Below are positions 1 to 64,000 of a DNA stretch of 64,000 nt, piece by piece. The notes below the pieces were generated by a model. The model was given only the letters and a program-made list of their open reading frames with translations, ran no database searches and was not told the DNA's origin. The first letter of the stretch is position 1; the number at the start of each line of letters is the position of its first letter. Location: positions 1 to 64,000 of the IMG/VR virus record IMGVR_UViG_2934051868_000003; one strand, given 5' to 3'. A program made the position numbers and the translations under genes. The DNA is from a virus (lineage: Duplodnaviria > Caudoviricetes).

Positions 1-453
1 TCACGCGGGCCCCTCGGTCCGCTCCGGTCCGAGGCACCGCCGAACCTTGCCGGCCACCACCTCGCTGTACGGCAACCCGCACCCGTTGCGGCACAACAGC
101 GTGCTGTCCTGCCAGTCGTCGTCCCGATAGAAGCCGTGCGCGAACCGGATCTGCCGGTCGTCGGGATCCTCGGCCGCGATCCCCTCGATCTCGGCGGGGG
201 TGAGGTTCCGGCGCTGGGTGAGCAGAAACGCCGTGCCCCGATGGTCGGGTTCGGCTGCCACACAGTCGCCGGTGACCAGCCGTTCTGCCGCGACAGCCGG
301 GAACACAACATCGTTGGCGGCATGGGGCAGGCCGGTGCGGCGGATGCGGGTGGTGGCGCCGTTGATGACCAGGTCGGCGGTGCCGCCTGCGGGGATGTCG
401 GTTTCGGTGACGGCGTGGATGACGTCAGGGTCCGGGTTAAGAATGAAGCTCAT
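1..453 (-). CDS. hypothetical phage protein (C-terminal CxxxC)
   Basis: ATG at 453 overlaps stop of upstream ORF (ATGA coupling); MSFILNPDPD... Confidence 0.7.
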   Translation of the reverse strand: MSFILNPDPDVIHAVTETDIPAGGTADLVINGATTRIRRTGLPHAANDVVFPAVAAERLVTGDCVAAEPDHRGTAFLLTQRRNLTPAEIEGIAAEDPDDRQIRFAHGFYRDDDWQDSTLLCRNGCGLPYSEVVAGKVRRCLGPERTEGPA

Positions 454-812
454 GCCTCGTCTGCTTTCTTGTCCGGGTCGTCGCTGAGAAGTAGCCGGAT
501 TGCTCGCGCCCGAGCCGGAGCCAGGGCTGCGTTTTCGGCGGCGATGTCGTCCCACACTCCCGGGTCGGTCTCCTGAACGCCGAGACGGTCCGCGACGGGT
601 TGGAGCCGGGCGCGTAGCCGTTCGATGCTGTCCGGACGCCCCGGCTCGGCACACTGGGCAACCACACGCTGCCTCAGCATGGCGTGCACCTCCCGATCCG
701 ACATCGCCGACCCATCCGGCATCTCTACAGCGGCTTGTTTCGCCGCCATGCGATACACGGGCGACCATGCCGGGTCGTCGGCGATCCGGCGAAGCTGCGC
801 GCGGAAGCTCAT
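450..812 (-). CDS. hypothetical phage protein
   Basis: Coupled ORF chain, GGAGG RBS. Confidence 0.75.
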   Translation of the reverse strand: MSFRAQLRRIADDPAWSPVYRMAAKQAAVEMPDGSAMSDREVHAMLRQRVVAQCAEPGRPDSIERLRARLQPVADRLGVQETDPGVWDDIAAENAALAPARARAIRLLLSDDPDKKADEA

Positions 813-1165
813 CGCAAATCCTCCACCTCAGCGTCAAAGCGGGTCGGATCATCCTGGAACGGCTTCGCCCCGTACCGCACCTGCACCACCTGAAAGTCGG
901 GCAGCCACTCGGCGAGACGTAGCACGAACAGGTCCCGCGCCTCAACACCGCCGAGCAGCGGCCGATCCCACGAATCTTCACCGTCGGGCAGGAACACGTA
1001 CGACGCGAACCGGGCACCGTGCTGGTCGCCGGGTGCATGGATAGGGCCGATGAGGAGAGGATGCAGTTCCGGGTGCATGCCGTTAAGGAAGTCGGCGGCG
1101 TCGGGGAGTCCGTCCCGGTCGGGTCCGGTAGCGAGGACCGTTTCGTGGGCGTGGTACTTGCTCAC
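809..1165 (-). CDS. hypothetical phage protein
   Basis: 4-nt overlaps on both sides, AAGGA RBS. Confidence 0.75.
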   Translation of the reverse strand: MSKYHAHETVLATGPDRDGLPDAADFLNGMHPELHPLLIGPIHAPGDQHGARFASYVFLPDGEDSWDRPLLGGVEARDLFVLRLAEWLPDFQVVQVRYGAKPFQDDPTRFDAEVEDLR

Positions 1166-1356
1166 AGCTTTTCCTTGTGCTCAAGCTCCGCGAGTTCCTT
1201 CGTCAGGTAGCGGTCGACGGCCCGCTCCCAAAACGGGCCGCGCAGATACTCCGGCAGCAGCGGCGCAGCCTCGCCGGCGGTGATGCCGGGGTGTGCGGCG
1301 CGGATCGGCCGGAGGTGGTTTTCGAGGTCTTCTTCAACGCGCGGCGGCAGCGGCAT
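1162..1356 (-). CDS. hypothetical phage protein
   Basis: AAGGAG RBS, coupled to next ORF. Confidence 0.7.
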   Translation of the reverse strand: MPLPPRVEEDLENHLRPIRAAHPGITAGEAAPLLPEYLRGPFWERAVDRYLTKELAELEHKEKL

Positions 1357-1549
1357 CGGTGTCTCCTTCGTGTCTCGCGTTCTCGTCTGGGTCGATCAGC
1401 CAGTGGTCGATGAAGTGCACGTGCTGGACGCCGTGCGCCCAACCGTCGGAGTCCTCGAACGCTTCAACGTCGTCGTCGGTGGCGTTGTCGTCCCAGGACG
1501 GGCAACCCGGCCGGCCGCACTCCACGAAACCGTCCAACGGGCCGCTCAC
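1334..1549 (-). CDS. small acidic hypothetical protein (CxxxxC)
   Basis: Coupled ORF chain. Confidence 0.65.
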   Translation of the reverse strand: MSGPLDGFVECGRPGCPSWDDNATDDDVEAFEDSDGWAHGVQHVHFIDHWLIDPDENARHEGDTDAAAAAR

Positions 1550-1821
1550 CGCCCCGCCTCCGGCCGGCCATCGCCGAAACTGGCCGGCACCTTGCCAACC
1601 CCCACAATCCGCTGCGCGTTCTCGACCGAACGCAGCAGCGCAACCGGGTCGCGGCGTGAAACAGCCTCGGCGGAGGTGAAGTAGGCGGCGGCGATCTGCC
1701 CGGCAGCGGCAGCGCGGGGCATCGCCCCGTCGGCGAACGCGTCGATGGCCTCCTCAAGCCACCGGTCACCGGCGGAAATCCGGTCCTCGGCGACAGCGGG
1801 GATGTTGTTCGTGTCGGTCAT
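1546..1821 (-). CDS. hypothetical phage protein
   Basis: AGGAGG RBS before ATG 1821. Confidence 0.7.
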   Translation of the reverse strand: MTDTNNIPAVAEDRISAGDRWLEEAIDAFADGAMPRAAAAGQIAAAYFTSAEAVSRRDPVALLRSVENAQRIVGVGKVPASFGDGRPEAGR

Positions 1822-1840
1822 GGTGTCCTCCTGTACCTGG

Positions 1841-2116
1841 TCAGTTGTCATCGCCGCTGCCGTTCTCACACCACGAACACGGCGGAAAGCTCACAAAAGC
1901 ACAGCGGCAGCCCGGCTCGCAGTCCACCTCGTCATCCACGATGACCGCAGTCGACCTCGACCCACGGGCCGGCGGGTTCGCCCGGTAGCGGGCACGACGG
2001 CGGGCGTTCCGGGCATCCCTCTGCGCCTGCCGGTCGGCGGCACGTCGGGCGGCGATCTGCTCGCCGAGAAGTTTCGCGGCGGCCCAGAAGTCGTCGGCGG
2101 TGCGCATCTCGCTCAT
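1841..2116 (-). CDS. hypothetical protein with C-terminal Cys cluster (CxxxCxC...PPCxxC)
   Basis: ORF track; coupled to upstream ORF. Confidence 0.7.
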   Translation of the reverse strand: MSEMRTADDFWAAAKLLGEQIAARRAADRQAQRDARNARRRARYRANPPARGSRSTAVIVDDEVDCEPGCRCAFVSFPPCSWCENGSGDDN

Positions 2117-2349
2117 CGGCTTCCCTGCGTTCCGTCCGGGCGGGTCAGCGACGTCGTTTCCACGCCATGCTCCACCCGCCCACCGCCGTCCCAGCGGACG
2201 GTCACACGCCAGTACGGGTCAGCGAAGTGCCCGTACCGGTCGACGCGAAGCACCGTGCCGGCGGTGTCGGGGTGCCGGAAGTCGACGACACGCTCGTTGA
2301 TATCGGGCTCCCACTCGCGCAGCGGGGTCCAGGTCTGTTCGGTGGTCAC
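2113..2349 (-). CDS. hypothetical phage protein
   Basis: GAGGAG RBS before GTG 2349. Confidence 0.7.
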   Translation of the reverse strand: MTTEQTWTPLREWEPDINERVVDFRHPDTAGTVLRVDRYGHFADPYWRVTVRWDGGGRVEHGVETTSLTRPDGTQGSR

Positions 2350-2359
2350 GGTGTTCTCC

Positions 2360-2665
2360 TCAGCGCAGCTCGCGGATAGCGGCAGCGACCAGCCGCGACG
2401 CAGCGCGGTCATCCACCTCCTCAATCCAGCCGTCCTCATCCAACTTGCCCGCAACCAGGCCAGCGGTGATCAGCGGCGGATACAGGTCGTAGTCCCAGCC
2501 CGAGTTACCGAACGGGCGCTTCCCGTTGAAGCACTCGCCTTCCTCCCACACCTTGGCGAGCAGTTCGATGAGGTAGGCGCGGACGGTGGGTGCGTCGGCG
2601 TCATTGGTGGGCATCGGCAGGTCGAGCACCTGACGGGCGGTCTCGGGGGTGGTCGTGTCGGTCAT
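2360..2665 (-). CDS. hypothetical phage protein
   Basis: AGGAGG RBS; EGECFNGKRPFGNSGW motif of the kind seen in phage hypotheticals. Confidence 0.8.
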   Translation of the reverse strand: MTDTTTPETARQVLDLPMPTNDADAPTVRAYLIELLAKVWEEGECFNGKRPFGNSGWDYDLYPPLITAGLVAGKLDEDGWIEEVDDRAASRLVAAAIRELR

Positions 2666-3147
2666 GGTTCCTCCTTTGTGGTGGGTTCAGCCGCGCGAAA
2701 CGGCAGGGGCAGCAGCACGGCACGGGCCTTCGCATACCGGCGCCGCAGGAACGCCGCAGCCTCCGGGTCAAGGTTCGCCAACCGCTCCTCCGAACTGTTG
2801 TGGGCGTTGTCGGCGAGCTTCACCAGCCGGCCCAGCGGATCGGCGGCAGCACGGCGGATCATGTCCATGTACGTTTCGCCGTCGCGCCGTGACACGGCAT
2901 CAACAGCCGACACCACCGCCTCCGGGAAACCGGCGGCCCGCAGATCGTCCAGGCTGATCGGGGTGTCTTCCACAACGTCGTGAAGCAGTCCGGCCATGAC
3001 CGCGTGGTCGCCGTGTCCCTGCTCGGCGAGGATCGCGGCGACAGCGCGGGGATGCTCGATGTAGGGGCGGCCGGCCTTGTCGGTCTGTCCGTGGTGCGCG
3101 GCAGCAGCGAGCGCGTCAGCGTCCGCAACAGTGGGGGAGACGGTCAC
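2662..3147 (-). CDS. HD-domain phosphohydrolase, RelA/SpoT (small alarmone hydrolase/Mesh1-like) family
   Basis: AHHGQ.DKAG.PYIEHP, LLHDVVEDT and VKLADNAHN motifs. Confidence 0.88.
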   Translation of the reverse strand: MTVSPTVADADALAAAAHHGQTDKAGRPYIEHPRAVAAILAEQGHGDHAVMAGLLHDVVEDTPISLDDLRAAGFPEAVVSAVDAVSRRDGETYMDMIRRAAADPLGRLVKLADNAHNSSEERLANLDPEAAAFLRRRYAKARAVLLPLPFRAAEPTTKEEP

Positions 3148-4544
3148 TGGCCCTGCTCCCTAGGTCGGCCGGTGTCATGCGTCGGGGCATCCTGTCGTGG
3201 ACGGTGGCTTTCTACGGCTTTTCTCACCGCGTCGAACTGATTAATGAAGCCGAGGCGGCAAATGGTGATGTCGGTCCACTCATGCCGTAGCTCGTCGTTG
3301 ACGACGGCAGCTACAACGGGCGCCATCTCCTGGAGTGCGGAGTGTCGCCCGTCAGTGCTGCTCAAGTCGTAGGTCTTCTCGATGCGATGCAGGGTTCCGA
3401 GCAGATATCCGACACTTGGATTGGCCTTGACCGTCGCCGGGTTTCGCGTCCGTGACGGCCTGACTCCGGACTCGCCGTACTCGAAGCGCGCAGACCGCGC
3501 CGATGTGTAGGCGGTGGCGACGTCGCTGGTCAGAACGTACGGCGTTCCGCCCGTGTAGGTGGCACCCGACCGGCCGTAGCCTGACAGCGCAGGAAGCTTG
3601 CCGAGCTTGCGCGAGGCTAGGTCCGTGCAGAAGACGGCAGGCTGACCGTCAGGGCCCTTGCTGTCGAACGACAGCAGGTCGGCGTGCAACTCGGTCACGC
3701 CGCCGTCGCCGGGCTCGTTCCTCAGCAGAAAGTGCAGCGGGTTGGTGCGAGTGCCGTCCGGGACGGGCCCCAAGATGAGCAGCCCGACACCGGGAAGGCT
3801 CTGAGTCTGCACAGCCTCGGCATAGCGGGGGCCATCAGCGAGAAACGCCGACTCGTCGCCCTTCACCTCGGCGTGCAGGTTAAGGGCCGGCAGCCAGAAG
3901 TCAGGCAAGTACACCTGACCGGATGGCAGCTCGTAGCCCTGCGGCTCGTACTCCCACTCGATGTTCAGAGCATCGAAGAACACCGCCCAGCGGGCTTCGA
4001 GGCGCGACCGAAAGCGGCAGCCGGCGTACCGGGTTTCGATCGGCTTGATGTCAGGCGTCGATGGCGCGGCAAATAAGAGGTTGCTCGGCTGCGGCGTGAG
4101 CGTCAGATCGGCCGGTCGGTTCGCAGCCGTGGACTTGCGTGCGGTACGACGCTTCGGCTTGGACGGGGCTTCGAACAGGCCGCCCGATCTGGGGTTGGGC
4201 TGCGCGGTCTGCGGGCGTTCGTTCTCGATTGCCCAGCGGATCACGTCGGCGGTGTCGCCTGGTATCTCGGTGCTGTCCGAATTCTGTTCGGGCAAGGGTG
4301 CCTCCAGGTGGTTGTGGGTTGGGCTCAGTGCGGCATCTGGCGGAGGCGTCCACGAGCAGTTGCCCTCGCATGCCTGCGGAGGGGTGGACAGGTGGACAAT
4401 GTCCACCCCTCGGGCCAAAAGCCGATCCGCTTGTGATCTACGTTTCCGCAGGTCACATACAAAATGGGCTTTCCTGTATAGGGGGTTGGATTGGGGGGAG
4501 GGGTGGACAATGTCCACCTGTCCACCCCTCACGGTCGCGGTCAC
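3144..4544 (-). CDS. PD-(D/E)XK-like nuclease with C-terminal DnaG-like helical domain (true start uncertain)
   Basis: ETRYAGCRFRSRLEARWAVFFD...WEYEP...YLPDFWLP...EVKG motif. Confidence 0.75.
   Translation of the reverse strand: MTATVRGGQVDIVHPSPQSNPLYRKAHFVCDLRKRRSQADRLLARGVDIVHLSTPPQACEGNCSWTPPPDAALSPTHNHLEAPLPEQNSDSTEIPGDTADVIRWAIENERPQTAQPNPRSGGLFEAPSKPKRRTARKSTAANRPADLTLTPQPSNLLFAAPSTPDIKPIETRYAGCRFRSRLEARWAVFFDALNIEWEYEPQGYELPSGQVYLPDFWLPALNLHAEVKGDESAFLADGPRYAEAVQTQSLPGVGLLILGPVPDGTRTNPLHFLLRNEPGDGGVTELHADLLSFDSKGPDGQPAVFCTDLASRKLGKLPALSGYGRSGATYTGGTPYVLTSDVATAYTSARSARFEYGESGVRPSRTRNPATVKANPSVGYLLGTLHRIEKTYDLSSTDGRHSALQEMAPVVAAVVNDELRHEWTDITICRLGFINQFDAVRKAVESHRPRQDAPTHDTGRPREQGQ
4380..4529. 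repeat. 31-bp inverted repeat pair built of GTGGAC/GTCCAC units; candidate replication origin
   Basis: 4380-4410 AGGGGTGGACAGGTGGACAATGTCCACCCCT is the reverse complement (1 mismatch) of 4499-4529; AT-richer spacer; directly downstream of the P-loop replication gene. Confidence 0.7.
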
Positions 4545-5896
4545 CGGGACCGCTCCGCGAGCCGGTACCGGGTGCCGCTCTGGTTGTGGTGGGACACCTG
4601 CTCCTCCTCCACCTCGCCAGCCAGAATGACCGCGTTCAACGCCGTCTCAAAGTGGCTACGGTCCCGGCTCGCCAACGTCTTCCGCAGGTCCGCCCCGGAC
4701 CGCCATCCGCCATCGGCGCGAGCAAGAGAACGCTTGATCACCTGCGACACCCGCTTAACTGCTGCCGCCGTGACCTGCTCCTCAATGACGATCGTCCGCG
4801 CAGCCTCGGCCATCGCCTGCTGCTTGTTCTGCGACCGGGTCTCCTCCGCCAGCACCTTCTCGCACATTGCCCGCGTCCGGTTCGACACAGCCATCACGAT
4901 CTCGGACAGCCGCCAATCCTCATCGTCGATCACGAACTTGCCCTCAAGGATCGCGAGCGCGCCCGCCACCTTGAGTCGGGTGAGCAGCGCATGCCCATCG
5001 AGGGCGTCGCCCTTGCCTCGGGTGCGGGCCAGGTGCGCGGCGACGATCGTCTCTTCCGCTTCTGCCGGGATCGGCATCGGCACCCGGTACATGCCACCCA
5101 CAACCCGCCCGGCGCCGCTCTCATGCCACTTCGGCGGTTCCCACACGAGAGGGTCTGGGCACGGAGGTGCCACATCGGGGGCGTCGGGGTCGGCGGCGGG
5201 CAGCCACACGAACCGCTGCGGGGTTCCGCCGTCGGCCTCGGCCAGCAGGCCGCCGGCACGCTTTGGCTGAATGCCCGCGAGAAGACACAGCCGGTACCGG
5301 TGCTCGGGGACGAGCATCCGCTTGGAGGTGTCGACGTAGAAGAAGCCGAGTTGTTCGCCCATCGCTGCCTGCCGAAGCTGGGAGGTGACGGTGGACGACT
5401 GGCGTTTCGTGAGCGCCGTCAGCGTGTCGATTTCGCCGATGGTGACCAGCGCCCGCGTGTTGTGCTGCTCCGGGCCGTCCTTGCTCTCACGCATGAACAT
5501 GTGCGAAAGCCCTTCGCCGGAGCCGAGCGGGGCCGGGGGCACTTCGTACTCCTTGCCCAGCTCGATTGCTTCGAAGGCGACCTTGCGGGCGGCGTCCTTC
5601 CCGGTGCCGGGGGTGCCGACCAGCCCTACGAACAGGTTGAGCGAGGCGTAGGAGCCGATGGTGGGCGGTAGCTGGACGTTCGGGTCGACGGCGGCGACAA
5701 CGCGGGTGAGGACCGCGCCGAGGGTGGCCCAGGGCGCGACGCGGCGTGCGCGGGCGAACGTGTGGATGTGGCGCAGCGACAGGCGGGCATCCCAGAACGC
5801 TTCAAGCCGCGCGGTTTCGCTGCTGTCCGCCTCATCGGGGGCATGGTCCCAGCCTTCCGGCCAGACGCTTGGGTCGTACTCCACGGAGGTAGTCAT
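4541..5896 (-). CDS. P-loop replication protein (DUF3987/YfjI-like helicase-type)
   Basis: SLNLFVGLVGTPGTGKD Walker A, GSGEGL, GIQP, GGTPQRF motifs. Confidence 0.75.
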   Translation of the reverse strand: MTTSVEYDPSVWPEGWDHAPDEADSSETARLEAFWDARLSLRHIHTFARARRVAPWATLGAVLTRVVAAVDPNVQLPPTIGSYASLNLFVGLVGTPGTGKDAARKVAFEAIELGKEYEVPPAPLGSGEGLSHMFMRESKDGPEQHNTRALVTIGEIDTLTALTKRQSSTVTSQLRQAAMGEQLGFFYVDTSKRMLVPEHRYRLCLLAGIQPKRAGGLLAEADGGTPQRFVWLPAADPDAPDVAPPCPDPLVWEPPKWHESGAGRVVGGMYRVPMPIPAEAEETIVAAHLARTRGKGDALDGHALLTRLKVAGALAILEGKFVIDDEDWRLSEIVMAVSNRTRAMCEKVLAEETRSQNKQQAMAEAARTIVIEEQVTAAAVKRVSQVIKRSLARADGGWRSGADLRKTLASRDRSHFETALNAVILAGEVEEEQVSHHNQSGTRYRLAERSR

Positions 5897-6462
5897 GCTG
5901 CCTCGCTTGCTGGCTGGCGCCGTTCGGCGTGCAGCATCCAGTAGTCCGGGTCGCCGTTCGGTGGGTCCATGTGGCCGCCGTCGCGGGTGCGCGGGCAGGG
6001 GCACGGCCACACGCCGGGCAGCGTCTTCGGGTCGGCAACAGTGCCGGGCATGTTGAGGCGCGGCCAGGTTGGGTCGTTGAGCCGAAGTCCGTGGGGGCGG
6101 GGGCGGTTGGCGTCGAGGCGGTCCCAGTCTCGACGCTGCTTCTGATCGGCGGCGCGAATGTGCCTGCGGACGGCTTCGCGCATGTTCGGCGCGTCGGCAC
6201 CACCGAACGCGATGCGGAGCCCGTCGGCGAGGGCGTCATTCTGTTTGCGGTAGCCATCTTCGATGCCGAGTGTGTGTCCGGAATTGAAGGCGAGCCACAG
6301 CAGGTGGGCGACTTGCGCGCGGGTGAACGTCTGTTGGTCGCCCTGAAGGGCGTCTACAGCAGCCATGATCATCCCGGCTTCGGAAGGCTCAGAGCCGTGA
6401 TCTACCGCGCGCTTCCCTACCGTACGTTCGTACGGACGGCGTGGGTTGGTACCTTCGCCCAT
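5893..6462 (-). CDS. hypothetical phage protein
   Basis: ORF coupled (ATGA) to the replication gene; start chosen by RBS. Confidence 0.65.
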   Translation of the reverse strand: MGEGTNPRRPYERTVGKRAVDHGSEPSEAGMIMAAVDALQGDQQTFTRAQVAHLLWLAFNSGHTLGIEDGYRKQNDALADGLRIAFGGADAPNMREAVRRHIRAADQKQRRDWDRLDANRPRPHGLRLNDPTWPRLNMPGTVADPKTLPGVWPCPCPRTRDGGHMDPPNGDPDYWMLHAERRQPASEAA

Positions 6463-6559
6463 GAGCGATCGTGTTCCTGTCTTCTGTCTGGCGATGGGGG
6501 AGAGGATTGGTTGCTCTGGCCCTGGCCGGTGGTAGGACACCGGTCGGGGCCGCCTCATC

Positions 6560-6814
6560 TCAGGCGTCGGTTTCGGTCTTGTCTTGTGGTTCGACCGCGC
6601 GGTCAAGCCATGTCCGTGACCAGACATGGTTGGTCGCGCGCAGGATTTGCGCCTTCTTGAGGCCGGCGGCGTAGGCGGTTCGCATCACCGCAGAGAGCTT
6701 GTCGCTGGCCTGCCGCTGTACTTCGTCGGCTTGCTTGCGGATCTCCTTGGCGCGTTCGACTTCCCGCCTGTACTCGTCGGCAGCCTCCCTCAATGCATGG
6801 GTGTGGTCTGTCAT
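6560..6814 (-). CDS. small putative DNA-binding regulator, likely leaderless
   Basis: Coiled N-terminus then HTH-like AGLKKAQILRATNHVWSRTWLDR; CATGAT -10 element 6 nt upstream of ATG. Confidence 0.65.
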   Translation of the reverse strand: MTDHTHALREAADEYRREVERAKEIRKQADEVQRQASDKLSAVMRTAYAAGLKKAQILRATNHVWSRTWLDRAVEPQDKTETDA

Positions 6815-6825
6815 GCCGAGATCAT

Positions 6826-6902
6826 GACACACTCAAAGTGTGCAAAGCAAGATTTGCCAACCCTGACTCTTGACATGGTCTACCCTGAGTTGGCACACTC
6901 AA
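6826..6902 (+). promoter_or_regulatory. Divergent promoter, TTGACA-18nt-CACACT, with repeated CACACTCAA operator-like sites
   Basis: TTGACA at 6870, CACACT at 6894; CACACTCAA at about 6828 and 6894. Confidence 0.6.
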
Positions 6903-6988
6903 GTCAGCAAGCACGAAGAACCCCCGCACCGGCTCAAGTCTTGGCGGACGACCGGTACGGGGGCCTAGGAACCCCGAAGGGAACCGTC

Positions 6989-7471
6989 ATGCAGGTTAAC
7001 AGCCCGCAGACCCTGGTCACCTCGCCCGCTGAGGGCGACACCCGCTACTACGGCCCCTACAAGGTCGTCCTGTCCCTCCCCGCCGACGGCGGCTTCGCCA
7101 TCAACGTGTTCGCCCGCACCAGCGGCCACCGCTACGACGAGCTGTGCTTCACCACCGCGGATGTGGACACCGCCAACCTGGTGCACCGCATCATCCGCGA
7201 CGGCGGTGTGCAGCACGTCCGCCCGGAGGGCATCCGTGAGGCGCTGGACGCCGCGCTCCGCGACGAGCTGCACCGGGTGCAGCAGCGGCCGGACGCCCCG
7301 TCCCGGAACCGCATCGAGCACCTCAACCGGCTCCTGGACCGGCTGGAGTCCCCGGCGGACACGGCGCGCATGGACGAGCTGGCCGCGAGCCTGGGGCGTC
7401 CCCGGAACTTCCGGGATCTGCGGGACATGCACGCCGCCGCCCTGCGCAACCGTAAGCAGGTGGCCCAGTGA
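6989..7471 (+). CDS. hypothetical phage protein
   Basis: GAAGGGA RBS, strong GC3 bias. Confidence 0.8.
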   Translation: MQVNSPQTLVTSPAEGDTRYYGPYKVVLSLPADGGFAINVFARTSGHRYDELCFTTADVDTANLVHRIIRDGGVQHVRPEGIREALDAALRDELHRVQQRPDAPSRNRIEHLNRLLDRLESPADTARMDELAASLGRPRNFRDLRDMHAAALRNRKQVAQ

Positions 7472-7710
7472 GCGCCGCGATCATCAAGTTCCCCACCACC
7501 CCCGACCAGCCCGCCACCCCGGCCATGCCCGTGATGGTGCCGCCCGCTGATGCGACACCCGACGAGCAGCGCATGTGGTGGCTCGGCTACGCCGCCGGAC
7601 ACCAGCAGCGCAGCAACGAGTACGAGGCGGAGGAGACCGCCATGCTGGGTGCCGCCCAGCAGTTCCTGGTCTCGCGCGGGTTCGCCCCAGTGTTGCAGGC
7701 GGTGAAGTGA
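7468..7710 (+). CDS. hypothetical protein
   Basis: GTGA coupling. Confidence 0.75.
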   Translation: MSAAIIKFPTTPDQPATPAMPVMVPPADATPDEQRMWWLGYAAGHQQRSNEYEAEETAMLGAAQQFLVSRGFAPVLQAVK

Positions 7711-7892
7711 TGGCCGCCGAGCAGAACGAACCGCGCAAGGGCAAGATCCGGCGGCGGGGAAACGAGCTGCACATCCGCTACTCCGACGGGGGCCGTGAGG
7801 TCATCCGGAACGCGCTCGCCGGCCGCTACAAGTCGACGGTCACCTACCGGGTCGACGCGGACGGCGCGGTGGTCGCGGAGGACCGGTCGTGA
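7710..7892 (+). CDS. small hypothetical protein
   Basis: TGATG coupling; MAAEQNEPRKG... Confidence 0.7.
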   Translation: MAAEQNEPRKGKIRRRGNELHIRYSDGGREVIRNALAGRYKSTVTYRVDADGAVVAEDRS

Positions 7893-8047
7893 CCGGCCTG
7901 TGGCGTCGCCTGTTTGGCGGCTACGGCCAGCACACGCCCGGGATGGTTCGGCCGCTGCCGGACACCACACCGATGTCGGACCCGTGGGCGCACACCGAGG
8001 CCGCGCACTGGGCCACCGACACGATGCTGCTGCCGGTGCTGCCGTGA
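7889..8047 (+). CDS. small hypothetical protein (52 aa)
   Basis: GGAGG RBS, GTGA coupling at both ends; read by hand. Confidence 0.6.
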   Translation: MTGLWRRLFGGYGQHTPGMVRPLPDTTPMSDPWAHTEAAHWATDTMLLPVLP

Positions 8048-8184
8048 CAGGCAAGCCGGCGGAGGTTCGGTCGATCACCGCGCAGGCCGACAAGCCGCAG
8101 CGCGCCAAGGACGACAAGACGATCGCGGTGGCGGAGGAGTTCAACCGCACCGGCTTCAACAGCAAGACCAGAAACAGGCGCTGA
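8044..8184 (+). CDS. small basic protein (46 aa)
   Basis: GTGA coupling; MTGKPAEVRS... Confidence 0.6.
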   Translation: MTGKPAEVRSITAQADKPQRAKDDKTIAVAEEFNRTGFNSKTRNRR

Positions 8185-8245
8185 CCCCGGCGCCCGTCCT
8201 GCTCACTTCCTGCTAATCAGCATGCTCATCAAGAGGAGAACAGCC

Positions 8246-8401
8246 ATGTACGCCAGCGCCACGATCGGTCACACCGCCCGCGAGATCCGCGGCACCCGCG
8301 CCATCCGCACCGCCGACGGTGAGCAGCGCACGATCCGAGTCCGTCCGGGCCGTCAGACGTCCCGCCGCGCCGCCATCAACGCTTCCCGCTACGGCCGCTG
8401 A
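8246..8401 (+). CDS. small Arg-rich protein (51 aa)
   Basis: AGAGGAG RBS; MYASATIGHTARE...; read by hand. Confidence 0.7.
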   Translation: MYASATIGHTAREIRGTRAIRTADGEQRTIRVRPGRQTSRRAAINASRYGR

Positions 8402-8487
8402 CCTGTAGGTGAGCCTGCCGGGCTCGGCCACCACGTCCGAGCCCGCGCAGGGTCCCCACAGACCAGCCCCGATCCGAGGAGGACACC

Positions 8488-8637
8488 ATGCCCCGATCCG
8501 ACGACTACCAGCGCCAGGCCGACGACCTTCAGAAGCGGGCCGACAACACACCGGACCCGGTGCAGGCGCAGACCACCGCCATCGCCGCGTCGATCGCGCG
8601 GGCGCTCGCCCGCCGCACCCGCAAGCGCGGCCAGTAA
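8488..8637 (+). CDS. small protein (49 aa)
   Basis: GAGGAGG RBS; MPRSDDYQRQ...; read by hand. Confidence 0.7.
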   Translation: MPRSDDYQRQADDLQKRADNTPDPVQAQTTAIAASIARALARRTRKRGQ

Positions 8638-8719
8638 GGGCCGCTGACCGCGCTCGCCCAGCCTGGGCTGCGCGGTGTCACAACAGGCCAGCCAACCCGC
8701 GAAGCAGAGGAGAACAAGC

Positions 8720-8899
8720 ATGCACTTCAAGCGATACCGCGACCTGTCCAGCGGCGACCAGATTGTCGCCAAGGACACGTCCTGGGACCGGGTTCACGGC
8801 GTCAACCACGAGGACGGCACGCCCGGGAAGGTGCTCGTCACCACCGACCGCGCCCGTCGTGTCGAGTACGACGCCGACGCGACCGTGAAGGTCGTCTAG
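8720..8899 (+). CDS. small beta-rich protein (59 aa)
   Basis: AGAGGAG RBS. Confidence 0.7.
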   Translation: MHFKRYRDLSSGDQIVAKDTSWDRVHGVNHEDGTPGKVLVTTDRARRVEYDADATVKVV

Positions 8900-8999
8900 C
8901 AGTGGCCGGCCCGAACGATCCGCCGAAGCCGATGCCCACCCCGTGGCCGCCCGGCGGCGGCTTCCCCAACCACTAACCCCACCCGAAGGAGGAAACCTC

Positions 9000-9200
9000 A
9001 TGCGCTACTTCATCGCCTACAGCTACGACAACGGGCGCGGCAACGGCTGCGCCGTCATGAACCTGTTCAAGCCGATCCAGTCGGGCGACGACATCTACAC
9101 CATCTGCCAGCAGGTCGCGGCGAAGAACGGCTTCGACAACGTGGTCCTCACCAGCCTGACCCCGCTGCCCGACGCGCCGGGGCAGGAGCAGCCGGTATGA
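9000..9200 (+). CDS. hypothetical protein
   Basis: AAGGAGG RBS; MRYFIAYSY... Confidence 0.75.
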   Translation: MRYFIAYSYDNGRGNGCAVMNLFKPIQSGDDIYTICQQVAAKNGFDNVVLTSLTPLPDAPGQEQPV

Positions 9201-9700
9201 CCGACACCATCGAGCACGTCGACCCGTACGACCACCTCGACCGGTTCGACTACGACGGCTGGCTCGCCGCCGCGCCGCCCGCCGTGTTCGGGCCCGCCAT
9301 CCACACCACCCTCACCACCGTCCTCGGCCTCACCGAGCAGCAGCGCGCCGACCTGAACGCCGCGTTCCAGGCCGCCGCCGACCGCATCGACCGGGAGTCC
9401 GGCGACCTGTGGGAGCGCATCGACGAGGCGCTGTTCGACCACCCGATCGGCCGTTCGTCGTCGTGCGCCGGCATCACCGACGTCGAGCCGTGGGCGACCG
9501 CGGTCCGTATCCGGGTCGGTGAGGGTCCGTCGCTGGTGTTGCAGGCGGTCGCCCTCCGCGACCACAAGGCGATCACGGCCGCCGATTTCGAGGCGTTGAC
9601 GGGCTGGTGGACCGGGGCGGGGATGCCGCTGCCGGAGCCGATCAGCGACACCGACCGGCAGACGCTGGCCGCGTGGTGGGCGGGACAGGGCATCCGATGA
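9197..9700 (+). CDS. hypothetical protein
   Basis: ATGA coupling, GC3 bias. Confidence 0.75.
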   Translation: MTDTIEHVDPYDHLDRFDYDGWLAAAPPAVFGPAIHTTLTTVLGLTEQQRADLNAAFQAAADRIDRESGDLWERIDEALFDHPIGRSSSCAGITDVEPWATAVRIRVGEGPSLVLQAVALRDHKAITAADFEALTGWWTGAGMPLPEPISDTDRQTLAAWWAGQGIR

Positions 9701-10365
9701 CCCACCCCGACTGGCCGGACTGGACGGCCGACGAGCAGGCCACCGCGCGACGACTCGTCGACCGCGCCACCAACGCACTCGCCTCCGACTGCTACAGCCA
9801 GCAGCCGCCCATGCTCGCCGCGCTCGAAGGCGTCTACTACGGCTACCCGCTGCACCCGCACGCCAGCCCGGCCGTACAAGCTGCCATCGACGGCGCGTCG
9901 ATCGCCGGGATGCTCACCCTCGACATGGCTAACCCGTCGGGGTGGGCGCTGACCGAGACGGGTAAGCAGCGGCTCGCCGAACTGTGGGGGCCGGATCGTG
10001 TGCCCCCAGGTGAGGGCGGTTATGTGTCGTGCTGGCTACACGGGGTGTACGAGGCGTGCCCGGGTGACCTGTGGGCGTGCCCCCTGCGCCCTGACTGCGA
10101 CGCCGCCGACGGCGAGCAGGCGTGGCGGCAGGTGCTCGCCGCCGCCGACCACGATCCGGTCCTCGCCCAGGTGCTCGACGCCGCCGACCAGCAGCGGCGG
10201 GCCGAGTTCGCGGGCCGGATGCTGCTGAACGCCGAACAGTCCGGGCCCGTCGTGCAGCCCACGGTGCGGCGCCGTCCGGCGTGGCTGCGCCGCATCGCGC
10301 TCATCACCGCCGCGGCCGGGTTCCTGGCCGTGATCACCATCCTCGCCGCGAACAGTGCGGCCTAA
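9697..10365 (+). CDS. hypothetical protein with C-terminal TM helix
   Basis: ATGA coupling; hydrophobic C-terminus. Confidence 0.7.
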   Translation: MTHPDWPDWTADEQATARRLVDRATNALASDCYSQQPPMLAALEGVYYGYPLHPHASPAVQAAIDGASIAGMLTLDMANPSGWALTETGKQRLAELWGPDRVPPGEGGYVSCWLHGVYEACPGDLWACPLRPDCDAADGEQAWRQVLAAADHDPVLAQVLDAADQQRRAEFAGRMLLNAEQSGPVVQPTVRRRPAWLRRIALITAAAGFLAVITILAANSAA

Positions 10366-10385
10366 ACCGAAGAGGGAGAACCCCG

Positions 10386-10535
10386 ATGGCGAAGACCCCG
10401 GAGCAGAAGGGCCGCTGGGCGGAGAAGGAGTGGCTGAAGTACGGGATGCCGGCGGACAAGGCCGCCCGGCACGGCCGTGAGGTCACCGAGACGGAGCGGC
10501 AGCGCGACCAGAACAACAGCAGCAGCAACGAGTAG
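10386..10535 (+). CDS. small protein (49 aa)
   Basis: GAGGGAG RBS; MAKTPEQKGRW... Confidence 0.7.
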   Translation: MAKTPEQKGRWAEKEWLKYGMPADKAARHGREVTETERQRDQNNSSSNE

Positions 10536-10669
10536 CGGCGCGTGTGGGGCGGCCTGAGCCCTGGAAAAGCTGGCCGCCCCACACCAGTCCCCAACCAGAG
10601 GACCACGCCCGAACGCGATCGGAAGTCGCCGGGCGAAGGTCCGACTCACACCCCATGAGGAGCCGAACC

Positions 10670-10810
10670 ATGTCGAACGTTAGCAAGCTCGCCGCGAACT
10701 GGAAGGCCGCGCAGAACCTCGCCCAGCAGGTCGGCGGCCGGGAAGCCACCCGCCAGGCCGAAGAGGCACGCAAGGCGCTCGCCGCCGCGGTGAAGGGCGG
10801 GAAGCGGTGA
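10670..10810 (+). CDS. small basic protein (46 aa)
   Basis: GAGGAG RBS; MSNVSKLAANW... Confidence 0.7.
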   Translation: MSNVSKLAANWKAAQNLAQQVGGREATRQAEEARKALAAAVKGGKR

Positions 10811-11019
10811 ACGGGATCCGCAAGACGACCTCGGCGCTGTCGCTGCTCGCCACCGCCGCCGGCGTTGCCCTGTTCCTCGCCTACCTGGCCACCGGGGGCG
10901 GCTACAACCCGCAGCCCGTCACCGTCGCCGGGATGACCCTGCCCGTCGGGGTGGTGCTGGCCGCCGCCGGGATCGTCGCCCTGGTCGTCACCACCCCGCC
11001 CCGCCGGCAGGTGCCGTAG
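10807..11019 (+). CDS. small two-TM membrane protein
   Basis: GTGA coupling, two hydrophobic segments. Confidence 0.75.
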   Translation: MNGIRKTTSALSLLATAAGVALFLAYLATGGGYNPQPVTVAGMTLPVGVVLAAAGIVALVVTTPPRRQVP

Positions 11020-11164
11020 TGGGCGGCCAGCAGTCGGCGGTGCCGGGCGCGGATGTTCGCCGGGGCACCGTCACCTACGACCACAAGGCGCGGGAGTGGG
11101 TGGCCGACCACAGCTCCGCCGCGAACAAGCCGCTGCGCCCGTTCGGCTCGAAGGGGAGCAGCCG

Positions 11165-11374
11165 GTGACCGCCCCGGCCCGGCAGCGTCCCGCCGACGTC
11201 GCCGCCATGGTGCGCGCCCAGGTCGCCGCCGGGCAGCACCCCACCGTCACCGTGGAAGGCTCGCCCGGCTGGTGGGTGCTCGACACCACCGCCGACCGGG
11301 CCACCGTGTACCGGGACGGGCACACACAAACCGTGCCGTGGACGTCCGTGCAAGTCGACCGGGAGACGCTGTGA
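11165..11374 (+). CDS. hypothetical protein
   Basis: GGGGAG RBS, GTGA coupling. Confidence 0.65.
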   Translation: MTAPARQRPADVAAMVRAQVAAGQHPTVTVEGSPGWWVLDTTADRATVYRDGHTQTVPWTSVQVDRETL

Positions 11375-11528
11375 CGGCGGGCGAGTGGCGGGCTGGGGCC
11401 GCCCTGTACGGGCGGCCCCGACGCCGGCCGGTCGTGTTGGAGCCGCGGCCGGTACGCTGCCCAGCCTGCCTGGAAGAGGGCCCCTGCCCGGTCGACTGCC
11501 CCGAACGGCGCCGGCGGAAGGACTGACC

Positions 11529-11873
11529 GTGCCGCTGCTGCGCGAACCCGCCCTGTGCTGGGTGCTGCTCGTCCACCGTGACTGCGACGGCGAGTTGGTG
11601 GACTTCCACTGGCCGTCGACCAATCCGATGTCGCTGCGGACGATCGAAGCAGTGCGGTGGCATCTGTTCGCGCAGCAGCCGCACCGCAACCCGCCCCGGC
11701 CGTATCTGGAAGACGAGCCGTGCCTGACCGTGCGGTGCGGCAGGTGCGGGCTGCGGTTGGGTGGTGGGGAGCATTTCGCCGACGACGTGCACGCGTGGGA
11801 TGCGGCAGCAGAAGACGGCTGGCAGGAGGACGTGTGCCCGACCTGCCAGCCGTCGCTTCGCTCGTCGGGTTAG
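11529..11873 (+). CDS. putative zinc-binding protein (CxxC...CxxC)
   Basis: AAGGA RBS; CGRC and CPTC. Confidence 0.65.
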   Translation: MPLLREPALCWVLLVHRDCDGELVDFHWPSTNPMSLRTIEAVRWHLFAQQPHRNPPRPYLEDEPCLTVRCGRCGLRLGGGEHFADDVHAWDAAAEDGWQEDVCPTCQPSLRSSG

Positions 11874-12130
11874 GTCTGCTCCGCTTGCCGCTGAACCTTG
11901 GGGGACGCGAATCCGCCTTTGCGGGCGGGGGGCACGTCGTCGGGGCGGAGGTTGCGTACGTGGGCGGTGGAGCGGCCGACGCGCATGGCGATTTCGGTGG
12001 GGGTGACATTGCCGCGCCAGGCGGCTTCGATGGCGGCCCGTTCGCGCTGGTCGAGGTGGGCGGCCTGCTTGTTGAGGCGGCGGCGAGCTGCGGCTACGGC
12101 GTCGAGTTCGGCCCGGATCTCGTCAGTCAT
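11870..12130 (-). CDS. small HTH regulator, likely leaderless
   Basis: GNVTPTEIAMRVGRSTAHVRNL HTH; TATGCT 6 nt upstream of ATG. Confidence 0.75.
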   Translation of the reverse strand: MTDEIRAELDAVAAARRRLNKQAAHLDQRERAAIEAAWRGNVTPTEIAMRVGRSTAHVRNLRPDDVPPARKGGFASPKVQRQAEQT

Positions 12131-12244
12131 GGAAAGAGCATAGCGCTTCGCTGTTGCGCAACGCCAGCAGGTGCTCTACGCTGAAATTAGCGAAACGGCA
12201 TAGCGCAAACTCTTAGCGCACAGTTGGGACCGAGGAGAGCCGAC

Positions 12245-12379
12245 ATGGCCGACACCTACATGGACGAGCAGGGCAACGAGATCTGCGACCAGTGCGATGA
12301 GGAACTGGGCTACTGCACCTGCGACTGCGACAACTGCGGCGACAACATCCACGAATGCGCCTGCGGCCAGAACGACTGA
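12245..12379 (+). CDS. 44-aa acidic Cys-rich microprotein
   Basis: GAGGAG RBS; MADTYMDEQGNEICDQCDEELGYCTCDCDNCGDNIHECACGQND; read by hand. Confidence 0.75.
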   Translation: MADTYMDEQGNEICDQCDEELGYCTCDCDNCGDNIHECACGQND

Positions 12380-12476
12380 CCGACCCGGCCTCCGTGTCCT
12401 TGCCGTGAGGGTGTCGCATCGAATGCGGCCGGAGGCACCACAAACCATCCCACCAGCGCGAGGAAGGCGCACACCG

Positions 12477-12917
12477 ATGACGACCACGATCAGCCACTAC
12501 GCCCGCACCGCCGAAGCCCACCGCGTCCAGGCCATGTACGCCGAGAGCGTCCACGAGCAGATGCACTGGGACGCCGAAGCCCACCGGTTCGCTCAGCTCG
12601 CCGAAATCGAAACCGTCGACCCGGCCGCCGCGCGTGCCGCATACCGGCCCACCCGCGCCTACGACCCCGACATGCCGATAGTGCAGCACCACGGCGAAGG
12701 CATCCGGATCGTCACCGCCGCCCACGGCGACCAGACCTTCAACGCGGACCGGCTCGAAACCGCCTGGCTGCTCCGGCTCGACATGTCGACGCGGGACGTG
12801 ACCCGGGAGTTGGCGTACGTGCTGCGCAGCGAGCACGCCTACCTCGACGCCATCAGCTACGCCATCGCCGCGGACGCGCTGGTGCGCGCCGGCATCGACC
12901 CCAGCACGGAGCAGTGA
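12477..12917 (+). CDS. hypothetical protein
   Basis: RBS and GC3 bias. Confidence 0.75.
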   Translation: MTTTISHYARTAEAHRVQAMYAESVHEQMHWDAEAHRFAQLAEIETVDPAAARAAYRPTRAYDPDMPIVQHHGEGIRIVTAAHGDQTFNADRLETAWLLRLDMSTRDVTRELAYVLRSEHAYLDAISYAIAADALVRAGIDPSTEQ

Positions 12918-12918
12918 C

Positions 12919-13353
12919 ATGCCCACCACCGGAAAGACCGTCCGGGTTCGCGGCGGCGAATGGACCTTGCAGCGCCTCTCCGGCAACCTGCCGTGGCAGG
13001 TCACCCACCTGCCCACCCAGATTACGTTCCGCGAGACGTCCCAGCGTGAAGCCCGCAACCGGATCACCTCCGGCTGGTACGCGCAGCAGATCACCGACCG
13101 GATGCGCCCGCAGCCTCCGTCCCGGCGGGACTGGTGGCAGGACCCGATCAGCGGTGTGTGGCACCTGTGGACCGGCGGGCTGTTCGACTGGACGTGCTGG
13201 GTGCACCAGCGGGTGTGCTCCCCAACGGCGCCGGTCGCCGGCGACGACATCCTGCGCATGGCCGCCCGCGACGAGCAGGTCACCGACGACGTGTTTGTGA
13301 TGCTGCGGCAGGCCACCGAAAACCGGCCCATCGACCTCGGAAAGGAGCGGTGA
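12919..13353 (+). CDS. hypothetical protein
   Basis: GGAG RBS, tight packing. Confidence 0.7.
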   Translation: MPTTGKTVRVRGGEWTLQRLSGNLPWQVTHLPTQITFRETSQREARNRITSGWYAQQITDRMRPQPPSRRDWWQDPISGVWHLWTGGLFDWTCWVHQRVCSPTAPVAGDDILRMAARDEQVTDDVFVMLRQATENRPIDLGKER

Positions 13354-13355
13354 CG

Positions 13356-13565
13356 ATGCCGCAGACGAAGACCGCGAAGGATCTGCCGCCCGGCGCCGAG
13401 GTCCAGACCTTCTGGACCACCTGGACGAAAGTCCGGCCCGGCGTGTGGCTGAACGGCCTTGAAGACACGATGACCGACACGGAGGTGGACGGGCTGCTCG
13501 CCTCCGGCGGCATGCTCACCCGCGTCCCCACCAGCACCTGCACGAAGGAGGCCGACCGTGGCTGA
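13356..13565 (+). CDS. hypothetical protein
   Basis: AAGGAG RBS. Confidence 0.7.
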   Translation: MPQTKTAKDLPPGAEVQTFWTTWTKVRPGVWLNGLEDTMTDTEVDGLLASGGMLTRVPTSTCTKEADRG

Positions 13566-13833
13566 GCAGGCGACCACCGTCGACATTCTCGTTGCCGCCC
13601 TCGACGACGACCTGTGGCAGGAAAACGACCACCACACCACCTGCGAATACAACCACCGGCTCCTCGGCCTGTCCGAGCCGCTGCGGGACGTCACCGAGCA
13701 GGCAAATGCAGCCGCCGAGGCCGGGCTGATCCGGCTACACGTTGGCGCTCATGGCGGACGGCAGTGGGAGATCACCGACGCGGGCCGGTTCGCGCTCGCC
13801 GAACACGACGCGAAGGAGAACCACCGTGGATGA
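13558..13833 (+). CDS. hypothetical protein (possible winged helix)
   Basis: AAGGAGG RBS; AGLI...WEITDAGR. Confidence 0.7.
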   Translation: MAEQATTVDILVAALDDDLWQENDHHTTCEYNHRLLGLSEPLRDVTEQANAAAEAGLIRLHVGAHGGRQWEITDAGRFALAEHDAKENHRG

Positions 13834-14044
13834 CACGACGCTGTGCCGCAGCCAATCCCGGTACGGGAAGTGCGGGCGCACCCACAACCACAACACACCG
13901 CACGCCGTCCCGATCGGCGACGGCATCTGGTACGGCTACGAGCGGGGCGGGAAGCCGATCGGCTACGGCTACTTCACCGGCGACACGTTCATCCCGGCGG
14001 AACCGGTGGGCGCGACCGGCAGCCAGGCGGCAGACCGTGGCTGA
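13826..14044 (+). CDS. hypothetical protein
   Basis: AAGGAG RBS. Confidence 0.65.
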   Translation: MDDTTLCRSQSRYGKCGRTHNHNTPHAVPIGDGIWYGYERGGKPIGYGYFTGDTFIPAEPVGATGSQAADRG

Positions 14045-14366
14045 CCCGACCGACGATCGGCCCGGCTACGAGTTGCGCGGCTACGCCCCACTTCCGCCAC
14101 GCTGGCCCGGCCCCATCGCCGACCCGAACATGCCCCACGGCGCGTACCGGCGCCACCCCGGCTACCAGCCGCCTCGCCGGCCGCTGCTCGACGACAACGC
14201 CCGTCTGTCCGGGCTGATCGCCGCCGCCGTGCTCGGCCTGGCCGTGCTGGTTGTGGTGGTGTTGACGGTGCCGGTGCTGCTGTGCCCCCTCGCGGTGCTG
14301 GTGTTCGCTGTGGGCGGTGTGGTGGCGCGTCGGGGCGGGTGGAGGCCGCGGCAGCGGTTGTTGTAG
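14037..14366 (+). CDS. membrane protein
   Basis: 8-nt overlap; long hydrophobic C-terminus. Confidence 0.65.
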   Translation: MADPTDDRPGYELRGYAPLPPRWPGPIADPNMPHGAYRRHPGYQPPRRPLLDDNARLSGLIAAAVLGLAVLVVVVLTVPVLLCPLAVLVFAVGGVVARRGGWRPRQRLL

Positions 14367-14412
14367 GTGGGGGCCGGCTGCCGGTTGGTGGTCGGCCTTC
14401 TTCACACCACGC

Positions 14413-14441
14413 TTGCTAACCTGGCGCTATAGATATAGCAT
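14413..14441 (+). promoter_or_regulatory. Promoter TTGCTA-17nt-TAGCAT with overlapping palindrome GCTATAGATATAGC
   Basis: Palindrome at 14426-14439 in an AT-rich intergenic gap. Confidence 0.6.
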
Positions 14442-14467
14442 TGCGGTATAGACATCAGGAGGAGCCC

Positions 14468-14842
14468 ATGACCCGGCGCACGGACCCCGTCATCATCGAA
14501 CTCAACTGCGAAGCCAACCCCTCCACCGACACCGTGGAAATCGACCGCGCCGAGTGGAACGCCATGACCCCCGGCGAACGCGCCGCAATGATCGACGCGA
14601 TGGTCGACGAGCACATCGGCAACTCCGGCGGCGCCGGCTGGCACATCGACGACGAAAACGACTACGCCACCGTCGGCACCGCGCCCGCGAAGATTCCGCT
14701 GCCCCTCGCCGACAACAACGCCGCCCTCGAAGCGGTCTCCGCGTGGCTCGCCGACCCGCGCAGCCCTAGCGGGGACGTGGACACCAGCGCCCGGCACCTT
14801 CTCGCCCGCCTCGACGCCGCCCTCGCCGGAAAGAAGCCGTGA
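14468..14842 (+). CDS. hypothetical protein
   Basis: AGGAGGAG RBS. Confidence 0.75.
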   Translation: MTRRTDPVIIELNCEANPSTDTVEIDRAEWNAMTPGERAAMIDAMVDEHIGNSGGAGWHIDDENDYATVGTAPAKIPLPLADNNAALEAVSAWLADPRSPSGDVDTSARHLLARLDAALAGKKP

Positions 14843-14879
14843 CCGTTACGGCCAACGCCGCCCGCGTCGCCGAAGGGAA

Positions 14880-15170
14880 GTGACAACCATGAGCGACACC
14901 AGTCAGCCCGCCGACGTCGAGCAGTGGGCCGCCCGCAACCTCACCCGACAGATCACCGACACCGCCGCCCGCATCGACGACCTCGCCGACACCATCCGCC
15001 GCTACGCCGAAGACGTGGCACGAGTTAACGGCACCGCCGGACGCCCCGACTACGCCACCGTCGTTGCCAGGGTCATCAACGAGGTCAACACGACCTTGAT
15101 GAACCTCAGCCTCGGCTCTCTGGCGACCGGGGCCATCACCGCCGACACCGCACGCATCAAGGGGGAGTGA
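14880..15170 (+). CDS. hypothetical helical protein
   Basis: ORF track, GC3 bias. Confidence 0.7.
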   Translation: MTTMSDTSQPADVEQWAARNLTRQITDTAARIDDLADTIRRYAEDVARVNGTAGRPDYATVVARVINEVNTTLMNLSLGSLATGAITADTARIKGE

Positions 15171-15454
15171 CTGCCATGCCGGACATCTCCGCCACGGTCA
15201 GCCTCAACGCCGCCATCGAACACGACTTCCACGGCGGCAACCACCGCGTGTACGCCACCCTCAACATCGGCGACGCCCCGCTCGCCCGCTGGGACATCAC
15301 CGACCGGCAGAACGAGCTGGCCGAGCAGCCCGGCGACTACTGGACGCCCGGCGACCGCGAGAGCCACGAACGCGCCTGGCTGAGCGTGTTCATGGCCGCC
15401 CGGTTAAAGCCGCTGTTCGCCGGGCTCGGCGACGCTACGGCGGTGGGGGAGTGA
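15167..15454 (+). CDS. hypothetical protein
   Basis: GTGA coupling. Confidence 0.7.
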   Translation: MTAMPDISATVSLNAAIEHDFHGGNHRVYATLNIGDAPLARWDITDRQNELAEQPGDYWTPGDRESHERAWLSVFMAARLKPLFAGLGDATAVGE

Positions 15455-15660
15455 CCGCCGCGAGCTGGGTTCAAGTCGGTGCCGCAGTCACCGAACACAC
15501 CTACAGCGCTAGCGGAGGCACCTTCACGCCCGCGACCATCAGCCGGCTCACCGCAACGCTGATCGTTCTCGACAACGGCAACCGCTACCGCCGCGACACC
15601 CTGCGCCCTCCCGGCGACAGCAGCTACAACCGGCGGCTCATCCAGCGGGAGGAGCCGTGA
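15451..15660 (+). CDS. small beta-barrel-like hypothetical protein
   Basis: GTGA coupling. Confidence 0.7.
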   Translation: MTAASWVQVGAAVTEHTYSASGGTFTPATISRLTATLIVLDNGNRYRRDTLRPPGDSSYNRRLIQREEP

Positions 15661-15902
15661 CTAGCCCGGAGGAGGCGTTGGCGGCGCTCACCGCCCACCA
15701 CACCCACGCCACCGCCACCCGAGCCCAGCTCGACCGCCAAGACGTCGAACACGTCGCCACCTGCCGCAACGCCGGAGCCACCTGGCAGCAGATCGCCAAA
15801 GCGTTGGGCATCAAACAGCCGTCGGCCGTCCGCAAATACCTGCCGCTCATCGAACAGGTACGCACCGTCCGACCCAAAACCCGCAGCGAGGAGAAGCCGT
15901 GA
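15657..15902 (+). CDS. HTH DNA-binding protein
   Basis: RNAGATWQQIAKALGIKQPSAVRKY. Confidence 0.8.
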   Translation: MTSPEEALAALTAHHTHATATRAQLDRQDVEHVATCRNAGATWQQIAKALGIKQPSAVRKYLPLIEQVRTVRPKTRSEEKP

Positions 15903-16210
15903 CCGATCTCAACGAACTCACCCGCGCCACGAACACCCCCACCAACCCTCACACCAGCGAACACCACATCACCGTTGCGGGGCTGAGAGGCATCCTCGCC
16001 GGCCTGCCCGACGACGCCGTGATCGTGCTCGCGAAGGACGCCGAAGGCAACGGCTTCTCGCCCCTGTCCGGCCCGGTCGGCGTCTACTGGTACCGGCCGG
16101 AGTCGACGTGGGCGGGGGAGGTGCACCCGATCGGTGAGGACGCCGACGGGGACGTGTACGAGCCGGACGGCGACGAGCTGATCGCTGTCGTGCTCGACCC
16201 AACGAACTGA
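15899..16210 (+). CDS. hypothetical phage protein
   Basis: DAEGNGFSPL motif; GTGA coupling. Confidence 0.75.
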   Translation: MTDLNELTRATNTPTNPHTSEHHITVAGLRGILAGLPDDAVIVLAKDAEGNGFSPLSGPVGVYWYRPESTWAGEVHPIGEDADGDVYEPDGDELIAVVLDPTN

Positions 16211-16225
16211 TCAACGCGCGCGAAG

Positions 16226-16252
16226 GCCGCCCACCTGATCGAGGTGGGCGGC
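16226..16252. terminator. Hairpin between convergent transcription units
   Basis: GCCGCCCACCT/AGGTGGGCGGC stem. Confidence 0.7.
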
Positions 16253-16256
16253 TTCG

Positions 16257-16454
16257 TCATTCGCACCTGTCTTCGGCGCCGCGTCCGTGCGGCTCGCAGC
16301 AATCCGCCCGATGCACGAACACCAGCAGCTCCCGGCCACCACGGCGCACCCGATCCGACGTCCGCACGTAAAGGCACACGCCGGCCACAACGGTTTCACC
16401 GCCGCCCTCGACGGTCTGCCCGTCGTACGGGCCGCCCCGCAACACCACCACCAC
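16257..16454 (-). CDS. small hypothetical protein
   Basis: LRGGPYDG motif. Confidence 0.5.
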   Translation of the reverse strand: MVVVLRGGPYDGQTVEGGGETVVAGVCLYVRTSDRVRRGGRELLVFVHRADCCEPHGRGAEDRCE

Positions 16455-16493
16455 ACGCGCGAGGTTAGCCGGGCCAGGCTTCCTTCCGCCTGG

Positions 16494-17285
16494 CTACAGA
16501 TCGCCGCTGACGGTGAAACCCTCACCGATCAACCAGTCATCAAGATTGCCGGCAGGGCAGTCCTCCTGAACCTTGAGGAGCACCTTCCCGGGCCACTTCC
16601 ACCGCCGCTTCGGGTTCCGACGGTATGCGTCGTAGTAGGCGTCCACGCTCGCCGTGGCGGCCCGCCATACCGGGGGATTGCCTTCGTTGGGCAACACGCT
16701 GCCGCCGATAAGTTGCCTGAACCTCGCTCGATCCTCGGTCCGCCAATCGACGCGCTCGCTGTCGTCGTCGGGTCCGTCGGGAAACCAGCCGTCGTCAGCA
16801 TCGAAAAGTTCCTCTGTGATGTCGTCCGCGACTCCGCTTGCGGAGTCGGCGCAGGACGGGACGGGACCACTTTCAGTGTTGTTCTCTACCTTGGTGTTCT
16901 CACCGGTGTTGTTCTTAGGTGCTGATCCACCGTCGGCGGAGGGGCCGTCGTCAGTTTTACCGTCGTCAGAAAACCTGCCACCGGTACTGACCTGCGGAAA
17001 CTCCACGATCTCGTAGTCGTAGGCACCGAACCGGCCGTTGCTGCGCTGCTGGTGTCGCACCAGATAGCCGAGCCGTTCGACCTCGCGGATCGCCGACCGG
17101 ATAGCCGTGATTCCCTGCGGGTGTTCGGCGAGCATCTGCCGGACGGTCAGCCGGTACGCGGCGGCGTGCGAGCAGATGTAGGTGAGCAGTCCGAGCCCGC
17201 CGATGGACAGGCGGGGGTCGCGGGTCCAGTGATTGGGGACTTGGACGAACTTCTTGGACTGCATCGGCTTGCGGATGATGGCCAT
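16494..17285 (-). CDS. HTH replication initiator (lambda O/RepA-like)
   Basis: FVQVPNHWTRDPRLS..GLGLL...AIREVERLGYL N-terminal domain; internal 15-bp-period repeats. Confidence 0.78.
   Translation of the reverse strand: MAIIRKPMQSKKFVQVPNHWTRDPRLSIGGLGLLTYICSHAAAYRLTVRQMLAEHPQGITAIRSAIREVERLGYLVRHQQRSNGRFGAYDYEIVEFPQVSTGGRFSDDGKTDDGPSADGGSAPKNNTGENTKVENNTESGPVPSCADSASGVADDITEELFDADDGWFPDGPDDDSERVDWRTEDRARFRQLIGGSVLPNEGNPPVWRAATASVDAYYDAYRRNPKRRWKWPGKVLLKVQEDCPAGNLDDWLIGEGFTVSGDL
16930..16970. repeat. Iteron-like CCGTCG(G/T)C(G/A)G repeats at 15-bp period inside the initiator gene
   Basis: Copies start at 16930, 16945, 16960. Confidence 0.6.
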
Positions 17286-17594
17286 GTCACGCCACCACCA
17301 GTCGCACAGACGTGCGGCAAGGGTATGCTTGTACCCTCAGCATGGGTCGCCTCCCGGGGCGATCAAGGGCCCGGCCGGTGTTCCACCACCGCGATTCCGG
17401 GCCCGTCTTCTTTTGTCACCTCATCCTACAGTCTGCCCGGATCGGGCTGACCAGCGCCGATGCCTGCGCGGAGTTGTTTACAGTTCCCGGCCCAGGCTTG
17501 CCGGACAGCCCGTAAACAAGCCACCCTTGACGTGGCATCCTCACCCGGACGTGGGCAGCCGAAGGGGTCGGACCGTAGGCGCGGTCCGGCCCCT

Positions 17595-17760
17595 CACCAT
17601 GTGCGGGCAGCAGAAAGCCGTTCGGAGAATCCACCGATCCTCTTCCTGCTTCGCTGGTCCGCGCCCGCTGCTTGCGCGGCGGGACTTACCGGTCCTCCAC
17701 AGGCGTTTACCGTCTCCCACGGAACTACGAGGCGACGTCATGCTGAGGTCAAGCAGCGTG
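17595..17760 (-). ncRNA. Putative omega RNA (scaffold plus guide) of the IS607-type TnpB
   Basis: 3' flank with GTAAACGCCTGTGGAG...GAAGCAGGAA...GAACGG resembling IS607 right ends; boundaries inferred. Confidence 0.55.
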
Positions 17761-18972
17761 CATCGCTGCCAGCAGATTCCGGGCCGCGTTGTGGTCCCGG
17801 TCGTGCACAGCACCGCACGGGCACGCCCACGACCGATCCGACAAGGTCAGCCCGGCGTTGATCACCCCGCAGTCCCCGCACGTCTTCGAGCTGGGGAACC
17901 AGCGGCCAGCGGCCCACACCTTGCTGCCGTACCAGTCGGCCTTGTAGGTGAGCTGGCGGACGAACTCGCCGAACCCGGCATCCGACACCGCACGCGCCAG
18001 ACGACGGTTACGAACCATCCCGGACACGTTCAAGCTCTCGACCGCGATAGCGCGCTTGGATCTCGCGAGCCTCGTCGTGAGCTGGTGCAGGAAATCCTGC
18101 CTGCGGTGGGCGACTTTGAGGTGCACCTCGGCAACCTTCTGCCGTGCCTTAGCCCGATTCTTCGAGCCGAGCCGGGTGCGGGCCAGTGCCTTGTTCGCCC
18201 GCCGGAGACGACGCTGAGCGGCCTTCAATGCCCGGGGCGCTTGGACTTCCTCGACGGCGCCGGTGTCGTCGGCGATGACCGCGAACGTCTTCAGCCCGAG
18301 GTCGATCCCGCACGTCGGCGCGTCCGGGTCGACAGTACGGCGTTCGTTGACGTCGGTGCGGTCGATGTCGAGTTGGAACGTCACCCACCAGCGTCCGGCC
18401 CTCTCCCGGACGGTGCAGCCGATGATCCTGGCTCGGCCGTCGCCCAGGCGGTCGGTCAGCCAGTCGAGCGGTTCCCGGGTGGTCACCTTGCCGGGAACGC
18501 CGGGCAGGCTGACCGTGGTGCCGCTGGACGGTTTGGCGCGGTCGGCGTCGTAGCGGAACCGCGAGCCGTGCTTGCGCCTGCGCATGGTCGGGAACTTGAG
18601 TTTCGGGCCTTTGCGTTTCCCGGTCTTGGAGTCCCACCAGTTCTTCAGACCGGCTGCCCGCAGGCGGCACGCTTCCTTCGGGATGCGCGAGGACAGGCCG
18701 GACTCGGCGAACCACGGCGCGACTACGGCGTGTTCGGCCCGCCAAAGTTTCTCCAGGTCGATCGCCGACCACGGGGCTTTCGTCTGCTGGGCTTGCGGGA
18801 TGCCGTAGGTCTGCTCGGCGGCGCGCTGGGCGAACGCGGCCCGGATCTTGTCGAGGGCGAAGTTTTCCACGAACCGCGACAGGCCCGCATGGCGGCCCAT
18901 CGCCGCAAGTTGCTCGGCAGTGGGCGCCAACTCGACGCGGAAGCCCTGCTTGAGGCGACCGGTCAAACTCAT
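17749..18972 (-). CDS. tnpB: RNA-guided endonuclease TnpB, IS607-like, no tnpA
   Basis: RuvC GIDLG / AVESL / DRDHNAA and Zn finger CGDC..CPC. Confidence 0.93.
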   Translation of the reverse strand: MSLTGRLKQGFRVELAPTAEQLAAMGRHAGLSRFVENFALDKIRAAFAQRAAEQTYGIPQAQQTKAPWSAIDLEKLWRAEHAVVAPWFAESGLSSRIPKEACRLRAAGLKNWWDSKTGKRKGPKLKFPTMRRRKHGSRFRYDADRAKPSSGTTVSLPGVPGKVTTREPLDWLTDRLGDGRARIIGCTVRERAGRWWVTFQLDIDRTDVNERRTVDPDAPTCGIDLGLKTFAVIADDTGAVEEVQAPRALKAAQRRLRRANKALARTRLGSKNRAKARQKVAEVHLKVAHRRQDFLHQLTTRLARSKRAIAVESLNVSGMVRNRRLARAVSDAGFGEFVRQLTYKADWYGSKVWAAGRWFPSSKTCGDCGVINAGLTLSDRSWACPCGAVHDRDHNAARNLLAAMHAA

Positions 18973-19082
18973 CGGCGTTCTCCCTTCGCGTCAGGCAGCA
19001 GCAGCAGATCCCGCCACCGCCACGCTAGTTCCAGGCACCCGGCGCCGGCCGGGGCGACACGCCCCGAATCAAGCAGCACCGC

Positions 19083-19847
19083 TCACAGCGGGATCTCGTA
19101 CTCCAAGCGCACCCCATCACCCGGATACACGATCTCCCGCGCCACCTCCACCACCCGGCCCGCGGCGAGCATCTGCCTCGTGATCGCCAACACCGGACCC
19201 GCCGACATGCGCAACACCTCCGCCTCCCGCGCCGTCGGCATGCGTGACTCGACCGTCTCCACCACCTTGTCCACCACCACCCCGAGCGACTTGAGGTGGC
19301 CGATTGCGCCGCCCGGCGCCGGCTCCGACCCCGGTCCGGCAACCCACGTCCCGTCCACCATGTCCGCCAGGTAGTACGACGTCGACATGTGCGTCGGCCA
19401 GCCGTTCACCCGGAACACCAAGTTGCGGCGCACCAGCGGCGTACCTTCGGGCACCTTGAACAGCTCGGCGACCTCCGCATCGGCGGCCTCGGTGGAGATA
19501 GCGACGTCGGGGTGGTGCTTGTCCCACGGGATGCCGTAATCGTGGGTGACCGACGTCTGCGGGCGCTCCGGGGTTGACGACGCGTCGGCCTGGTAGCGGC
19601 TCGACGCGATCCGCCGCACCGACGCCTCCGGCCGCACGAAGGAACCTTTACCGCGCACGGTGTAGATGCGCCGCTGATTGCGGAGCAGCTCCAAAGCTTG
19701 CCGGACGGTGCCGCGGGAGACGCTGAATTCAGCGCGTAGCTGCTCGTCGGTGGGCAGGGGGAAGCCGGGCCCGTACACGCCGTCGTCTATCCGCCGGTTG
19801 ATGGTGTCGGCGATTTCGACGTAGCGGGGGCGGTCCTCGGCTGGCAT
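19083..19847 (-). CDS. GntR/UTRA transcriptional repressor (KorSA/TraR-like)
   Basis: GntR wHTH (LPT...LRAEFSVSRGTVRQAL...GKGSFV) plus UTRA domain; divergent from transfer genes. Confidence 0.88.
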   Translation of the reverse strand: MPAEDRPRYVEIADTINRRIDDGVYGPGFPLPTDEQLRAEFSVSRGTVRQALELLRNQRRIYTVRGKGSFVRPEASVRRIASSRYQADASSTPERPQTSVTHDYGIPWDKHHPDVAISTEAADAEVAELFKVPEGTPLVRRNLVFRVNGWPTHMSTSYYLADMVDGTWVAGPGSEPAPGGAIGHLKSLGVVVDKVVETVESRMPTAREAEVLRMSAGPVLAITRQMLAAGRVVEVAREIVYPGDGVRLEYEIPL

Positions 19848-19889
19848 GGGGCTCACCCTAACTGCCGATCTTGGCTGCTTCGCATCGCC

Positions 19890-19965
19890 TGTAAGGACAA
19901 CACGCCCAGCGTGCATTGTCTAGTACGCGCAGTACTGTACAACTCACGTGACGTTGGCTATGGTC
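19890..19965. promoter_or_regulatory. Divergent kor/transfer promoter with GT-N5-AC operator-like sites
   Basis: GTCTAGTAC and GTACTGTAC at 19918-19940; TATGGT -10 six nt before GTG 19971. Confidence 0.55.
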
Positions 19966-19970
19966 GGTCA

Positions 19971-21644
19971 GTGACCACTCGACCGAACACCCTCATCCCG
20001 CCGCCGGAGCCGTTCACCACCGTGAACCCCACACCGGCCACCGGCGGCAACGGTGTGTGGGCGGAAACGGTCGACGCTTGGCTGAGCACCGTGCCCGGAT
20101 GGGCGTGGCTCGCCCTCGCCGGATCCCTGTTCGTGCTACTGATGATCACCCGCCACCGCCTCGACAAGGCGCAGCGCCTTACCCCCCGCAAGGCCGGCGC
20201 CAAGCTCGGCGGGTTGTTCGGTGCCGCCGTCACCTTCGCCGCCCTCCTGTGGGCGGGCGTGCTCGCCGGCTCCGCGAAGAACCTCGCCGGATGGGGCAGC
20301 GACACCCTCGGCTGGAACCAGGGCTGGGAATACTTGGTCCCCGTCACCCTCGACGGCGTGGCCATCGCCTTCGCGGTACTCACCTTCGCCGCCGTCCGCG
20401 CCAACAAGCCCGCCAACCGGGCATTCCGAGTCGTCGCCGCAGCAACCGCAGTGTCCGCGCTGATCGGCTTCTCGCACGAGTACGACGGCAGCATCAAGTC
20501 GACGTTCGCGGCCCTGTATCTGGCGTTCCTGGCGCTCGGTGCGATGGCGATCCTCCACGAACTCTTGGATCTGTTCCGCTCCCACACCTCCACCCGGGTC
20601 GCCCGCGTGTCGCCGGTTTTCGGGCTGCGGTGGATCACCTACCTGCCCAACACCGTCTGCGCGTGGCTGGCCTGGCAGAACCACCCGCCCCGGCCGCTGC
20701 CGCCCAACCCGTCGGCCGAGCAGGTCGCCTGGTTCGGGTCCGTGCGCCACGCCGTCGCCCACCTGGACACGGTTCGCCGCGCCAAGCGGGTAGCCCGCTA
20801 CCGGGTGGACCGGATCGCCGGTGGGCAGCCCGCCGCGGGGTGGGCGCGGATCCTGCCGTGGCTGCGGGCGCGGGAACTTTCCGCCGCCCTGGCCGCCCGC
20901 CGCGAGCACAGCGCAGCCGAGCTGGACCGGCAGCGGCAGGAAGTCGACCGGCAGATCGCCGCCGCCGATGCGCGCGCCACTGAAGCCCACACCGCAGCCG
21001 ACCTTGCACGGCAGCAGGCCGCAGCCGACATTGCCGCCGCCACGCAGACCGCCGTCGTCCACGCTGCCCGCGTCGCCGAACTCGACGCCGCCCTCACCGC
21101 AGCCCGCGAGGAGATCGGCCGGCTGCGCGGCGAGCAGCACACTGCCCGCTCCGAAGCCGACCGGGCTGCCGCCGACGCTGCCCACGCCCGGCAGCAGTTG
21201 GCCGACGCGCAGGCTGCCCACCGCGACGAGATGACTGCCGCCGTGGAACGGCTCACCCGCGAGCGCGACAGCGCTGTGGGCAGACTGCTCACCCCGCCTG
21301 CCCACAGCGACCGGGCAGCCCGCTCTACCCACGGGCAGACAGCCCCCCGCCCGTCCAATACGGCACCGCGGGCAGCCGGCGGGCAGGACAGGTCACCGAC
21401 CAGCCCACCCTGGAACGAGCAGCAGCAGGAAGCGTTCCGGCTCCGCGACGGCGACCCGAAGGCGTGGACGTGGCCCGCTCTCGCCGCCCACTTCGGTGTC
21501 GGCGTCAACACGGTCCGCCGCTGGTTCGACAACCGCAAGAAGCACCAGGTCGAGACGGTGACGCCAGCCGTGCCGACCACTCCGATCCCTGAGCCGAAGC
21601 AGCCGGCGACCGCCGGTCTCAACGGCATCCACGTCAACCACTGA
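19971..21644 (+). CDS. DUF2637/Spd-like membrane protein with coiled coil and C-terminal HTH
   Basis: TM helices with VPVTLDG motif, Ala/Gln coiled coil, WTWPALAAHFGVGVNTVRRW HTH. Confidence 0.8.
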   Translation: MTTRPNTLIPPPEPFTTVNPTPATGGNGVWAETVDAWLSTVPGWAWLALAGSLFVLLMITRHRLDKAQRLTPRKAGAKLGGLFGAAVTFAALLWAGVLAGSAKNLAGWGSDTLGWNQGWEYLVPVTLDGVAIAFAVLTFAAVRANKPANRAFRVVAAATAVSALIGFSHEYDGSIKSTFAALYLAFLALGAMAILHELLDLFRSHTSTRVARVSPVFGLRWITYLPNTVCAWLAWQNHPPRPLPPNPSAEQVAWFGSVRHAVAHLDTVRRAKRVARYRVDRIAGGQPAAGWARILPWLRARELSAALAARREHSAAELDRQRQEVDRQIAAADARATEAHTAADLARQQAAADIAAATQTAVVHAARVAELDAALTAAREEIGRLRGEQHTARSEADRAAADAAHARQQLADAQAAHRDEMTAAVERLTRERDSAVGRLLTPPAHSDRAARSTHGQTAPRPSNTAPRAAGGQDRSPTSPPWNEQQQEAFRLRDGDPKAWTWPALAAHFGVGVNTVRRWFDNRKKHQVETVTPAVPTTPIPEPKQPATAGLNGIHVNH

Positions 21645-21661
21645 TCCAAGGAGGCAAACCC

Positions 21662-21775
21662 ATGTCCAACACCGTCAAGCCCACGCTTCGGCAGCGCATC
21701 GCCGCTGCGAGCTGGGAAACCATCCTGATCACGGCAATCCTCGCCGGGGCCGTCGCGGGGAGTCTGGCCCGATGA
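21662..21775 (+). CDS. 37-aa single-TM protein (Spd-like)
   Basis: AAGGAGG RBS; ATGA coupling to next ORF; read by hand. Confidence 0.65.
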   Translation: MSNTVKPTLRQRIAAASWETILITAILAGAVAGSLAR

Positions 21776-21981
21776 GCCTGGGACTACTCGGCGCGCTGCT
21801 GCTGGTGTACGTGGCCTGGCGGACGTGGAGAACCGCCTTCACCTGGTACGACGCGGTCATCACCGTCCTGCTGGGGGTGGTTATCGCCGAGGCCGGCGAC
21901 GGGTTCCTGCACGACGCCTTCACGACCGGCGCGGACTGGACCACGAAGATTTTCGAGTTCATCGCGAAGCTGTTCAACTGA
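21772..21981 (+). CDS. small two-TM protein (Spd-like)
   Basis: Hydrophobic; in transfer operon. Confidence 0.7.
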   Translation: MSLGLLGALLLVYVAWRTWRTAFTWYDAVITVLLGVVIAEAGDGFLHDAFTTGADWTTKIFEFIAKLFN

Positions 21982-21995
21982 GGGAGGCCGTCACT

Positions 21996-23828
21996 GTGCG
22001 TATCGTCAAGTCCTTGACGCGTCAAGCCCTTGACCGTGCCGGAAACGGCGCTGAGGGCGACGTGGAGAGCCGGGAAGTGCCTTCATCCTCGGCCGTCAAC
22101 CCCTTGACGGGTCAAGGGGTTGACGGTGCACAGAGCGTGACAGTGCCGACTGTCGTGTCACCGACCGATTCCACGTCGCCGGCCGCACCTGCGGCGGGAA
22201 AGCCGAACAGCGGCGACCCGAAGATCCGCGTCAAGCAGGTGCATCCCGTCGTCGCGAAGGCGATGAAGCACGCGCTGAGCCCGCCGGTTCTCACCACCGC
22301 CGCGCTGGTGTTCGTCGGGCTGATCGTGCTGGCGTGGATCACCGTCGGATGGGTGGGCGTGATCGCGTTCCTCGCAGCCGTCGCCCTGTCAGTGTTCGGC
22401 GGGGCGCTGGCGTGGAAGCGGGCAGGCATCCGGAAGGCTGCCCCCCGCAAGCAGGCCGACCGGCGTGGGCAGGCTCCTCGGGGCTCACTCGTCGCTGCCC
22501 TGGCTGCCCTCGCTGCCCGGCGCGCTGCCCGTCGAGAGCGACGCAATGGTGGCGGTGGGCAGCCCAACGGTGGCGGTGGGCAGCCCAACGGTGACGGTGG
22601 AGACAGCTCGACGGGCAGTCGCCGCAGCCTGCTCGACCGCATGCGGCAGCGGTTCGGGAAAGACCGCAAGACCGGTGGGCGGGCTGCCCCCAACGGTGCC
22701 GGGGGCGGGGGTGGGCAGCCGTCCGATGGGGGCAAGCCGCTGCGGGCGGGTGGGCTGCGTAGCAAGCTCGCGCAGATGTTCCGGAAGCCCCGCGGCGGCG
22801 GCGAGGGCAGACATCCGGGTGCGGCTCACAGCCACAGCCCTGGTGGTGGCAGGCCCGCCGGTGGGGACAAGGCGCGCGCAGGCTTCCGGCTGCCGGGCTT
22901 CCTGCGCCGCAAGGGCCCCGGCGGTGGCGGAGGTGACGGCGCTCCCGCCGACGGGGGGCACAAGCCGACTCGGCGAGGATCCCGTGGCGGCGCGAGCCGC
23001 AACCGCGACGCGAACAACAACGCCAGAGGTACTAACCGCAGCGGTGACAGCAAGAAGAAGGCGGGATTCTGGCGTCGCATGGGCCGCGACTTGTGGAACG
23101 GCGCCCGGAGCGAGGCGGACTCGGCTGCCCGCGCAGGTGTACCGAAGAAGCCCGCCGAACAGGGTCGCCGGCAGAACCAGCAGGCCGGCAAGCATCAGGC
23201 CGGTGAGCGGCTAGCTGGGCGGCCAGCCGCGACGGGGCTGCCCAGCCGTGCCGGTGGAGCGCCGTGCAGCAAGTGCGGGAAGACCGCCGACGAGGGCTGC
23301 CCCCACTGGGAGGAGGCATACGTCCGGCTCCAGAAGGTCGTGCAGCAGAAGCTCAACGAGACCAACGGCAACACCAGGAACGCCCCGACGAGCGGGGTGC
23401 AGCAAGGAAGGAACACCACCATGGGCATCCGCCACAACGACGACGCAAGCCTGTTCGCCTACCTGCGGAACCTCACCGCGATCAGCCCCGTCATCGGCGA
23501 AACCGCCACCAAGGTCGGCGGCGCGCAGTCGCAGGTCGCCGCGCTCGCCGAGGGCATCAAGAAGATGGCCGTCCACGGCGACAGCGACCAGCCGGCCAGC
23601 AAGAAGATCGTCGCCTCCGTCGAGGCGCTTGGGCAGAAGATCAGCGGCTACGCGCAGGAGATGGAAGACATCATCGGCAAGATCCGGCAGGCCGAGGCTG
23701 AGGCGGAGGCGCTGAAGGCCGAGGCCGACCGGGAGCACGAGATGGACTGGGCTCGCCGTGAGGGCGGCCGGGGTGGTCTTCAGACGGAGATGCGCGCGGA
23801 CGTGTCCCGCGGCATCCAGGACACCTGA
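21996..23828 (+). CDS. Membrane-anchored Gly/Arg-rich protein with C-terminal helical domain (TraA-like position)
   Basis: GGGAGG RBS; two TMs; possible internal start at 23421; directly upstream of traB. Confidence 0.7.
   Translation: MRIVKSLTRQALDRAGNGAEGDVESREVPSSSAVNPLTGQGVDGAQSVTVPTVVSPTDSTSPAAPAAGKPNSGDPKIRVKQVHPVVAKAMKHALSPPVLTTAALVFVGLIVLAWITVGWVGVIAFLAAVALSVFGGALAWKRAGIRKAAPRKQADRRGQAPRGSLVAALAALAARRAARRERRNGGGGQPNGGGGQPNGDGGDSSTGSRRSLLDRMRQRFGKDRKTGGRAAPNGAGGGGGQPSDGGKPLRAGGLRSKLAQMFRKPRGGGEGRHPGAAHSHSPGGGRPAGGDKARAGFRLPGFLRRKGPGGGGGDGAPADGGHKPTRRGSRGGASRNRDANNNARGTNRSGDSKKKAGFWRRMGRDLWNGARSEADSAARAGVPKKPAEQGRRQNQQAGKHQAGERLAGRPAATGLPSRAGGAPCSKCGKTADEGCPHWEEAYVRLQKVVQQKLNETNGNTRNAPTSGVQQGRNTTMGIRHNDDASLFAYLRNLTAISPVIGETATKVGGAQSQVAALAEGIKKMAVHGDSDQPASKKIVASVEALGQKISGYAQEMEDIIGKIRQAEAEAEALKAEADREHEMDWARREGGRGGLQTEMRADVSRGIQDT
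22005..22124. repeat. Four GTCAA-N4-TTGAC palindromes in two tandem pairs
   Basis: Start at 22005, 22021, 22095, 22111. Confidence 0.85.
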
Positions 23829-23865
23829 TCAAAAAGTGACGTCTGATCTAGGAAGGAGAGGCGAC

Positions 23866-26070
23866 ATGAACAATAAGGAGCTGGTCCGCCGCGGCGGTGC
23901 GGCGTGGGTACCCGCCTGGGTGATCGCAGTGGTGATCGCGGCGGCCCTGCTCCACAAGGGCGCCGCCGACGGGGCGGTGAAGTGGGCGCCGGCTATCGCT
24001 GTCGGTGCTGGGCTGTTGGCCGCGTTCCTCGCGGTGCTCGTGTCAGCGGTCACCGAGCGGCGGAAGGCTGCCGCGCACCGGGCCGCCGCGGCGCTGCTGG
24101 CCGGGGTGTGGATGGCCTACGTGGCGCACGCCGGGTTCGGGGCGACCGCCGGGCTGCTGTTCGCCCTCGGCGGCGGCGTGCTGATCGTGCTGGAATTCCT
24201 CCTCGCCCCCGCAGAGTGGGCGGCTGTCGTGCAGCGGCAGCAGCCCGCCGAAACGGTAGACGACGGCGACTACCGGCCCGCCCGGGTGAAGCAGTGGGAG
24301 GCGGTGCTGCGGGCAACGTTCAAGCAGCCCGTCGTCGTTCACCGGGTGGGCCCGTGGAACAACCCCGACGACGGCGTGCAGATCACCGTGGAGCTGGCCG
24401 GTGACCTCACCATCGACTCGGTGGTCAACGCCTGCCCGACGATCGCCACGAAGGCGAAGCTCAAGCCGAACTGCGTCGTCCGGGTCGTCGGCCCGGGCGA
24501 GCACCAGGGCATCGTCGTGCTCGACGCGATGCTCCGCGACTGCCTCGCCGAGTACCGGGAGGCCGTGGAGGATGTCACGCCGTCGTCGGTGTACGAGGCG
24601 ATCCCGCTGTCCCGCACGCCGCGAGGCGACGACGTTGAGGTGACGTTGCGGGAGAAGTCGATGCTGCTCGGTGGCATGCCGGGCGCGGGTAAGACCACGT
24701 TCCTGCACCGGCTGATCATGCGGATGGCTCGCTGGGTGGACGCCCTGATCTGGGTGATCGACCTCAACGGCGGCGGTCTTGCGTGGCCGTGGGTGGAGGC
24801 ATGGGCGCGCGGCGACGCCGAGAAGCCAACCGTCGACTGGGTAGCCCCCGACGAGATGTCCGCCGCCGTCATGGTTGCTGTCGCGCAGGCCATCGCCAAG
24901 GACCGGAAGATCAACCCGGAGGCGCGGAAGCGCCGCAAGGCCAAGAACACCACCGTGCTGCCCGTCGACAAGGATCTACCGCTGATCGTGCTCGTCACCG
25001 ACGAAGGCGCCGAAGTCGCGCAGGCCGTCGGCATAATCGGCCTGCTCGTCAAGGAAGGCATCACCCGCACCGCGCAGATCGCCCGCGCCGAAGGCATCCG
25101 CGTCATCATGTCGATCCTGCGCGGCACCGCTGACACCGTAGACCGCAGCCTGAAGACGGCCGTCGCCGTCATGTGCTGCATGCGGATGATCCTGCGGGAG
25201 GAGTACGGGCACGTCCTCGGCGCCGACCCGAAGCACAAGGGCGCCATGCCCAACGGGTACATGTTCGTCAACCGGCCCGAGCAAGACCCGGCGCCGATCC
25301 TGACGAAGACCGACGACGTCACGCTCGCCGCGATCGACGCCCACTCGATCGCCACCGCGCACCTGCGCCCAGACCTGGACGAGCGGGCGCAGAAGGTGGC
25401 CTCCAGGATCACTGTCGCAGACGTGTTGGACGGCCGGGATCCGCGGGACTTCCCGGACATCGCCCGGCACCCGATCATGCAGGATGTGGAGGCGGGCCGC
25501 GCCTACTCGGGCCGCTGGGATCGTCTCGCGCACAAGCTCGCGGAGCTGCGCGGCGACGAGGTGCCCGAGTTTGAGAGCGAGCCGGAGCGGGTGACTGTCG
25601 CTTCCCGTCCGACTGTGGCGGACCCGGGCAGCCACTTGGAGAAGTTCCTGCTCGCCACCGGCGTCCGCACAGACCGGGAGCCGGCCACGCCTGCCGCCCC
25701 GCCGCAGTCTGAGCAGCGGCCGTCGTCCGAGGACGACGTGTTCGCCGCACTAACCGACCCAGCGCACCTTGAGGTCGACGCGCAGCCGCTCCCGCCGCGC
25801 ACGTCTGCGGCCCCGACGCCGGGCACGGACCTGGTGCCGCTGTCGAATCCGGCCGGCGAGCAGACCGCCTCGGCGCGGGAGTTGATCCTCGGCGTGCTGC
25901 GCCAGGCGGGCGCGGACTGGCTGACGGCGGCGGAGATTCGGCGCCGTATCGCCCGTGACACCCAGATGGACGTGACCCGGCAGCGCGCCGACCAGGTGTT
26001 GACCGCGCTGGTCAGTTCAGGTGAGGTGCAGCGGGCTGAGGACCGGCCTCTGTTCCGGCTCGCTCAGTAG
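23866..26070 (+). CDS. traB: FtsK/SpoIIIE-family conjugative DNA translocase
   Basis: N-terminal TMs, GGMPGAGKT Walker A, LVTDE Walker B, ARAEGI motif, C-terminal wHTH. Confidence 0.88.
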   Translation: MNNKELVRRGGAAWVPAWVIAVVIAAALLHKGAADGAVKWAPAIAVGAGLLAAFLAVLVSAVTERRKAAAHRAAAALLAGVWMAYVAHAGFGATAGLLFALGGGVLIVLEFLLAPAEWAAVVQRQQPAETVDDGDYRPARVKQWEAVLRATFKQPVVVHRVGPWNNPDDGVQITVELAGDLTIDSVVNACPTIATKAKLKPNCVVRVVGPGEHQGIVVLDAMLRDCLAEYREAVEDVTPSSVYEAIPLSRTPRGDDVEVTLREKSMLLGGMPGAGKTTFLHRLIMRMARWVDALIWVIDLNGGGLAWPWVEAWARGDAEKPTVDWVAPDEMSAAVMVAVAQAIAKDRKINPEARKRRKAKNTTVLPVDKDLPLIVLVTDEGAEVAQAVGIIGLLVKEGITRTAQIARAEGIRVIMSILRGTADTVDRSLKTAVAVMCCMRMILREEYGHVLGADPKHKGAMPNGYMFVNRPEQDPAPILTKTDDVTLAAIDAHSIATAHLRPDLDERAQKVASRITVADVLDGRDPRDFPDIARHPIMQDVEAGRAYSGRWDRLAHKLAELRGDEVPEFESEPERVTVASRPTVADPGSHLEKFLLATGVRTDREPATPAAPPQSEQRPSSEDDVFAALTDPAHLEVDAQPLPPRTSAAPTPGTDLVPLSNPAGEQTASARELILGVLRQAGADWLTAAEIRRRIARDTQMDVTRQRADQVLTALVSSGEVQRAEDRPLFRLAQ

Positions 26071-26324
26071 GCGGCGGTGGTCTTGAGGAATTCGGCGAGA
26101 GCGCTACCCGGCTCGGCCTCAACGGGGCGGGCCGGGGACGCCTCACGGCGAGGGGCAGGCACATTGCCGGCGCGCAGCGCGTTGACCCGGCGCCCTTCGG
26201 CCATGCCTTCCTCAACGGCGATGTCGATGTCCGCGTCGGTGATGCCCGCGGTGGTGACAGCCGAGATCACGGCGTCACGCACACGCCGGATTCGGGTCTC
26301 GCGCTCGGTCTCACCGCCAGTCAT
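26064..26324 (-). CDS. small protein convergent with traB
   Basis: ORF track; C-terminus resembles a TraB linker segment. Confidence 0.65.
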   Translation of the reverse strand: MTGGETERETRIRRVRDAVISAVTTAGITDADIDIAVEEGMAEGRRVNALRAGNVPAPRREASPARPVEAEPGSALAEFLKTTAAY

Positions 26325-26387
26325 ACCGTCATGGTCGCAGATAGGTGCGACTTTCCACCACATGCCGCTTCCGGTCGGGGTGTCAGC

Positions 26388-27125
26388 GTGCTAGGGCGCA
26401 CCCATGCGGTCAGTGCCGTGGCAGGCTGGCTTGGCGGCTGCGCGGTGCTCACGGCTGCCGGGTGGACGCCAGGCATGTACCCGGTTGTGGTGGGCGGTGT
26501 GGTTGCAGCCGGCGCCGCCCTGCTGCCCGACATCGACCATCCGGAGTCGACGATCTCCCGGACGCTCGGCCCTGTTACGGGGCTGCTTGCGGCGGCGGTG
26601 CACGCGGCGTCGCGGTGGGTGCGGTGGCGCACCTGCCGGCATTGCGCTGCCCGGCCGCCGCGGGGTGGCCATCGTGCGGCGACGCACACGGCGCTGTTCG
26701 CGCTGGCGGTCGGGGCGTTGCTTGCGCTGACCGGCTGGCTTGCGGGCTCGGCTGCCGGTCTTGCAGTGGTGTGGGCTACTGCGGGCCTGGCGGCGCGGGC
26801 GGTCCTGTCTCGGCGGCAGCGCGGGGCGTTGGGTGCGGCTGGCATAGCCACCGCTGCCGCTTGCGTGGCCGCTGGCGCGCCGGGCGGCTGGTGGTGGATC
26901 GGTCTGCCTGTGGCGTGGGGGATTCTGGCGCATTCGCTTGGTGATGCCGCGACGGTGTCAGGGGCTCCGCTTTTGTGGCCGTTGCGGGTGAGGGGATGCC
27001 GGTGGGCGGCAGTCGGTACGCCGCGGTGGGTGCGGTTTCGTACCGGTGCGGCGGGGGAGCGTGTGGTCTGGTGGCTGCTCGTACTGTCCGGGCTGGTGAC
27101 AGGCGGGTATCTTCTCGCCGCCTGA
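26388..27125 (+). CDS. YdjM-family membrane metal-dependent hydrolase
   Basis: GRTHA, LPDIDHP.S, HRAATHT, HSLGD motifs. Confidence 0.85.
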   Translation: MLGRTHAVSAVAGWLGGCAVLTAAGWTPGMYPVVVGGVVAAGAALLPDIDHPESTISRTLGPVTGLLAAAVHAASRWVRWRTCRHCAARPPRGGHRAATHTALFALAVGALLALTGWLAGSAAGLAVVWATAGLAARAVLSRRQRGALGAAGIATAAACVAAGAPGGWWWIGLPVAWGILAHSLGDAATVSGAPLLWPLRVRGCRWAAVGTPRWVRFRTGAAGERVVWWLLVLSGLVTGGYLLAA

Positions 27126-27136
27126 CCGGTTCCCGG

Positions 27137-27298
27137 TCAGATGTATGAGCTGAACTTGGCTGCCGGGATCCGTGTCTGGTCGGTGTGGGCGGCGAGCACC
27201 CGGCGGACGATCGCCGTCGTATCCGCCCGGTCGAGCCGGTCGAGCGGCACAGTGCGGGCACGGTCGAGTGGTGCGGGCTGGCTGACGCTGCTGGTCAT
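27137..27298 (-). CDS. FxSxx-COOH family peptide (53 aa)
   Basis: MTSSVSQPAPLDRARTVPLDRLDRADTTAIVRRVLAAHTDQTRIPAAKFSSYI; GAGGG RBS, ATGA coupling; read by hand. Confidence 0.75.
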   Translation of the reverse strand: MTSSVSQPAPLDRARTVPLDRLDRADTTAIVRRVLAAHTDQTRIPAAKFSSYI

Positions 27299-27525
27299 GG
27301 TCCCTCGCGAGGCTCGTCGGGTTGCAGGCCGGTGGCGCGGATGTGCGCGGCCGTGTCGGGGTCAGCCCAGTGCAGCCGGCAGTCGGGGTCGTCGCACGGG
27401 TTCCGTGACGCCCGCCGCGGGTCGTCGCGGGTTTCCTCCACCGCGTTGATGACGGGGCGTGCCTGGTCGCGGATCCGCCACGCCTCGCGCGCCTGCTCCG
27501 GGGCGTGGCGTCTCGGCTTGGTCAT
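27295..27525 (-). CDS. small hypothetical protein (CxxxxCxxH)
   Basis: ATGA-coupled to XRE gene and to the peptide gene. Confidence 0.65.
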   Translation of the reverse strand: MTKPRRHAPEQAREAWRIRDQARPVINAVEETRDDPRRASRNPCDDPDCRLHWADPDTAAHIRATGLQPDEPREGP

Positions 27526-28721
27526 GCCTGGACCGTAACCCACGGCCCCGGTGTGGTGGCGGCGTGCCGGGCCAGCTCGTCCAGGCCATCCGACCGGTAG
27601 CCGGCCGGAACACAGCGCAGCAGATCCGATACGGCCATACCCACCGTGTGCACCTGAGTTGGCAGGGCTTGCACGGCCCGCAGCGCGTACTCGACCCCGC
27701 CCGCGACGTCCCCATGCCGGACCAGGGACAGCCCGTAATACACCTGCCCCTCCCGCCACCACACCGGTGTCGCCCGCAGCACCGGTTCGGCGCGGCGCCA
27801 CGCCAGGTCAGCGGTCGTCTCCGTGCCGAGCCGGCATTCGAGGTAGTGGTCGAACGACAGCACCCGGCCCGCCTCCGCATGTCCGGCGTCGAGCCGGTCG
27901 AGGACATCCCACATGCGGCCCAGCGTGTTCCGCCCGTCGGCGAGGCGTCCGGTGAGTGCGTGGACGTGCAGCACCGCCGAATGCGCTTCGAGGGCGCCCA
28001 GCGACGGGGAGGGGGACAGTGCGAGCGCATGTTCGGCGCGCTGCAACGTCTCATCCACCGTCAATCCTTCGAAGATCGCCCGGGAGGCGGTGCGTGCCCG
28101 CACGTACACGCGGACGCCCGTGTCGGTGGACCGGTCGGCGAGGGTGGCTGCGGTCCGATACCAGCCGTGCGCGGCGGCGACGTCGGCCTGGTTGCCGCGC
28201 CACAGCCCGTACAGTTGGCCGAGCATGGCGGCGCCGCGCAGCGCATCTGCGTCGGTGGGGGTGGCGGCCAACGCCTGCCGGGCGATCATCAGTTGGGCGA
28301 GCAGCCCGGCACCGAATGCGGGTGACGGGTCGGAGACGAGGCGGCGGGAGTAGTCGGCGACCACCGCATCCCAGTCCGGTCGCTCGCCGGAGGTTTCGTC
28401 CAGGCCGTGCCGGATCAGATCGGCCAGTGCGGCGGCCCCGGCCAAACCGGCGGTAGCGGTCACAGCGGCGGCGGTCGTGAGTAGGGCTCGGCGTCTCATG
28501 GCGGGCTCCTCATCGTCCAGCCCGGCCAGCACCGCCAGCAGGGGAGTGGTACCGAACAGGCTGTCGCAGGCCGCAGCCAGCTCGGGCCGGCAACGCCGCT
28601 GGCCGGTTTCGACCATGCCGATCTCAGATTTGCTGTAGTGCACCTTTTCGGCGAGGCCACGGACGGTCAGCCCGGCGGCTTCCCGCACCGATTTGAGCAC
28701 TTCACCCAGGGTGTCAGCCAT
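27522..28721 (-). CDS. XRE-family regulator with C-terminal helical (TPR-like) domain
   Basis: LKSVREAAGLTVRGLAEKVHYSKSEIGMVETGQR HTH; MRRRALL linker; helical repeats. Confidence 0.85.
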   Translation of the reverse strand: MADTLGEVLKSVREAAGLTVRGLAEKVHYSKSEIGMVETGQRRCRPELAAACDSLFGTTPLLAVLAGLDDEEPAMRRRALLTTAAAVTATAGLAGAAALADLIRHGLDETSGERPDWDAVVADYSRRLVSDPSPAFGAGLLAQLMIARQALAATPTDADALRGAAMLGQLYGLWRGNQADVAAAHGWYRTAATLADRSTDTGVRVYVRARTASRAIFEGLTVDETLQRAEHALALSPSPSLGALEAHSAVLHVHALTGRLADGRNTLGRMWDVLDRLDAGHAEAGRVLSFDHYLECRLGTETTADLAWRRAEPVLRATPVWWREGQVYYGLSLVRHGDVAGGVEYALRAVQALPTQVHTVGMAVSDLLRCVPAGYRSDGLDELARHAATTPGPWVTVQA

Positions 28722-28734
28722 GCCTGCCGCCGGA

Positions 28735-28754
28735 GTGTGGACGGGTGTGGACGG
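28735..28754. repeat. Tandem GTGTGGACGG x2 upstream of the XRE gene (operator candidate)
   Basis: Direct repeat seen in sequence. Confidence 0.5.
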
Positions 28755-29168
28755 GTCGGGTCTGTCTACCGACGGTAAGGGCGGGTGATGCTGCGGGCAA
28801 GGACCGGGGCGGTGGGGCTGCCCCCGTGGCTTCGGCCGTTCCGGTCCGCCCCGGGCGGGGTGTCTTTCCCGTACCTTCACGCGATGTGTGCGAGCACCAT
28901 GCGCCCGGGTTGGGGATGGGTGGGGGCGGCTGCTGTCGACGAGGACCGGTCGCCTTCACTCCCGGACGCGGTGGGGGTGGATGGTGTTTGGGCCGTGGTG
29001 GTGGTGCACCGACCTGGAAGGCCGGCACATGGTGCGGTCGGACACGCCGCCGCCTGTCGTGGTCGCGCAGACTGTGGGCCGGCTACTCAACCCGGACCGG
29101 TTGTTCGCCTCCGGCTCCGCGTCGTGTGAGCGGCCGAACCTGTCCCGCCGCCACCGGAAGCCGCAGCG

Positions 29169-29396
29169 GTGACCGGCATGTACGACGAGATCGACGCGTC
29201 AACGCTGGTGGTGATCGCGTCGATGACGGAGAACGCGCACGCCAACACCCCCGGCCAAACGTCGGCGGGTTGCCCGCAGTGCACCCCCACCGGGTGCGGG
29301 CAGTTGGACTGGGCGTTGAAGGTGCTGGCGGAGCATCGGGCGGCGCGGGCGAAGTTCCTCGGCCGCGACGTGCGCGGCGGCCGTGACGGCGGTTGA
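29169..29396 (+). CDS. small Cys-containing protein
   Basis: H...CPQC...C; divergent from XRE gene. Confidence 0.65.
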   Translation: MTGMYDEIDASTLVVIASMTENAHANTPGQTSAGCPQCTPTGCGQLDWALKVLAEHRAARAKFLGRDVRGGRDGG

Positions 29397-29619
29397 CGGC
29401 GGCTGGGATGTCGCCGAGGTGCGGCAGGGCCTGCTGCTGTCGGCCCGCTGCATCATCACCGACCACTGGCCGGTGTCGTCGCGTCGGGACTGGTGTCCGG
29501 TGTGCCGGTGCGGGTGGCCGTGTCAGGCGACGCGGGATGCGTACGCGTATCTGCGGTTGCGTCGGGTGGGGTTGTGGGTGCCGCCGCATGTGAGGCATCA
29601 GGATTTCCCGCGGGGGTAG
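29383..29619 (+). CDS. small Zn-binding-like protein (CPVC...WPC)
   Basis: Motif of the kind found in small genes next to actinomycete XRE regulators. Confidence 0.65.
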   Translation: MTAVDGGWDVAEVRQGLLLSARCIITDHWPVSSRRDWCPVCRCGWPCQATRDAYAYLRLRRVGLWVPPHVRHQDFPRG

Positions 29620-29646
29620 CTGCGCTGGCGTTGTACGGTGGCGGGT

Positions 29647-29856
29647 GTGGCGTCCAGGGGCAGGCAGTTGACCGTGTCGCAGGTGTGCGAGCTGGTGGGG
29701 GTGCGGCCGGGCACGTGGCGGGGGTATGTGTCGCGTGGTTTGCCGGTGGGGAATCCGGCGCCGAAGGCGGATGGTCGTCATGATTTGCGGACGCCGTGGT
29801 GGTGGGAGTCGTCGGTGCGGGAGTGGATGGCTCGCCGTCCGGGGCGCAACCCCTGA
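29647..29856 (+). CDS. AlpA/excisionase-like DNA-binding protein
   Basis: LTVSQVCELVGVRPGTWRGYVSRG...P.PDG...W....V.EW...RPG pattern. Confidence 0.75.
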   Translation: MASRGRQLTVSQVCELVGVRPGTWRGYVSRGLPVGNPAPKADGRHDLRTPWWWESSVREWMARRPGRNP

Positions 29857-30146
29857 GTGTGGCCGTGACGTTGGGTGTCGTCCGGTTCGTTCCGGACGCC
29901 GGCCGGCTTGCCCGTTTTGGTTGTGCAGCGGGTCACACGTGTTGGCTGGCCTGCGGGTTTGGGTGTCGGCTGCGTGACAGTTGTTTCCCATATCGGTACA
30001 ACACGCGGCGGTGTGACGTGGGCCACTCGCGTTTTCGGTGACGCGGTGTATCGGCCGCCCCTGTTTGTCCACATTCTCGCCGCTGCCGTCCGCGCCCTTT
30101 GGGCGGCCGGCGCTTCCCAGTCCGCGTTTCCCCTGCTCAACGGCCG

Positions 30147-30175
30147 TAGACCATGCAGCGCTAGCGCTGCATACT
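30147..30175 (+). promoter_or_regulatory. Promoter TAGACC-17nt-CATACT with perfect 20-bp palindrome in the spacer
   Basis: ATGCAGCGCTAGCGCTGCAT at 30153-30172. Confidence 0.7.
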
Positions 30176-30208
30176 AGGTGGATTGCCGCCACACCCCAGG
30201 GAGCCGAC

Positions 30209-30415
30209 ATGGTCACCGCCGAGGACATCCGCACCGCCACCAACGCCGACGACATCCGCGCCCGCCTCACCGCCATGACCGTCCCGCAGCTCAACGCCCT
30301 CGCCGGACAACTCGACATCTGGGTGTACGGCAACAAGGGCGACCGGGTCCGCGAGATCGCGACGCACGGCGTGCAGCGCCGGCTCACCGCCGCCGTCCTC
30401 TCCCGCCCCCGCTGA
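30209..30415 (+). CDS. small protein, SAP/HeH-like helical motif
   Basis: AGGAG RBS; LTAMTVPQLNALAGQLDIWVYGNKGDRV. Confidence 0.7.
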   Translation: MVTAEDIRTATNADDIRARLTAMTVPQLNALAGQLDIWVYGNKGDRVREIATHGVQRRLTAAVLSRPR

Positions 30416-30430
30416 ACCACCCCCACACAC

Positions 30431-30484
30431 AAAGAGAGCCGCCCCGCCCCCTCGACAGTGAGGGAAGCGGGGCGGCTCTTTCTC
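30431..30484. terminator. Bidirectional terminator closing the late operon
   Basis: AGAGCCGCCCCGC/GCGGGGCGGCTCT stem with A- and T-rich flanks. Confidence 0.75.
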
Positions 30485-30498
30485 TGCGCGGCGGCAGT

Positions 30499-30873
30499 TC
30501 AGGCGGTGCGCTCCACCTGCGGGGCGGTGCCCTTCGACGGCACGCCGTTGTCCGAGACGGCCGGGGCGACGACGACGCCGAGGGCCTGGCCGGCGGTCAG
30601 CAGCAGCAGGATCCACTCGTTCGAGTCGAGCCCACCCAGGATCAGGGTGGCGAGCACCTGAAGGACCGCCAGCAGCGTGTTGACGGCCGTCTTCCCCCAC
30701 CGGTACTCCGGGGCCAGCGGCACCACGAACGTACCCAGCGCGCCCGCGAACGCGATAGCCACCGCCACCCACTCGGTGGGCTCGATGTGGTTGTCGCCCG
30801 AAGATGCCGCATAGACGGCGACGAGGGCGGCGAAGAACGTGGAGGCGATGGCCTTGCCGTACTTGTTGAACAT
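30499..30873 (-). CDS. holin-like membrane protein
   Basis: GAGGAGG RBS; duplicated KA...EW TM pairs. Confidence 0.75.
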   Translation of the reverse strand: MFNKYGKAIASTFFAALVAVYAASSGDNHIEPTEWVAVAIAFAGALGTFVVPLAPEYRWGKTAVNTLLAVLQVLATLILGGLDSNEWILLLLTAGQALGVVVAPAVSDNGVPSKGTAPQVERTA

Positions 30874-30970
30874 GACCCCTCCTCAGGGGTTGAGCTGGTG
30901 GAAGGAAACCGGCCCCAAACCTGAACGGTCCGGCCGGGCATTCAAGGAAACGGCCCGTAGCCTGAACGGC

Positions 30971-31393
30971 ATGGGCGACAAGCCGAGCCAGCCGTGGAAC
31001 ACCACCGGCATCCGCCGTGTGCAACGGTGGCGGCGAGGACACGCCAACGCCTACGACACCGCGACGATCACGCTGAGCATCACCCCGGGCGGGCAGTGGC
31101 TCGTCGAGCAGTCCCGGGTCACCGCAGGCGCCCGCGCCTACGACAGCGAGCAGGACGCCCGCCATGCGATCGGGCGGCTACAGGCCGGCGGCGGCTGGGT
31201 GGAGACACCCGCCAACTACGACGCCCGGCACCAGCCCACCGAGCCGGGCTGGACCAAACGCGGCGGCCAGTGGATCCGCGAGCCGGTCAGCAACGATCCG
31301 ACGGCGGCGGAGGCGGCGGCAGCGTCGCCCGCAGCTTCTCCTGCTCCTCCAACGTGTCCCGCCACCGCTTCAACGCCACCCGAACCTCAGTGA
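30971..31393 (+). CDS. hypothetical protein (reverse-oriented moron)
   Basis: TAGCCT -10 seven nt before ATG; Trp-rich. Confidence 0.6.
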   Translation: MGDKPSQPWNTTGIRRVQRWRRGHANAYDTATITLSITPGGQWLVEQSRVTAGARAYDSEQDARHAIGRLQAGGGWVETPANYDARHQPTEPGWTKRGGQWIREPVSNDPTAAEAAAASPAASPAPPTCPATASTPPEPQ

Positions 31394-31439
31394 TGTAATC
31401 GGACAGCATCTGGACACGCGCCCATCGAGCGCAAGGAGA

Positions 31440-32081
31440 CTAGACGGCCTGGCTCGGCACAACCTGTCGCCTCTGCTTACGCCGTTCCTCCGAAGCCCTA
31501 TTGCAAGCCCGGCACTGCCAGACCCCCGTTGACGGCACCACGTACAGATTCTCACCTGCGTACGGGTGCCCGCGGCGACAGTGGGACGGGCGTGGCTTCG
31601 GCGGCTTGTTGGTCCGCGCATGTGCGCGAGCGGCCGACCGCGCGGAGTTCTTGCGCTGATAGCGGCACGTCCGACAGGTCCGCTTCTCGTATCCGCCTTC
31701 AACGCGGATGTGAGTGTTCACCGCAGTGAATTCGTGACCTTGTACGCAGTGGGTCTTACGAGCGGGATATGCCCGGCTCACGTTCTCAGGACCGGAGAGC
31801 GGAACAAGATGCTGGGGGCGGACGCATCGGCGGTGGAGGCATCCGGTTCCACCGCGGCACGTCGGATCAGCGGTGTGGCAGATGTGCTCGATGGTCATGC
31901 CAGCCGGGATCGGCCCCACAAAGTGCTCGTAGGCGAAGCGGTGCGCGGAGACAGACTTCCCGTAAGCGCTGAACCGGGCATAGCCGCTCTTGGTGACCTG
32001 CTTGGTCCAGAGCCAGCAGCCGCCGTCGGCCTGCTTGACCTTGCCCATGAAGCGGTCGGTGATCGGTATAACCTTGCCCAT
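31440..32081 (-). CDS. HNH homing endonuclease with two C-terminal Zn-binding repeats
   Basis: CWLW...GY..F...AHRFAYE..VGPIP...H.C...CVRPQHL...EN; CxxGH...N...CRxC twice. Confidence 0.88.
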   Translation of the reverse strand: MGKVIPITDRFMGKVKQADGGCWLWTKQVTKSGYARFSAYGKSVSAHRFAYEHFVGPIPAGMTIEHICHTADPTCRGGTGCLHRRCVRPQHLVPLSGPENVSRAYPARKTHCVQGHEFTAVNTHIRVEGGYEKRTCRTCRYQRKNSARSAARAHARTNKPPKPRPSHCRRGHPYAGENLYVVPSTGVWQCRACNRASEERRKQRRQVVPSQAV

Positions 32082-32170
32082 GCGGGCTCCTTCATCTCGC
32101 TGGCAGTCCGTCAGGTCCCGGGCGTTCGCAGCGCGCCGGGACCACCTATTTTCGCACGTCGTGGCTAGTT

Positions 32171-32656
32171 TCATCCATCTTGCCGAGTCGGCCCTCGTTG
32201 GGCAGCAGGGTCTTCGTCAACGACCTCATCGCCTTCGGCGGTCACCATCACCCGCAACTGCTGCAACGCCGTACCCGGATCCTCTGCCGCAGCGGCACGC
32301 ACGATCGCCGACCGCCACGACTTCAACATGCGCGTCAACTCCCGCACGGTCGCCCGCAGATCACCGATCTCAGATTGCGCCGCCTCCGCCTGCTCCCGCG
32401 CCGCGTTCACCTGCGTGCGGGCGCCCTTCACCTCCACTTCCAGTTCGGTGACCCTGGCGCGCAGTGGCTCCACCAGCGTCAACGCGGTGTCGGTGATGAC
32501 ATCCGCCGCATCAGCTTTGATCTTCTTCCGCTGCATGATCGTCGCCACCAACGCGGCAACACCACCCGCCCCACCCACCAGGCCGATGATTGTGATGACG
32601 GTTGACACCCACGAGCCGCCGACAGGTGGCGCTTCGGCAGCCCACAACGCGGTCAA
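32171..32656 (-). CDS. TM plus coiled-coil lysis-associated protein
   Basis: TTGA coupling; N-terminal TM, coiled coil. Confidence 0.7.
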   Translation of the reverse strand: MTALWAAEAPPVGGSWVSTVITIIGLVGGAGGVAALVATIMQRKKIKADAADVITDTALTLVEPLRARVTELEVEVKGARTQVNAAREQAEAAQSEIGDLRATVRELTRMLKSWRSAIVRAAAAEDPGTALQQLRVMVTAEGDEVVDEDPAAQRGPTRQDG

Positions 32657-33120
32657 CGTTCCCTCTCCATCAGCAGCGGCACGTCCGCGGTCAAACCCTG
32701 CTCGGCGGCCCGCGCCACCCGCCGAAGGTCGCGGATGATCTGCCCGACACGCGCCCACGACGCGACCGCCACCGCGACGATGAACGCCCCCGCAGCGATC
32801 GCATTCATGCCCGACACCACATACAGGGCGACGGCGTACATGCTGGTGGAGGTACCCAATGCGACCATCGACACCAGCTCGACACCCATGGAGGTAGGCA
32901 GGCTACCCGGCCACGCAAGCGCGGCCAAGCCGATCACCCCTGCGACGACCAGCCCGACCTGCCAGGCCGCCTGCACTCCGGCAGGCATGGCCGCGGCGAC
33001 GGATGCGGGCCGCCGGTCGGTGACCATGAGGACGACCCCGCAGATCAGGACGGCGAGCAGAACGGCGATTTCGAAGGGGTGCCGTCCGGACACGATCTGA
33101 ACGGGGCGGGCCCGGTTCAC
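32653..33120 (-). CDS. four-TM membrane protein (holin-like)
   Basis: RHPFE motif, 4 TMs, follows endolysin. Confidence 0.75.
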   Translation of the reverse strand: MNRARPVQIVSGRHPFEIAVLLAVLICGVVLMVTDRRPASVAAAMPAGVQAAWQVGLVVAGVIGLAALAWPGSLPTSMGVELVSMVALGTSTSMYAVALYVVSGMNAIAAGAFIVAVAVASWARVGQIIRDLRRVARAAEQGLTADVPLLMERER

Positions 33121-34829
33121 GTGGCGAGCCGGCGGGACAGTTCGTCAGCCACGTCCTGGGCGAGCTGCGCGGGGATCGCGGCGGCGATCTTCTCCGGAGG
33201 CAGTCCGGCCAGCACACCCGCCACGATCGCCTGCTCATCCACGTCACCCGGCTTCGGCAGCGCGGCCAGAGCAGCAGCCAACTCGGTCGGGTTGACGCCT
33301 TCCGCGCCGATCAGGGCAGGAAGCTTCCCCAGCAGCGTCGACACCGCCTGAACCTGCGCGACCAGCCACATCGGCTGCCCGCCGCCCTTCAAGTCCGCGC
33401 GCACCACCGGCCGCCCGTTCGCCGCGGCTTCCATCCGCGCGTCCGTGTACGCAGTCTGCGACAGCAAGGTGGGCAGCGCCGCGGCGAGCTGGTCGAGCAC
33501 CGCCGCATGCTTATCGGTGAAGTTCGCCATGTCGTCCTCCAGAATTCCGATCTCGGTCAGGTAGCGGCGGAACACCGCGGACTGGTCAGCGCCCGCCTTG
33601 ATGGCGTCCCGGTGATAGCTGATGTGCGTGTGCCACCTGTGGGAGTCATCCCCCGTGCGTCGCTTCCCGAGGCGGTCCCAGCGGACCACCGTCCGCCCGT
33701 CCAGCGAGTAGATGACCTCCCGAACGTCGCGGGTGTCGGCGGTGCCCTGCGCGCACTGCGACACCAGCCAGGCGGACAGGTGCGGCAGGTCGTAGCGTCG
33801 CCCGCCGACGGTCACCTCGAACTGGCCGATGTCGAGGGCGCACGCGAACGACGACAGGCCGGTCCGGTCCCGGGATGACTCGACCACGCTGTAGTCGTTG
33901 CCGACCACCCGGTCGGCGCCGCAGTGGTAGCCGCCGCGGTGGGCCGGGTCCCCGACGATGCCGACCTCGGCGGGCTCCAGGTCGGCGTCGACCACCTTGC
34001 CCGGGTTGATGTCGAGGTAGGTCAGCAGCAGCCGGCGGGCGTCGAGCAGGGTTTGTGGTGCGGTGGTAGCCATCGCCGCCTCCTCCACGATCAGGGTTTG
34101 CCACGCCGCCATGGCCGTCTCCGACCCGGATGCCATCAGGTCACAGCCGCCCTTGTGGAACCACGCGACCGCCAGGCCGCCGTCGGCGCGCACGGCGTCG
34201 ACCATGGCCCGCATCCACGCCGACCGGCCCGACCCGTCGGCGTCGCCGGCAATCTGCACCGCCCCCAGTTCGGCGACCGCGTACGGAACACCCAGCTCGG
34301 CGGCGACCGCCCGCGGAATCGACAGCAGATCATCCGCGCCGCGGTACGTTTTGCCGTCGTTGTAGATGTCCCAGCCCACAAAGTCGGGTCGCACTTTCGG
34401 CATCCACCTGCGGTCCCCGGCCCACTTCTGCCACCAATAGCGGGTGTAGATGGGGCCGATGAGGATTTCGTCGCGGAGCGGGTGCCCCTCGAACACATCC
34501 ATCAGGGCGGCCTGCTGGGTGTGGTAGTCGTCCAGCGGCGGGTCGCCGGTTTCGGGGCCCTGCTCCGGTTCGTGGTCCTCCGACAGCATCAGCAGCATGC
34601 CGGGCGGCTTCAACCCCGCCCAGGCGGCGACGTCTGACGGTGGGTTCGTTTTGTAGGACAGCCACACCACCGGCACCCCGGCGGCAACGACCGGACCCAG
34701 AACGGGGCCGTCCCAGGCGGGCAACGGTTTCCCGGCCTCAACGAAGATCCGGGCCACGGTGGTGCCCTGGTAGGCGTCGAGCATGACTTTCGTGGCTCGG
34801 GCGCCGGGGCACCAGCCCAGCCAGGTCAT
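33117..34829 (-). CDS. Endolysin: GH26-like N-terminal domain, Zn-peptidase-like domain, C-terminal domain
   Basis: HEPE and VAELG GH-A motifs; GIVGD.AH...YH...ALDI...H..HTHIS peptidase motifs. Confidence 0.75.
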   Translation of the reverse strand: MTWLGWCPGARATKVMLDAYQGTTVARIFVEAGKPLPAWDGPVLGPVVAAGVPVVWLSYKTNPPSDVAAWAGLKPPGMLLMLSEDHEPEQGPETGDPPLDDYHTQQAALMDVFEGHPLRDEILIGPIYTRYWWQKWAGDRRWMPKVRPDFVGWDIYNDGKTYRGADDLLSIPRAVAAELGVPYAVAELGAVQIAGDADGSGRSAWMRAMVDAVRADGGLAVAWFHKGGCDLMASGSETAMAAWQTLIVEEAAMATTAPQTLLDARRLLLTYLDINPGKVVDADLEPAEVGIVGDPAHRGGYHCGADRVVGNDYSVVESSRDRTGLSSFACALDIGQFEVTVGGRRYDLPHLSAWLVSQCAQGTADTRDVREVIYSLDGRTVVRWDRLGKRRTGDDSHRWHTHISYHRDAIKAGADQSAVFRRYLTEIGILEDDMANFTDKHAAVLDQLAAALPTLLSQTAYTDARMEAAANGRPVVRADLKGGGQPMWLVAQVQAVSTLLGKLPALIGAEGVNPTELAAALAALPKPGDVDEQAIVAGVLAGLPPEKIAAAIPAQLAQDVADELSRRLAT

Positions 34830-35275
34830 CAGACCCGCTCCACCATCATCAGGTTGGTTTGCCGGGCGTCACCGAACGAGGTGATGCTGCCGGTGCCGGT
34901 GTCACGCACGGCGAACACACCCACCGTGATGTCACCGGACAGGCCGGTGATCGTCGCGATGGACGTGCACACCTGCCCCTTCCCGGCGATGTCGGCGTTG
35001 GGTAGCTGCGACATGATCTCGGTGCTGCTGCTGTTGGGGTTGCCGAGGCCGGTGGTGTAGCGCAGCCGCACCCGGATCAGGTCACCGGCGACGGACGACT
35101 GCACCGACTGCAACGCGGTGATCTTGTACCGTGCGGCGGGGTTCGCGTTGAACGACACCGTCTGCAACAGCGTTTCCGTCGTCGTGAACGTGCCCACCGA
35201 CGTGTTTCGCAACGACTCCGCCACCCAGCCGGGCAGCAGCGCGGTGTAGACGGTGTCCCCGGCAGCAAGCGGCAT
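34829..35275 (-). CDS. minor tail protein
   Basis: GGGAGG RBS; beta-rich; position after large minor tail gene. Confidence 0.65.
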   Translation of the reverse strand: MPLAAGDTVYTALLPGWVAESLRNTSVGTFTTTETLLQTVSFNANPAARYKITALQSVQSSVAGDLIRVRLRYTTGLGNPNSSSTEIMSQLPNADIAGKGQVCTSIATITGLSGDITVGVFAVRDTGTGSITSFGDARQTNLMMVERV

Positions 35276-35294
35276 GGCAGCCTCCCGATCGTGG

Positions 35295-38069
35295 TTAGAG
35301 GGCGATCACGGCCGGCTGCCACACCGTCACCGGCGCCCCGGCAGGGTGGGCTTTGACGACACCGTTCACGGACCGGGCGGCGACGGTCGCGGTTTGCGGG
35401 CTGGACGTGCCGGTGATCGCCGACACCGTCACCCGCTCCCCGTTCACGTCCAGGTCGAGCGGAAACGAGGCCGCTTTCGTGGTCCACAGACCGGACGAGC
35501 CGACCGTGGCGAGCGACAAGGTGGTGGCCGCTGCTGTCGCCGATGCCGCCAGGGTGGCCCCGGTCGGCGCGACCCGCTGCGGGCCGTCGGCGACGGCGAC
35601 GTCCCACGGCTGTGCCGGTTCCGGGTCGAACCGGACCAGCCACTGCCGCGGGCCAAGGGTTTCCGTCCAACCCATGACGATCCGGTCCAGCGCACCTGGC
35701 CGGTACTGGGCGGGCGGGTTGATCCGCACCACCCGCGCACCGACCCGGCACGACAGCCACCCGTCGACCATGCCGGGGTTGGCGGCCAGATCAACCGGAA
35801 CACTGTCCTCACGCAGGTCGACGACACCGCCGAGGTGCACCCGCCACGACGCCTGGTCGATTAGGTCGGCGTCGTAGGCGAGGTTCAACTCGACGCTGTC
35901 CGAGTAGACGCCCCGCCGCTGCGAGTCCACGTCAACGTCGATCGCGAACGACCCGTTCCGCCGGTCGACCTTCCACTGGTTGCGGATCAACTGGTCGTCG
36001 TAGGTCGGGGCGAGAACATCCGTGGCGCTGGTCTGGTCGGAGCGGCGCAACGTCGCCAGGTCGACCGTCAAGTCCGCCGGCTGGTTGTAGCGGTCGGCGC
36101 GGGGCAGGTACGCCACCCCGAAACTGCGCTCATACAGGGTGCCACCGTCAACGTCTACGCATTCCTGCGCTAGATCAATCAGGCTGCCTGCGGGCTGTGA
36201 ACCCATCCGCTGCACCGCCAGCGCGGGCACCGCCGGCACGTCGGCAGACACGCTGTTCTCGGCGAACAGGCGGGCGAGGCGGATCGTTGCGGCCTCCCGC
36301 TGCCACGAGTCCAGGGAACCAAGCACGACACGGCCGTACACATCCGGCGACGCCGGCTGAACCGGCGTGCGCTGGGCGGCCCACACGGCGAGGTGACCAA
36401 ACGGAAGCTGCGTGTTCTGCGTGGTGCGTGTCGTGTTCAAACCCACCGATGCGACCCCCGTGAGGGTGCCGCTCAGCGAGCCGGTCAGATAGTACGACCC
36501 GGTGAAGGTCAAGTATCCGACGTTGATCGTGCCGCCGGACTGCCACACCCCAAAGTCGTAGCTGACGATGCTCCCTCCGGTCACACCACCGGAGTCGATA
36601 ACGGTCGTGGCCGCACCGGACTGGTCGTAGGCGACGATTTGCTCTCGTAGCAGAGTCTTGCGGTAGATGAGCTGCCACTTCACGTATGTGCCGCCGGGGG
36701 TGTTGACCTCGGCCAGCACGATGTCGGCTGCCGCTGTGAGGTAGTCGGGGGCCGCTACGAGACTTACCGCCCACGCCGTCGCGGTGGCCTTGGTGACGTC
36801 GCTGGGCAGCGCCGCCGATACTGTGCCCCCGCCTGCGAGGTTGAGCAGCGCGAGCGTGCCGGCCTGCAAGTAGAGGAATGAGCCCGATTGCAGGACGGTG
36901 TCTTCGATCGCCACGAACTGGGATGCACCTGTGACCCGCAGCGGCGGAGCGTTGGTGATCGCGCCGCCTTGCTGGGAGGTGGCGCCGTCTTCCAGCGGCC
37001 AGTAGGCGACCGGTCCGGCGGCGCGGATGGTGCGGCGCATCGGCGATTCGGGGTCGCGTGCGCCCTGCTGGATGCGGCGTAGCACCCCCGAGCAGGTCAC
37101 CTCCACCGCCGACGACATGTTCCCCACCTCGCCGGTGGGCAGGTAGGTGGGCTTCCACTGGTCTGCGTACCCGGCGAACCGCTCCACCCGCACCGCGTAG
37201 TTCCGGTGGTAGGCGTAGACGGGCAGGGTGTTGGTGTTCCCGACGACCAGCCACGACTGGACACCCGTGGCGCCGGCGGTGGTGAGGGTGTTGTCGGTGG
37301 CGGTCAGCTGCCAGCCGGACGGCTCCGGCCCGGCCGGGTTCCACACCTTGATCGCCAGTTTCGTGCCGACCACCGACGCCCGGACCCGCAGGTACGTGTT
37401 GGCGGCGTAGGCGAGGCCGGGCACGGGGTCGAGGACGGCCAGGTCGGTGAAGCTGACCCCCGCAGCGCGGGTGATCTTCAACATGACCCCGGTGCCGCCC
37501 GCTTTCATCTCGCACCGCAGCCAGTAGAAGTTCGTCCCGTCGAACCGGAACACCAGCCCCGTCACCAACGCCGCACCGGTCAGCAACGCCGACGGGGCGA
37601 CGTCCACGGTCTGCTCGCAGTCCAGCAGCGACGTGTTGAGGGTGGTGCGGCGGACGGCGTTCACCGCCGCGTGGGTGTGCCGGCCCGCCCCGCCGGTGAC
37701 CGCGTAGTTGGACAGCGCGCCGGAGCTGCTGGTCCACACGTGCCCCGACTCGGTGGTCCCCCACTCGTTCGACACCGTCCGGGCGAACGTGTCCTCAGCC
37801 CTGCGTAGGCGTACCCGCAGCGGCGTGCCCAAGTCCACGTTCGGCCAGTACGGCGACATCGGGTGCAGGGGGGTGAGCGCCCCGTCGTCGTTGTGCAACG
37901 TCACCGAGCAGGTCGACGGGGTGGGGAACACGTTCTGCCGCACAGTGATCGGATTCGCCCGCAGCCGCGACGTCAGGTCCGTCCACGCCCACGTGCCCGG
38001 GTCGGCGGTGAGGGTGGCACCGAACGCCGCCTCCACCTCGACGGGCAGGTCACGGTCATCCGGCCACAC
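35295..38069 (-). CDS. large minor tail protein with lectin/LamG-like domains
   Basis: LHNDDG..TP..P.SPYWPNV, PVAYWPLEDG, RSVNGVVKAH motifs; follows tape measure. Confidence 0.85.
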   Translation of the reverse strand: MWPDDRDLPVEVEAAFGATLTADPGTWAWTDLTSRLRANPITVRQNVFPTPSTCSVTLHNDDGALTPLHPMSPYWPNVDLGTPLRVRLRRAEDTFARTVSNEWGTTESGHVWTSSSGALSNYAVTGGAGRHTHAAVNAVRRTTLNTSLLDCEQTVDVAPSALLTGAALVTGLVFRFDGTNFYWLRCEMKAGGTGVMLKITRAAGVSFTDLAVLDPVPGLAYAANTYLRVRASVVGTKLAIKVWNPAGPEPSGWQLTATDNTLTTAGATGVQSWLVVGNTNTLPVYAYHRNYAVRVERFAGYADQWKPTYLPTGEVGNMSSAVEVTCSGVLRRIQQGARDPESPMRRTIRAAGPVAYWPLEDGATSQQGGAITNAPPLRVTGASQFVAIEDTVLQSGSFLYLQAGTLALLNLAGGGTVSAALPSDVTKATATAWAVSLVAAPDYLTAAADIVLAEVNTPGGTYVKWQLIYRKTLLREQIVAYDQSGAATTVIDSGGVTGGSIVSYDFGVWQSGGTINVGYLTFTGSYYLTGSLSGTLTGVASVGLNTTRTTQNTQLPFGHLAVWAAQRTPVQPASPDVYGRVVLGSLDSWQREAATIRLARLFAENSVSADVPAVPALAVQRMGSQPAGSLIDLAQECVDVDGGTLYERSFGVAYLPRADRYNQPADLTVDLATLRRSDQTSATDVLAPTYDDQLIRNQWKVDRRNGSFAIDVDVDSQRRGVYSDSVELNLAYDADLIDQASWRVHLGGVVDLREDSVPVDLAANPGMVDGWLSCRVGARVVRINPPAQYRPGALDRIVMGWTETLGPRQWLVRFDPEPAQPWDVAVADGPQRVAPTGATLAASATAAATTLSLATVGSSGLWTTKAASFPLDLDVNGERVTVSAITGTSSPQTATVAARSVNGVVKAHPAGAPVTVWQPAVIAL

Positions 38070-38090
38070 GAGCGCCCACCACCCTCCCCG

Positions 38091-41087
38091 TCACCTTCCT
38101 GCGGCGAGCGCCGCCGTCGGAGCACGCCCGAACGCCGCGTTCGCGTCGCCGCCGTGATAAACCCGCACGTTGTCCCGCACCCAGCGGGTGAACGAACCTG
38201 GCGCGTCACCCACCCAGGCGATAGCGACCTGCTGCCCGCCGGTGGTAGGTGCCGCGACGGCGGCCCCACCGGCGTACGGATCCGCGACCGGGGCGATGCG
38301 CAGCGCATACGAATCGGACACGTCCGGCACCGCCGCCGCGATCATCCGATCCCGCGCGGCCTCCACCGTCCCGACCGCCGAATCCATGCCCTTCGCCAAA
38401 CCGGGGGGCAACCACCGGCCCACCTCGGTCGCCATCAACTTCGACGGAGACCCGATAGAAAACCCGGCGCGGAACTGGTTGACGACGTAGCGGGCGAACC
38501 CGCGCACCCGATCACCCAGCCAACTGCTCAACGACACGATGCCGTTCCACAAGCCGATGACCAGGTTGCGGCCGGCGTCGTACATGTCCCGGCCCGTACC
38601 GGACAAAGCACCCCGGATCCGGGCGGCTGTGTTCGACGCGGCTGTGCCCGCCCGACCTGCGAGGGTACCCAGCACCCCGGCGGCGCGGTTCACCGCCGAC
38701 TGGAACAAGCCGGCGAGCTGCCCCGGCAGGCCACTCAACGTCGTCGTCACCCGGGTACGCACCGACGTGAACTGCGTCGACACCCGCCCCAACCAGCCTG
38801 CGACCGTCGTTGTCGCCCGACCGGTAGCCGACGTGAAAAACCCGCCGACCGTGTCCGGGATCGACGACAGCCAACCACCGATCTGGCCGGGCAGCGCCGA
38901 CAGGGTGCCGCCCACCGAGGCCGCCCACCCGTCGACCGTCTCCCCGATGTCGGTGAAGAAACCCTTCACCGTGTTGTACGCGCCGCTGATCTTGTCGGCG
39001 AGGTCCTGCACCGCGAACACGAACCCCACCACCGCGGGGATGACGTCCTGGAGCAGGATCCGGCCGAACTCCTTCATCTTCGCGATCCACTCGGCGATCT
39101 GCCGCCGGTTCTCCGGGTCGTTCAGGAAGTCGGCGATGCCCTGGAACGTCTCGACCACGCCGGAGCCTTTACCGGCGTCGGCGCCGAACAGGATCACGGT
39201 CAGGGATTTGAAGATGGACCCCACCGACCGGCCGATCTTGAAGAAGTCCCGCAGATACCCGCCGGTCCTCTCGAAAAACGACTCCAACTTGCCCGACTTG
39301 TCGGCCGCCGCCACCCACGCCGAAAAGTCACGGACCAGCTTCGACACCTCATCGCCGAACGCGTCCACGAACGGCTTCGCCGCCCGCGACAGCCGGCCGA
39401 ACGCGTCGACCAGCGGACCGGACACCGCATCACCGATGCGGGACAGTGCCTGCCGGATCGACTCGGCGCCTGCGCCGATGTTGCGGATGAACTGCGGTTG
39501 CGAAATGTTGGAGCCCAGGTTGCGGAAGAACCGGTTGAACGTGTCCGCGTAGCTTCCGAGGGTGGTCCGCAGCTGCGGCAGCCACGCCGACCCGACCTGC
39601 CGGACCGTCTTGTCCAAGCCCTTGAACGCCCGCTCCTGCACATCCAGACGCAGGCTCTCGAACGCCGGCTTCAACCCCTTCACCGCGTCCACGAACGCCA
39701 ACGCCGCCGGGCTGAGCTTCGTCAGCTCCTTCGCCACCCCACCCGCCGACGCGCCCGTCTTCTCCTGCGCCGCAGCCAGGGACTCGTTCGCCGCCACCAA
39801 ACCCTCTTGCGCCGACTTCAGACCGTCCGCAGCCGACAACAGCGCGTCGTTCGCGGACCGCTGCCGATCGAGCGCAGCCACCACCTCGTCGGAGCCCTCG
39901 ACGCCCTTACGGTCCGCCTCAACCTTCGCGTCGGCGGCGTCCTTCGTCGCCTGCGCAGCCTCCTCCGCCGCGAACTGCGCCTGCTCCAAATCGAGCACCG
40001 CCCGCTTGATCGCGAGAGGGTCACCGGAGCGGTACGCCTCCGACAGCGCCTTCTGCGCCTCCTCCACCCGCAACGCCGCGTCACGCTCATCCAACGCCGC
40101 CCCACGCAGAGCGCGCCCAAGGTCTTCGATCCGGCGCACCGCCGCACGGCGGGCCTCCGACACCGCCCGCTGCGCCCGCAACGACTCGCCCAAAGCGTTC
40201 GAGTAGTTGCGTTCCGCCGCCGCCAGGCCGCGCTGCGCCTGCGCCACACCCCGCTGAGCGGCAGCGATCTGACGGCCCGCCGCAGCCGCCGACTGCCCGG
40301 CCCCACCGGCGCCCTTCGCGGTCTCCTTGAACCGCTCCCCGACACCCTTCAGGGCGAGCCCAAACGTCGCCACGGTTGCGCCCAGACCGGCGAACCCGGC
40401 CGGCACCGCACCCAGCGCACCGGCCACGACACCGATCGCACCTGCGGCAGCTGATGCGGCCGGGCCGATCGTAAACAGCGCCGCGACCGTCCCGCCGATC
40501 GCCACCGCGGCGAGGGTCGCCGGGTTGACCACCGAGGCGAGTCCGGCGCCCATCTGCGCGCCCGAGGTCGCCACCGACTGGCCCAGCGCGCTGAACGACT
40601 GGCCGACCCGCTGCACCGGACCCGACAGCAGCCCCGGAACCTCAGCCGCGACCTGCGCGAACGCCTGCCGGAACCGGTCCCGGTCCACATCCACCGACAC
40701 CCGGGCGGTCACACCCCGCGAACCGGCCGCCACGGTTTCCCGCAGCCGTGCCGCGAACGCCGCCGACGAGCCGGCCTCCACCGGCACGGTCACCTTGACC
40801 TGCCGGCCGATCGCCGCGGCGGCGGCAGCGACCTGGGCGCGCATCCCCGACGTGTCCGCCTGCACCGGAATTTTCGCGTTGGGACGGCCGGCGGTGAGGC
40901 TGCGGGTGTTCCAGTCCGGCTCGACCGGAATTTTGATCTTCCGCTTGCCGAGGGCGTCGGCGAGTGCCTTGTCCAGCCCGGCCGACTTGAACTCGGCAAC
41001 CACGGCCTCACGCAGACGGCGGGCGAACCCCCGCGCCGACGCCGATACCTCTACGCCAACCTGGCCCACAATGATCGGAGACGTCAC
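38091..41087 (-). CDS. tape measure protein
   Basis: 998 aa, Ala-rich helical, GLWNGI and IGSPSKLM C-terminal motifs. Confidence 0.9.
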   Translation of the reverse strand: MTSPIIVGQVGVEVSASARGFARRLREAVVAEFKSAGLDKALADALGKRKIKIPVEPDWNTRSLTAGRPNAKIPVQADTSGMRAQVAAAAAAIGRQVKVTVPVEAGSSAAFAARLRETVAAGSRGVTARVSVDVDRDRFRQAFAQVAAEVPGLLSGPVQRVGQSFSALGQSVATSGAQMGAGLASVVNPATLAAVAIGGTVAALFTIGPAASAAAGAIGVVAGALGAVPAGFAGLGATVATFGLALKGVGERFKETAKGAGGAGQSAAAAGRQIAAAQRGVAQAQRGLAAAERNYSNALGESLRAQRAVSEARRAAVRRIEDLGRALRGAALDERDAALRVEEAQKALSEAYRSGDPLAIKRAVLDLEQAQFAAEEAAQATKDAADAKVEADRKGVEGSDEVVAALDRQRSANDALLSAADGLKSAQEGLVAANESLAAAQEKTGASAGGVAKELTKLSPAALAFVDAVKGLKPAFESLRLDVQERAFKGLDKTVRQVGSAWLPQLRTTLGSYADTFNRFFRNLGSNISQPQFIRNIGAGAESIRQALSRIGDAVSGPLVDAFGRLSRAAKPFVDAFGDEVSKLVRDFSAWVAAADKSGKLESFFERTGGYLRDFFKIGRSVGSIFKSLTVILFGADAGKGSGVVETFQGIADFLNDPENRRQIAEWIAKMKEFGRILLQDVIPAVVGFVFAVQDLADKISGAYNTVKGFFTDIGETVDGWAASVGGTLSALPGQIGGWLSSIPDTVGGFFTSATGRATTTVAGWLGRVSTQFTSVRTRVTTTLSGLPGQLAGLFQSAVNRAAGVLGTLAGRAGTAASNTAARIRGALSGTGRDMYDAGRNLVIGLWNGIVSLSSWLGDRVRGFARYVVNQFRAGFSIGSPSKLMATEVGRWLPPGLAKGMDSAVGTVEAARDRMIAAAVPDVSDSYALRIAPVADPYAGGAAVAAPTTGGQQVAIAWVGDAPGSFTRWVRDNVRVYHGGDANAAFGRAPTAALAAGR

Positions 41088-41108
41088 GGGGGATCACCCC
41101 CGCCCACG

Positions 41109-41531
41109 TCACGTACCGGCGTCGGCCGCCGGAATCAACCCGAGATTGCGCAACCTTTGCGCCACATCATCACCAGACACCACCGGGCGCTGCTGCTGCT
41201 CACGCGGCTTCTCACCCGGCAACAACACCGGCTCCGGACGTTTACCCTTACCGCCGCCGTTCTGCCACACCAACTGCGCCGCACGCAACTCCACCCGACG
41301 CAGCAGATACGTGTCCAACGACAACTCGGCCGCCGGACCCAACACCGCCCGCCGAAACGCCGACTCGCGCGGCAGATGCTCGATGTAGCAGATCAGCTCC
41401 CCGACCGGGATCCGCTCTTGCGGCGGCCCGAAGAGGGCTTTGCCGAGGCGGATGCCGTGGAAGCGGTGGAGATCGGCGGCGACGGCTCCTCCGTGCTCGG
41501 CGAGGAGCCGTCGGAGCCCGGCGCTTCCCCC
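41109..41531 (-). CDS. tail assembly chaperone, -1 frameshift extension (gpGT-like)
   Basis: -1 frame after GGGGGAA; ADL.RFHG...LPRES motif. Confidence 0.75.
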   Translation of the reverse strand, partial: GGSAGLRRLLAEHGGAVAADLHRFHGIRLGKALFGPPQERIPVGELICYIEHLPRESAFRRAVLGPAAELSLDTYLLRRVELRAAQLVWQNGGGKGKRPEPVLLPGEKPREQQQRPVVSGDDVAQRLRNLGLIPAADAGT

Positions 41532-41818
41532 GGCCGCATACCGGAATGCTCCAGCCACGCGTCGAACAGCTTCAACATCGCCGGCGCCGGCTGCGGGGTG
41601 TCCTCCCACTCGGCGGCCCGCTCACCCATACCGGTGCGCAGCACCTCCTGAATGGCGGGCAGGTCCATCTCGTCGGCGAGGGCAACCATCCGCCAGTCGA
41701 TGTCACCGAGGTGCGGCAGCGTCCACCGCGACCCAGCCCACGTGAACGTGAACGGGGTGCGCTGTTCCTCAGCCCATGCGGCGTCGAGGTCGAAGCCGTT
41801 GTTGATGTCGTCAGCCAC
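41393..41818 (-). CDS. tail assembly chaperone (gpG-like)
   Basis: FDLDA...PFTF...W..HSG..PGE. Confidence 0.82.
   Translation of the reverse strand: MADDINNGFDLDAAWAEEQRTPFTFTWAGSRWTLPHLGDIDWRMVALADEMDLPAIQEVLRTGMGERAAEWEDTPQPAPAMLKLFDAWLEHSGMRPGEAPGSDGSSPSTEEPSPPISTASTASASAKPSSGRRKSGSRSGS
41525..41531 (-). other. Programmed -1 frameshift slippery site GGGGGAA
   Basis: CCG GGG GAA near the end of the chaperone, before the tape measure gene. Confidence 0.8.
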
Positions 41819-42080
41819 GGTCGTCCACCTCCGCCCCGTGCTCCTCAGCGCCGATGACAACACGCTTGGCGAACAGGGTGAGGGTGACAAGCACCGCGTC
41901 GTGCTCCCGAAGCTCCAGCTCGTGCACTGTCACAGGAGAGTTCGCTGGTGCCAGCAGCCGTTGTCCGTTGATGCGGATTTCGTTCGGGACGACGACGTCA
42001 CCGGCCGCGTGGTCCGGGTTGGTGGGCTGCGGACGCCGCTCGATGATCTCGATGACGGCGCCGACGGGGCGGTCAGCCAC
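41811..42080 (-). CDS. hypothetical protein
   Basis: GGAGG RBS; 8-nt overlaps. Confidence 0.7.
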   Translation of the reverse strand: MADRPVGAVIEIIERRPQPTNPDHAAGDVVVPNEIRINGQRLLAPANSPVTVHELELREHDAVLVTLTLFAKRVVIGAEEHGAEVDDRG

Positions 42081-42417
42081 GGCCGGTCACCTCCGGATCG
42101 GTCGGCGGCTCCCAGCCGGGGATGCCAGCACGCGGATCAGTCGGCGCCGGCTCCCACACCCGAACCTTGCCCCGACCAGCAGGCTTGGCCGCCGGCTGCC
42201 GCTGCGGACCCGACGCGGCCTCGCCCACCTGCACCGACGACACACCCACCGTGAACGTGAGATGCGCGCCATGCTCCGTAGACGCGACCTCATAGGCGTA
42301 CACGGGCGCCGCGACGTCCACGCCGTCCAGCGACACCGAGTAGCCCGTTACCGGGCCGTCCGGCTCGCGTAGCTCCGTGATGACGGCGGACACGCCCACC
42401 GCTGCGTTCTCTGACAT
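42073..42417 (-). CDS. hypothetical protein
   Basis: GGAG RBS; MSENAAVG... Confidence 0.65.
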   Translation of the reverse strand: MSENAAVGVSAVITELREPDGPVTGYSVSLDGVDVAAPVYAYEVASTEHGAHLTFTVGVSSVQVGEAASGPQRQPAAKPAGRGKVRVWEPAPTDPRAGIPGWEPPTDPEVTGRG

Positions 42418-42516
42418 GCGGGGTTCTCCAATACACGCATGCGGGGTTAAAAAGGAAGAAGGCGCTGGCGGGTAAACCCCGCATGGAAAGACCCGCCAGC
42501 GCCAGCACAAGGGGCG

Positions 42517-43077
42517 CTAGGCGGCCATGGAGCTGTCCAGGTAGTACCGGTAGCAGGCGACCGAGTTTCCGTCGAGGTACGCCGACAGGGTCCATTGGTA
42601 CACGGTGATGTCTTCGGCGTTCCACACCACGTCACCGCGCTCCGTGACCTCGCCCTGCGGCACCACGATCCGCTGCGCGCGGGTGCCATCCGTGCCGTGC
42701 AGCACCCACGACCGGATGTCGGTCGTGGGTGGCTTCTCCGCCACAGAGGCGCCCTCCGACGTCTGCGTGATCGTGGAGCCCGGGAACTGGACCCCGAGCG
42801 TCAGCAGGCTCGTCTCGGCGGCGGCGAACGTGAAAGTCTTGGTGTACTGGCCCGGGATGCGACGCACCAGCGCCGCCCCCTGCCAGGCGAAGATGTCCGT
42901 CCGGTCCTGGCTCGTGGCCTCCGAGATGCCATCGGAGGTGACCGTGCCGATGTCGAAGAAGTCCGCTGAAAGGCCGGCAGAGGCCGTGGTGGGCAGCGTG
43001 ACGGACGTGTCTCCCGCCGCCGTCACAGCGACTAGTCCGTTGGTGTACGCACGGATGAGGCTGACGTTGAGCGCCAT
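42517..43077 (-). CDS. major tail protein
   Basis: LPT.A...L...F.DIG..TSDG......I.AWQG...VR; position. Confidence 0.88.
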   Translation of the reverse strand: MALNVSLIRAYTNGLVAVTAAGDTSVTLPTTASAGLSADFFDIGTVTSDGISEATSQDRTDIFAWQGAALVRRIPGQYTKTFTFAAAETSLLTLGVQFPGSTITQTSEGASVAEKPPTTDIRSWVLHGTDGTRAQRIVVPQGEVTERGDVVWNAEDITVYQWTLSAYLDGNSVACYRYYLDSSMAA

Positions 43078-43151
43078 CTCAAATCCTTTCGAGGGCAGCG
43101 GTTGACGCCCGGCGGTCAGCCGGGTTGACCTGGGGAAATGGTGGAGTGGGC

Positions 43152-43168
43152 GCTACCAATCTGGTAGC
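43152..43168. promoter_or_regulatory. Palindromic operator GCTACCA-ATC-TGGTAGC over the -10 of the RHH-tnpB cassette
   Basis: Seen in sequence; TAGCAT seven nt before GTG 43178. Confidence 0.7.
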
Positions 43169-43177
43169 ATCTTTGTT

Positions 43178-43336
43178 GTGGTGCGAGGGGAGCCGAAGGC
43201 GTCGCTGAACCTGCGCGTATCGCCTGAGCTGAAGCGTCAGATCGAGGAGTACGCCGCGCGTGCCGGCCTCTCGATCACCGCTGCGGCAGTAGTGCTCCTC
43301 GCCGAAGGTCTCCGCGCGGAACGACGCAAGCGATGA
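43178..43336 (+). CDS. ribbon-helix-helix (Arc/HicB-like) regulator
   Basis: SLNLRVSPELKRQIEEYAARAGLSIT; ATGA coupling to tnpB; read by hand. Confidence 0.8.
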   Translation: MVRGEPKASLNLRVSPELKRQIEEYAARAGLSITAAAVVLLAEGLRAERRKR

Positions 43337-44601
43337 GGCGAACCTTCAAGTTCCTGATCCGGCCGACCGCCCGCCAGGAATCCGCGCTCGCCGCGATGCT
43401 CGCGGATCACTGCGACCTCTACAACGCGGCTCTCGAAGAGCGGCGCGCAGCCTGGATCAAGAGGCGAGTCAACGTCAGCTGCACCGCCCAGCAGGCTCAG
43501 CTTCCCGCCATCCGGGCCGCCGACCCCGACCAGGCAAGGTGGGGGTTCAGCTCGCAGCAGGCCACAGTAAGGCGCGTCTACGAGACTTACGCCGCGTTCT
43601 TCCGACGCGCCAAGGCAGGGAACAAAGCCGGGCTGCCGCGCTTCAAGGCTCGCGCCCGCTTCAACACCGTCACATGGCCCAGTAACCGCGACGGCTGCCG
43701 GTGGGACTCCACGCCCGGCGGTCAGACGCGCGTCTATTTGCAGGGCGTGGGGCACGTAAGGGTCCACGCCCATCGGCAAGTTCAAGGGCGGGTCAAGACG
43801 CTGACTGTCACCCGGCGACGCGGCCGGTGGTTCCTGGCGTTGTCGTGCGATGAGGTGCCCGCCGCGCCGCTGCCTTCGACAGGCCGAAGCGTGGGCATTG
43901 ACTTAGGCGTGGCAAGCTTGGTCACCACTTCAGCCGGATACATGGTCGGCAACCCGCGATTTGAACGGACGCTCGGCCCCGACCTTGCCGCGGCGCAGGC
44001 TGCCATTGCGAGATGCCAACGTGGCTCTCGGCGTCGGGAGACGTGGGCCAGAAAGGCCGCTGCCCTGTGGGCCAAAGCTGCGGCCCAGCGGGCGGACCAT
44101 CACCACAAGCTCGCGCTTCGGCTTATCCGCGACCACGACCTGATCGTTCACGAGGATCTTCGCCCCGAGAACATGGCACGACGGTCCAAGTCGTCGTTCC
44201 GGCGTGCGCGGTCTGGTCTGAGTCGATCTATATATGACGCCGGGTGGGGTGGCTTCCTGCGCATGTTGCGCGACAAGGCTGAGAGTGCCGGTCGTGCTGT
44301 AGTCGCAGTGAACGCCGCCTACACGTCTCGCCGGTGCGGCTCATGTGGGCACAGCAGCGCCGAGAACCGGCCTTCCCAGGCGGTGTTCCGCTGCGTGTCT
44401 TGCGGTCATGAAGCGCACGCTGATGTGAATGCTGCGATCAACATTCTCAGGGCCGGGCTGGTCCTGCGCGACGCCGTTCCGGCGATGCGGAAAGCCGCGC
44501 CAGCGGCGGAGTCACATGAAGATGTCATTCAGCCGGCGAGCCGATACGCGTTGACTTTCAGCTCGGCGTTGTCCACGTCGAAGTTGAGCGTGGTGCCGTA
44601 A
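43333..44601 (+). CDS. tnpB: RNA-guided endonuclease TnpB, IS200/IS605-like, no tnpA
   Basis: RuvC GIDLG / VHEDL / ADVNAA; CGSC..CVSC Zn finger. Confidence 0.93.
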   Translation: MRRTFKFLIRPTARQESALAAMLADHCDLYNAALEERRAAWIKRRVNVSCTAQQAQLPAIRAADPDQARWGFSSQQATVRRVYETYAAFFRRAKAGNKAGLPRFKARARFNTVTWPSNRDGCRWDSTPGGQTRVYLQGVGHVRVHAHRQVQGRVKTLTVTRRRGRWFLALSCDEVPAAPLPSTGRSVGIDLGVASLVTTSAGYMVGNPRFERTLGPDLAAAQAAIARCQRGSRRRETWARKAAALWAKAAAQRADHHHKLALRLIRDHDLIVHEDLRPENMARRSKSSFRRARSGLSRSIYDAGWGGFLRMLRDKAESAGRAVVAVNAAYTSRRCGSCGHSSAENRPSQAVFRCVSCGHEAHADVNAAINILRAGLVLRDAVPAMRKAAPAAESHEDVIQPASRYALTFSSALSTSKLSVVP

Positions 44602-44867
44602 ATCGTCGTCTCGAACGGGCCGATGTAGCGGGACGCCCCGGCCGCGATCGAGTAGGTGCGTGGGGTGACGGTCTGGCCGTCTACGTTGCGGGCGAACCTA
44701 ACGGTCAGCGTCCGCGCGGTCGAAGAGGCATTCGCGTTTCTTACCAAAAGGCAGGTGCGTCCGTCGTTGGGCATCTGAAACCCATTCACGGCGTCTCCGT
44801 TGACCTCGGCGGTCGGCGCGATGCCCGCCTTGGTGATGTCGGTGACGGCAAGACTGGTGCGGGGCAT
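44529..44867 (-). CDS. virion structural protein
   Basis: GGAGG RBS; NG....NDGR..L.VRN...IGPF motif. Confidence 0.75.
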   Translation of the reverse strand: MPRTSLAVTDITKAGIAPTAEVNGDAVNGFQMPNDGRTCLLVRNANASSTARTLTVRFARNVDGQTVTPRTYSIAAGASRYIGPFETTIYGTTLNFDVDNAELKVNAYRLAG

Positions 44868-44944
44868 GAGCAACCTCCGGGGGCATGACGAACTGGCCGA
44901 TCCCGAAGGCCGGGCCGGCGGAACAGGGAATGAGGAGGAGAGGG

Positions 44945-45337
44945 CTAGCTTTCGAGCAGCCCGTGGAACCACACCCGGTACGACGCCGAGCGTTTGAACA
45001 CCTTCGGATCAGGCGACCAGAACGGCAGCGTCTCGACCCGCACCGCCGACACCGTCAACCCCGACGCCCAGGTGTGGCCGGGCAGCCGAAGTTGTAGTTC
45101 GGCGCGCACCCGGTTGGCGATGTTGCCGGCGTTGTCGGCGCGGGCGGCGTACACGTCCACGTCGAGGATGACGGCGTCGAGGGTGAGCGCGACTTCGCTA
45201 CCGGGTCCGGATTGGATGTGAACGAGTGGGGCGGTGAAGTCCCACGGTTGGGGGAGGATCGGGTCGGCCCAGCATTTGCGTTCGATCCGCGGCTGGAGCC
45301 AGCCGGTGACGAGCGCTTCGGGGGTGTTGTCGGTCAT
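44945..45337 (-). CDS. tail terminator protein
   Basis: Position and LDVDVYA motif. Confidence 0.7.
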   Translation of the reverse strand: MTDNTPEALVTGWLQPRIERKCWADPILPQPWDFTAPLVHIQSGPGSEVALTLDAVILDVDVYAARADNAGNIANRVRAELQLRLPGHTWASGLTVSAVRVETLPFWSPDPKVFKRSASYRVWFHGLLES

Positions 45338-45720
45338 CGGTCGCTCGCGGCGCGGAGGGCGTTGCGGAGGATGTGCAGGGCGGGGGTGCCGGGATGCTGG
45401 ACGCGTTTGACGGGGTGGCGGGCGCCGCGCCAGTGCAGTGCCTGCGCGTTCTTAGCCTCGATGACGTGAGGTCGGGTGCCCTTTTCGAGGATCAGCGAGT
45501 GCGGCGCCTTGGCGACCACCCGCACGGTGGCGGTGCGCGCCCCGGTGACCCGTTCGCGGCCGATCTTCGACCGGTATTCGTAGGAGCGGACCGGGGCGGT
45601 GACCTTCGCCCGGGTGACCACCCGGTCGGCGCGGCCTTCCAGATGCTCGTACATGAAGTCGGCGTGCATCATGCGGGTGATGCCCGCCTGATCAGCCTTG
45701 AACGTCACCTTCACTGACAC
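45334..45720 (-). CDS. HK97 gp10-like neck protein
   Basis: APV...Y...I...E.GTRPH.I...V.HPGT...LR.AL. Confidence 0.8.
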   Translation of the reverse strand: MSVKVTFKADQAGITRMMHADFMYEHLEGRADRVVTRAKVTAPVRSYEYRSKIGRERVTGARTATVRVVAKAPHSLILEKGTRPHVIEAKNAQALHWRGARHPVKRVQHPGTPALHILRNALRAASDR

Positions 45721-45736
45721 CGGAGCCTCCTCTCGG

Positions 45737-46225
45737 CTAGAGGAGCGCGTCGCCCCAGCTCGGCGCCGAAGGGAACGACCACAGCGGCATCAGGTTGTCG
45801 CCGCCCGACCCGCCGCCGCCGTTCGCTTCATCGTTCGACACGACCAGCCCGGCCAGCAGCGATTCCATGCGACGTTCCATGTCGTTCGCCCGCTGCAACG
45901 ACTGGTCGTCGTGCGGCCACGACCGCTCCACCGCTGCCGCCGCGTACAGGGTCGCGACGAGGCGGGCAGTGTCGTGGCTGGTCGTGTGCAGCGGGGTGAC
46001 CCGGGATATCACCCAGGCGATCCCGTCGGCGATGAGCCGGTCCACCGCCCACCCGGTCGGGCGGGTGTCGACGTCGAACGTCAGGTAGTAGACGTCCGCC
46101 GAACCGGTCGTGGTCGACGGCTGCTGTTTCAGGGTGCGGTGCGGCACGTAATCGGCGACGTTCTCCCGCAGCGGCGCCCACTCCGGTAGCCCACCGGGGC
46201 TGCCCGCACCAGCCGGAATCGGCAT
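45737..46225 (-). CDS. head-to-tail adaptor
   Basis: F...TRPT...V...I...AAA.VE.S motif. Confidence 0.7.
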   Translation of the reverse strand: MPIPAGAGSPGGLPEWAPLRENVADYVPHRTLKQQPSTTTGSADVYYLTFDVDTRPTGWAVDRLIADGIAWVISRVTPLHTTSHDTARLVATLYAAAAVERSWPHDDQSLQRANDMERRMESLLAGLVVSNDEANGGGGSGGDNLMPLWSFPSAPSWGDALL

Positions 46226-46237
46226 AACACCCCTCCC

Positions 46238-48943
46238 CTAGAAGGTGGTGATGATCTGGACGATGCCGTTCGCGCCGGCACCGCCCGCGCCGGAGTTGTT
46301 GCCGTTGCGGGACGCCCCACCGCCACCACCGCCGCAGCCGTACCGGCCTCCGCCGCCACCCGTACCGGCCGCGGTGGTGACGCTGGCCGCGCCGCCGCCC
46401 GCGCCGCCGCCGGGCAGCGGGGAACCGGCGGGAACGTTGCTGCCGCTGCCGGCCGCAGCCCCGTCGACCACACCCGCGCTGCCCGACCCAACGCCCTGCG
46501 CGTAGGTGAAGTAGCCCTGCGCGCCGCCGTTCGCGGCGACGTTCGAGGTGTTGATGCCACCGCCGCCGGCACCGCCGAACGCCCCGTTGACGGCGTTACC
46601 GGCGGCACCACCTGCGATGGTGTTACCGAACCCGCCGTTCGCGGTGGCCGGGGCGAGACTCGACCCGGCCTGCCCGGTCGAGTTGTTCCCGCCCCCGCCC
46701 GCTAGACCGCCGTAGGCGACGAGGAGCCCCGACACGACGCAGTTGCCGCCGGCCGTGCCCGCGCTGCCGTTCGTGTCGTCGGTTGTGACCGCCGGGCCGC
46801 CCGCCCCACCGGAGCCAACGGAGACGGTGTGGGTGGCCGACAGCGCCGACGCGGGCAGGGTGACGGTGACGATTGCCCCGCCGGCCCCGCCGCCGCCACC
46901 CGAACAGGCGGTGCCGTCCGCGCCTCGCCGGCCGGACCCGCCGCCGCCGCCCGCGCCGATAGCGGTGATCTGCACGGTGGCGGCGCCGGCCGGTTTCGTC
47001 CACGTTCCCGACGAGGTGAACGTCTGGATGTTGGGTGCCCCGCCGGACTCGGTGGAGATGCCGTTCTGGCGGACCCAGCCGCCGTTGCGCCACTCGTCGC
47101 CGTTGACCTCGTCGATGAGGACGTTGTGGGTGGCCGCCGAGTTGATGACGAACCCGGAAGCGCCGGTGCCACCGGACTCGGCGCCGCCGAGGTGCACGTA
47201 CGTGTAGTCGACGCCGGAGGCGATGGTGACGTTTTTGCCCCGGTAGCCTTTGACGCCTTCGATGCGGTTACCGGACTGGCGGACATCGATGCCGGTGTCC
47301 ATGAACGTGGTGACGTTTTGGTCGCCTGGAATGATGCCCCGAACGATGTTGCCGCCGAGGTTGAGCGCGGGCGCGGCCGACTGTAGGCGAACGTAGCTGG
47401 TGCCGGTGCCCTGCGCGCCCGACTCCATCTTCACGTCGAAGTACGTGAAGTCGCGGATGATGTTGGTGTTGCCGGCCAGGGCCAGCAACGTGCCACCGGG
47501 GCCGGGGTGCAGGTACTCGTACCACCAGGCGTCGAGGATGTTGTAGCGGGGGGCCCACGGGCTCCCCGGGATCGCCACGGTCGTCTTGTTGCTCTCGATG
47601 ATCGCCGCGCCGGACGCGCCCACATTGTTCGTCGTCGTCAGGGACCGGAAACCGAACCCGTAGAACCGGTTACCGTTGCACTCGTTGGCGTAGAAGTACG
47701 GCACGTCGTTGGCCCCGGCGTTAACGGGGGTGGTCATGACGATGCGTTCGAAGTCGCACAGGTAGACGGCGTCGCCGGGCGACTCGACGAACTCCATGCA
47801 CGGGCCGCCGGTGTGCATGATGGCGATGTCGCGGATGGTGCACGATTGCAGCGACTTGAACCGCAGACCCGCATTGTTTTTGGTGGGGTCGGCGACGTTG
47901 CTGCCTTTGATCATGACCCCGGACAGGGGCACGATCTTCGCCATGAAGTTGGAGGGGTCGACGTAGCCGGTGTAGTCGAGCACCGGCCCCGTCTGCGTCG
48001 ATGCCTTGATGACACTCGCCAGCGGCGTCGCACCGGACAGGCCCGCTCCGGCGCCGACGATCTGCACCGTCCGCCCAGCCATCGACAGGCCGTCGCCGAC
48101 GTCGATGGTCATGCCGGCGGGAATGTAGAGGACCGAGTTGTTGCCCTTCGCCTCGGCGGCGTCCATCGCGTTGATGAACGCGGCCCGGGTGCCGGGCGTG
48201 CCGAAACGGGTGTCGTTGGCGCGGACCCCGAACGTTTCGATCGCGGCGAGCTGCGCGACGCTCACCGGCTTGGCGGTGTCGGCGGTGTTATCGACGTTGC
48301 CGAGCCCCACATGGCCCTTGGTGACGCCGGAGACGGTGCCGGTGAACGTCGGGCTGGCGGTCGGGGCCTTCGCGTTCAACGCCGTCTGCGTGGCGGTGCT
48401 GATCGGCTTGCTCGCGTCGCTGGTGTTGTCGACGTTGCCCAAGCCCAGGTTCGTGCGGGCCGTCGCCGCGTTGGTGAGGTCCGCGAGGTTCGACGCCTTC
48501 TGCGACGCGCCGGTGATCCGGGCGTCGTCCCCGGCGGCGACTGTGCCCGCGGTCGTGCCGACACTACGGCTCGCCGCTGACCCCAGCCCGCCCACCACAC
48601 CGGCCGCGTAGCTGGCCTGCGCGGCGGCGGTGTTGATCCGCGCGTTGTAGTCGGCGTGCACCACCGACGGGACACCGTTGACGACCACCCACAGCTTCTC
48701 GGTGCCGTCGGCCGGCCCCCAGTAGTCGGGTTGCTCCCCGTACGCGTTGAGGGTCACCCAGCGGCGGCCGTCCTCATCCAGCGGCACCGGCGGGCCGAGA
48801 ACGCCATCGACGTCGTAGTACACCTCCGCCGGGGTGGTGAGAGAGTCGTCGGCGTACAGGTAGGCGCGGGCGTTGACGGCGGGCTTGCCGGACGGCAGGA
48901 GCACGTAGCGGGTGCCGGTGTCGGGGAAACGCAGCGACGGCAC
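46238..48943 (-). CDS. Fibre/spike protein with pectate-lyase-like beta-helix and Gly-rich C-terminus
   Basis: GLGNVDNT.D..KP.S repeats, LYIPAG...I.GAG beta-helix entry, FTSSGTWTKP Gly-rich domain. Confidence 0.8.
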   Translation of the reverse strand: MPSLRFPDTGTRYVLLPSGKPAVNARAYLYADDSLTTPAEVYYDVDGVLGPPVPLDEDGRRWVTLNAYGEQPDYWGPADGTEKLWVVVNGVPSVVHADYNARINTAAAQASYAAGVVGGLGSAASRSVGTTAGTVAAGDDARITGASQKASNLADLTNAATARTNLGLGNVDNTSDASKPISTATQTALNAKAPTASPTFTGTVSGVTKGHVGLGNVDNTADTAKPVSVAQLAAIETFGVRANDTRFGTPGTRAAFINAMDAAEAKGNNSVLYIPAGMTIDVGDGLSMAGRTVQIVGAGAGLSGATPLASVIKASTQTGPVLDYTGYVDPSNFMAKIVPLSGVMIKGSNVADPTKNNAGLRFKSLQSCTIRDIAIMHTGGPCMEFVESPGDAVYLCDFERIVMTTPVNAGANDVPYFYANECNGNRFYGFGFRSLTTTNNVGASGAAIIESNKTTVAIPGSPWAPRYNILDAWWYEYLHPGPGGTLLALAGNTNIIRDFTYFDVKMESGAQGTGTSYVRLQSAAPALNLGGNIVRGIIPGDQNVTTFMDTGIDVRQSGNRIEGVKGYRGKNVTIASGVDYTYVHLGGAESGGTGASGFVINSAATHNVLIDEVNGDEWRNGGWVRQNGISTESGGAPNIQTFTSSGTWTKPAGAATVQITAIGAGGGGGSGRRGADGTACSGGGGGAGGAIVTVTLPASALSATHTVSVGSGGAGGPAVTTDDTNGSAGTAGGNCVVSGLLVAYGGLAGGGGNNSTGQAGSSLAPATANGGFGNTIAGGAAGNAVNGAFGGAGGGGINTSNVAANGGAQGYFTYAQGVGSGSAGVVDGAAAGSGSNVPAGSPLPGGGAGGGAASVTTAAGTGGGGGRYGCGGGGGGASRNGNNSGAGGAGANGIVQIITTF

Positions 48944-48977
48944 AGGGAACCTCCCCCAGGGGTGGGTCGAAGAAATT

Positions 48978-49553
48978 TCAGGAGAGGGCGATCCACCACT
49001 CGAACACCGACGCGGTTTGCGCGCCGAGCGTGGCCGGTGCGGTGGTGGTCAGGCCGGTGTTCGCCGACGCCATGTCGAAGTTCGGCGCGGACAGGCCAAC
49101 GTTGGTGAGCGCCGCGCTGACCGTGCCGGAACGGACGATCGCCGGACCGGTCGTGCCGTTGAACCACAACCCGACGTAGTAGTCCCCGCCGGTGACCTGG
49201 TAGGGCCCGCCGGCGAGGGGCATGACTTTCAGACCGATGCTGGCCCACGCGGTCGACTGGTCGCCGGTCTGCGCGACGAGGGCACCGGCGGCGGTGTAGA
49301 GGGCCGCGAAACACTGCCCGGCTGTGAGCGACGATCCCGCCACCGTGAGGAACGTGACGATGTTCGTTACCTGACCGGCCGGTACGCGACGCAGCCTGCG
49401 TAGTTGCAGCGTTCCGGCGGGTGCGAGCGCTGACCCGGCGACGAGCACGTGCGGGGGCTGCGTCCATGCCAGCCAGCCGCGGTCGGCGGGTACCTGCGCC
49501 TGGTAGACGCCGCTGCCGCTGCCGCCGTAGAAGGCGCGGGCTGCCACCGTCAC
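48978..49553 (-). CDS. virion-associated protein
   Basis: GTGA coupling; GWLAWT..P...YYVGLWFNGTT.P. Confidence 0.7.
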   Translation of the reverse strand: MTVAARAFYGGSGSGVYQAQVPADRGWLAWTQPPHVLVAGSALAPAGTLQLRRLRRVPAGQVTNIVTFLTVAGSSLTAGQCFAALYTAAGALVAQTGDQSTAWASIGLKVMPLAGGPYQVTGGDYYVGLWFNGTTGPAIVRSGTVSAALTNVGLSAPNFDMASANTGLTTTAPATLGAQTASVFEWWIALS

Positions 49554-50623
49554 CACGCCCTGACGGACACGGTGGGGGTACCAGCCGACTTGACGCGCAC
49601 GACCGTGTTGCCGGTGGTGGCGTCCCGCACTTCGAGGGATGAGATCGCGGCGGGCAGCACGTAGCAGCCGTCCCCGCCCACAGTGGCGGCGGTGTTGTCG
49701 GTGGTGAAGTAGACGGCGGCGGCGCCGTCCACGTTTAGGACTTCCACCCATCCGTAGTTGCCGTCGAAGGTGAACGTCTTCTCGGTGTTCGCGGCGAGCG
49801 TGTAATGCTGCACGGGCAGGGCCACCGCCGCCTCCCATCCCGGTGTCGGGGCGACAGCCCAGCTTGTAGTGACAGAACCTTGGGTCTGCTGCCGCACACC
49901 CCAGGTGGTGGCGGTCGAGCCGGTTGCGGTGGCGGCGACATTCCAGGTGGTCGCGACGGCGCCGGTGACGGTAGAGCTGGCGGAGGTGACCTCGACCAGC
50001 AGGCCGACCATGGAGGCGGGCTGGTCGGCGGTGACCTGCTCCCCGCCGTACGCGCCGGCGGTGCTGACGGTGCGGTAGGCGACACCCATCCGCACATTCG
50101 CTGACCCGGTGGACCGGGACGTCGCCTGATCGGGTGGGGTGGTGTACACGCCGTCCCAGCCCAACGAGCCCGGAATCGTGCCCGACGAGACGCGGGCGTG
50201 CGCCGCAGCCACCAACGCCGACCCGGCCCCAACCCCGGCCAGGGAGGCGAGGGTGAGCGGTGACGCGGCGGCCGTGGACGGGACCGCCTGGGCGATCGTT
50301 CCGGCGCCCCGCCAACACGACATCGACCAGCCGCCCGTCACCGACCCGGACAGGCCGAGACTGAACCCGCCATCCCCGGATTGCAGGACCCGCGTCCACG
50401 CGTACAGGCGCGAGCTGGAGCCTTCATTCACCGGCCAGGTGACCCCGTCGAGGAGGTCCCAGCCGGTGGGGGTGGTCGCCGTCAACGACCCGCCGGAAAT
50501 GTGCACCACCAGCAGGGCGCGGTCCCCGGCCTGCCAACCAGACGGCAGGGTGATCGTGAACGTGGTGGAGGTGGCCGTACCGGTGTTGTCGGCGGTGGGG
50601 GCGCCGACGATGGCTACAGGCAT
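49550..50623 (-). CDS. virion-associated beta-rich protein
   Basis: GGAGG RBS; LPSGWQAGD...TPTGW motif. Confidence 0.72.
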   Translation of the reverse strand: MPVAIVGAPTADNTGTATSTTFTITLPSGWQAGDRALLVVHISGGSLTATTPTGWDLLDGVTWPVNEGSSSRLYAWTRVLQSGDGGFSLGLSGSVTGGWSMSCWRGAGTIAQAVPSTAAASPLTLASLAGVGAGSALVAAAHARVSSGTIPGSLGWDGVYTTPPDQATSRSTGSANVRMGVAYRTVSTAGAYGGEQVTADQPASMVGLLVEVTSASSTVTGAVATTWNVAATATGSTATTWGVRQQTQGSVTTSWAVAPTPGWEAAVALPVQHYTLAANTEKTFTFDGNYGWVEVLNVDGAAAVYFTTDNTAATVGGDGCYVLPAAISSLEVRDATTGNTVVRVKSAGTPTVSVRAW

Positions 50624-50657
50624 CAGCGGTCACCTCCGCGCCGCAGGTGTGGTTCGG

Positions 50658-51191
50658 CTAGAGGGTGTCGCCGGACCAGGCGAGGGTCACCCCGTCGGAG
50701 GCGAGCGGGGACGACGCGGCGGCGGTGCGGCGCACCCAAAACGCCCGCACCTGCCCCGCCCCGATGTCGCCGAGGCTGATACCCGCGCCGGCGGTGGTCG
50801 GGGATGTGAACGTCACACCGGCCGGGGCGGTCGTCGCCGACGCCACCGTGACCGCCTGGACGGAGGACGCCCCGACAGCGGACGCCGCCGTGCCATCCAC
50901 ACCCACCGCGATCGACGTGCCACCGGCAACCTCCCCCGACAGGTACACGCGTGCGCCCTGCAACGTCAGCGTGGCGTGGGTGTTGTGGAGGAACACGCAC
51001 GCGTAGTCGACCTGCGAGGCGGCGTTCTGGGCCCCGGTGACGTCGGGGAACAGGGTGTTCGCCCCCGCCGTGACTTCCGTGGTGGCTACGTATTTGCCGA
51101 GGGACGCGCCCACCGCTCCGGCGAGGGTGTTACCGGCGCTGCCCGCAGTCGTGGACAGTTTCAGGCGCACATCAGACGCCACGATCGGCAT
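50658..51191 (-). CDS. virion structural protein
   Basis: SLGKY...N.LFPDVTG..N...DY.C.F..N...W.RRT motif. Confidence 0.78.
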   Translation of the reverse strand: MPIVASDVRLKLSTTAGSAGNTLAGAVGASLGKYVATTEVTAGANTLFPDVTGAQNAASQVDYACVFLHNTHATLTLQGARVYLSGEVAGGTSIAVGVDGTAASAVGASSVQAVTVASATTAPAGVTFTSPTTAGAGISLGDIGAGQVRAFWVRRTAAASSPLASDGVTLAWSGDTL

Positions 51192-51266
51192 CGCAGCTCA
51201 CCACCTCACGCGGGTAGAGGAGGAATGGCCTGGCCGCTCGGGAGGAGACGGCCAGGCCACACCCGG

Positions 51267-51842
51267 TCAGGACTGGCGAGACTTCACCATCGTGAGGAGA
51301 TCCGACTTCTCGGCCTTCGCCACGTCGTCGTAGTTCGAGCCCTGGCCCACCAGGTACTCCACCAGCACGTCCTTCGACGCCCGCCCGTCCGGGGCAGCGC
51401 CGTCGAGAGCGGCCAGCTTCTCCTGAGCCGCGGCCCGTCGCGCCGCGACATCAGCGGCGGCCTTGTCCCGCGCCGCCTGCTCACCGCTCGGGTCGGCGGC
51501 CTTGTCGATCCGGCCCTCCTCGGACACCACCTCGGCGACCTTCTCGGCGACATCCGACGACGGACCGTCCGGGTCTGCCGGCTTCTCGCCGCGCAGCTCG
51601 CCCTCGGTCACCGAGTCGGCGCCCCGCCGCGGATCCTGGGCCACGGCAGCGTTCGGGGCCACCGCCACCTCACCCTCCGCGGCGACAAACCCGCCGTCGA
51701 GCAGGAACTTCAGCCGCTCCGGCTCCACATCGGCGGGCAGGAACGCCCCCTTGTACAGCAGCACCTGCGAGCGGACACCCGTCGTCGAGGTGACGACGTG
51801 CGCGCACTCGGCGATCACCTGAAACCGCTTCGACTCGGTCAT
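51267..51842 (-). CDS. capsid-adjacent protein with C-terminal helical motif
   Basis: Follows capsid gene; ASK..LVEY...K.DL. Confidence 0.72.
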   Translation of the reverse strand: MTESKRFQVIAECAHVVTSTTGVRSQVLLYKGAFLPADVEPERLKFLLDGGFVAAEGEVAVAPNAAVAQDPRRGADSVTEGELRGEKPADPDGPSSDVAEKVAEVVSEEGRIDKAADPSGEQAARDKAAADVAARRAAAQEKLAALDGAAPDGRASKDVLVEYLVGQGSNYDDVAKAEKSDLLTMVKSRQS

Positions 51843-51844
51843 GA

Positions 51845-52783
51845 TCAGGTCCCCGAGATCTTCCGGCCCGCCAGCGGGTCCGTGATCACCGGCACGGTGA
51901 TGCGACGCGCCCACATGTGCCACACGTCCCGCTCCGCGACCCGGCGGGTCTGCACCTGCACGCCGTTCTCCGCCGTCGCATACCCGGGGTCCAGCTCGGT
52001 TTCGTCAGCCATGCCACCGAGGGCCTGCGAGTCGAGGACGTACACGTCGTCGGCGCCACCGGGCATGTTCGCCAGCGGGGTGGTCAGCACCTTCAGACCG
52101 GCGATCTTTTCGATCTCGCCCCCGTAAACGGGGTTGTCGGACGTCTCCCGCCGCCGCAGGGTGGCGATCTTGTCGTCGGACACCATGTACGCGTACTTGG
52201 TGTTCGTCATCAGGATCGTGTCGGCCTTGTAGCCCATCTCCTGCCCGTCCACCGCCGCCTTGGCAAGCTCGATGTCCCGCAGGATCCCGGCGCCGGAGTT
52301 GTTCCACGCCGCAGGGGCGTTGATCGGGGTGGCGGTGATACCGGAGGCGACGGCGGCGATGGCCAGCCGGTCGATCTTCTGCACGACCGTGTTGATGACG
52401 ATGCGCAGCGCCCAGTCCACGGCCGAACCCATCGGCACGCTGCGCTTGATGCGCTCGTCGGTCAGCTCGGTGGCCTGACCCCACTTGCTGACGTTCGCCA
52501 GCGCGGCGGTGCCGGACTGGGGCAGTGCCCGCGGGTACTCCGAACCCGGCGACACAGCGGTGATGCTGCGGTTGGTGAACAGCGGCTGGTCGTTGATCTC
52601 GTAGCTGACGGCGCCGCCGGAGGTGCGGTACTTCGCCAGGAGCAGCCGGTCGGCGATGAACTGGATGTCTTCGAGCTGCCGCAGCCGACGCTGGATGACG
52701 TTCGGGTTGGCGAGCATCCGGTTGATGGTGATCAGGTCACCCGACAGGCTCGCGGGAGCCGGCGGGTACGTCTGGAGAGGCAT
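51845..52783 (-). CDS. major capsid protein
   Basis: V.PGSEYP, KWG, P..TDPLA motifs; position. Confidence 0.9.
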   Translation of the reverse strand: MPLQTYPPAPASLSGDLITINRMLANPNVIQRRLRQLEDIQFIADRLLLAKYRTSGGAVSYEINDQPLFTNRSITAVSPGSEYPRALPQSGTAALANVSKWGQATELTDERIKRSVPMGSAVDWALRIVINTVVQKIDRLAIAAVASGITATPINAPAAWNNSGAGILRDIELAKAAVDGQEMGYKADTILMTNTKYAYMVSDDKIATLRRRETSDNPVYGGEIEKIAGLKVLTTPLANMPGGADDVYVLDSQALGGMADETELDPGYATAENGVQVQTRRVAERDVWHMWARRITVPVITDPLAGRKISGT

Positions 52784-52890
52784 CAGCCTGTCCCCTTTCG
52801 CCCTGCGTTTGGGCATGAAAAAACCCCGCACGCAGGGCGCCGGGGGTGACTGTCTTCGAGGGTGTTACGGGGTGGTGCGGGGAAAGCGGG

Positions 52891-53259
52891 TCAGCATTCC
52901 ATCCACGTGACCAGCGCCGTGTCGGCGGCGGTGGTCAGGGCGATACCGACGTTGCCGACACCGGCGGTGGCGGAGGCGACGGTGCCGTTCGCGGCGGCGT
53001 TGAGCCGGGCGGCGGCGGTGATCGCACCGGCGGCGGTGGACACGTGGACCTGCCCGCGGCCGTGGTAGGTGACGTTCGCGCCCGAGGCGGCGTCGTGGGC
53101 GGCGACACCGACCACGGCGTTGCTGTCGGCGGTGGCGTGCCCGACGGTGCCGTTGCCGGTCACCATCAGCAGACGGCCGCCGGTCACGGCGGCGGAGGTG
53201 ACCCCGGTGATGACGTCACCGGGCATGTACAGCGGCGCGTAGTCGGCCATGTCAGGCAC
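52891..53259 (-). CDS. capsid decoration/cement protein (DUF2190-like)
   Basis: VTGG.L...VGVAAHDAASG...GIALTTA. Confidence 0.82.
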   Translation of the reverse strand: MPDMADYAPLYMPGDVITGVTSAAVTGGRLLMVTGNGTVGHATADSNAVVGVAAHDAASGANVTYHGRGQVHVSTAAGAITAAARLNAAANGTVASATAGVGNVGIALTTAADTALVTWMEC

Positions 53260-55516
53260 CCGCCTTCTCGGTGTTGAACAGACGCTCGTACTCGGCGTCG
53301 ATCGGGTCCGGGCCGGCGGTCTCGGCGTCGCCGGTGTAGCCGGACGCGGCGACCGGAACCGCCGTGTTCGGGGCGATCGACGCCAGGATCTCCGTGATGA
53401 CCTCGGGAGCCTTGTCGTAGCGGGCCTCCCAGCCGTCCCGGTCGGCCGGCTTCAGCTTCCCGTCGCGGACGGCACCGTCGAACAGGGCCTTCTTCGCGTC
53501 GGCGGCGGCCGAGGCGTTGATGCGGGCGAGTTCGCCGGACAGGCGGGCGATCTCGTTCTTCATCTCGTCGCGGTCGGCCGCGGACGCGTTGACCTGCTCG
53601 GCGGTGTGGTCGGCCTTGGACTGGAGGTCGGCGAGCGCGGCCAGCACGGCGGCGTCGTCGGCGTCAGTCGGGAGGCCGAGCCGCGAGCGCACATCGGTGC
53701 TCAGAGTGGACACGTGGTCCTCTCCCTTCGGTTCGGTGGATGGTGCGTTGTCCGGCTCGGCGGCCGGGGGTACAGGGATGCCCCCGTCGGTTTCGGCGGG
53801 GGCGTCGGGGGTGGCGTCCGGCTGGGCGGTGGGCTCCGGCTCGGGTGCGGGCGGTGGCGGCGGCTCGGGCCGTGACTCTTCCCGCGACGCGTACGTGGCG
53901 ACGGACGCGGCAACCTTGTCGGCGGGCACGTAGTCCAGGGCGACCGGGGCGGGCTGCCCGAATGTCACCTGATCGCCGTCGAGGGTGACGGGCACCAGAT
54001 AGGTGGCGCGGTCGGTGTCATCCATGACGATCACGTCGGAGGCGCGTACCTGCACGATGTACTGCTGCACGGGGGCGGTGGCGTTCCACGCCTGCTTGAT
54101 CCGGTCCGCCACATCCGGCTTCGGGTTGGGCATTGTCTCTCCTTCGAGGTGGCCGGCGGACGCTGCGGTCTTGCGGTGCCGCCGGTCGCCGGGCCAGTAG
54201 CCGAACACCCGGTGAAACCATGCCGAAGCTATTCGCTTCGCCCGCTCGGAGCCGACGTGGCGTCGCAGAATGCGGTACAGGGCCGACCAGGGGTGAGCTT
54301 TCTTCGCCCACCGGGCAAGGCCCTTCGGGTTGCGGGTGAAAAACTCCCGCAGGTTGTTCTCGTCGCCCGCAGCCGCAGCGACCGCCGCCTCAACCTCGGC
54401 GTCCTCGGGCTCGTCGTCGACCGGATCCGGATCGCCGATGAGCGGAATGTCAATGCGCTGGCCGCCGAAGGCGATCCGCAGCCGGTCGAACCGCACAGGC
54501 CCGGTCCGGTCCGTCATCGCACGGAACCGGTCAAGGTCGTCGGTGTACGCCAGCGTGGCGTGAGCGTGCCACGGAGCGTGCTGCTGCGGCGTGGCCACGT
54601 CTGCGTAGTTGAGGGCGTCGCCCACCAGGGTGTGCACGGCGTCGAGTAGGTCGCCGCCCATGAGCAGGACCACACACGAGTCGCGGTCCTTGCCGTCAGG
54701 CTGCCCGGCTCCGGGCGGGTTGAACAGGCCGAGCCCGAATCCCTCGGCGTCCACCGCGGGGAAGCCGTTGACGGCCGATGAGACGGCGTCGATGATGTCC
54801 TGCCGGGCCGCGTCGGACAGGTCGACGGCGTCGCCGAGGTAGGCGAGCGTGACGTGTAGTTCGTCGGCCGGTTCGCCGCCCTCAACGGCGAGCCGTTCGG
54901 CGTCCTCGGCGCGGGGGATCAGCGCGACCATCGCACCCGTGTGCTCGACCTGATCGGACGGCTCGGCGGCGGTCACCCGAGCGGAGATTCGCACCTCACC
55001 GTCCTGCGGCCCGTCATCACCCGACGCGGCCAGCCCGTACAGGGCGCGAACATCATCCAGGGACTGCAACGACCGCAGCGTCCCCACACCCGGCCGGGTC
55101 ACCCCCAGCAGCGCCACCCCGTCCAGGATGAACGGGTGCGTGTGCCCGAGCTGGCAGCGCCGGTTGTAGGCGCCCTCGATGGACCGGTCCGGGTAGGCGG
55201 ACGCCATCACCTGGTCCAGCCACGCCGGCACACCCACGTAGTCGCCGATCAGCGTGTGACCGCCATCGGCGAGACGCATGTTCTCGATCCAGCCGATGGT
55301 GGGCTCCCCGTCCCCGCCGCGGGGGGTGAACCGCTCGTCGGTGTGGCCGATCCATAGCACCGGCCGGCGAACAGCCGGACAGTGAGAAGCGGCGACAGCG
55401 GCAGCGAGGTCGGCGGGGGACGCGTCCCAGCGGCCGGTGGACAGTGCCCACGATCCGGCGCGCACCAACTCCACGCCGTTGCGGCGGGCGAGCACGGCAG
55501 ACTCCGGCACCGTCAT
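53252..55516 (-). CDS. Capsid maturation protease fused to 2H phosphoesterase and scaffold domains
   Basis: GH...GEP.IGWI...YPDRSIEG...ALLG..RPGV protease; LHVTL and AHATL 2H motifs; coiled-coil scaffold C-terminus. Confidence 0.85.
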   Translation of the reverse strand: MTVPESAVLARRNGVELVRAGSWALSTGRWDASPADLAAAVAASHCPAVRRPVLWIGHTDERFTPRGGDGEPTIGWIENMRLADGGHTLIGDYVGVPAWLDQVMASAYPDRSIEGAYNRRCQLGHTHPFILDGVALLGVTRPGVGTLRSLQSLDDVRALYGLAASGDDGPQDGEVRISARVTAAEPSDQVEHTGAMVALIPRAEDAERLAVEGGEPADELHVTLAYLGDAVDLSDAARQDIIDAVSSAVNGFPAVDAEGFGLGLFNPPGAGQPDGKDRDSCVVLLMGGDLLDAVHTLVGDALNYADVATPQQHAPWHAHATLAYTDDLDRFRAMTDRTGPVRFDRLRIAFGGQRIDIPLIGDPDPVDDEPEDAEVEAAVAAAAGDENNLREFFTRNPKGLARWAKKAHPWSALYRILRRHVGSERAKRIASAWFHRVFGYWPGDRRHRKTAASAGHLEGETMPNPKPDVADRIKQAWNATAPVQQYIVQVRASDVIVMDDTDRATYLVPVTLDGDQVTFGQPAPVALDYVPADKVAASVATYASREESRPEPPPPPAPEPEPTAQPDATPDAPAETDGGIPVPPAAEPDNAPSTEPKGEDHVSTLSTDVRSRLGLPTDADDAAVLAALADLQSKADHTAEQVNASAADRDEMKNEIARLSGELARINASAAADAKKALFDGAVRDGKLKPADRDGWEARYDKAPEVITEILASIAPNTAVPVAASGYTGDAETAGPDPIDAEYERLFNTEKAGA

Positions 55517-55917
55517 CCCTCCCGCTCCGGCCAATGCCAACTCCCGCCGGCCCGCTCGTTTTCCTGGTGGTGGCAGCCGCCCGCCGCCAGGGAGTGGAAG
55601 AACTGACCGGTCGGGTTCAGCACGCACAGGCCCACGACGTCGTTGTCACCGACCTCGGTGACCACAGCGGCGCGGCACTGGGCGGTGAACGCCTGCGAGC
55701 CGTCACTACGCGGCGGGGTTCCGTGACTGACGTAGTGAACGATCCGTCCGACGGTCGGCTTCATCTGCGTGCCGCCCCTTTCTGTCCGATGGTGGGGTGG
55801 CAGGCAGCCGCAGGTGCGGTGCCAAAGGTAGAGGGCTTTCGCGGCGACCTGATGCCAGTTGTCGTCGGCTTGCACGGCGACGGTGTGACCAGCGGCGCTG
55901 ATCTCCACCCGGGCCAT
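55513..55917 (-). CDS. hypothetical phage protein (PTVGRIVHY domain; possible internal start 55764)
   Basis: TGATG coupling to portal; PTVGRIVHY...CRAA...GSWHWP motif. Confidence 0.7.
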   Translation of the reverse strand: MARVEISAAGHTVAVQADDNWHQVAAKALYLWHRTCGCLPPHHRTERGGTQMKPTVGRIVHYVSHGTPPRSDGSQAFTAQCRAAVVTEVGDNDVVGLCVLNPTGQFFHSLAAGGCHHQENERAGGSWHWPEREG

Positions 55918-57935
55918 CAGCCCACAAGCGCGTAGATGAACCCGCGGCAGCGCAGCCCGCCCGCACAGGCTGGGTTGCGGCCCGTCGGCCGCGCAGCGAG
56001 CGCCCCGTCCAACGACGGGTATTCGGTGCCGTCCGCCTCCCGGCACGCCACGCACGTGTTCTTGTCCCGAGTTTCGCCGGCCTTGAAGCGGGTGCCGTCC
56101 GGCAGCGCACCCAACACCTGCTCCCGGCCCACACCCTGAGCGGTCAGCGCCGCATCCGACAGGCTGCCCGCCACCAAACCCGCAGACTTGGGCTGCGACA
56201 GGTCGGTGAGCGCGTCCGCGACGGCGGCCCGCACCTGGCCTTCGTCGGCGCCGCTGTGCGCCATCGCCACCCGCGACGCCGCCGACCGGTACCCGCCGAC
56301 GATCAGATCCACAACCCCGCGGGCCAGATCGCCGAGCCGGGCGCGGGTGGCCGCGTCGAGCGTGGCGTCGACCTGCCGGATCGGCGCCACCTCGACGGCA
56401 GTCATCGCCGCCGCCGACGTCGCCGCCGCCAGCAGCCCCGCCGACACCACCCCCGTCAACGCCGCCGTCGCCGAGGCAGGCACAGCCAACCCGGCCAACC
56501 CGGCGAGAGCACCACCGGCTGTCTCCGCAGCAACCGCCGCGGCGAGCGCGGTAACCAGCGGCCCGGACGCGTTCTGCCACCGTCCGGTCATCTCCGTGAC
56601 GGCCTGGTCGTGGGCGGCGTCCAACGCCTCTACATCCGTTGGCGGCTGGGATGGTGCCGCAGCAGCCACCGCCTCACCCCGCGCGGGCACCTTCGCAGGC
56701 GGCCCCGCCGGGAGCGGCTTCGGCGCATCCTGCCGCTCAGGTAGCCGGTACTCGCGGCGCACCCACGCTTCAAGCCCCGGATCCGCGGCGAGGGCACCCG
56801 AGTTCAGCAGTAGTTGCAGCGACTCGGCGGTCACCTCACGACGGGACCCGATACCCGACACCACCACACGCGGTACCGGCTCGTCCTCGCCCCAGTTCCA
56901 GTCGACGATCCGCGCCGCCGCCTGCCGGGTGGTCGCGTCGGCTACGGACTCCGCCTCGGATTCGAGGGCCAACGTCCAGGAGTCGATGAACGCTGTGCCC
57001 AACGCTCGTGACCCCGACTCCGACGTACCCAGGTCGAGGTGCGGCATCAGCACCGATGTGGCGATTTCCTGGTTCAGGAACCGGATGAACGCCACCGTGT
57101 CAGGCACGGACCCCGTCAACCCGACGATCTTCATCGTGAAGTTCGGGGGAACCGCCGCGCCGGCCTGGTCCCCGGCGCGTGCCGCCGACGCCATGCGCTG
57201 CGCCTCGGCGAGCTGCCCCGGCGTCGGGTTGGTTCCCGGCAGCGCCTCAGCGACGGCTACCCCTGCACCCCACCGCCGGTTCATGATCGCGGCGACGCGA
57301 AGCATCTCCGCTTTCAGCAGCCACGGCCGGTACGCCGCCCGCAACAGCGAGACACCCTGCCAAGAGGCACCCTCACGGTTCCGGGAGTAGAACACCAGCC
57401 GGTCCGCCGGAATCTGCGGACCCCGCCGCCGCAGCCCCGTCACCTGCTGGTCGATACCCAACAGCGCGCCGGTGCGCGGGTCGGCGTGAATGTTCGAGAT
57501 CGTCGCCGGGATCCGCTCCGCCAACGCGGCAAGCCGCGCCCGCCCGTCACCGTCGACCTCGGCCTGCATCTCGAAGGCGTAATGCCCGAACACCTGCGAC
57601 AGCAACGCCGACCGCAGATGATCATTCCAGGACACGCCCCGGCGCCGGAACCCCGACGGCCGATCCTGGCCGACCACGTTCAAACCGAGGCAGTCGGCGA
57701 CGAGCTGCGTCACCTCGGGCCGACAACCCGACCCGTCGAGCTGCCACTGCGCCCGCCGCAACTGCAATGCGTATCCGTCGATGATGGCGCGCAGCCGCGA
57801 GTCGGTGCGCATCTCGCTGTACACGGACACAGACGCCGGGTACAGCAGCGACGGAATGTGCTCGTAGACGTCAACGACGAGGGTTCCGAACTGCCGGTCG
57901 TCGACCATGCCGAGCAGTGAGGTGGGGGCAGACAT
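55917..57935 (-). CDS. portal protein (DUF935-like) fused to MuF-like head morphogenesis domain
   Basis: G.SLLRAAYRPW..K, GSRALG motifs; C-terminal DKNTC..C...C.GG.RCRG. Confidence 0.88.
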   Translation of the reverse strand: MSAPTSLLGMVDDRQFGTLVVDVYEHIPSLLYPASVSVYSEMRTDSRLRAIIDGYALQLRRAQWQLDGSGCRPEVTQLVADCLGLNVVGQDRPSGFRRRGVSWNDHLRSALLSQVFGHYAFEMQAEVDGDGRARLAALAERIPATISNIHADPRTGALLGIDQQVTGLRRRGPQIPADRLVFYSRNREGASWQGVSLLRAAYRPWLLKAEMLRVAAIMNRRWGAGVAVAEALPGTNPTPGQLAEAQRMASAARAGDQAGAAVPPNFTMKIVGLTGSVPDTVAFIRFLNQEIATSVLMPHLDLGTSESGSRALGTAFIDSWTLALESEAESVADATTRQAAARIVDWNWGEDEPVPRVVVSGIGSRREVTAESLQLLLNSGALAADPGLEAWVRREYRLPERQDAPKPLPAGPPAKVPARGEAVAAAAPSQPPTDVEALDAAHDQAVTEMTGRWQNASGPLVTALAAAVAAETAGGALAGLAGLAVPASATAALTGVVSAGLLAAATSAAAMTAVEVAPIRQVDATLDAATRARLGDLARGVVDLIVGGYRSAASRVAMAHSGADEGQVRAAVADALTDLSQPKSAGLVAGSLSDAALTAQGVGREQVLGALPDGTRFKAGETRDKNTCVACREADGTEYPSLDGALAARPTGRNPACAGGLRCRGFIYALVG

Positions 57936-57961
57936 CAGTCACCCCCACAACAGCCAGTCTT

Positions 57962-60007
57962 CTACAGCGGCTCGCTCGCCCAGTCCACGTCCCGAACCTC
58001 CGGCAACTCCACCCGGTCAACCGCTGGTTGGGGATGCGCCTGCACCGGCGGCGGTGCCCACTGCGTCGCCGACGCGAACACAGCCAACGCCAGCGCCGTC
58101 ACCGACCCGTCGAATCGGCTACTCGGAAACGCCAGGAACTCCGACGTCCACTGCTCCCGCCAATCCGCCTCACCTGGCAGCCACACGCGTCCCGCAGAGA
58201 CGGCGGACGACGCCGGCAACGCCCGGCCCAGCCGGTCCGGGTCGATGTCCAGCGGTGTCACCACCACACCAGGAAGCGACAAACCCGCCTTGATGAGCGA
58301 CGCGAACTGCTGTCGGGTCACGTAGGTGGCGTCCACAGCCCAACCGCGCGCCGCGTCGGCGACCACCTGAAGTGGGTTACTGTCACCGACTCGGCAGCGT
58401 TCACGGGCCAGCAGCAGCAGGTGCCCTTCAAGGGTGCGACCCCACACGGCAGCCACAGTGAAGTCGGCGCCGCCGTCCTCGCCCGCCGCGATATGGGCGG
58501 TGGCAAACAGCCACATCGACGCGACAGGCCACGTCCGGCCGCCGTACGCCACACCGCGGCTACCGTCGTCGGCTCGCGCCCACGACCAGTACCGCCAGTA
58601 CATGCGGCCGAACAGATCCCCGCCAGCCGGAGCGACGGCGGTCAGCATGAGCGCGTCAGCGCGGTCCGGGGACGGCATGCCCCGCTTCCGCATCTCATCC
58701 TTCGACTCGATCTGAATCTGACCGCGCGACGTGAACCGATACTTGATCGCACCCAACTGCGCGGCCACACCCTCATCGGCGGGGTCCAAGTCGATGTCGC
58801 CGTCCTCGAACCGGCTGCGCAACGCCCAAAACCATTCGGAGCGGGCGTTGAGGAACCGTTCCCGATCCGACGCGGCGGCGCCGGCCTGCATGTCCAGCAC
58901 CCCGTAGCCAAGCTCCGTCAACCGGTCCACAACCCCGGCGCCGACGCCGACACCGTCCACGCGGATCTCATCCGCGCCCGTCTCCCGTTTCGCGTCGATA
59001 ACTCGGCCGGTGGTTTCGGTGGTGGCCTGTTTCGTGTACTCGCCGACCAGCCTTGCGACCGGGCCGTTGCGGACGTAGATGACGGTGCGGTCGGAACCGA
59101 ACCGGGCCACGTCCACACCCAGGATGCCGCGGCCGGCCCGTTCGAGGCTGCGCTGTTGGGCGGCCTCAATCCAGGCGGGCGGGATGAGAACGTCTTCGCC
59201 GATCTCCGGGAACTCGCCGAGCACCTTCGACACGTAGCGGGGGGAGTCCTCACCCCAGCGGCGTTTCTTGTCCTCCACCCACTCGGGGTCGAGCATCAGC
59301 GGACGCAGATCGTCGGGAAACGGCTCGTCGGTGAAGTTGGGGGTGTCAAACGCTGAGATGCCGATGACGTTCCAACCCGAGCCGGGCTTGCACACGTCAC
59401 CGAACTCGGTGTTCGGATCGTCAGGATTCGCGACGGCAAGGATCCGGCAGTCCTTGTTCGTCGTGATCGCTTCAACAGCCGTCCACAGCTGTCGAGGCAC
59501 GCCGCATGCTTCGTCGATGATCACGAGAACGTATCGGCGGTGGATGCCCTGAAAGCCGTGGACATCGGTGTCAGCGGGCTTGCGGCCCCAGCCGATGAGC
59601 GTGCCATCCGCAAGCTGCCACTGGTCGGACAGCAGGACTCGGCCTGGTAGAGGGTTGCCCCTGCCGGCTGCCTTCTTCGCGGCACCCCTGATCTCTTCCC
59701 AGAGGATGCCGTGTATCTGCTGATAGGTCGGCGCTGTGCTGACGACAAACGCCTCACCGGGCGGGTGAACATCCAGCCAGTACGAGGCAATGCGGGAAGC
59801 GAGGAACGACTTCCCGGAGTTGTGGCAACTGCGGACGGCAGTCCGCCTGTTGTTGACGACCGATAGGGCGATTTGCTGCTGCTTGCTCCAGAGATGTTCG
59901 CCCAGCCGGTCGGCGACCCAGCCGGCGGGATCACCAGAGAATGGGTGCGGGGCCGGCGGTTCGAATGCTCTGGCGGCCAACTCGAACGGTGACACGACAG
60001 CGGTCAC
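57962..60007 (-). CDS. terL: terminase large subunit with extra degenerate nuclease domain
   Basis: SCHNSGKS Walker A, IIDEA Walker B, GVDVARFGSD and SPDRADA nuclease motifs. Confidence 0.92.
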   Translation of the reverse strand: MTAVVSPFELAARAFEPPAPHPFSGDPAGWVADRLGEHLWSKQQQIALSVVNNRRTAVRSCHNSGKSFLASRIASYWLDVHPPGEAFVVSTAPTYQQIHGILWEEIRGAAKKAAGRGNPLPGRVLLSDQWQLADGTLIGWGRKPADTDVHGFQGIHRRYVLVIIDEACGVPRQLWTAVEAITTNKDCRILAVANPDDPNTEFGDVCKPGSGWNVIGISAFDTPNFTDEPFPDDLRPLMLDPEWVEDKKRRWGEDSPRYVSKVLGEFPEIGEDVLIPPAWIEAAQQRSLERAGRGILGVDVARFGSDRTVIYVRNGPVARLVGEYTKQATTETTGRVIDAKRETGADEIRVDGVGVGAGVVDRLTELGYGVLDMQAGAAASDRERFLNARSEWFWALRSRFEDGDIDLDPADEGVAAQLGAIKYRFTSRGQIQIESKDEMRKRGMPSPDRADALMLTAVAPAGGDLFGRMYWRYWSWARADDGSRGVAYGGRTWPVASMWLFATAHIAAGEDGGADFTVAAVWGRTLEGHLLLLARERCRVGDSNPLQVVADAARGWAVDATYVTRQQFASLIKAGLSLPGVVVTPLDIDPDRLGRALPASSAVSAGRVWLPGEADWREQWTSEFLAFPSSRFDGSVTALALAVFASATQWAPPPVQAHPQPAVDRVELPEVRDVDWASEPL

Positions 60008-60020
60008 CGTCACCGCCCCC

Positions 60021-61124
60021 TTAGACCGGCACCATCCCCGAGCCTGCCAGGAACATGCCAGCAACCTTGACCGCACGCACGCGTCGACGTGTGACTGCCT
60101 CTACCGACACCACCGTTCGGTGGGTGTGGCGGCGATCAGCCTCGCCCGACCATCGTGAAGCCTTCCGGGGTAGGGCGAACGGGCATTCGGTCGGTGTGAA
60201 GTTCACGTGCCAGTAGTGGTAGATATCGCCTGGCCGGTTCGGGTGCGGTCGGGACTGCGCGGTCATGAACGCCCGCCAGCCGAGACTGCGAACCAACTCC
60301 ACCAAGCCTTCGGCGAGGACGCGGTCACGTTGCTCGACTGCGGCGGATCTGGCGCCCATCCAGAAACCGTCGGTGTCCATGAACCCGCGTAGGAGGTCCA
60401 GCCTCTGCTGGCGGCTTCCCCGCAGGTATCCCTGGGGAAAGTGCTTGTTCTGGAAGACGCCGGCAGCCTTCAACTGCGTCTTGCCCCTGCCCTTGTGGTC
60501 GGGCAAATTGAGCACTCCGTCATCCGGGCGGAACCCGAAGTCAACGCTGCGGTCCCTCACTCGCGCGGCACGCATCGACACCGCCATGCCCTGCCGGCGG
60601 AACTCTTCGATCATCCACTGGTCGCACGTCGTCATCGTGGCGCTGTCCTTGCACCCGTCACCCAGCCATGCCCCCAGCACGTACGGCGGAAGAGGCAAGT
60701 CGCCGTCGCCGAGTTCAAGTGGACGGCAGAGGGGGATGCTCCAGTTGCTCGCGCTCGACGCGCCGATCTTCGAACGTCGTTCGAGAGCCGGCCCGAGAAC
60801 CCGCTCCGCTAGATCCCATCGGTCGCGCCAGTCGACTACACCTTGGCGCGCTCTGGCCCGCCGACCAGAGTTGATCGCAGACCAGGAGTTGCCGGAATGT
60901 GCGATCAGCTCGGCCCCATCATCGAAGCGCACCTTTTGGCAGGTTCGGTACGTGGTGGGGTCTGTGACCGCGAGAACCGGCGTCGCGTATCCGCGCTCAT
61001 CCAGCAGCTCCACGCCAGGCCGAAGATCAAGAATCGTCGTCCACCCGGTCGGGGTGGCAAGAGGCGTGTCGAGTGTGAACGCCTTGAACCCTGGATCGGC
61101 GAGGTCCCCGCTGATACAAACCAT
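60021..61124 (-). CDS. Stand-alone intein-like LAGLIDADG endonuclease lacking splicing residues
   Basis: KAFTLDTPLATPTGW, PYVLGAWLGDG, LLRGFMDTDG; ends FLAGSGMVPV-stop without His-Asn. Confidence 0.85.
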   Translation of the reverse strand: MVCISGDLADPGFKAFTLDTPLATPTGWTTILDLRPGVELLDERGYATPVLAVTDPTTYRTCQKVRFDDGAELIAHSGNSWSAINSGRRARARQGVVDWRDRWDLAERVLGPALERRSKIGASSASNWSIPLCRPLELGDGDLPLPPYVLGAWLGDGCKDSATMTTCDQWMIEEFRRQGMAVSMRAARVRDRSVDFGFRPDDGVLNLPDHKGRGKTQLKAAGVFQNKHFPQGYLRGSRQQRLDLLRGFMDTDGFWMGARSAAVEQRDRVLAEGLVELVRSLGWRAFMTAQSRPHPNRPGDIYHYWHVNFTPTECPFALPRKASRWSGEADRRHTHRTVVSVEAVTRRRVRAVKVAGMFLAGSGMVPV

Positions 61125-61134
61125 GTCGCTAGTT

Positions 61135-61153
61135 TACCCAACACTGTTGGGTA
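61135..61153. promoter_or_regulatory. Palindrome TACCCAACA-C-TGTTGGGTA between divergent genes
   Basis: Perfect 9-bp arms; extra half site CTGTTGGGTA at 61172. Confidence 0.75.
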
Positions 61154-61180
61154 GATGGGCTTCGCCCTACGCTGTTGGGT

Positions 61181-61375
61181 ATGGAGGGATACCTGACCAC
61201 CGCCGAGGCGGCCACCAAGCTCGGGCTGACATCCCGGACCATGTACTACTACGCCCGCGACCACGCAGACTTCCCTCAACCCCAGCGATTCGGACGCGCG
61301 CTCATGTGGCCCGCCGCAGCGCTCGAAGCGTGGCGCACCAAACACCCCGCGCGGCCCCGCCAGCCGAACGGCTGA
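61181..61375 (+). CDS. AlpA-family DNA-binding protein
   Basis: LTTAEAATKLGLTSRTMY...FPQP..FGR...W....LEAW. Confidence 0.82.
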   Translation: MEGYLTTAEAATKLGLTSRTMYYYARDHADFPQPQRFGRALMWPAAALEAWRTKHPARPRQPNG

Positions 61376-61420
61376 CTATCTGGCCCATTCAGGGGTGCAA
61401 CCCCTCATCGGCCGAACGGA

Positions 61421-62011
61421 CTAGGCGACCGCCCGCAGATGCCGGGGAACCACCGTGCCGACCTTCGCCTGCTGCTCCGGCGTCAAATCCAGATCCCCCA
61501 GGATCGCCTTGATGACGCCCGCCAGCATCGCGCCCTGCTGCTCGGCCAGCCGAACCTTCCGCTCCTCAATCCCGGCGGAGATCGCCTCCTTGGCGACCTT
61601 CACCAAGTGGGCGCGTTCGCGCTGCCACAGCTGCACCCAGATGTTCACCTCGGCGGCGCGGGTGGTGTCCACGCCGGGGAACTCGCCCGCGTCCTTGGTG
61701 ACCTCTTCGGTGACACCCCAGACGACTTGGTCCGCTTGGAGGGCCTGCACCTGCTGGTGCAGCCAGTCGACGGCCCCGGCGGTGCGGTACACCTCTTCAA
61801 GGAGCGCATCTCGGGGGTCAATCTCGCGGGGCAGGCCGAACGTCGCTACAGCCTTCTCGGCGAGCACGCGTTCTGCCGCTTTTCGGTGCGTCGGGGTGTT
61901 GCCGCCATGAAGACGGCACCGGCCAGACTTATTTGGCGTTCCCCAACCTTGAGGCTTCCGGCATGTATCGCCGCCCCTCTTTGCCGCTCCGCAGCGCTCC
62001 GTCTCGGGCAC
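61421..62011 (-). CDS. terS: terminase small subunit (HGG-motif type)
   Basis: CGA...C....G.GT...GRCRLHGG.TP; position upstream of terL. Confidence 0.75.
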   Translation of the reverse strand: MPETERCGAAKRGGDTCRKPQGWGTPNKSGRCRLHGGNTPTHRKAAERVLAEKAVATFGLPREIDPRDALLEEVYRTAGAVDWLHQQVQALQADQVVWGVTEEVTKDAGEFPGVDTTRAAEVNIWVQLWQRERAHLVKVAKEAISAGIEERKVRLAEQQGAMLAGVIKAILGDLDLTPEQQAKVGTVVPRHLRAVA

Positions 62012-62813
62012 GTCTCACCGCCTTCAGCGCAGACAGCGACGCGGATGTGTTGGCAGCTTCGAGGGCCGCTTCGATCTCATCCCAGTGGTCGGCCGACAGC
62101 CAAACGCCAAGACGACGGTTTGCGATCTGCTGCGAAGGGGTCGCCCACCGACAGTTGTCGGGGGTGTAGTTGCCATCCACGTTGATGCGATCGAGTGTCA
62201 TGCCTTCCGGGCGTTCACCCATGTCGTGAAGGAAGGCGCCGAAGTTGTCGCGCCATCGGTCGCAAACCTCGATCCCCCGGCCGCCAAAGCTGGCGTAGCC
62301 GTTGGTGCTCGGGCGGTAGCAGCGATCACGCATCGCTTGCCATGACCGATAGGTGGGTGACGGGGTCGGCCGCCGGTGCCCGTGCTCCCTGTTGCTCTTG
62401 CCTACCGCGGACCAGCGAGCCTTGCTCTGGCATCCGCAGTGGTCCCACCCTGGTAGGCGCTGCTCAAGTTTGAGTATCGAGATGACCTTTGAGCCGCCGC
62501 AGTCGCAGTCGGCGCGTACCTGAAGATTGCCGGATCGAGCTACCGGCGGGGCTTCTTCCCTGACGGTGAGAGCGCCGAAACGCCGCCCGATTAGAGGCGC
62601 GATCTTCGCGGCACGTTGCTCAGCACGCGTGTCGATCTCGTGGCGCTTTACTGCCCGCTGCACTGTTGACGGGCCGCAACCGATCTCAGCCGCAATCTGG
62701 CGCACCCCTCGGGTGCCTACTTGGCGGCGGAGCCAGTCGCGATCCGCGAGCTTCCTACGCCAAGGTTCCCCGGTCGTGCCTTCCATGGCCAACTTAACGC
62801 TGTGTTTTTCCAT
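61929..62813 (-). CDS. HNH-type endonuclease with N-terminal HTH
   Basis: Y.SW.AM..RC...GGRGI.VC.RW...F..DMGERP...TLDRI..DGNY.P.NCRWAT. Confidence 0.85.
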   Translation of the reverse strand: MEKHSVKLAMEGTTGEPWRRKLADRDWLRRQVGTRGVRQIAAEIGCGPSTVQRAVKRHEIDTRAEQRAAKIAPLIGRRFGALTVREEAPPVARSGNLQVRADCDCGGSKVISILKLEQRLPGWDHCGCQSKARWSAVGKSNREHGHRRPTPSPTYRSWQAMRDRCYRPSTNGYASFGGRGIEVCDRWRDNFGAFLHDMGERPEGMTLDRINVDGNYTPDNCRWATPSQQIANRRLGVWLSADHWDEIEAALEAANTSASLSALKAVRRARDGALRSGKEGRRYMPEASRLGNAK

Positions 62814-62918
62814 TTACGCAGTATAAGGCCAATACCGGAATGACTCGTACCTGCCCGGGGGTGTTCCCGGCCCGCGCCCGGGGAGTGGGCGGTGCGGGCC
62901 GGGAACGTTGTGGGGCCG

Positions 62919-63308
62919 TCAGCGGAAGGTGTCGGTGCCCGGCTCGGTCGGCTCCTCGACGGGCGGGACCGGGGTGTCGGAGCCGTCGGCGTCGCCGACC
63001 TCCACGTCCAGCTCGCCGAGGGCGGCGGTGTGCCGGTCGAGGGCGGCGTTGGCGCGGTCGATGGCGGCCTGCTCCGCCTCGGTGGGGTTCTCCCGGTCGG
63101 CGATCATGGCGTCGCGGAAGGCGCGGAAGTCGGCGAGGACGTCGGCGGTGACGGTGGACAGGCTGTCAACCTTGGCGGTGACCTGGTCGAGCTGTTCGGC
63201 GGTGGTGGCCACTTGCTGCTCCATTCGATCGAGTTTGGTGTGGATGCTGTCGTCGCGGAGATAGGACGTCAGCCAGTCTCGGAAGGTGATCCGTTCGGGG
63301 GTGGGCAT
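62919..63308 (-). CDS. acidic coiled-coil protein
   Basis: GGGAG RBS, GC3 bias. Confidence 0.75.
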   Translation of the reverse strand: MPTPERITFRDWLTSYLRDDSIHTKLDRMEQQVATTAEQLDQVTAKVDSLSTVTADVLADFRAFRDAMIADRENPTEAEQAAIDRANAALDRHTAALGELDVEVGDADGSDTPVPPVEEPTEPGTDTFR

Positions 63309-63338
63309 CAGGTATCTCCCGACGGGTGGGGGCTGGTG

Positions 63339-63683
63339 TCAGGTGCGTAGTTCGATGAGCGCACTACGCGGACCGGGATAGCGCTCGTTCGCGTGGGAAG
63401 CCGGCTGAATTTGGAAGTCGATGGGCAGGCCGGTCATGGCTTTGCCAAGCGCTGCGAACGCGAGGGTGACTGCGGCGAGTTTCGGGTTTGTTTCGGCGCT
63501 CTGGTTCCGGTCGCCGAAGCGTTCAGTGAACTCGTCGTCGGGCAGGATGAGGCGCACATCGACGTCGCGCCAGTCTTTGCGGTCGAGTGATGACCCGACG
63601 TGGTAGGGGACGTGGCCGAAGTAGTCGGTGACGATCACGCCGAACTTGGTCAGCCAGATCCCGGCGGGCATGCCTGTGCTCAC
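63339..63683 (-). CDS. minimal nucleotidyltransferase (Pol-beta superfamily)
   Basis: YHVGSSL...WRDVDVRL...PIDFQIQ; GTGA coupling. Confidence 0.72.
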   Translation of the reverse strand: MSTGMPAGIWLTKFGVIVTDYFGHVPYHVGSSLDRKDWRDVDVRLILPDDEFTERFGDRNQSAETNPKLAAVTLAFAALGKAMTGLPIDFQIQPASHANERYPGPRSALIELRT

Positions 63684-63925
63684 TGGTCGTCTCCCCGCTC
63701 GGCGAGTGCCCGTTCGATGCGGTCGAGGCGGTCGCACACGTCCCGGTCGTCGGCCGCCTCGGAGGTGGCGAGTTCGCTCGCGAAGTTCGCGTACAGGGAC
63801 ACCAGGATCACGAACAGGATCGACTCAGCCCACCAGAGAGCGGCGGGGATGGCGAGCAGCACCCACATGCTGGCGAGCCCGCGGTGGATCCACACTTTGC
63901 GGCGTTGCCGGCGGCGCTTGTCCAT
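63680..63925 (-). CDS. small membrane protein
   Basis: AGGAGG RBS; W.ESILFV...SLYAN motif. Confidence 0.75.
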   Translation of the reverse strand: MDKRRRQRRKVWIHRGLASMWVLLAIPAALWWAESILFVILVSLYANFASELATSEAADDRDVCDRLDRIERALAERGDDQ

Positions 63926-64000
63926 GCCCGCCTCCTGCCGCGGACAGGCAAAGGCCCCGCCGGACCGAAGTTGGACGGGGCCTATAAGAGATGTGGAGAC

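What the first reader, a model, noticed from the sequence alone, without database searches (positions are those of the whole stretch)
60021..61375. Extein-less, splicing-dead intein turned into a regulated free-standing endonuclease
Seen: a leaderless ORF with only ~14 residues before an intein-like start (AFTLDTPLATPTGW). The block B His appears replaced (AHSGNSW), both LAGLIDADG motifs are intact, and a stop falls where His-Asn should be (FLAGSGMVPV). It sits 13 nt upstream of terL and is divergent from an AlpA gene across a perfect palindrome. Inference: an intein that escaped its host protein and now acts as a controlled homing or competition nuclease, plausibly against terL of rival phages, which could also explain the chimeric terL.
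Basis: partly seen in the sequence, partly recalled or inferred. Interest (0 to 1): 0.78.

Follow-up and report, generated by a model that had tools for sequence, protein, structure and literature searches.

The report
Intein turned free-standing phage nuclease gene
A prophage carries a gene that was once a self-splicing protein insert (an intein) but now stands alone, has lost all its splicing residues, keeps its DNA-cutting motifs, and sits with its own small regulator between the two DNA-packaging genes, where it probably acts as a selfish, regulated DNA-cutting element.

Summary
ORF 60021-61124 (-) encodes 367 aa: a 14-residue leader, then a full Hint + LAGLIDADG protein nested by sequence and tree among class 3 inteins. 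Ala at position 1 is the class 3 norm, not decay. Lost are His B:10 (Asn79), the class 3 nucleophile Cys F:4 (Ala351), Thr G:5 (Val367) and the terminal His-Asn (TAA falls exactly there). The nuclease residues D156, K227 and D252 are kept.

Seven further proteins (56-68% identity) share this architecture. dN/dS against the one relative with DNA is about 0.2, the same as for the neighbouring genes. The AlphaFold model (pLDDT 92) matches PI-SceI.

The ORF and a divergent HTH_17 gene, with two conserved operators, form a roughly 1.34-kb insert between a terS-like gene and terL. Related phages have the empty site. The same HTH and operator module flanks an HNH gene and a TnpB gene in other viral contigs.

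terL is chimeric at both ends.

Most likely reading: a regulated free-standing homing endonuclease derived from an intein. It parallels yeast HO/WHO elements and resembles the published Arth_1007 "intein pseudogene". Cleavage activity and target site remain untested.

The parts
60021..61124 (-). Extein-less intein homologue (Hint + two-motif LAGLIDADG), 367 aa. Key residues and their codons: leader residues 1-14 (61083-61124); Ala15 = intein position 1 (61080-61082); Asn79 = B:10 (60888-60890); Trp81 = B:12; D156 (60657-60659); K227 (60444-60446); D252 (60369-60371); Ala351 = F:4 (60072-60074); Val367 = G:5 (60024-60026); TAA 60021-60023.
61135..61153 (.). Operator O1, a perfect palindrome with core ACCCAA-N5-TTGGGT. 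It overlaps the -10-like TAAACT (61131-61136 on the plus strand) of the nuclease gene.
   Evidence: The same core is present in L002, L111 and L114.
61164..61181 (.). Operator O2, an imperfect copy (CCCTA-N5-TTGGGT) abutting the HTH start codon. Its left half contains a TAnnnT hexamer (TACGCT, 61168-61173) 7 nt before the ATG.
   Evidence: Conserved in L002, L111 and L114.
61181..61375 (+). HTH_17 (excisionase/MerR-like) DNA-binding protein, 64 aa from ATG 61181 (longest ORF from TTG 61175). It is the only plus-strand gene among the six assigned here between 55917 and 62813 (portal to HNH) and is the presumed regulator of the cassette.
61363..61419 (.). Left flank of the insert. Two direct repeats GCCGAACGG (61363-61371 and 61411-61419) lie between the terS-like stop and the HTH stop. 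This stretch aligns with the whole terS-terL spacer of the empty site in L106, which also has two repeats.
57962..60013 (-). terL, 681-683 aa, chimeric. The first 13 codons are of the L002/L106 type. Residues 1-459 are otherwise 69% identical to the L103-type terL. Residues about 460-681 (57965-58630) are an extra, weakly Terminase_6C-like domain.
61421..62011 (-). terS-like gene (phrog_3678, function unassigned; weak HGGxSTG match). It is the conserved upstream neighbour of the insertion site.

Best explanation
The ORF is a former class 3 LAGLIDADG intein that has left its host protein and is now kept as a free-standing gene. It can no longer splice, because the nucleophile Cys F:4, His B:10, Thr G:5 and the terminal His-Asn are all gone and there are no exteins. 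It retains the complete Hint fold and an intact two-motif LAGLIDADG active site.

Together with a divergently transcribed HTH_17 gene and two operators it forms a roughly 1.34-kb two-gene cassette (about 60021-61362). The cassette is inserted into the short spacer just upstream of the terL start.

Inferred mechanism:
- The HTH protein binds O1 and O2, which overlap both divergent promoters. It thereby represses itself and the nuclease.
- When expressed, the nuclease cuts the cassette-less terS-terL junction or the 5' end of terL of related phages (co-infecting or superinfecting).
- Repair from the cassette-bearing genome copies the cassette and adjacent terL codons. This spreads the element and creates recombination joints in terL.
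- The Hint domain is retained as a structural and DNA-binding part, as in PI-SceI (recalled knowledge).

Shown: ancestry, loss of splicing residues, purifying selection, fold, insertion polymorphism, and conserved regulator and operators. Inferred: cleavage activity, the target, repression, the leaderless start, and homing.
For: **Ancestry.**
- PHROG terL-with-intein profile, E 1e-22.
- Class 3 DnaB mini-inteins 6rix and 6bs8, E 3e-13.
- 677 phage records match; in the 40 listed the match lies under annotated genes, mostly terminase large subunit or exonuclease.
- The tree places the clade (SH-aLRT 100) inside the half of the family whose members are inserted after a P-loop Gly-Lys.

**Loss of splicing residues set against retained nuclease residues.**

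| Residue | 48 other rows (almost all extein-embedded) | 11 free-standing rows |
|---|---|---|
| His B:10 | 47/48 | 2/11 |
| Cys F:4 | 47/48 | 0/11 |
| Thr G:5 | 46/48 | 1/11 |
| His-Asn | 46/48 | 0/11 |
| D156 | 47/48 | 11/11 |
| K227 | 45/48 | 11/11 |
| D252 | 48/48 | 11/11 |

**Maintenance.**
- Eight proteins of 319-372 aa at 56-100% identity. Seven end in the same alignment column and the eighth (P0008) two residues later.
- dN/dS window vs L002 is 0.195 overall (Hint-N 0.20, LAGLIDADG 0.19, Hint-C 0.20). This compares with terS-like 0.21 and HTH 0.18.

**Fold.** AlphaFold2 pLDDT 92.2, pTM 0.91. Foldseek top hits are PI-SceI (E 2e-17, TM 0.64-0.71), then TliVMA, PI-PfuI and I-DmoI.

**Cassette and mobility.**
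- L002 has the same order: terS-like (74% identity), HTH (62%), nuclease (65%), terL. Its terL and portal belong to different families.
- L103/L104, L106 and L107/L108 carry the terS-like gene (61-69% identity) directly followed by terL, with no cassette.
- The L106 spacer aligns to both flanks of the window insert.

**Regulation.**
- O1 and O2 are conserved next to the HTH gene in the window, L002, L111 and L114.
- O1 is unique in the 93.9-kb record.

**Recombination joint next to the nuclease.** The first 13 residues of terL match L002 (11/13) and L106 (10/13) but L103 only 5/13, although the rest of the protein is 69% identical to L103.

**Literature context.** Nuclease genes cluster at terminase genes and at exchange boundaries in phages (passages of PMC10055350).
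Against: - No cleavage activity, target site or expression has been shown.
- Pfam Hom_end scores 19 bits, below its 21.1 cut-off, and NCBIfam gives nothing.
- Genomic context is known for only 2 of the 8 clade members. DNA for the other six could not be fetched.
- dS is saturated (1.1-1.6), so the dN/dS ratio is rough and rests on one sequence pair.
- The cassette-less relatives are 61-69% identical in the terS-like protein, not near-isogenic. Gain by homing is therefore not separated from gain or loss by ordinary mosaic recombination.
- The shared terL N-terminus includes an AAR-x-FEP motif present in all terL genes that follow this terS-like family. Part of that similarity may therefore be functional (for example terS binding) rather than co-conversion.
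- The only tested protein of this kind, Arth_1007, was judged a pseudogene. Its nuclease activity was not assayed in the sections read.
- The HTH protein could control the downstream terL-portal operon rather than the nuclease as such.
Confidence: 0.6

Rival explanations
1. Decaying intein remnant. The ORF is a leftover of an intein-bearing gene destroyed by recombination, with no function, as was concluded for Arth_1007.
For: All splicing residues are lost and there are no exteins. The published Arth_1007 case has the same Asn at B:10 and a non-Cys residue at F:4, and it did not splice even after reversion of those residues. Fragmentary relatives exist: L055 has an open frame of 163 aa, and P0075 is N-truncated with His-Lys at the end.
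Against: - Eight intact ORFs at 56-68% identity, seven with the same end column.
- dN/dS about 0.2, equal to the neighbouring genes.
- Catalytic D156, D252 and K227 kept in 11 of 11 free-standing forms.
- Confident full-length fold.
- Conserved start context and operators.
Confidence: 0.1
2. Domesticated phage function. The protein serves the phage itself, for example as an accessory DNA-binding or nicking factor of the packaging machinery, like the HNH proteins that assist some terminases. It would not be a homing element.
For: It lies between the terS-like gene and terL. In L113-L115 an HNH_3 gene occupies the same position under the same HTH module. The literature notes that HK97's HNH nuclease upstream of its terminase acts cooperatively with terminase in cos cleavage (passage of PMC10055350).
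Against: Phages with the same terS-like family and the same terL types lack it (L103/L104, L106, L107/L108), so it is dispensable for packaging. It occurs upstream of two unrelated terL and portal families. The same regulator is paired with a TnpB gene outside any packaging context in L111.
Confidence: 0.12
3. Prophage-encoded exclusion nuclease. It is expressed from the lysogen to cut incoming related phages, giving a competitive or defensive benefit without copying itself.
For: The record is a provirus. The nuclease sits under a repressor-like switch. The HTH protein gives a weak match to a PADLOC regulator model (mad1, E 7e-6).
Against: The nuclease matches no PADLOC model. The insertion polymorphism at one precise site and the recombination joint in the adjacent terL fit copying better than pure exclusion. 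This rival overlaps the main reading and differs only in who benefits.
Confidence: 0.15

Closest known systems
Arthrobacter sp. FB24 Arth_1007 'intein pseudogene' (Tori & Perler 2011, PMC3196547; abstract, introduction, results and discussion read)
   Same: Class 3 intein by phylogeny, located in a prophage remnant. Asn at B:10 (at intein position 65 in both), non-Cys at F:4 (Gly there, Gly in 4 of the 8 clade members, Ala here), Trp B:12 kept. Only very short flanks instead of exteins. No splicing.
   Different: Arth_1007 keeps Thr G:5 and has 52 + 14 flanking residues; here Val replaces Thr and the flanks are 14 + 0. It was interpreted as a decaying pseudogene. Here a conserved family, purifying selection, intact nuclease motifs and a dedicated regulator argue for function. 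The two sequences were not compared directly because Arth_1007 was not among the sequences returned by the tools.
Class 3 inteins (e.g. Mycobacterium smegmatis DnaB1, PDB 6bs8; mycobacteriophage terL and DnaB inteins; PMC2807308 seen in a search listing only, PMC5050341 passages read)
   Same: Sequence and fold homology, Ala at position 1, Trp B:12, LAGLIDADG blocks C, D and E, and a Lys at position -1 as in P-loop insertions.
   Different: Not embedded in a host protein. Lacks Cys F:4, Thr G:5, His B:10 and the terminal His-Asn, so it cannot follow the class 3 splicing pathway.
Yeast HO endonuclease and WHO elements (Coughlan et al. 2020, PMC7282813; abstract and section headings read)
   Same: Intein-like Hint + LAGLIDADG proteins that are free-standing genes and work without protein splicing. 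They lie next to their target gene and replace its end when they home. Here the first 13 codons of terL travel with the cassette.
   Different: Those are eukaryotic, carry a C-terminal zinc-finger domain that is absent here, and target the 3' end of FBA1 or the MAT locus. Cleavage and homing are demonstrated there and not here. Nothing indicates common descent as free-standing genes.
PI-SceI (VMA1-derived endonuclease; PDB 1vde, 1lws)
   Same: Best structural match over both domains (TM 0.64-0.71).
   Different: PI-SceI is a splicing-competent class 1 intein; sequence identity is 13-15%.
Free-standing phage homing endonuclease genes near terminase genes (Barth et al. 2023, PMC10055350; passages read)
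   Same: A nuclease gene inserted beside terL at a boundary of mosaic exchange, with a second nuclease gene (HNH, 61929-62813) close by.
   Different: Those are mostly T5orf172/GIY-YIG and HNH genes. None of the passages read reports a Hint-bearing, intein-derived free-standing LAGLIDADG gene or a dedicated divergent repressor module.

Membership tests
Intein (class 3) | In-frame insertion in a host protein, flanked by N- and C-exteins | tested here: not met
   There is a 14-aa leader and a TAA directly after G:5. terL follows in another frame (+1 here, +2 in L002) after 7-13 nt or 23 nt. Of the complete open frames among 101 related loci, only L002 is of free-standing size.
Intein (class 3) | No Cys/Ser/Thr nucleophile at position 1 | tested here: met
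   Ala15 aligns with position 1.
Intein (class 3) | WCT triplet: Trp B:12, Cys F:4, Thr G:5 | tested here: not met
   Trp81 is present, but F:4 is Ala351 and G:5 is Val367. Among the 48 other rows, 47 have Cys and 46 have Thr. The definition is taken from PMC3196547 and PMC5050341.
Intein (class 3) | His at B:10 and terminal His-Asn followed by a +1 nucleophile | tested here: not met
   Asn79 stands at B:10 and the stop codon falls at G:6.
Intein (class 3) | Hint fold and sequence descent from class 3 inteins | tested here: met
   PDB sequence hits 6rix and 6bs8. Foldseek matches to PI-SceI and to class 3 DnaB inteins. The tree places it within the family.
LAGLIDADG homing endonuclease (single-chain, two motifs) | Two LAGLIDADG helices, each ending in a catalytic acidic residue | tested here: met
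   D156 and D252. D252 is invariant and D156 nearly invariant in 59 sequences.
LAGLIDADG homing endonuclease (single-chain, two motifs) | Family profile match above the curated threshold | tested here: inconclusive
   Pfam Hom_end E 0.0016, 19 bits against a cut-off of 21.1. Precomputed PF05204 is listed for 4 of the 7 close relatives. Structural matches to PI-SceI and I-DmoI.
LAGLIDADG homing endonuclease (single-chain, two motifs) | Site-specific double-strand cleavage of an allele lacking the element | not testable with these tools
   Needs a cleavage assay.
LAGLIDADG homing endonuclease (single-chain, two motifs) | Presence/absence polymorphism at one genomic site | tested here: met
   Filled site in the window and L002. 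Empty site in L103/L104, L106 and L107/L108. The flanks align.
HO / WHO elements | Intein-like protein fused to a zinc-finger domain | tested here: not met
   The ORF ends at block G and there is no further domain. The feature is taken from a section heading of PMC7282813.
HO / WHO elements | Homing that replaces the adjacent end of the target gene | tested here: inconclusive
   The first 13 terL residues follow the cassette type (11/13 to L002) and not the terL body type (5/13 to L103). This rests on two cassette-bearing genomes only.
AlpA (PF05930) / HTH_17 (PF12728) | Profile match above the curated threshold | tested here: met
   HTH_17 scores 33 bits against a cut-off of 27. It was the only Pfam family listed at E <= 0.01, so the gene is filed as HTH_17 and not as AlpA.

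The most novel reading that the evidence does not exclude
This would be a phage counterpart of the yeast WHO/HO story. A class 3 intein left its extein and now propagates as a repressor-controlled, free-standing homing cassette at the terS-terL junction. It carries the first codons of terL with it and so produces chimeric terminases. The published Arth_1007 'pseudogene' would then belong to a functional family. In addition, the HTH and twin-operator unit would be a portable safety switch shared by three unrelated selfish nucleases: intein-derived LAGLIDADG, HNH and TnpB.
Probability: 0.35. Interest if true: 0.8.

Novelty: new variant of a known kind. Interest (0 to 1): 0.62.

Why it matters
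Inteins are usually thought to end either by precise loss or by decay. The one reported extein-less bacterial case was read as a pseudogene. A conserved, selected and regulated extein-less intein in phages would show a third fate in prokaryotic viruses, namely conversion into a free-standing homing nuclease. Until now that fate is documented for yeast HO/WHO.

Two old questions also become testable. One is what the Hint domain contributes to DNA recognition once splicing is irrelevant. The other is how homing nucleases shape mosaic joints in terminase genes.

The shared HTH and operator module hints at a general way in which selfish nucleases, TnpB included, are kept silent in prophages.

If active, the enzyme is a new long-site endonuclease scaffold.

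Tried and rejected
**Searches that found nothing or added nothing**
- Single-protein scans: genome contigs with the ORF and viral contigs with the HTH protein returned nothing. Alignment-based scans replaced them.
- The HTH protein has no match in the 50,697 phage records.
- Earlier findings of this scan: nothing.
- The operator-pair pattern in viral contigs found only the 5 contigs already known.
- In 401 genomes of the class of G001, 14 had matches at E <= 1e-50. All lay in open frames of 539-1228 aa, so they are true inteins, and no free-standing clade member was found in those searched. This tally includes the unpublished genome G374, which contributes one such match; no other claim rests on it.
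- Exhaustive HMMER against 1.84 billion representatives: the clade collapses to one representative (P0003). The other 149 of the best 150 are 533 aa or longer.
- PADLOC: no model matches the nuclease.
- Expression: no RNA holder was listed.
- The sigma-70 consensus scan gave 0 promoter-like and 0 terminator-like sites.

**Readings considered and rejected**
- In-frame fusion to terL, or a conserved frameshift to terL. Rejected because the spacer length and the frame differ between the window (+1) and L002 (+2), and because a second assembly agrees base for base.
- A specifically terminase-derived ancestor. The tree does not support it: the nearest extein-embedded row is P0009 (extein unknown), and the terL-hosted P0029 is not sister.
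- A single origin of all free-standing forms. Rejected because P0035 groups with dCTP-deaminase-hosted inteins (SH-aLRT 99), so there are at least two origins.

In one search the terL query started at 60006 and was out of frame, so its terL rows are frame-shifted matches and are not used. Searches failed for the same reason. The correct coordinates gave.

**Rows dropped.** The tree omitted P0006, P0039, P0046, P0063 and P0075 as partial. A4 used 59 of the 81 hits, leaving out those with short coverage of the query.

**Papers.** Searches for 'free-standing intein', 'orphan intein', 'extein-less' and 'standalone intein' had 0 occurrences. A combined search gave 2 papers, which were not read beyond the listing.
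Full report
**1. What is there**

The minus-strand ORF 60021-61124 encodes 367 aa. On the same strand lie, in order:
- an HNH-type gene (61929-62813; phrog_374);
- a terS-like gene (61421-62011; phrog_3678, weak HGGxSTG match);
- the ORF itself;
- terL (57962 to 60013 or 60007);
- a Mu-type portal gene (55917-57935).

The only plus-strand gene among these is a 64-66-aa HTH_17 gene (61181/61175-61375; PF12728, E 7e-8, above cut-off). It is divergent from the ORF across 56 bp. The window is the first 64 kb of a 93,877-base provirus record.

**2. Ancestry**

- Pfam gives only a sub-threshold Hom_end match.
- The PHROG profile of intein-bearing terL matches residues 14-258 (E 1e-22).
- The best solved relatives by sequence are the class 3 DnaB mini-inteins 6rix, 6riy and 6bs8 (E 3e-13 to 2e-11).
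- tblastn finds 677 phage records, all below 60% identity. In the 40 listed, the match lies under annotated genes, mostly terminase large subunit or exonuclease.
- In the 81 database hits, the extein-embedded relatives show class 3 junctions. These read ...Gly-Lys|Ala-Leu-Ala-Leu-Asp-Thr in DnaB, terL and AAA_24 hosts, or ...Asp-Tyr-Lys|Gly-Leu... in PD-(D/E)XK hosts, and they end ...Ile-Pro-Thr-His-Asn followed by Thr, Ser or Cys.

The class 3 definition (no position-1 nucleophile; Trp B:12, Cys F:4, Thr G:5) is taken from PMC3196547 and PMC5050341.

**3. What is lost and what is kept**

These counts come from a 59-sequence alignment.

| Residue | 48 other rows (almost all extein-embedded) | 11 free-standing rows |
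|---|---|---|
| His B:10 | 47/48 | 2/11 |
| Trp B:12 | 47/48 | 10/11 |
| Cys F:4 | 47/48 | 0/11 |
| Thr G:5 | 46/48 | 1/11 |
| His-Asn | 46/48 | 0/11 |
| D156 | 47/48 | 11/11 |
| K227 | 45/48 | 11/11 |
| D252 | 48/48 | 11/11 |

In the window protein the residues are Asn79, Trp81, Ala351 and Val367, followed by TAA. terL follows 7 or 13 nt later in the +1 frame. In L002 the gap is 23 nt and the frame is +2. There is thus no in-frame fusion and no conserved frameshift route. A second assembly of a run that may be the source of this DNA agrees over 59900-61500 with 0 differences at depth 105.

**4. It is maintained, not decaying**

- Seven proteins (P0002-P0008; 56-68% identity; 319-372 aa) share four features: the leader (MVCIxGDLAxxxFK), Asn at B:10 (6 of the 7; P0008 has His), Ala, Gly or His at F:4, and an end at or two residues after G:5.
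- dN/dS between the window and L002, the only relative with DNA, is 0.195. It is equal across the Hint-N (0.20), LAGLIDADG (0.19) and Hint-C (0.20) parts. The terS-like gene gives 0.21 and the HTH gene 0.18. dS is saturated, so the ratio is rough.
- AlphaFold2 with the 59-row alignment gives pLDDT 92.2 and pTM 0.91.
- Foldseek's top matches are PI-SceI chains (E 2e-17 to 5e-14; TM 0.64-0.71). Next come the TliVMA and PhoVMA inteins, PI-PfuI, the class 3 DnaB mini-inteins for the Hint part, and I-DmoI for the nuclease part.

**5. Rarity and origins**

- Against 1.84 billion representatives, the clade is a single 50%-identity cluster (P0003). The remaining 149 of the best 150 are 533 aa or longer. 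4,484 proteins score E <= 1e-30.
- Among 101 related loci, only L002 has a complete open frame of free-standing size.
- In 401 genomes of one actinobacterial class, 14 had strong matches, all in frames of 539-1228 aa (the tally includes the unpublished genome G374).
- A quick IQ-TREE of 54 rows (5 partial rows dropped) gives the clade SH-aLRT 100. It groups loosely (84, not starred) with two other free-standing proteins, P0014 and P0023, and then with P0009.
- P0035 groups separately with dCTP-deaminase-hosted inteins (99). Extein loss therefore happened at least twice.
- All of these lie in the Gly-Lys|Ala half of the family (100) and not in the PD-(D/E)XK half. The conserved Lys14 before Ala15 may be a relic of a P-loop lysine; this is an inference.

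**6. The cassette and its insertion site**

L002 (an 8.8-kb viral contig) has the same gene order:
- terS-like gene (74% identity);
- divergent HTH gene (62%);
- nuclease gene (65%);
- terL.

Its terL (phrog_38; Terminase_6N/6C) and portal (phrog_10963) are of different families from the window's (phrog_2; Mu-type portal).

Relatives found with the terS-like protein lack the cassette:
- L103/L104 (69% identity): a 91-bp spacer, then a terL 69% identical to window terL residues 1-459.
- L106 (67%): a 70-bp spacer, then an L002-type terL.
- L107/L108 (61%): the two genes abut.
- L109 has a different 190-aa ORF between them.

The L106 spacer has the form stop, repeat, 38 nt, repeat, 10 nt, ATG. 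It aligns to the window's left flank (61421 down to 61363, with the two GCCGAACGG repeats). It also aligns to the right flank from just after the nuclease stop into terL. This bounds the insert at about 60021-61362, which is exactly the two genes plus the operators.

**7. Regulation**

- O1 (61135-61153; core ACCCAA-N5-TTGGGT) is a perfect palindrome. O2 (61164-61181; CCCTA-N5-TTGGGT) abuts the HTH start codon.
- The same two sites, 25 or 28 bp apart start to start, flank the HTH gene in L002, L111 and L114.
- In all four, the left half of O2 contains a TAnnnT hexamer 7 nt before the HTH start codon.
- In the two Hint-LAGLIDADG cases, a TAnnnT hexamer at the edge of O1 ends 6 nt before the nuclease ATG, with no Shine-Dalgarno-like run. 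This fits two leaderless, back-to-back, operator-covered promoters. It is an inference, because the consensus promoter scan found nothing.
- O1 occurs nowhere else in the 93.9-kb record, so the regulator seems to act locally.

HTH relatives (60-67% identity) lie beside other nucleases:
- an HNH_3 gene (PF13392, E 1e-9) between a terS-like HTH_23 gene and terL in L113-L115;
- a TnpB gene (OrfB_IS605 + Cas12f-like TNB) in L111.

A pattern scan of the viral collection found this operator pair only in these five contigs. The HTH and operator unit thus looks like a portable control module for selfish nucleases.

**8. terL chimera**

- Window terL residues 1-459 are 69% identical to the 504-aa L103 terL.
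- Its first 13 residues agree with L002 (11/13) and L106 (10/13) and with L103 only 5/13.
- Residues about 460-681 are an extra domain. It weakly resembles the nuclease half of other terL proteins (27% identity to L002 terL residues 268-469; TIGR01630 E 5e-5, below cut-off; phrog_38 E 2e-7).
- GC content is 62-66% over 59000-61400 and 70-76% in the portal gene.

A joint at about codon 14 of terL, directly downstream of the nuclease gene, is what co-conversion after a nearby cut would leave. However, all terL genes paired with this terS-like family share an AAR-x-FEP motif, so part of the similarity may be functional.

**9. Comparison with what is known**

The closest published object is Arth_1007 of Arthrobacter sp. 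FB24 (PMC3196547).
- It is a class 3 intein by phylogeny and lies in a prophage remnant.
- It has Asn at B:10 and Gly at F:4.
- Its flanks are 52 and 14 residues long.
- It did not splice even after reversion of those residues.
- It was called the first retained intein pseudogene.

The present family has the same hallmark substitutions but shows selection, an intact nuclease site and a regulator.

The closest mechanistic parallel is yeast HO and the WHO elements. These are intein-like nucleases that home without splicing and replace the end of the neighbouring target gene (PMC7282813, abstract). They carry a zinc-finger domain that is absent here.

Phage nuclease genes are known to gather at terminase genes and at exchange boundaries (PMC10055350, passages). 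Recent surveys of actinophage inteins describe class 3 inteins in terL and Cas4, as well as odd nuclease arrangements. In the passages read they mention no extein-less inteins. Searches for 'free-standing intein', 'orphan intein', 'extein-less' and 'standalone intein' gave 0 occurrences.

**10. Verdict**

It remains inferred for cleavage, target and homing. This is a new variant of a known kind: a free-standing LAGLIDADG homing endonuclease gene that is a whole former intein, with its own repressor module. Interest 0.62.

Noticed in passing
window 57962-60013 (-): terL is a three-part mosaic. The first 13 codons are of the L002/L106 type. The body (residues 1-459) is 69% identical to the 504-aa L103 terL. 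An extra C-terminal part of about 220 aa weakly resembles a second Terminase_6C-type nuclease domain. It may be a relic of a replaced terL that matched the Mu-type portal.
   Followed up: partly
L113:3255-4195, L114:3254-4192, L115:3254-4192; L111:2733-4189: The same HTH gene (60-67% identity) with the same two operators is divergently paired with an HNH_3 endonuclease between a terS-like gene and terL in L113-L115. In L111 it is paired with a TnpB (OrfB_IS605/Cas12f-like) gene. One regulator module thus serves three kinds of selfish nuclease.
   Followed up: partly
window 61929-62813 (-): A 294-aa HNH-type endonuclease gene (phrog_374, E 7e-51; N-terminal HTH_38-like) lies upstream of the terS-like gene and overlaps its longest ORF by 83 nt. 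The packaging region therefore carries two nuclease genes.
   Followed up: no
window 61363-61371 and 61411-61419; L106 about 640-700: A direct repeat (GCCGAACGG on the plus strand) occurs twice, 48 bp apart, in the spacer after the terS-like gene. A similar pair is present in the empty site of L106. The insert begins right after the second copy. A similar heptamer recurs in terL codons 7-9.
   Followed up: partly
proteins P0014, P0023, P0035: Three further proteins of 372-373 aa, only 30-34% identical to the window protein, also lack Cys F:4 and the His-Asn and have no exteins. P0035 has a separate origin next to dCTP-deaminase-hosted inteins. Extein loss has therefore recurred.
   Followed up: partly
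protein P0020 (617 aa; named by its source as from Brooklawnia cerclae): An extein-embedded relative that keeps Cys F:4 and His-Asn but has Gln at B:10 and Leu at B:12. It could be an inactive or atypical intein within a real host protein.
   Followed up: no
window 59000-61400 vs 55900-57400: GC content is 62-66% across the cassette and the 5' two-thirds of terL, against 70-76% in the portal gene. This fits a module boundary inside terL.
   Followed up: no
window 61181-61375 (+): The HTH protein gives a weak match to the PADLOC model mad1 (mads_1; E 7e-6). This is probably shared HTH_17 ancestry rather than membership of a defence system.
   Followed up: no
L103:1140-1230, L104:5601-5691: The cassette-less terS-terL spacer of L103/L104 holds a long GC-rich inverted repeat (hairpin-like). 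It is absent from the window and from L106.
   Followed up: no
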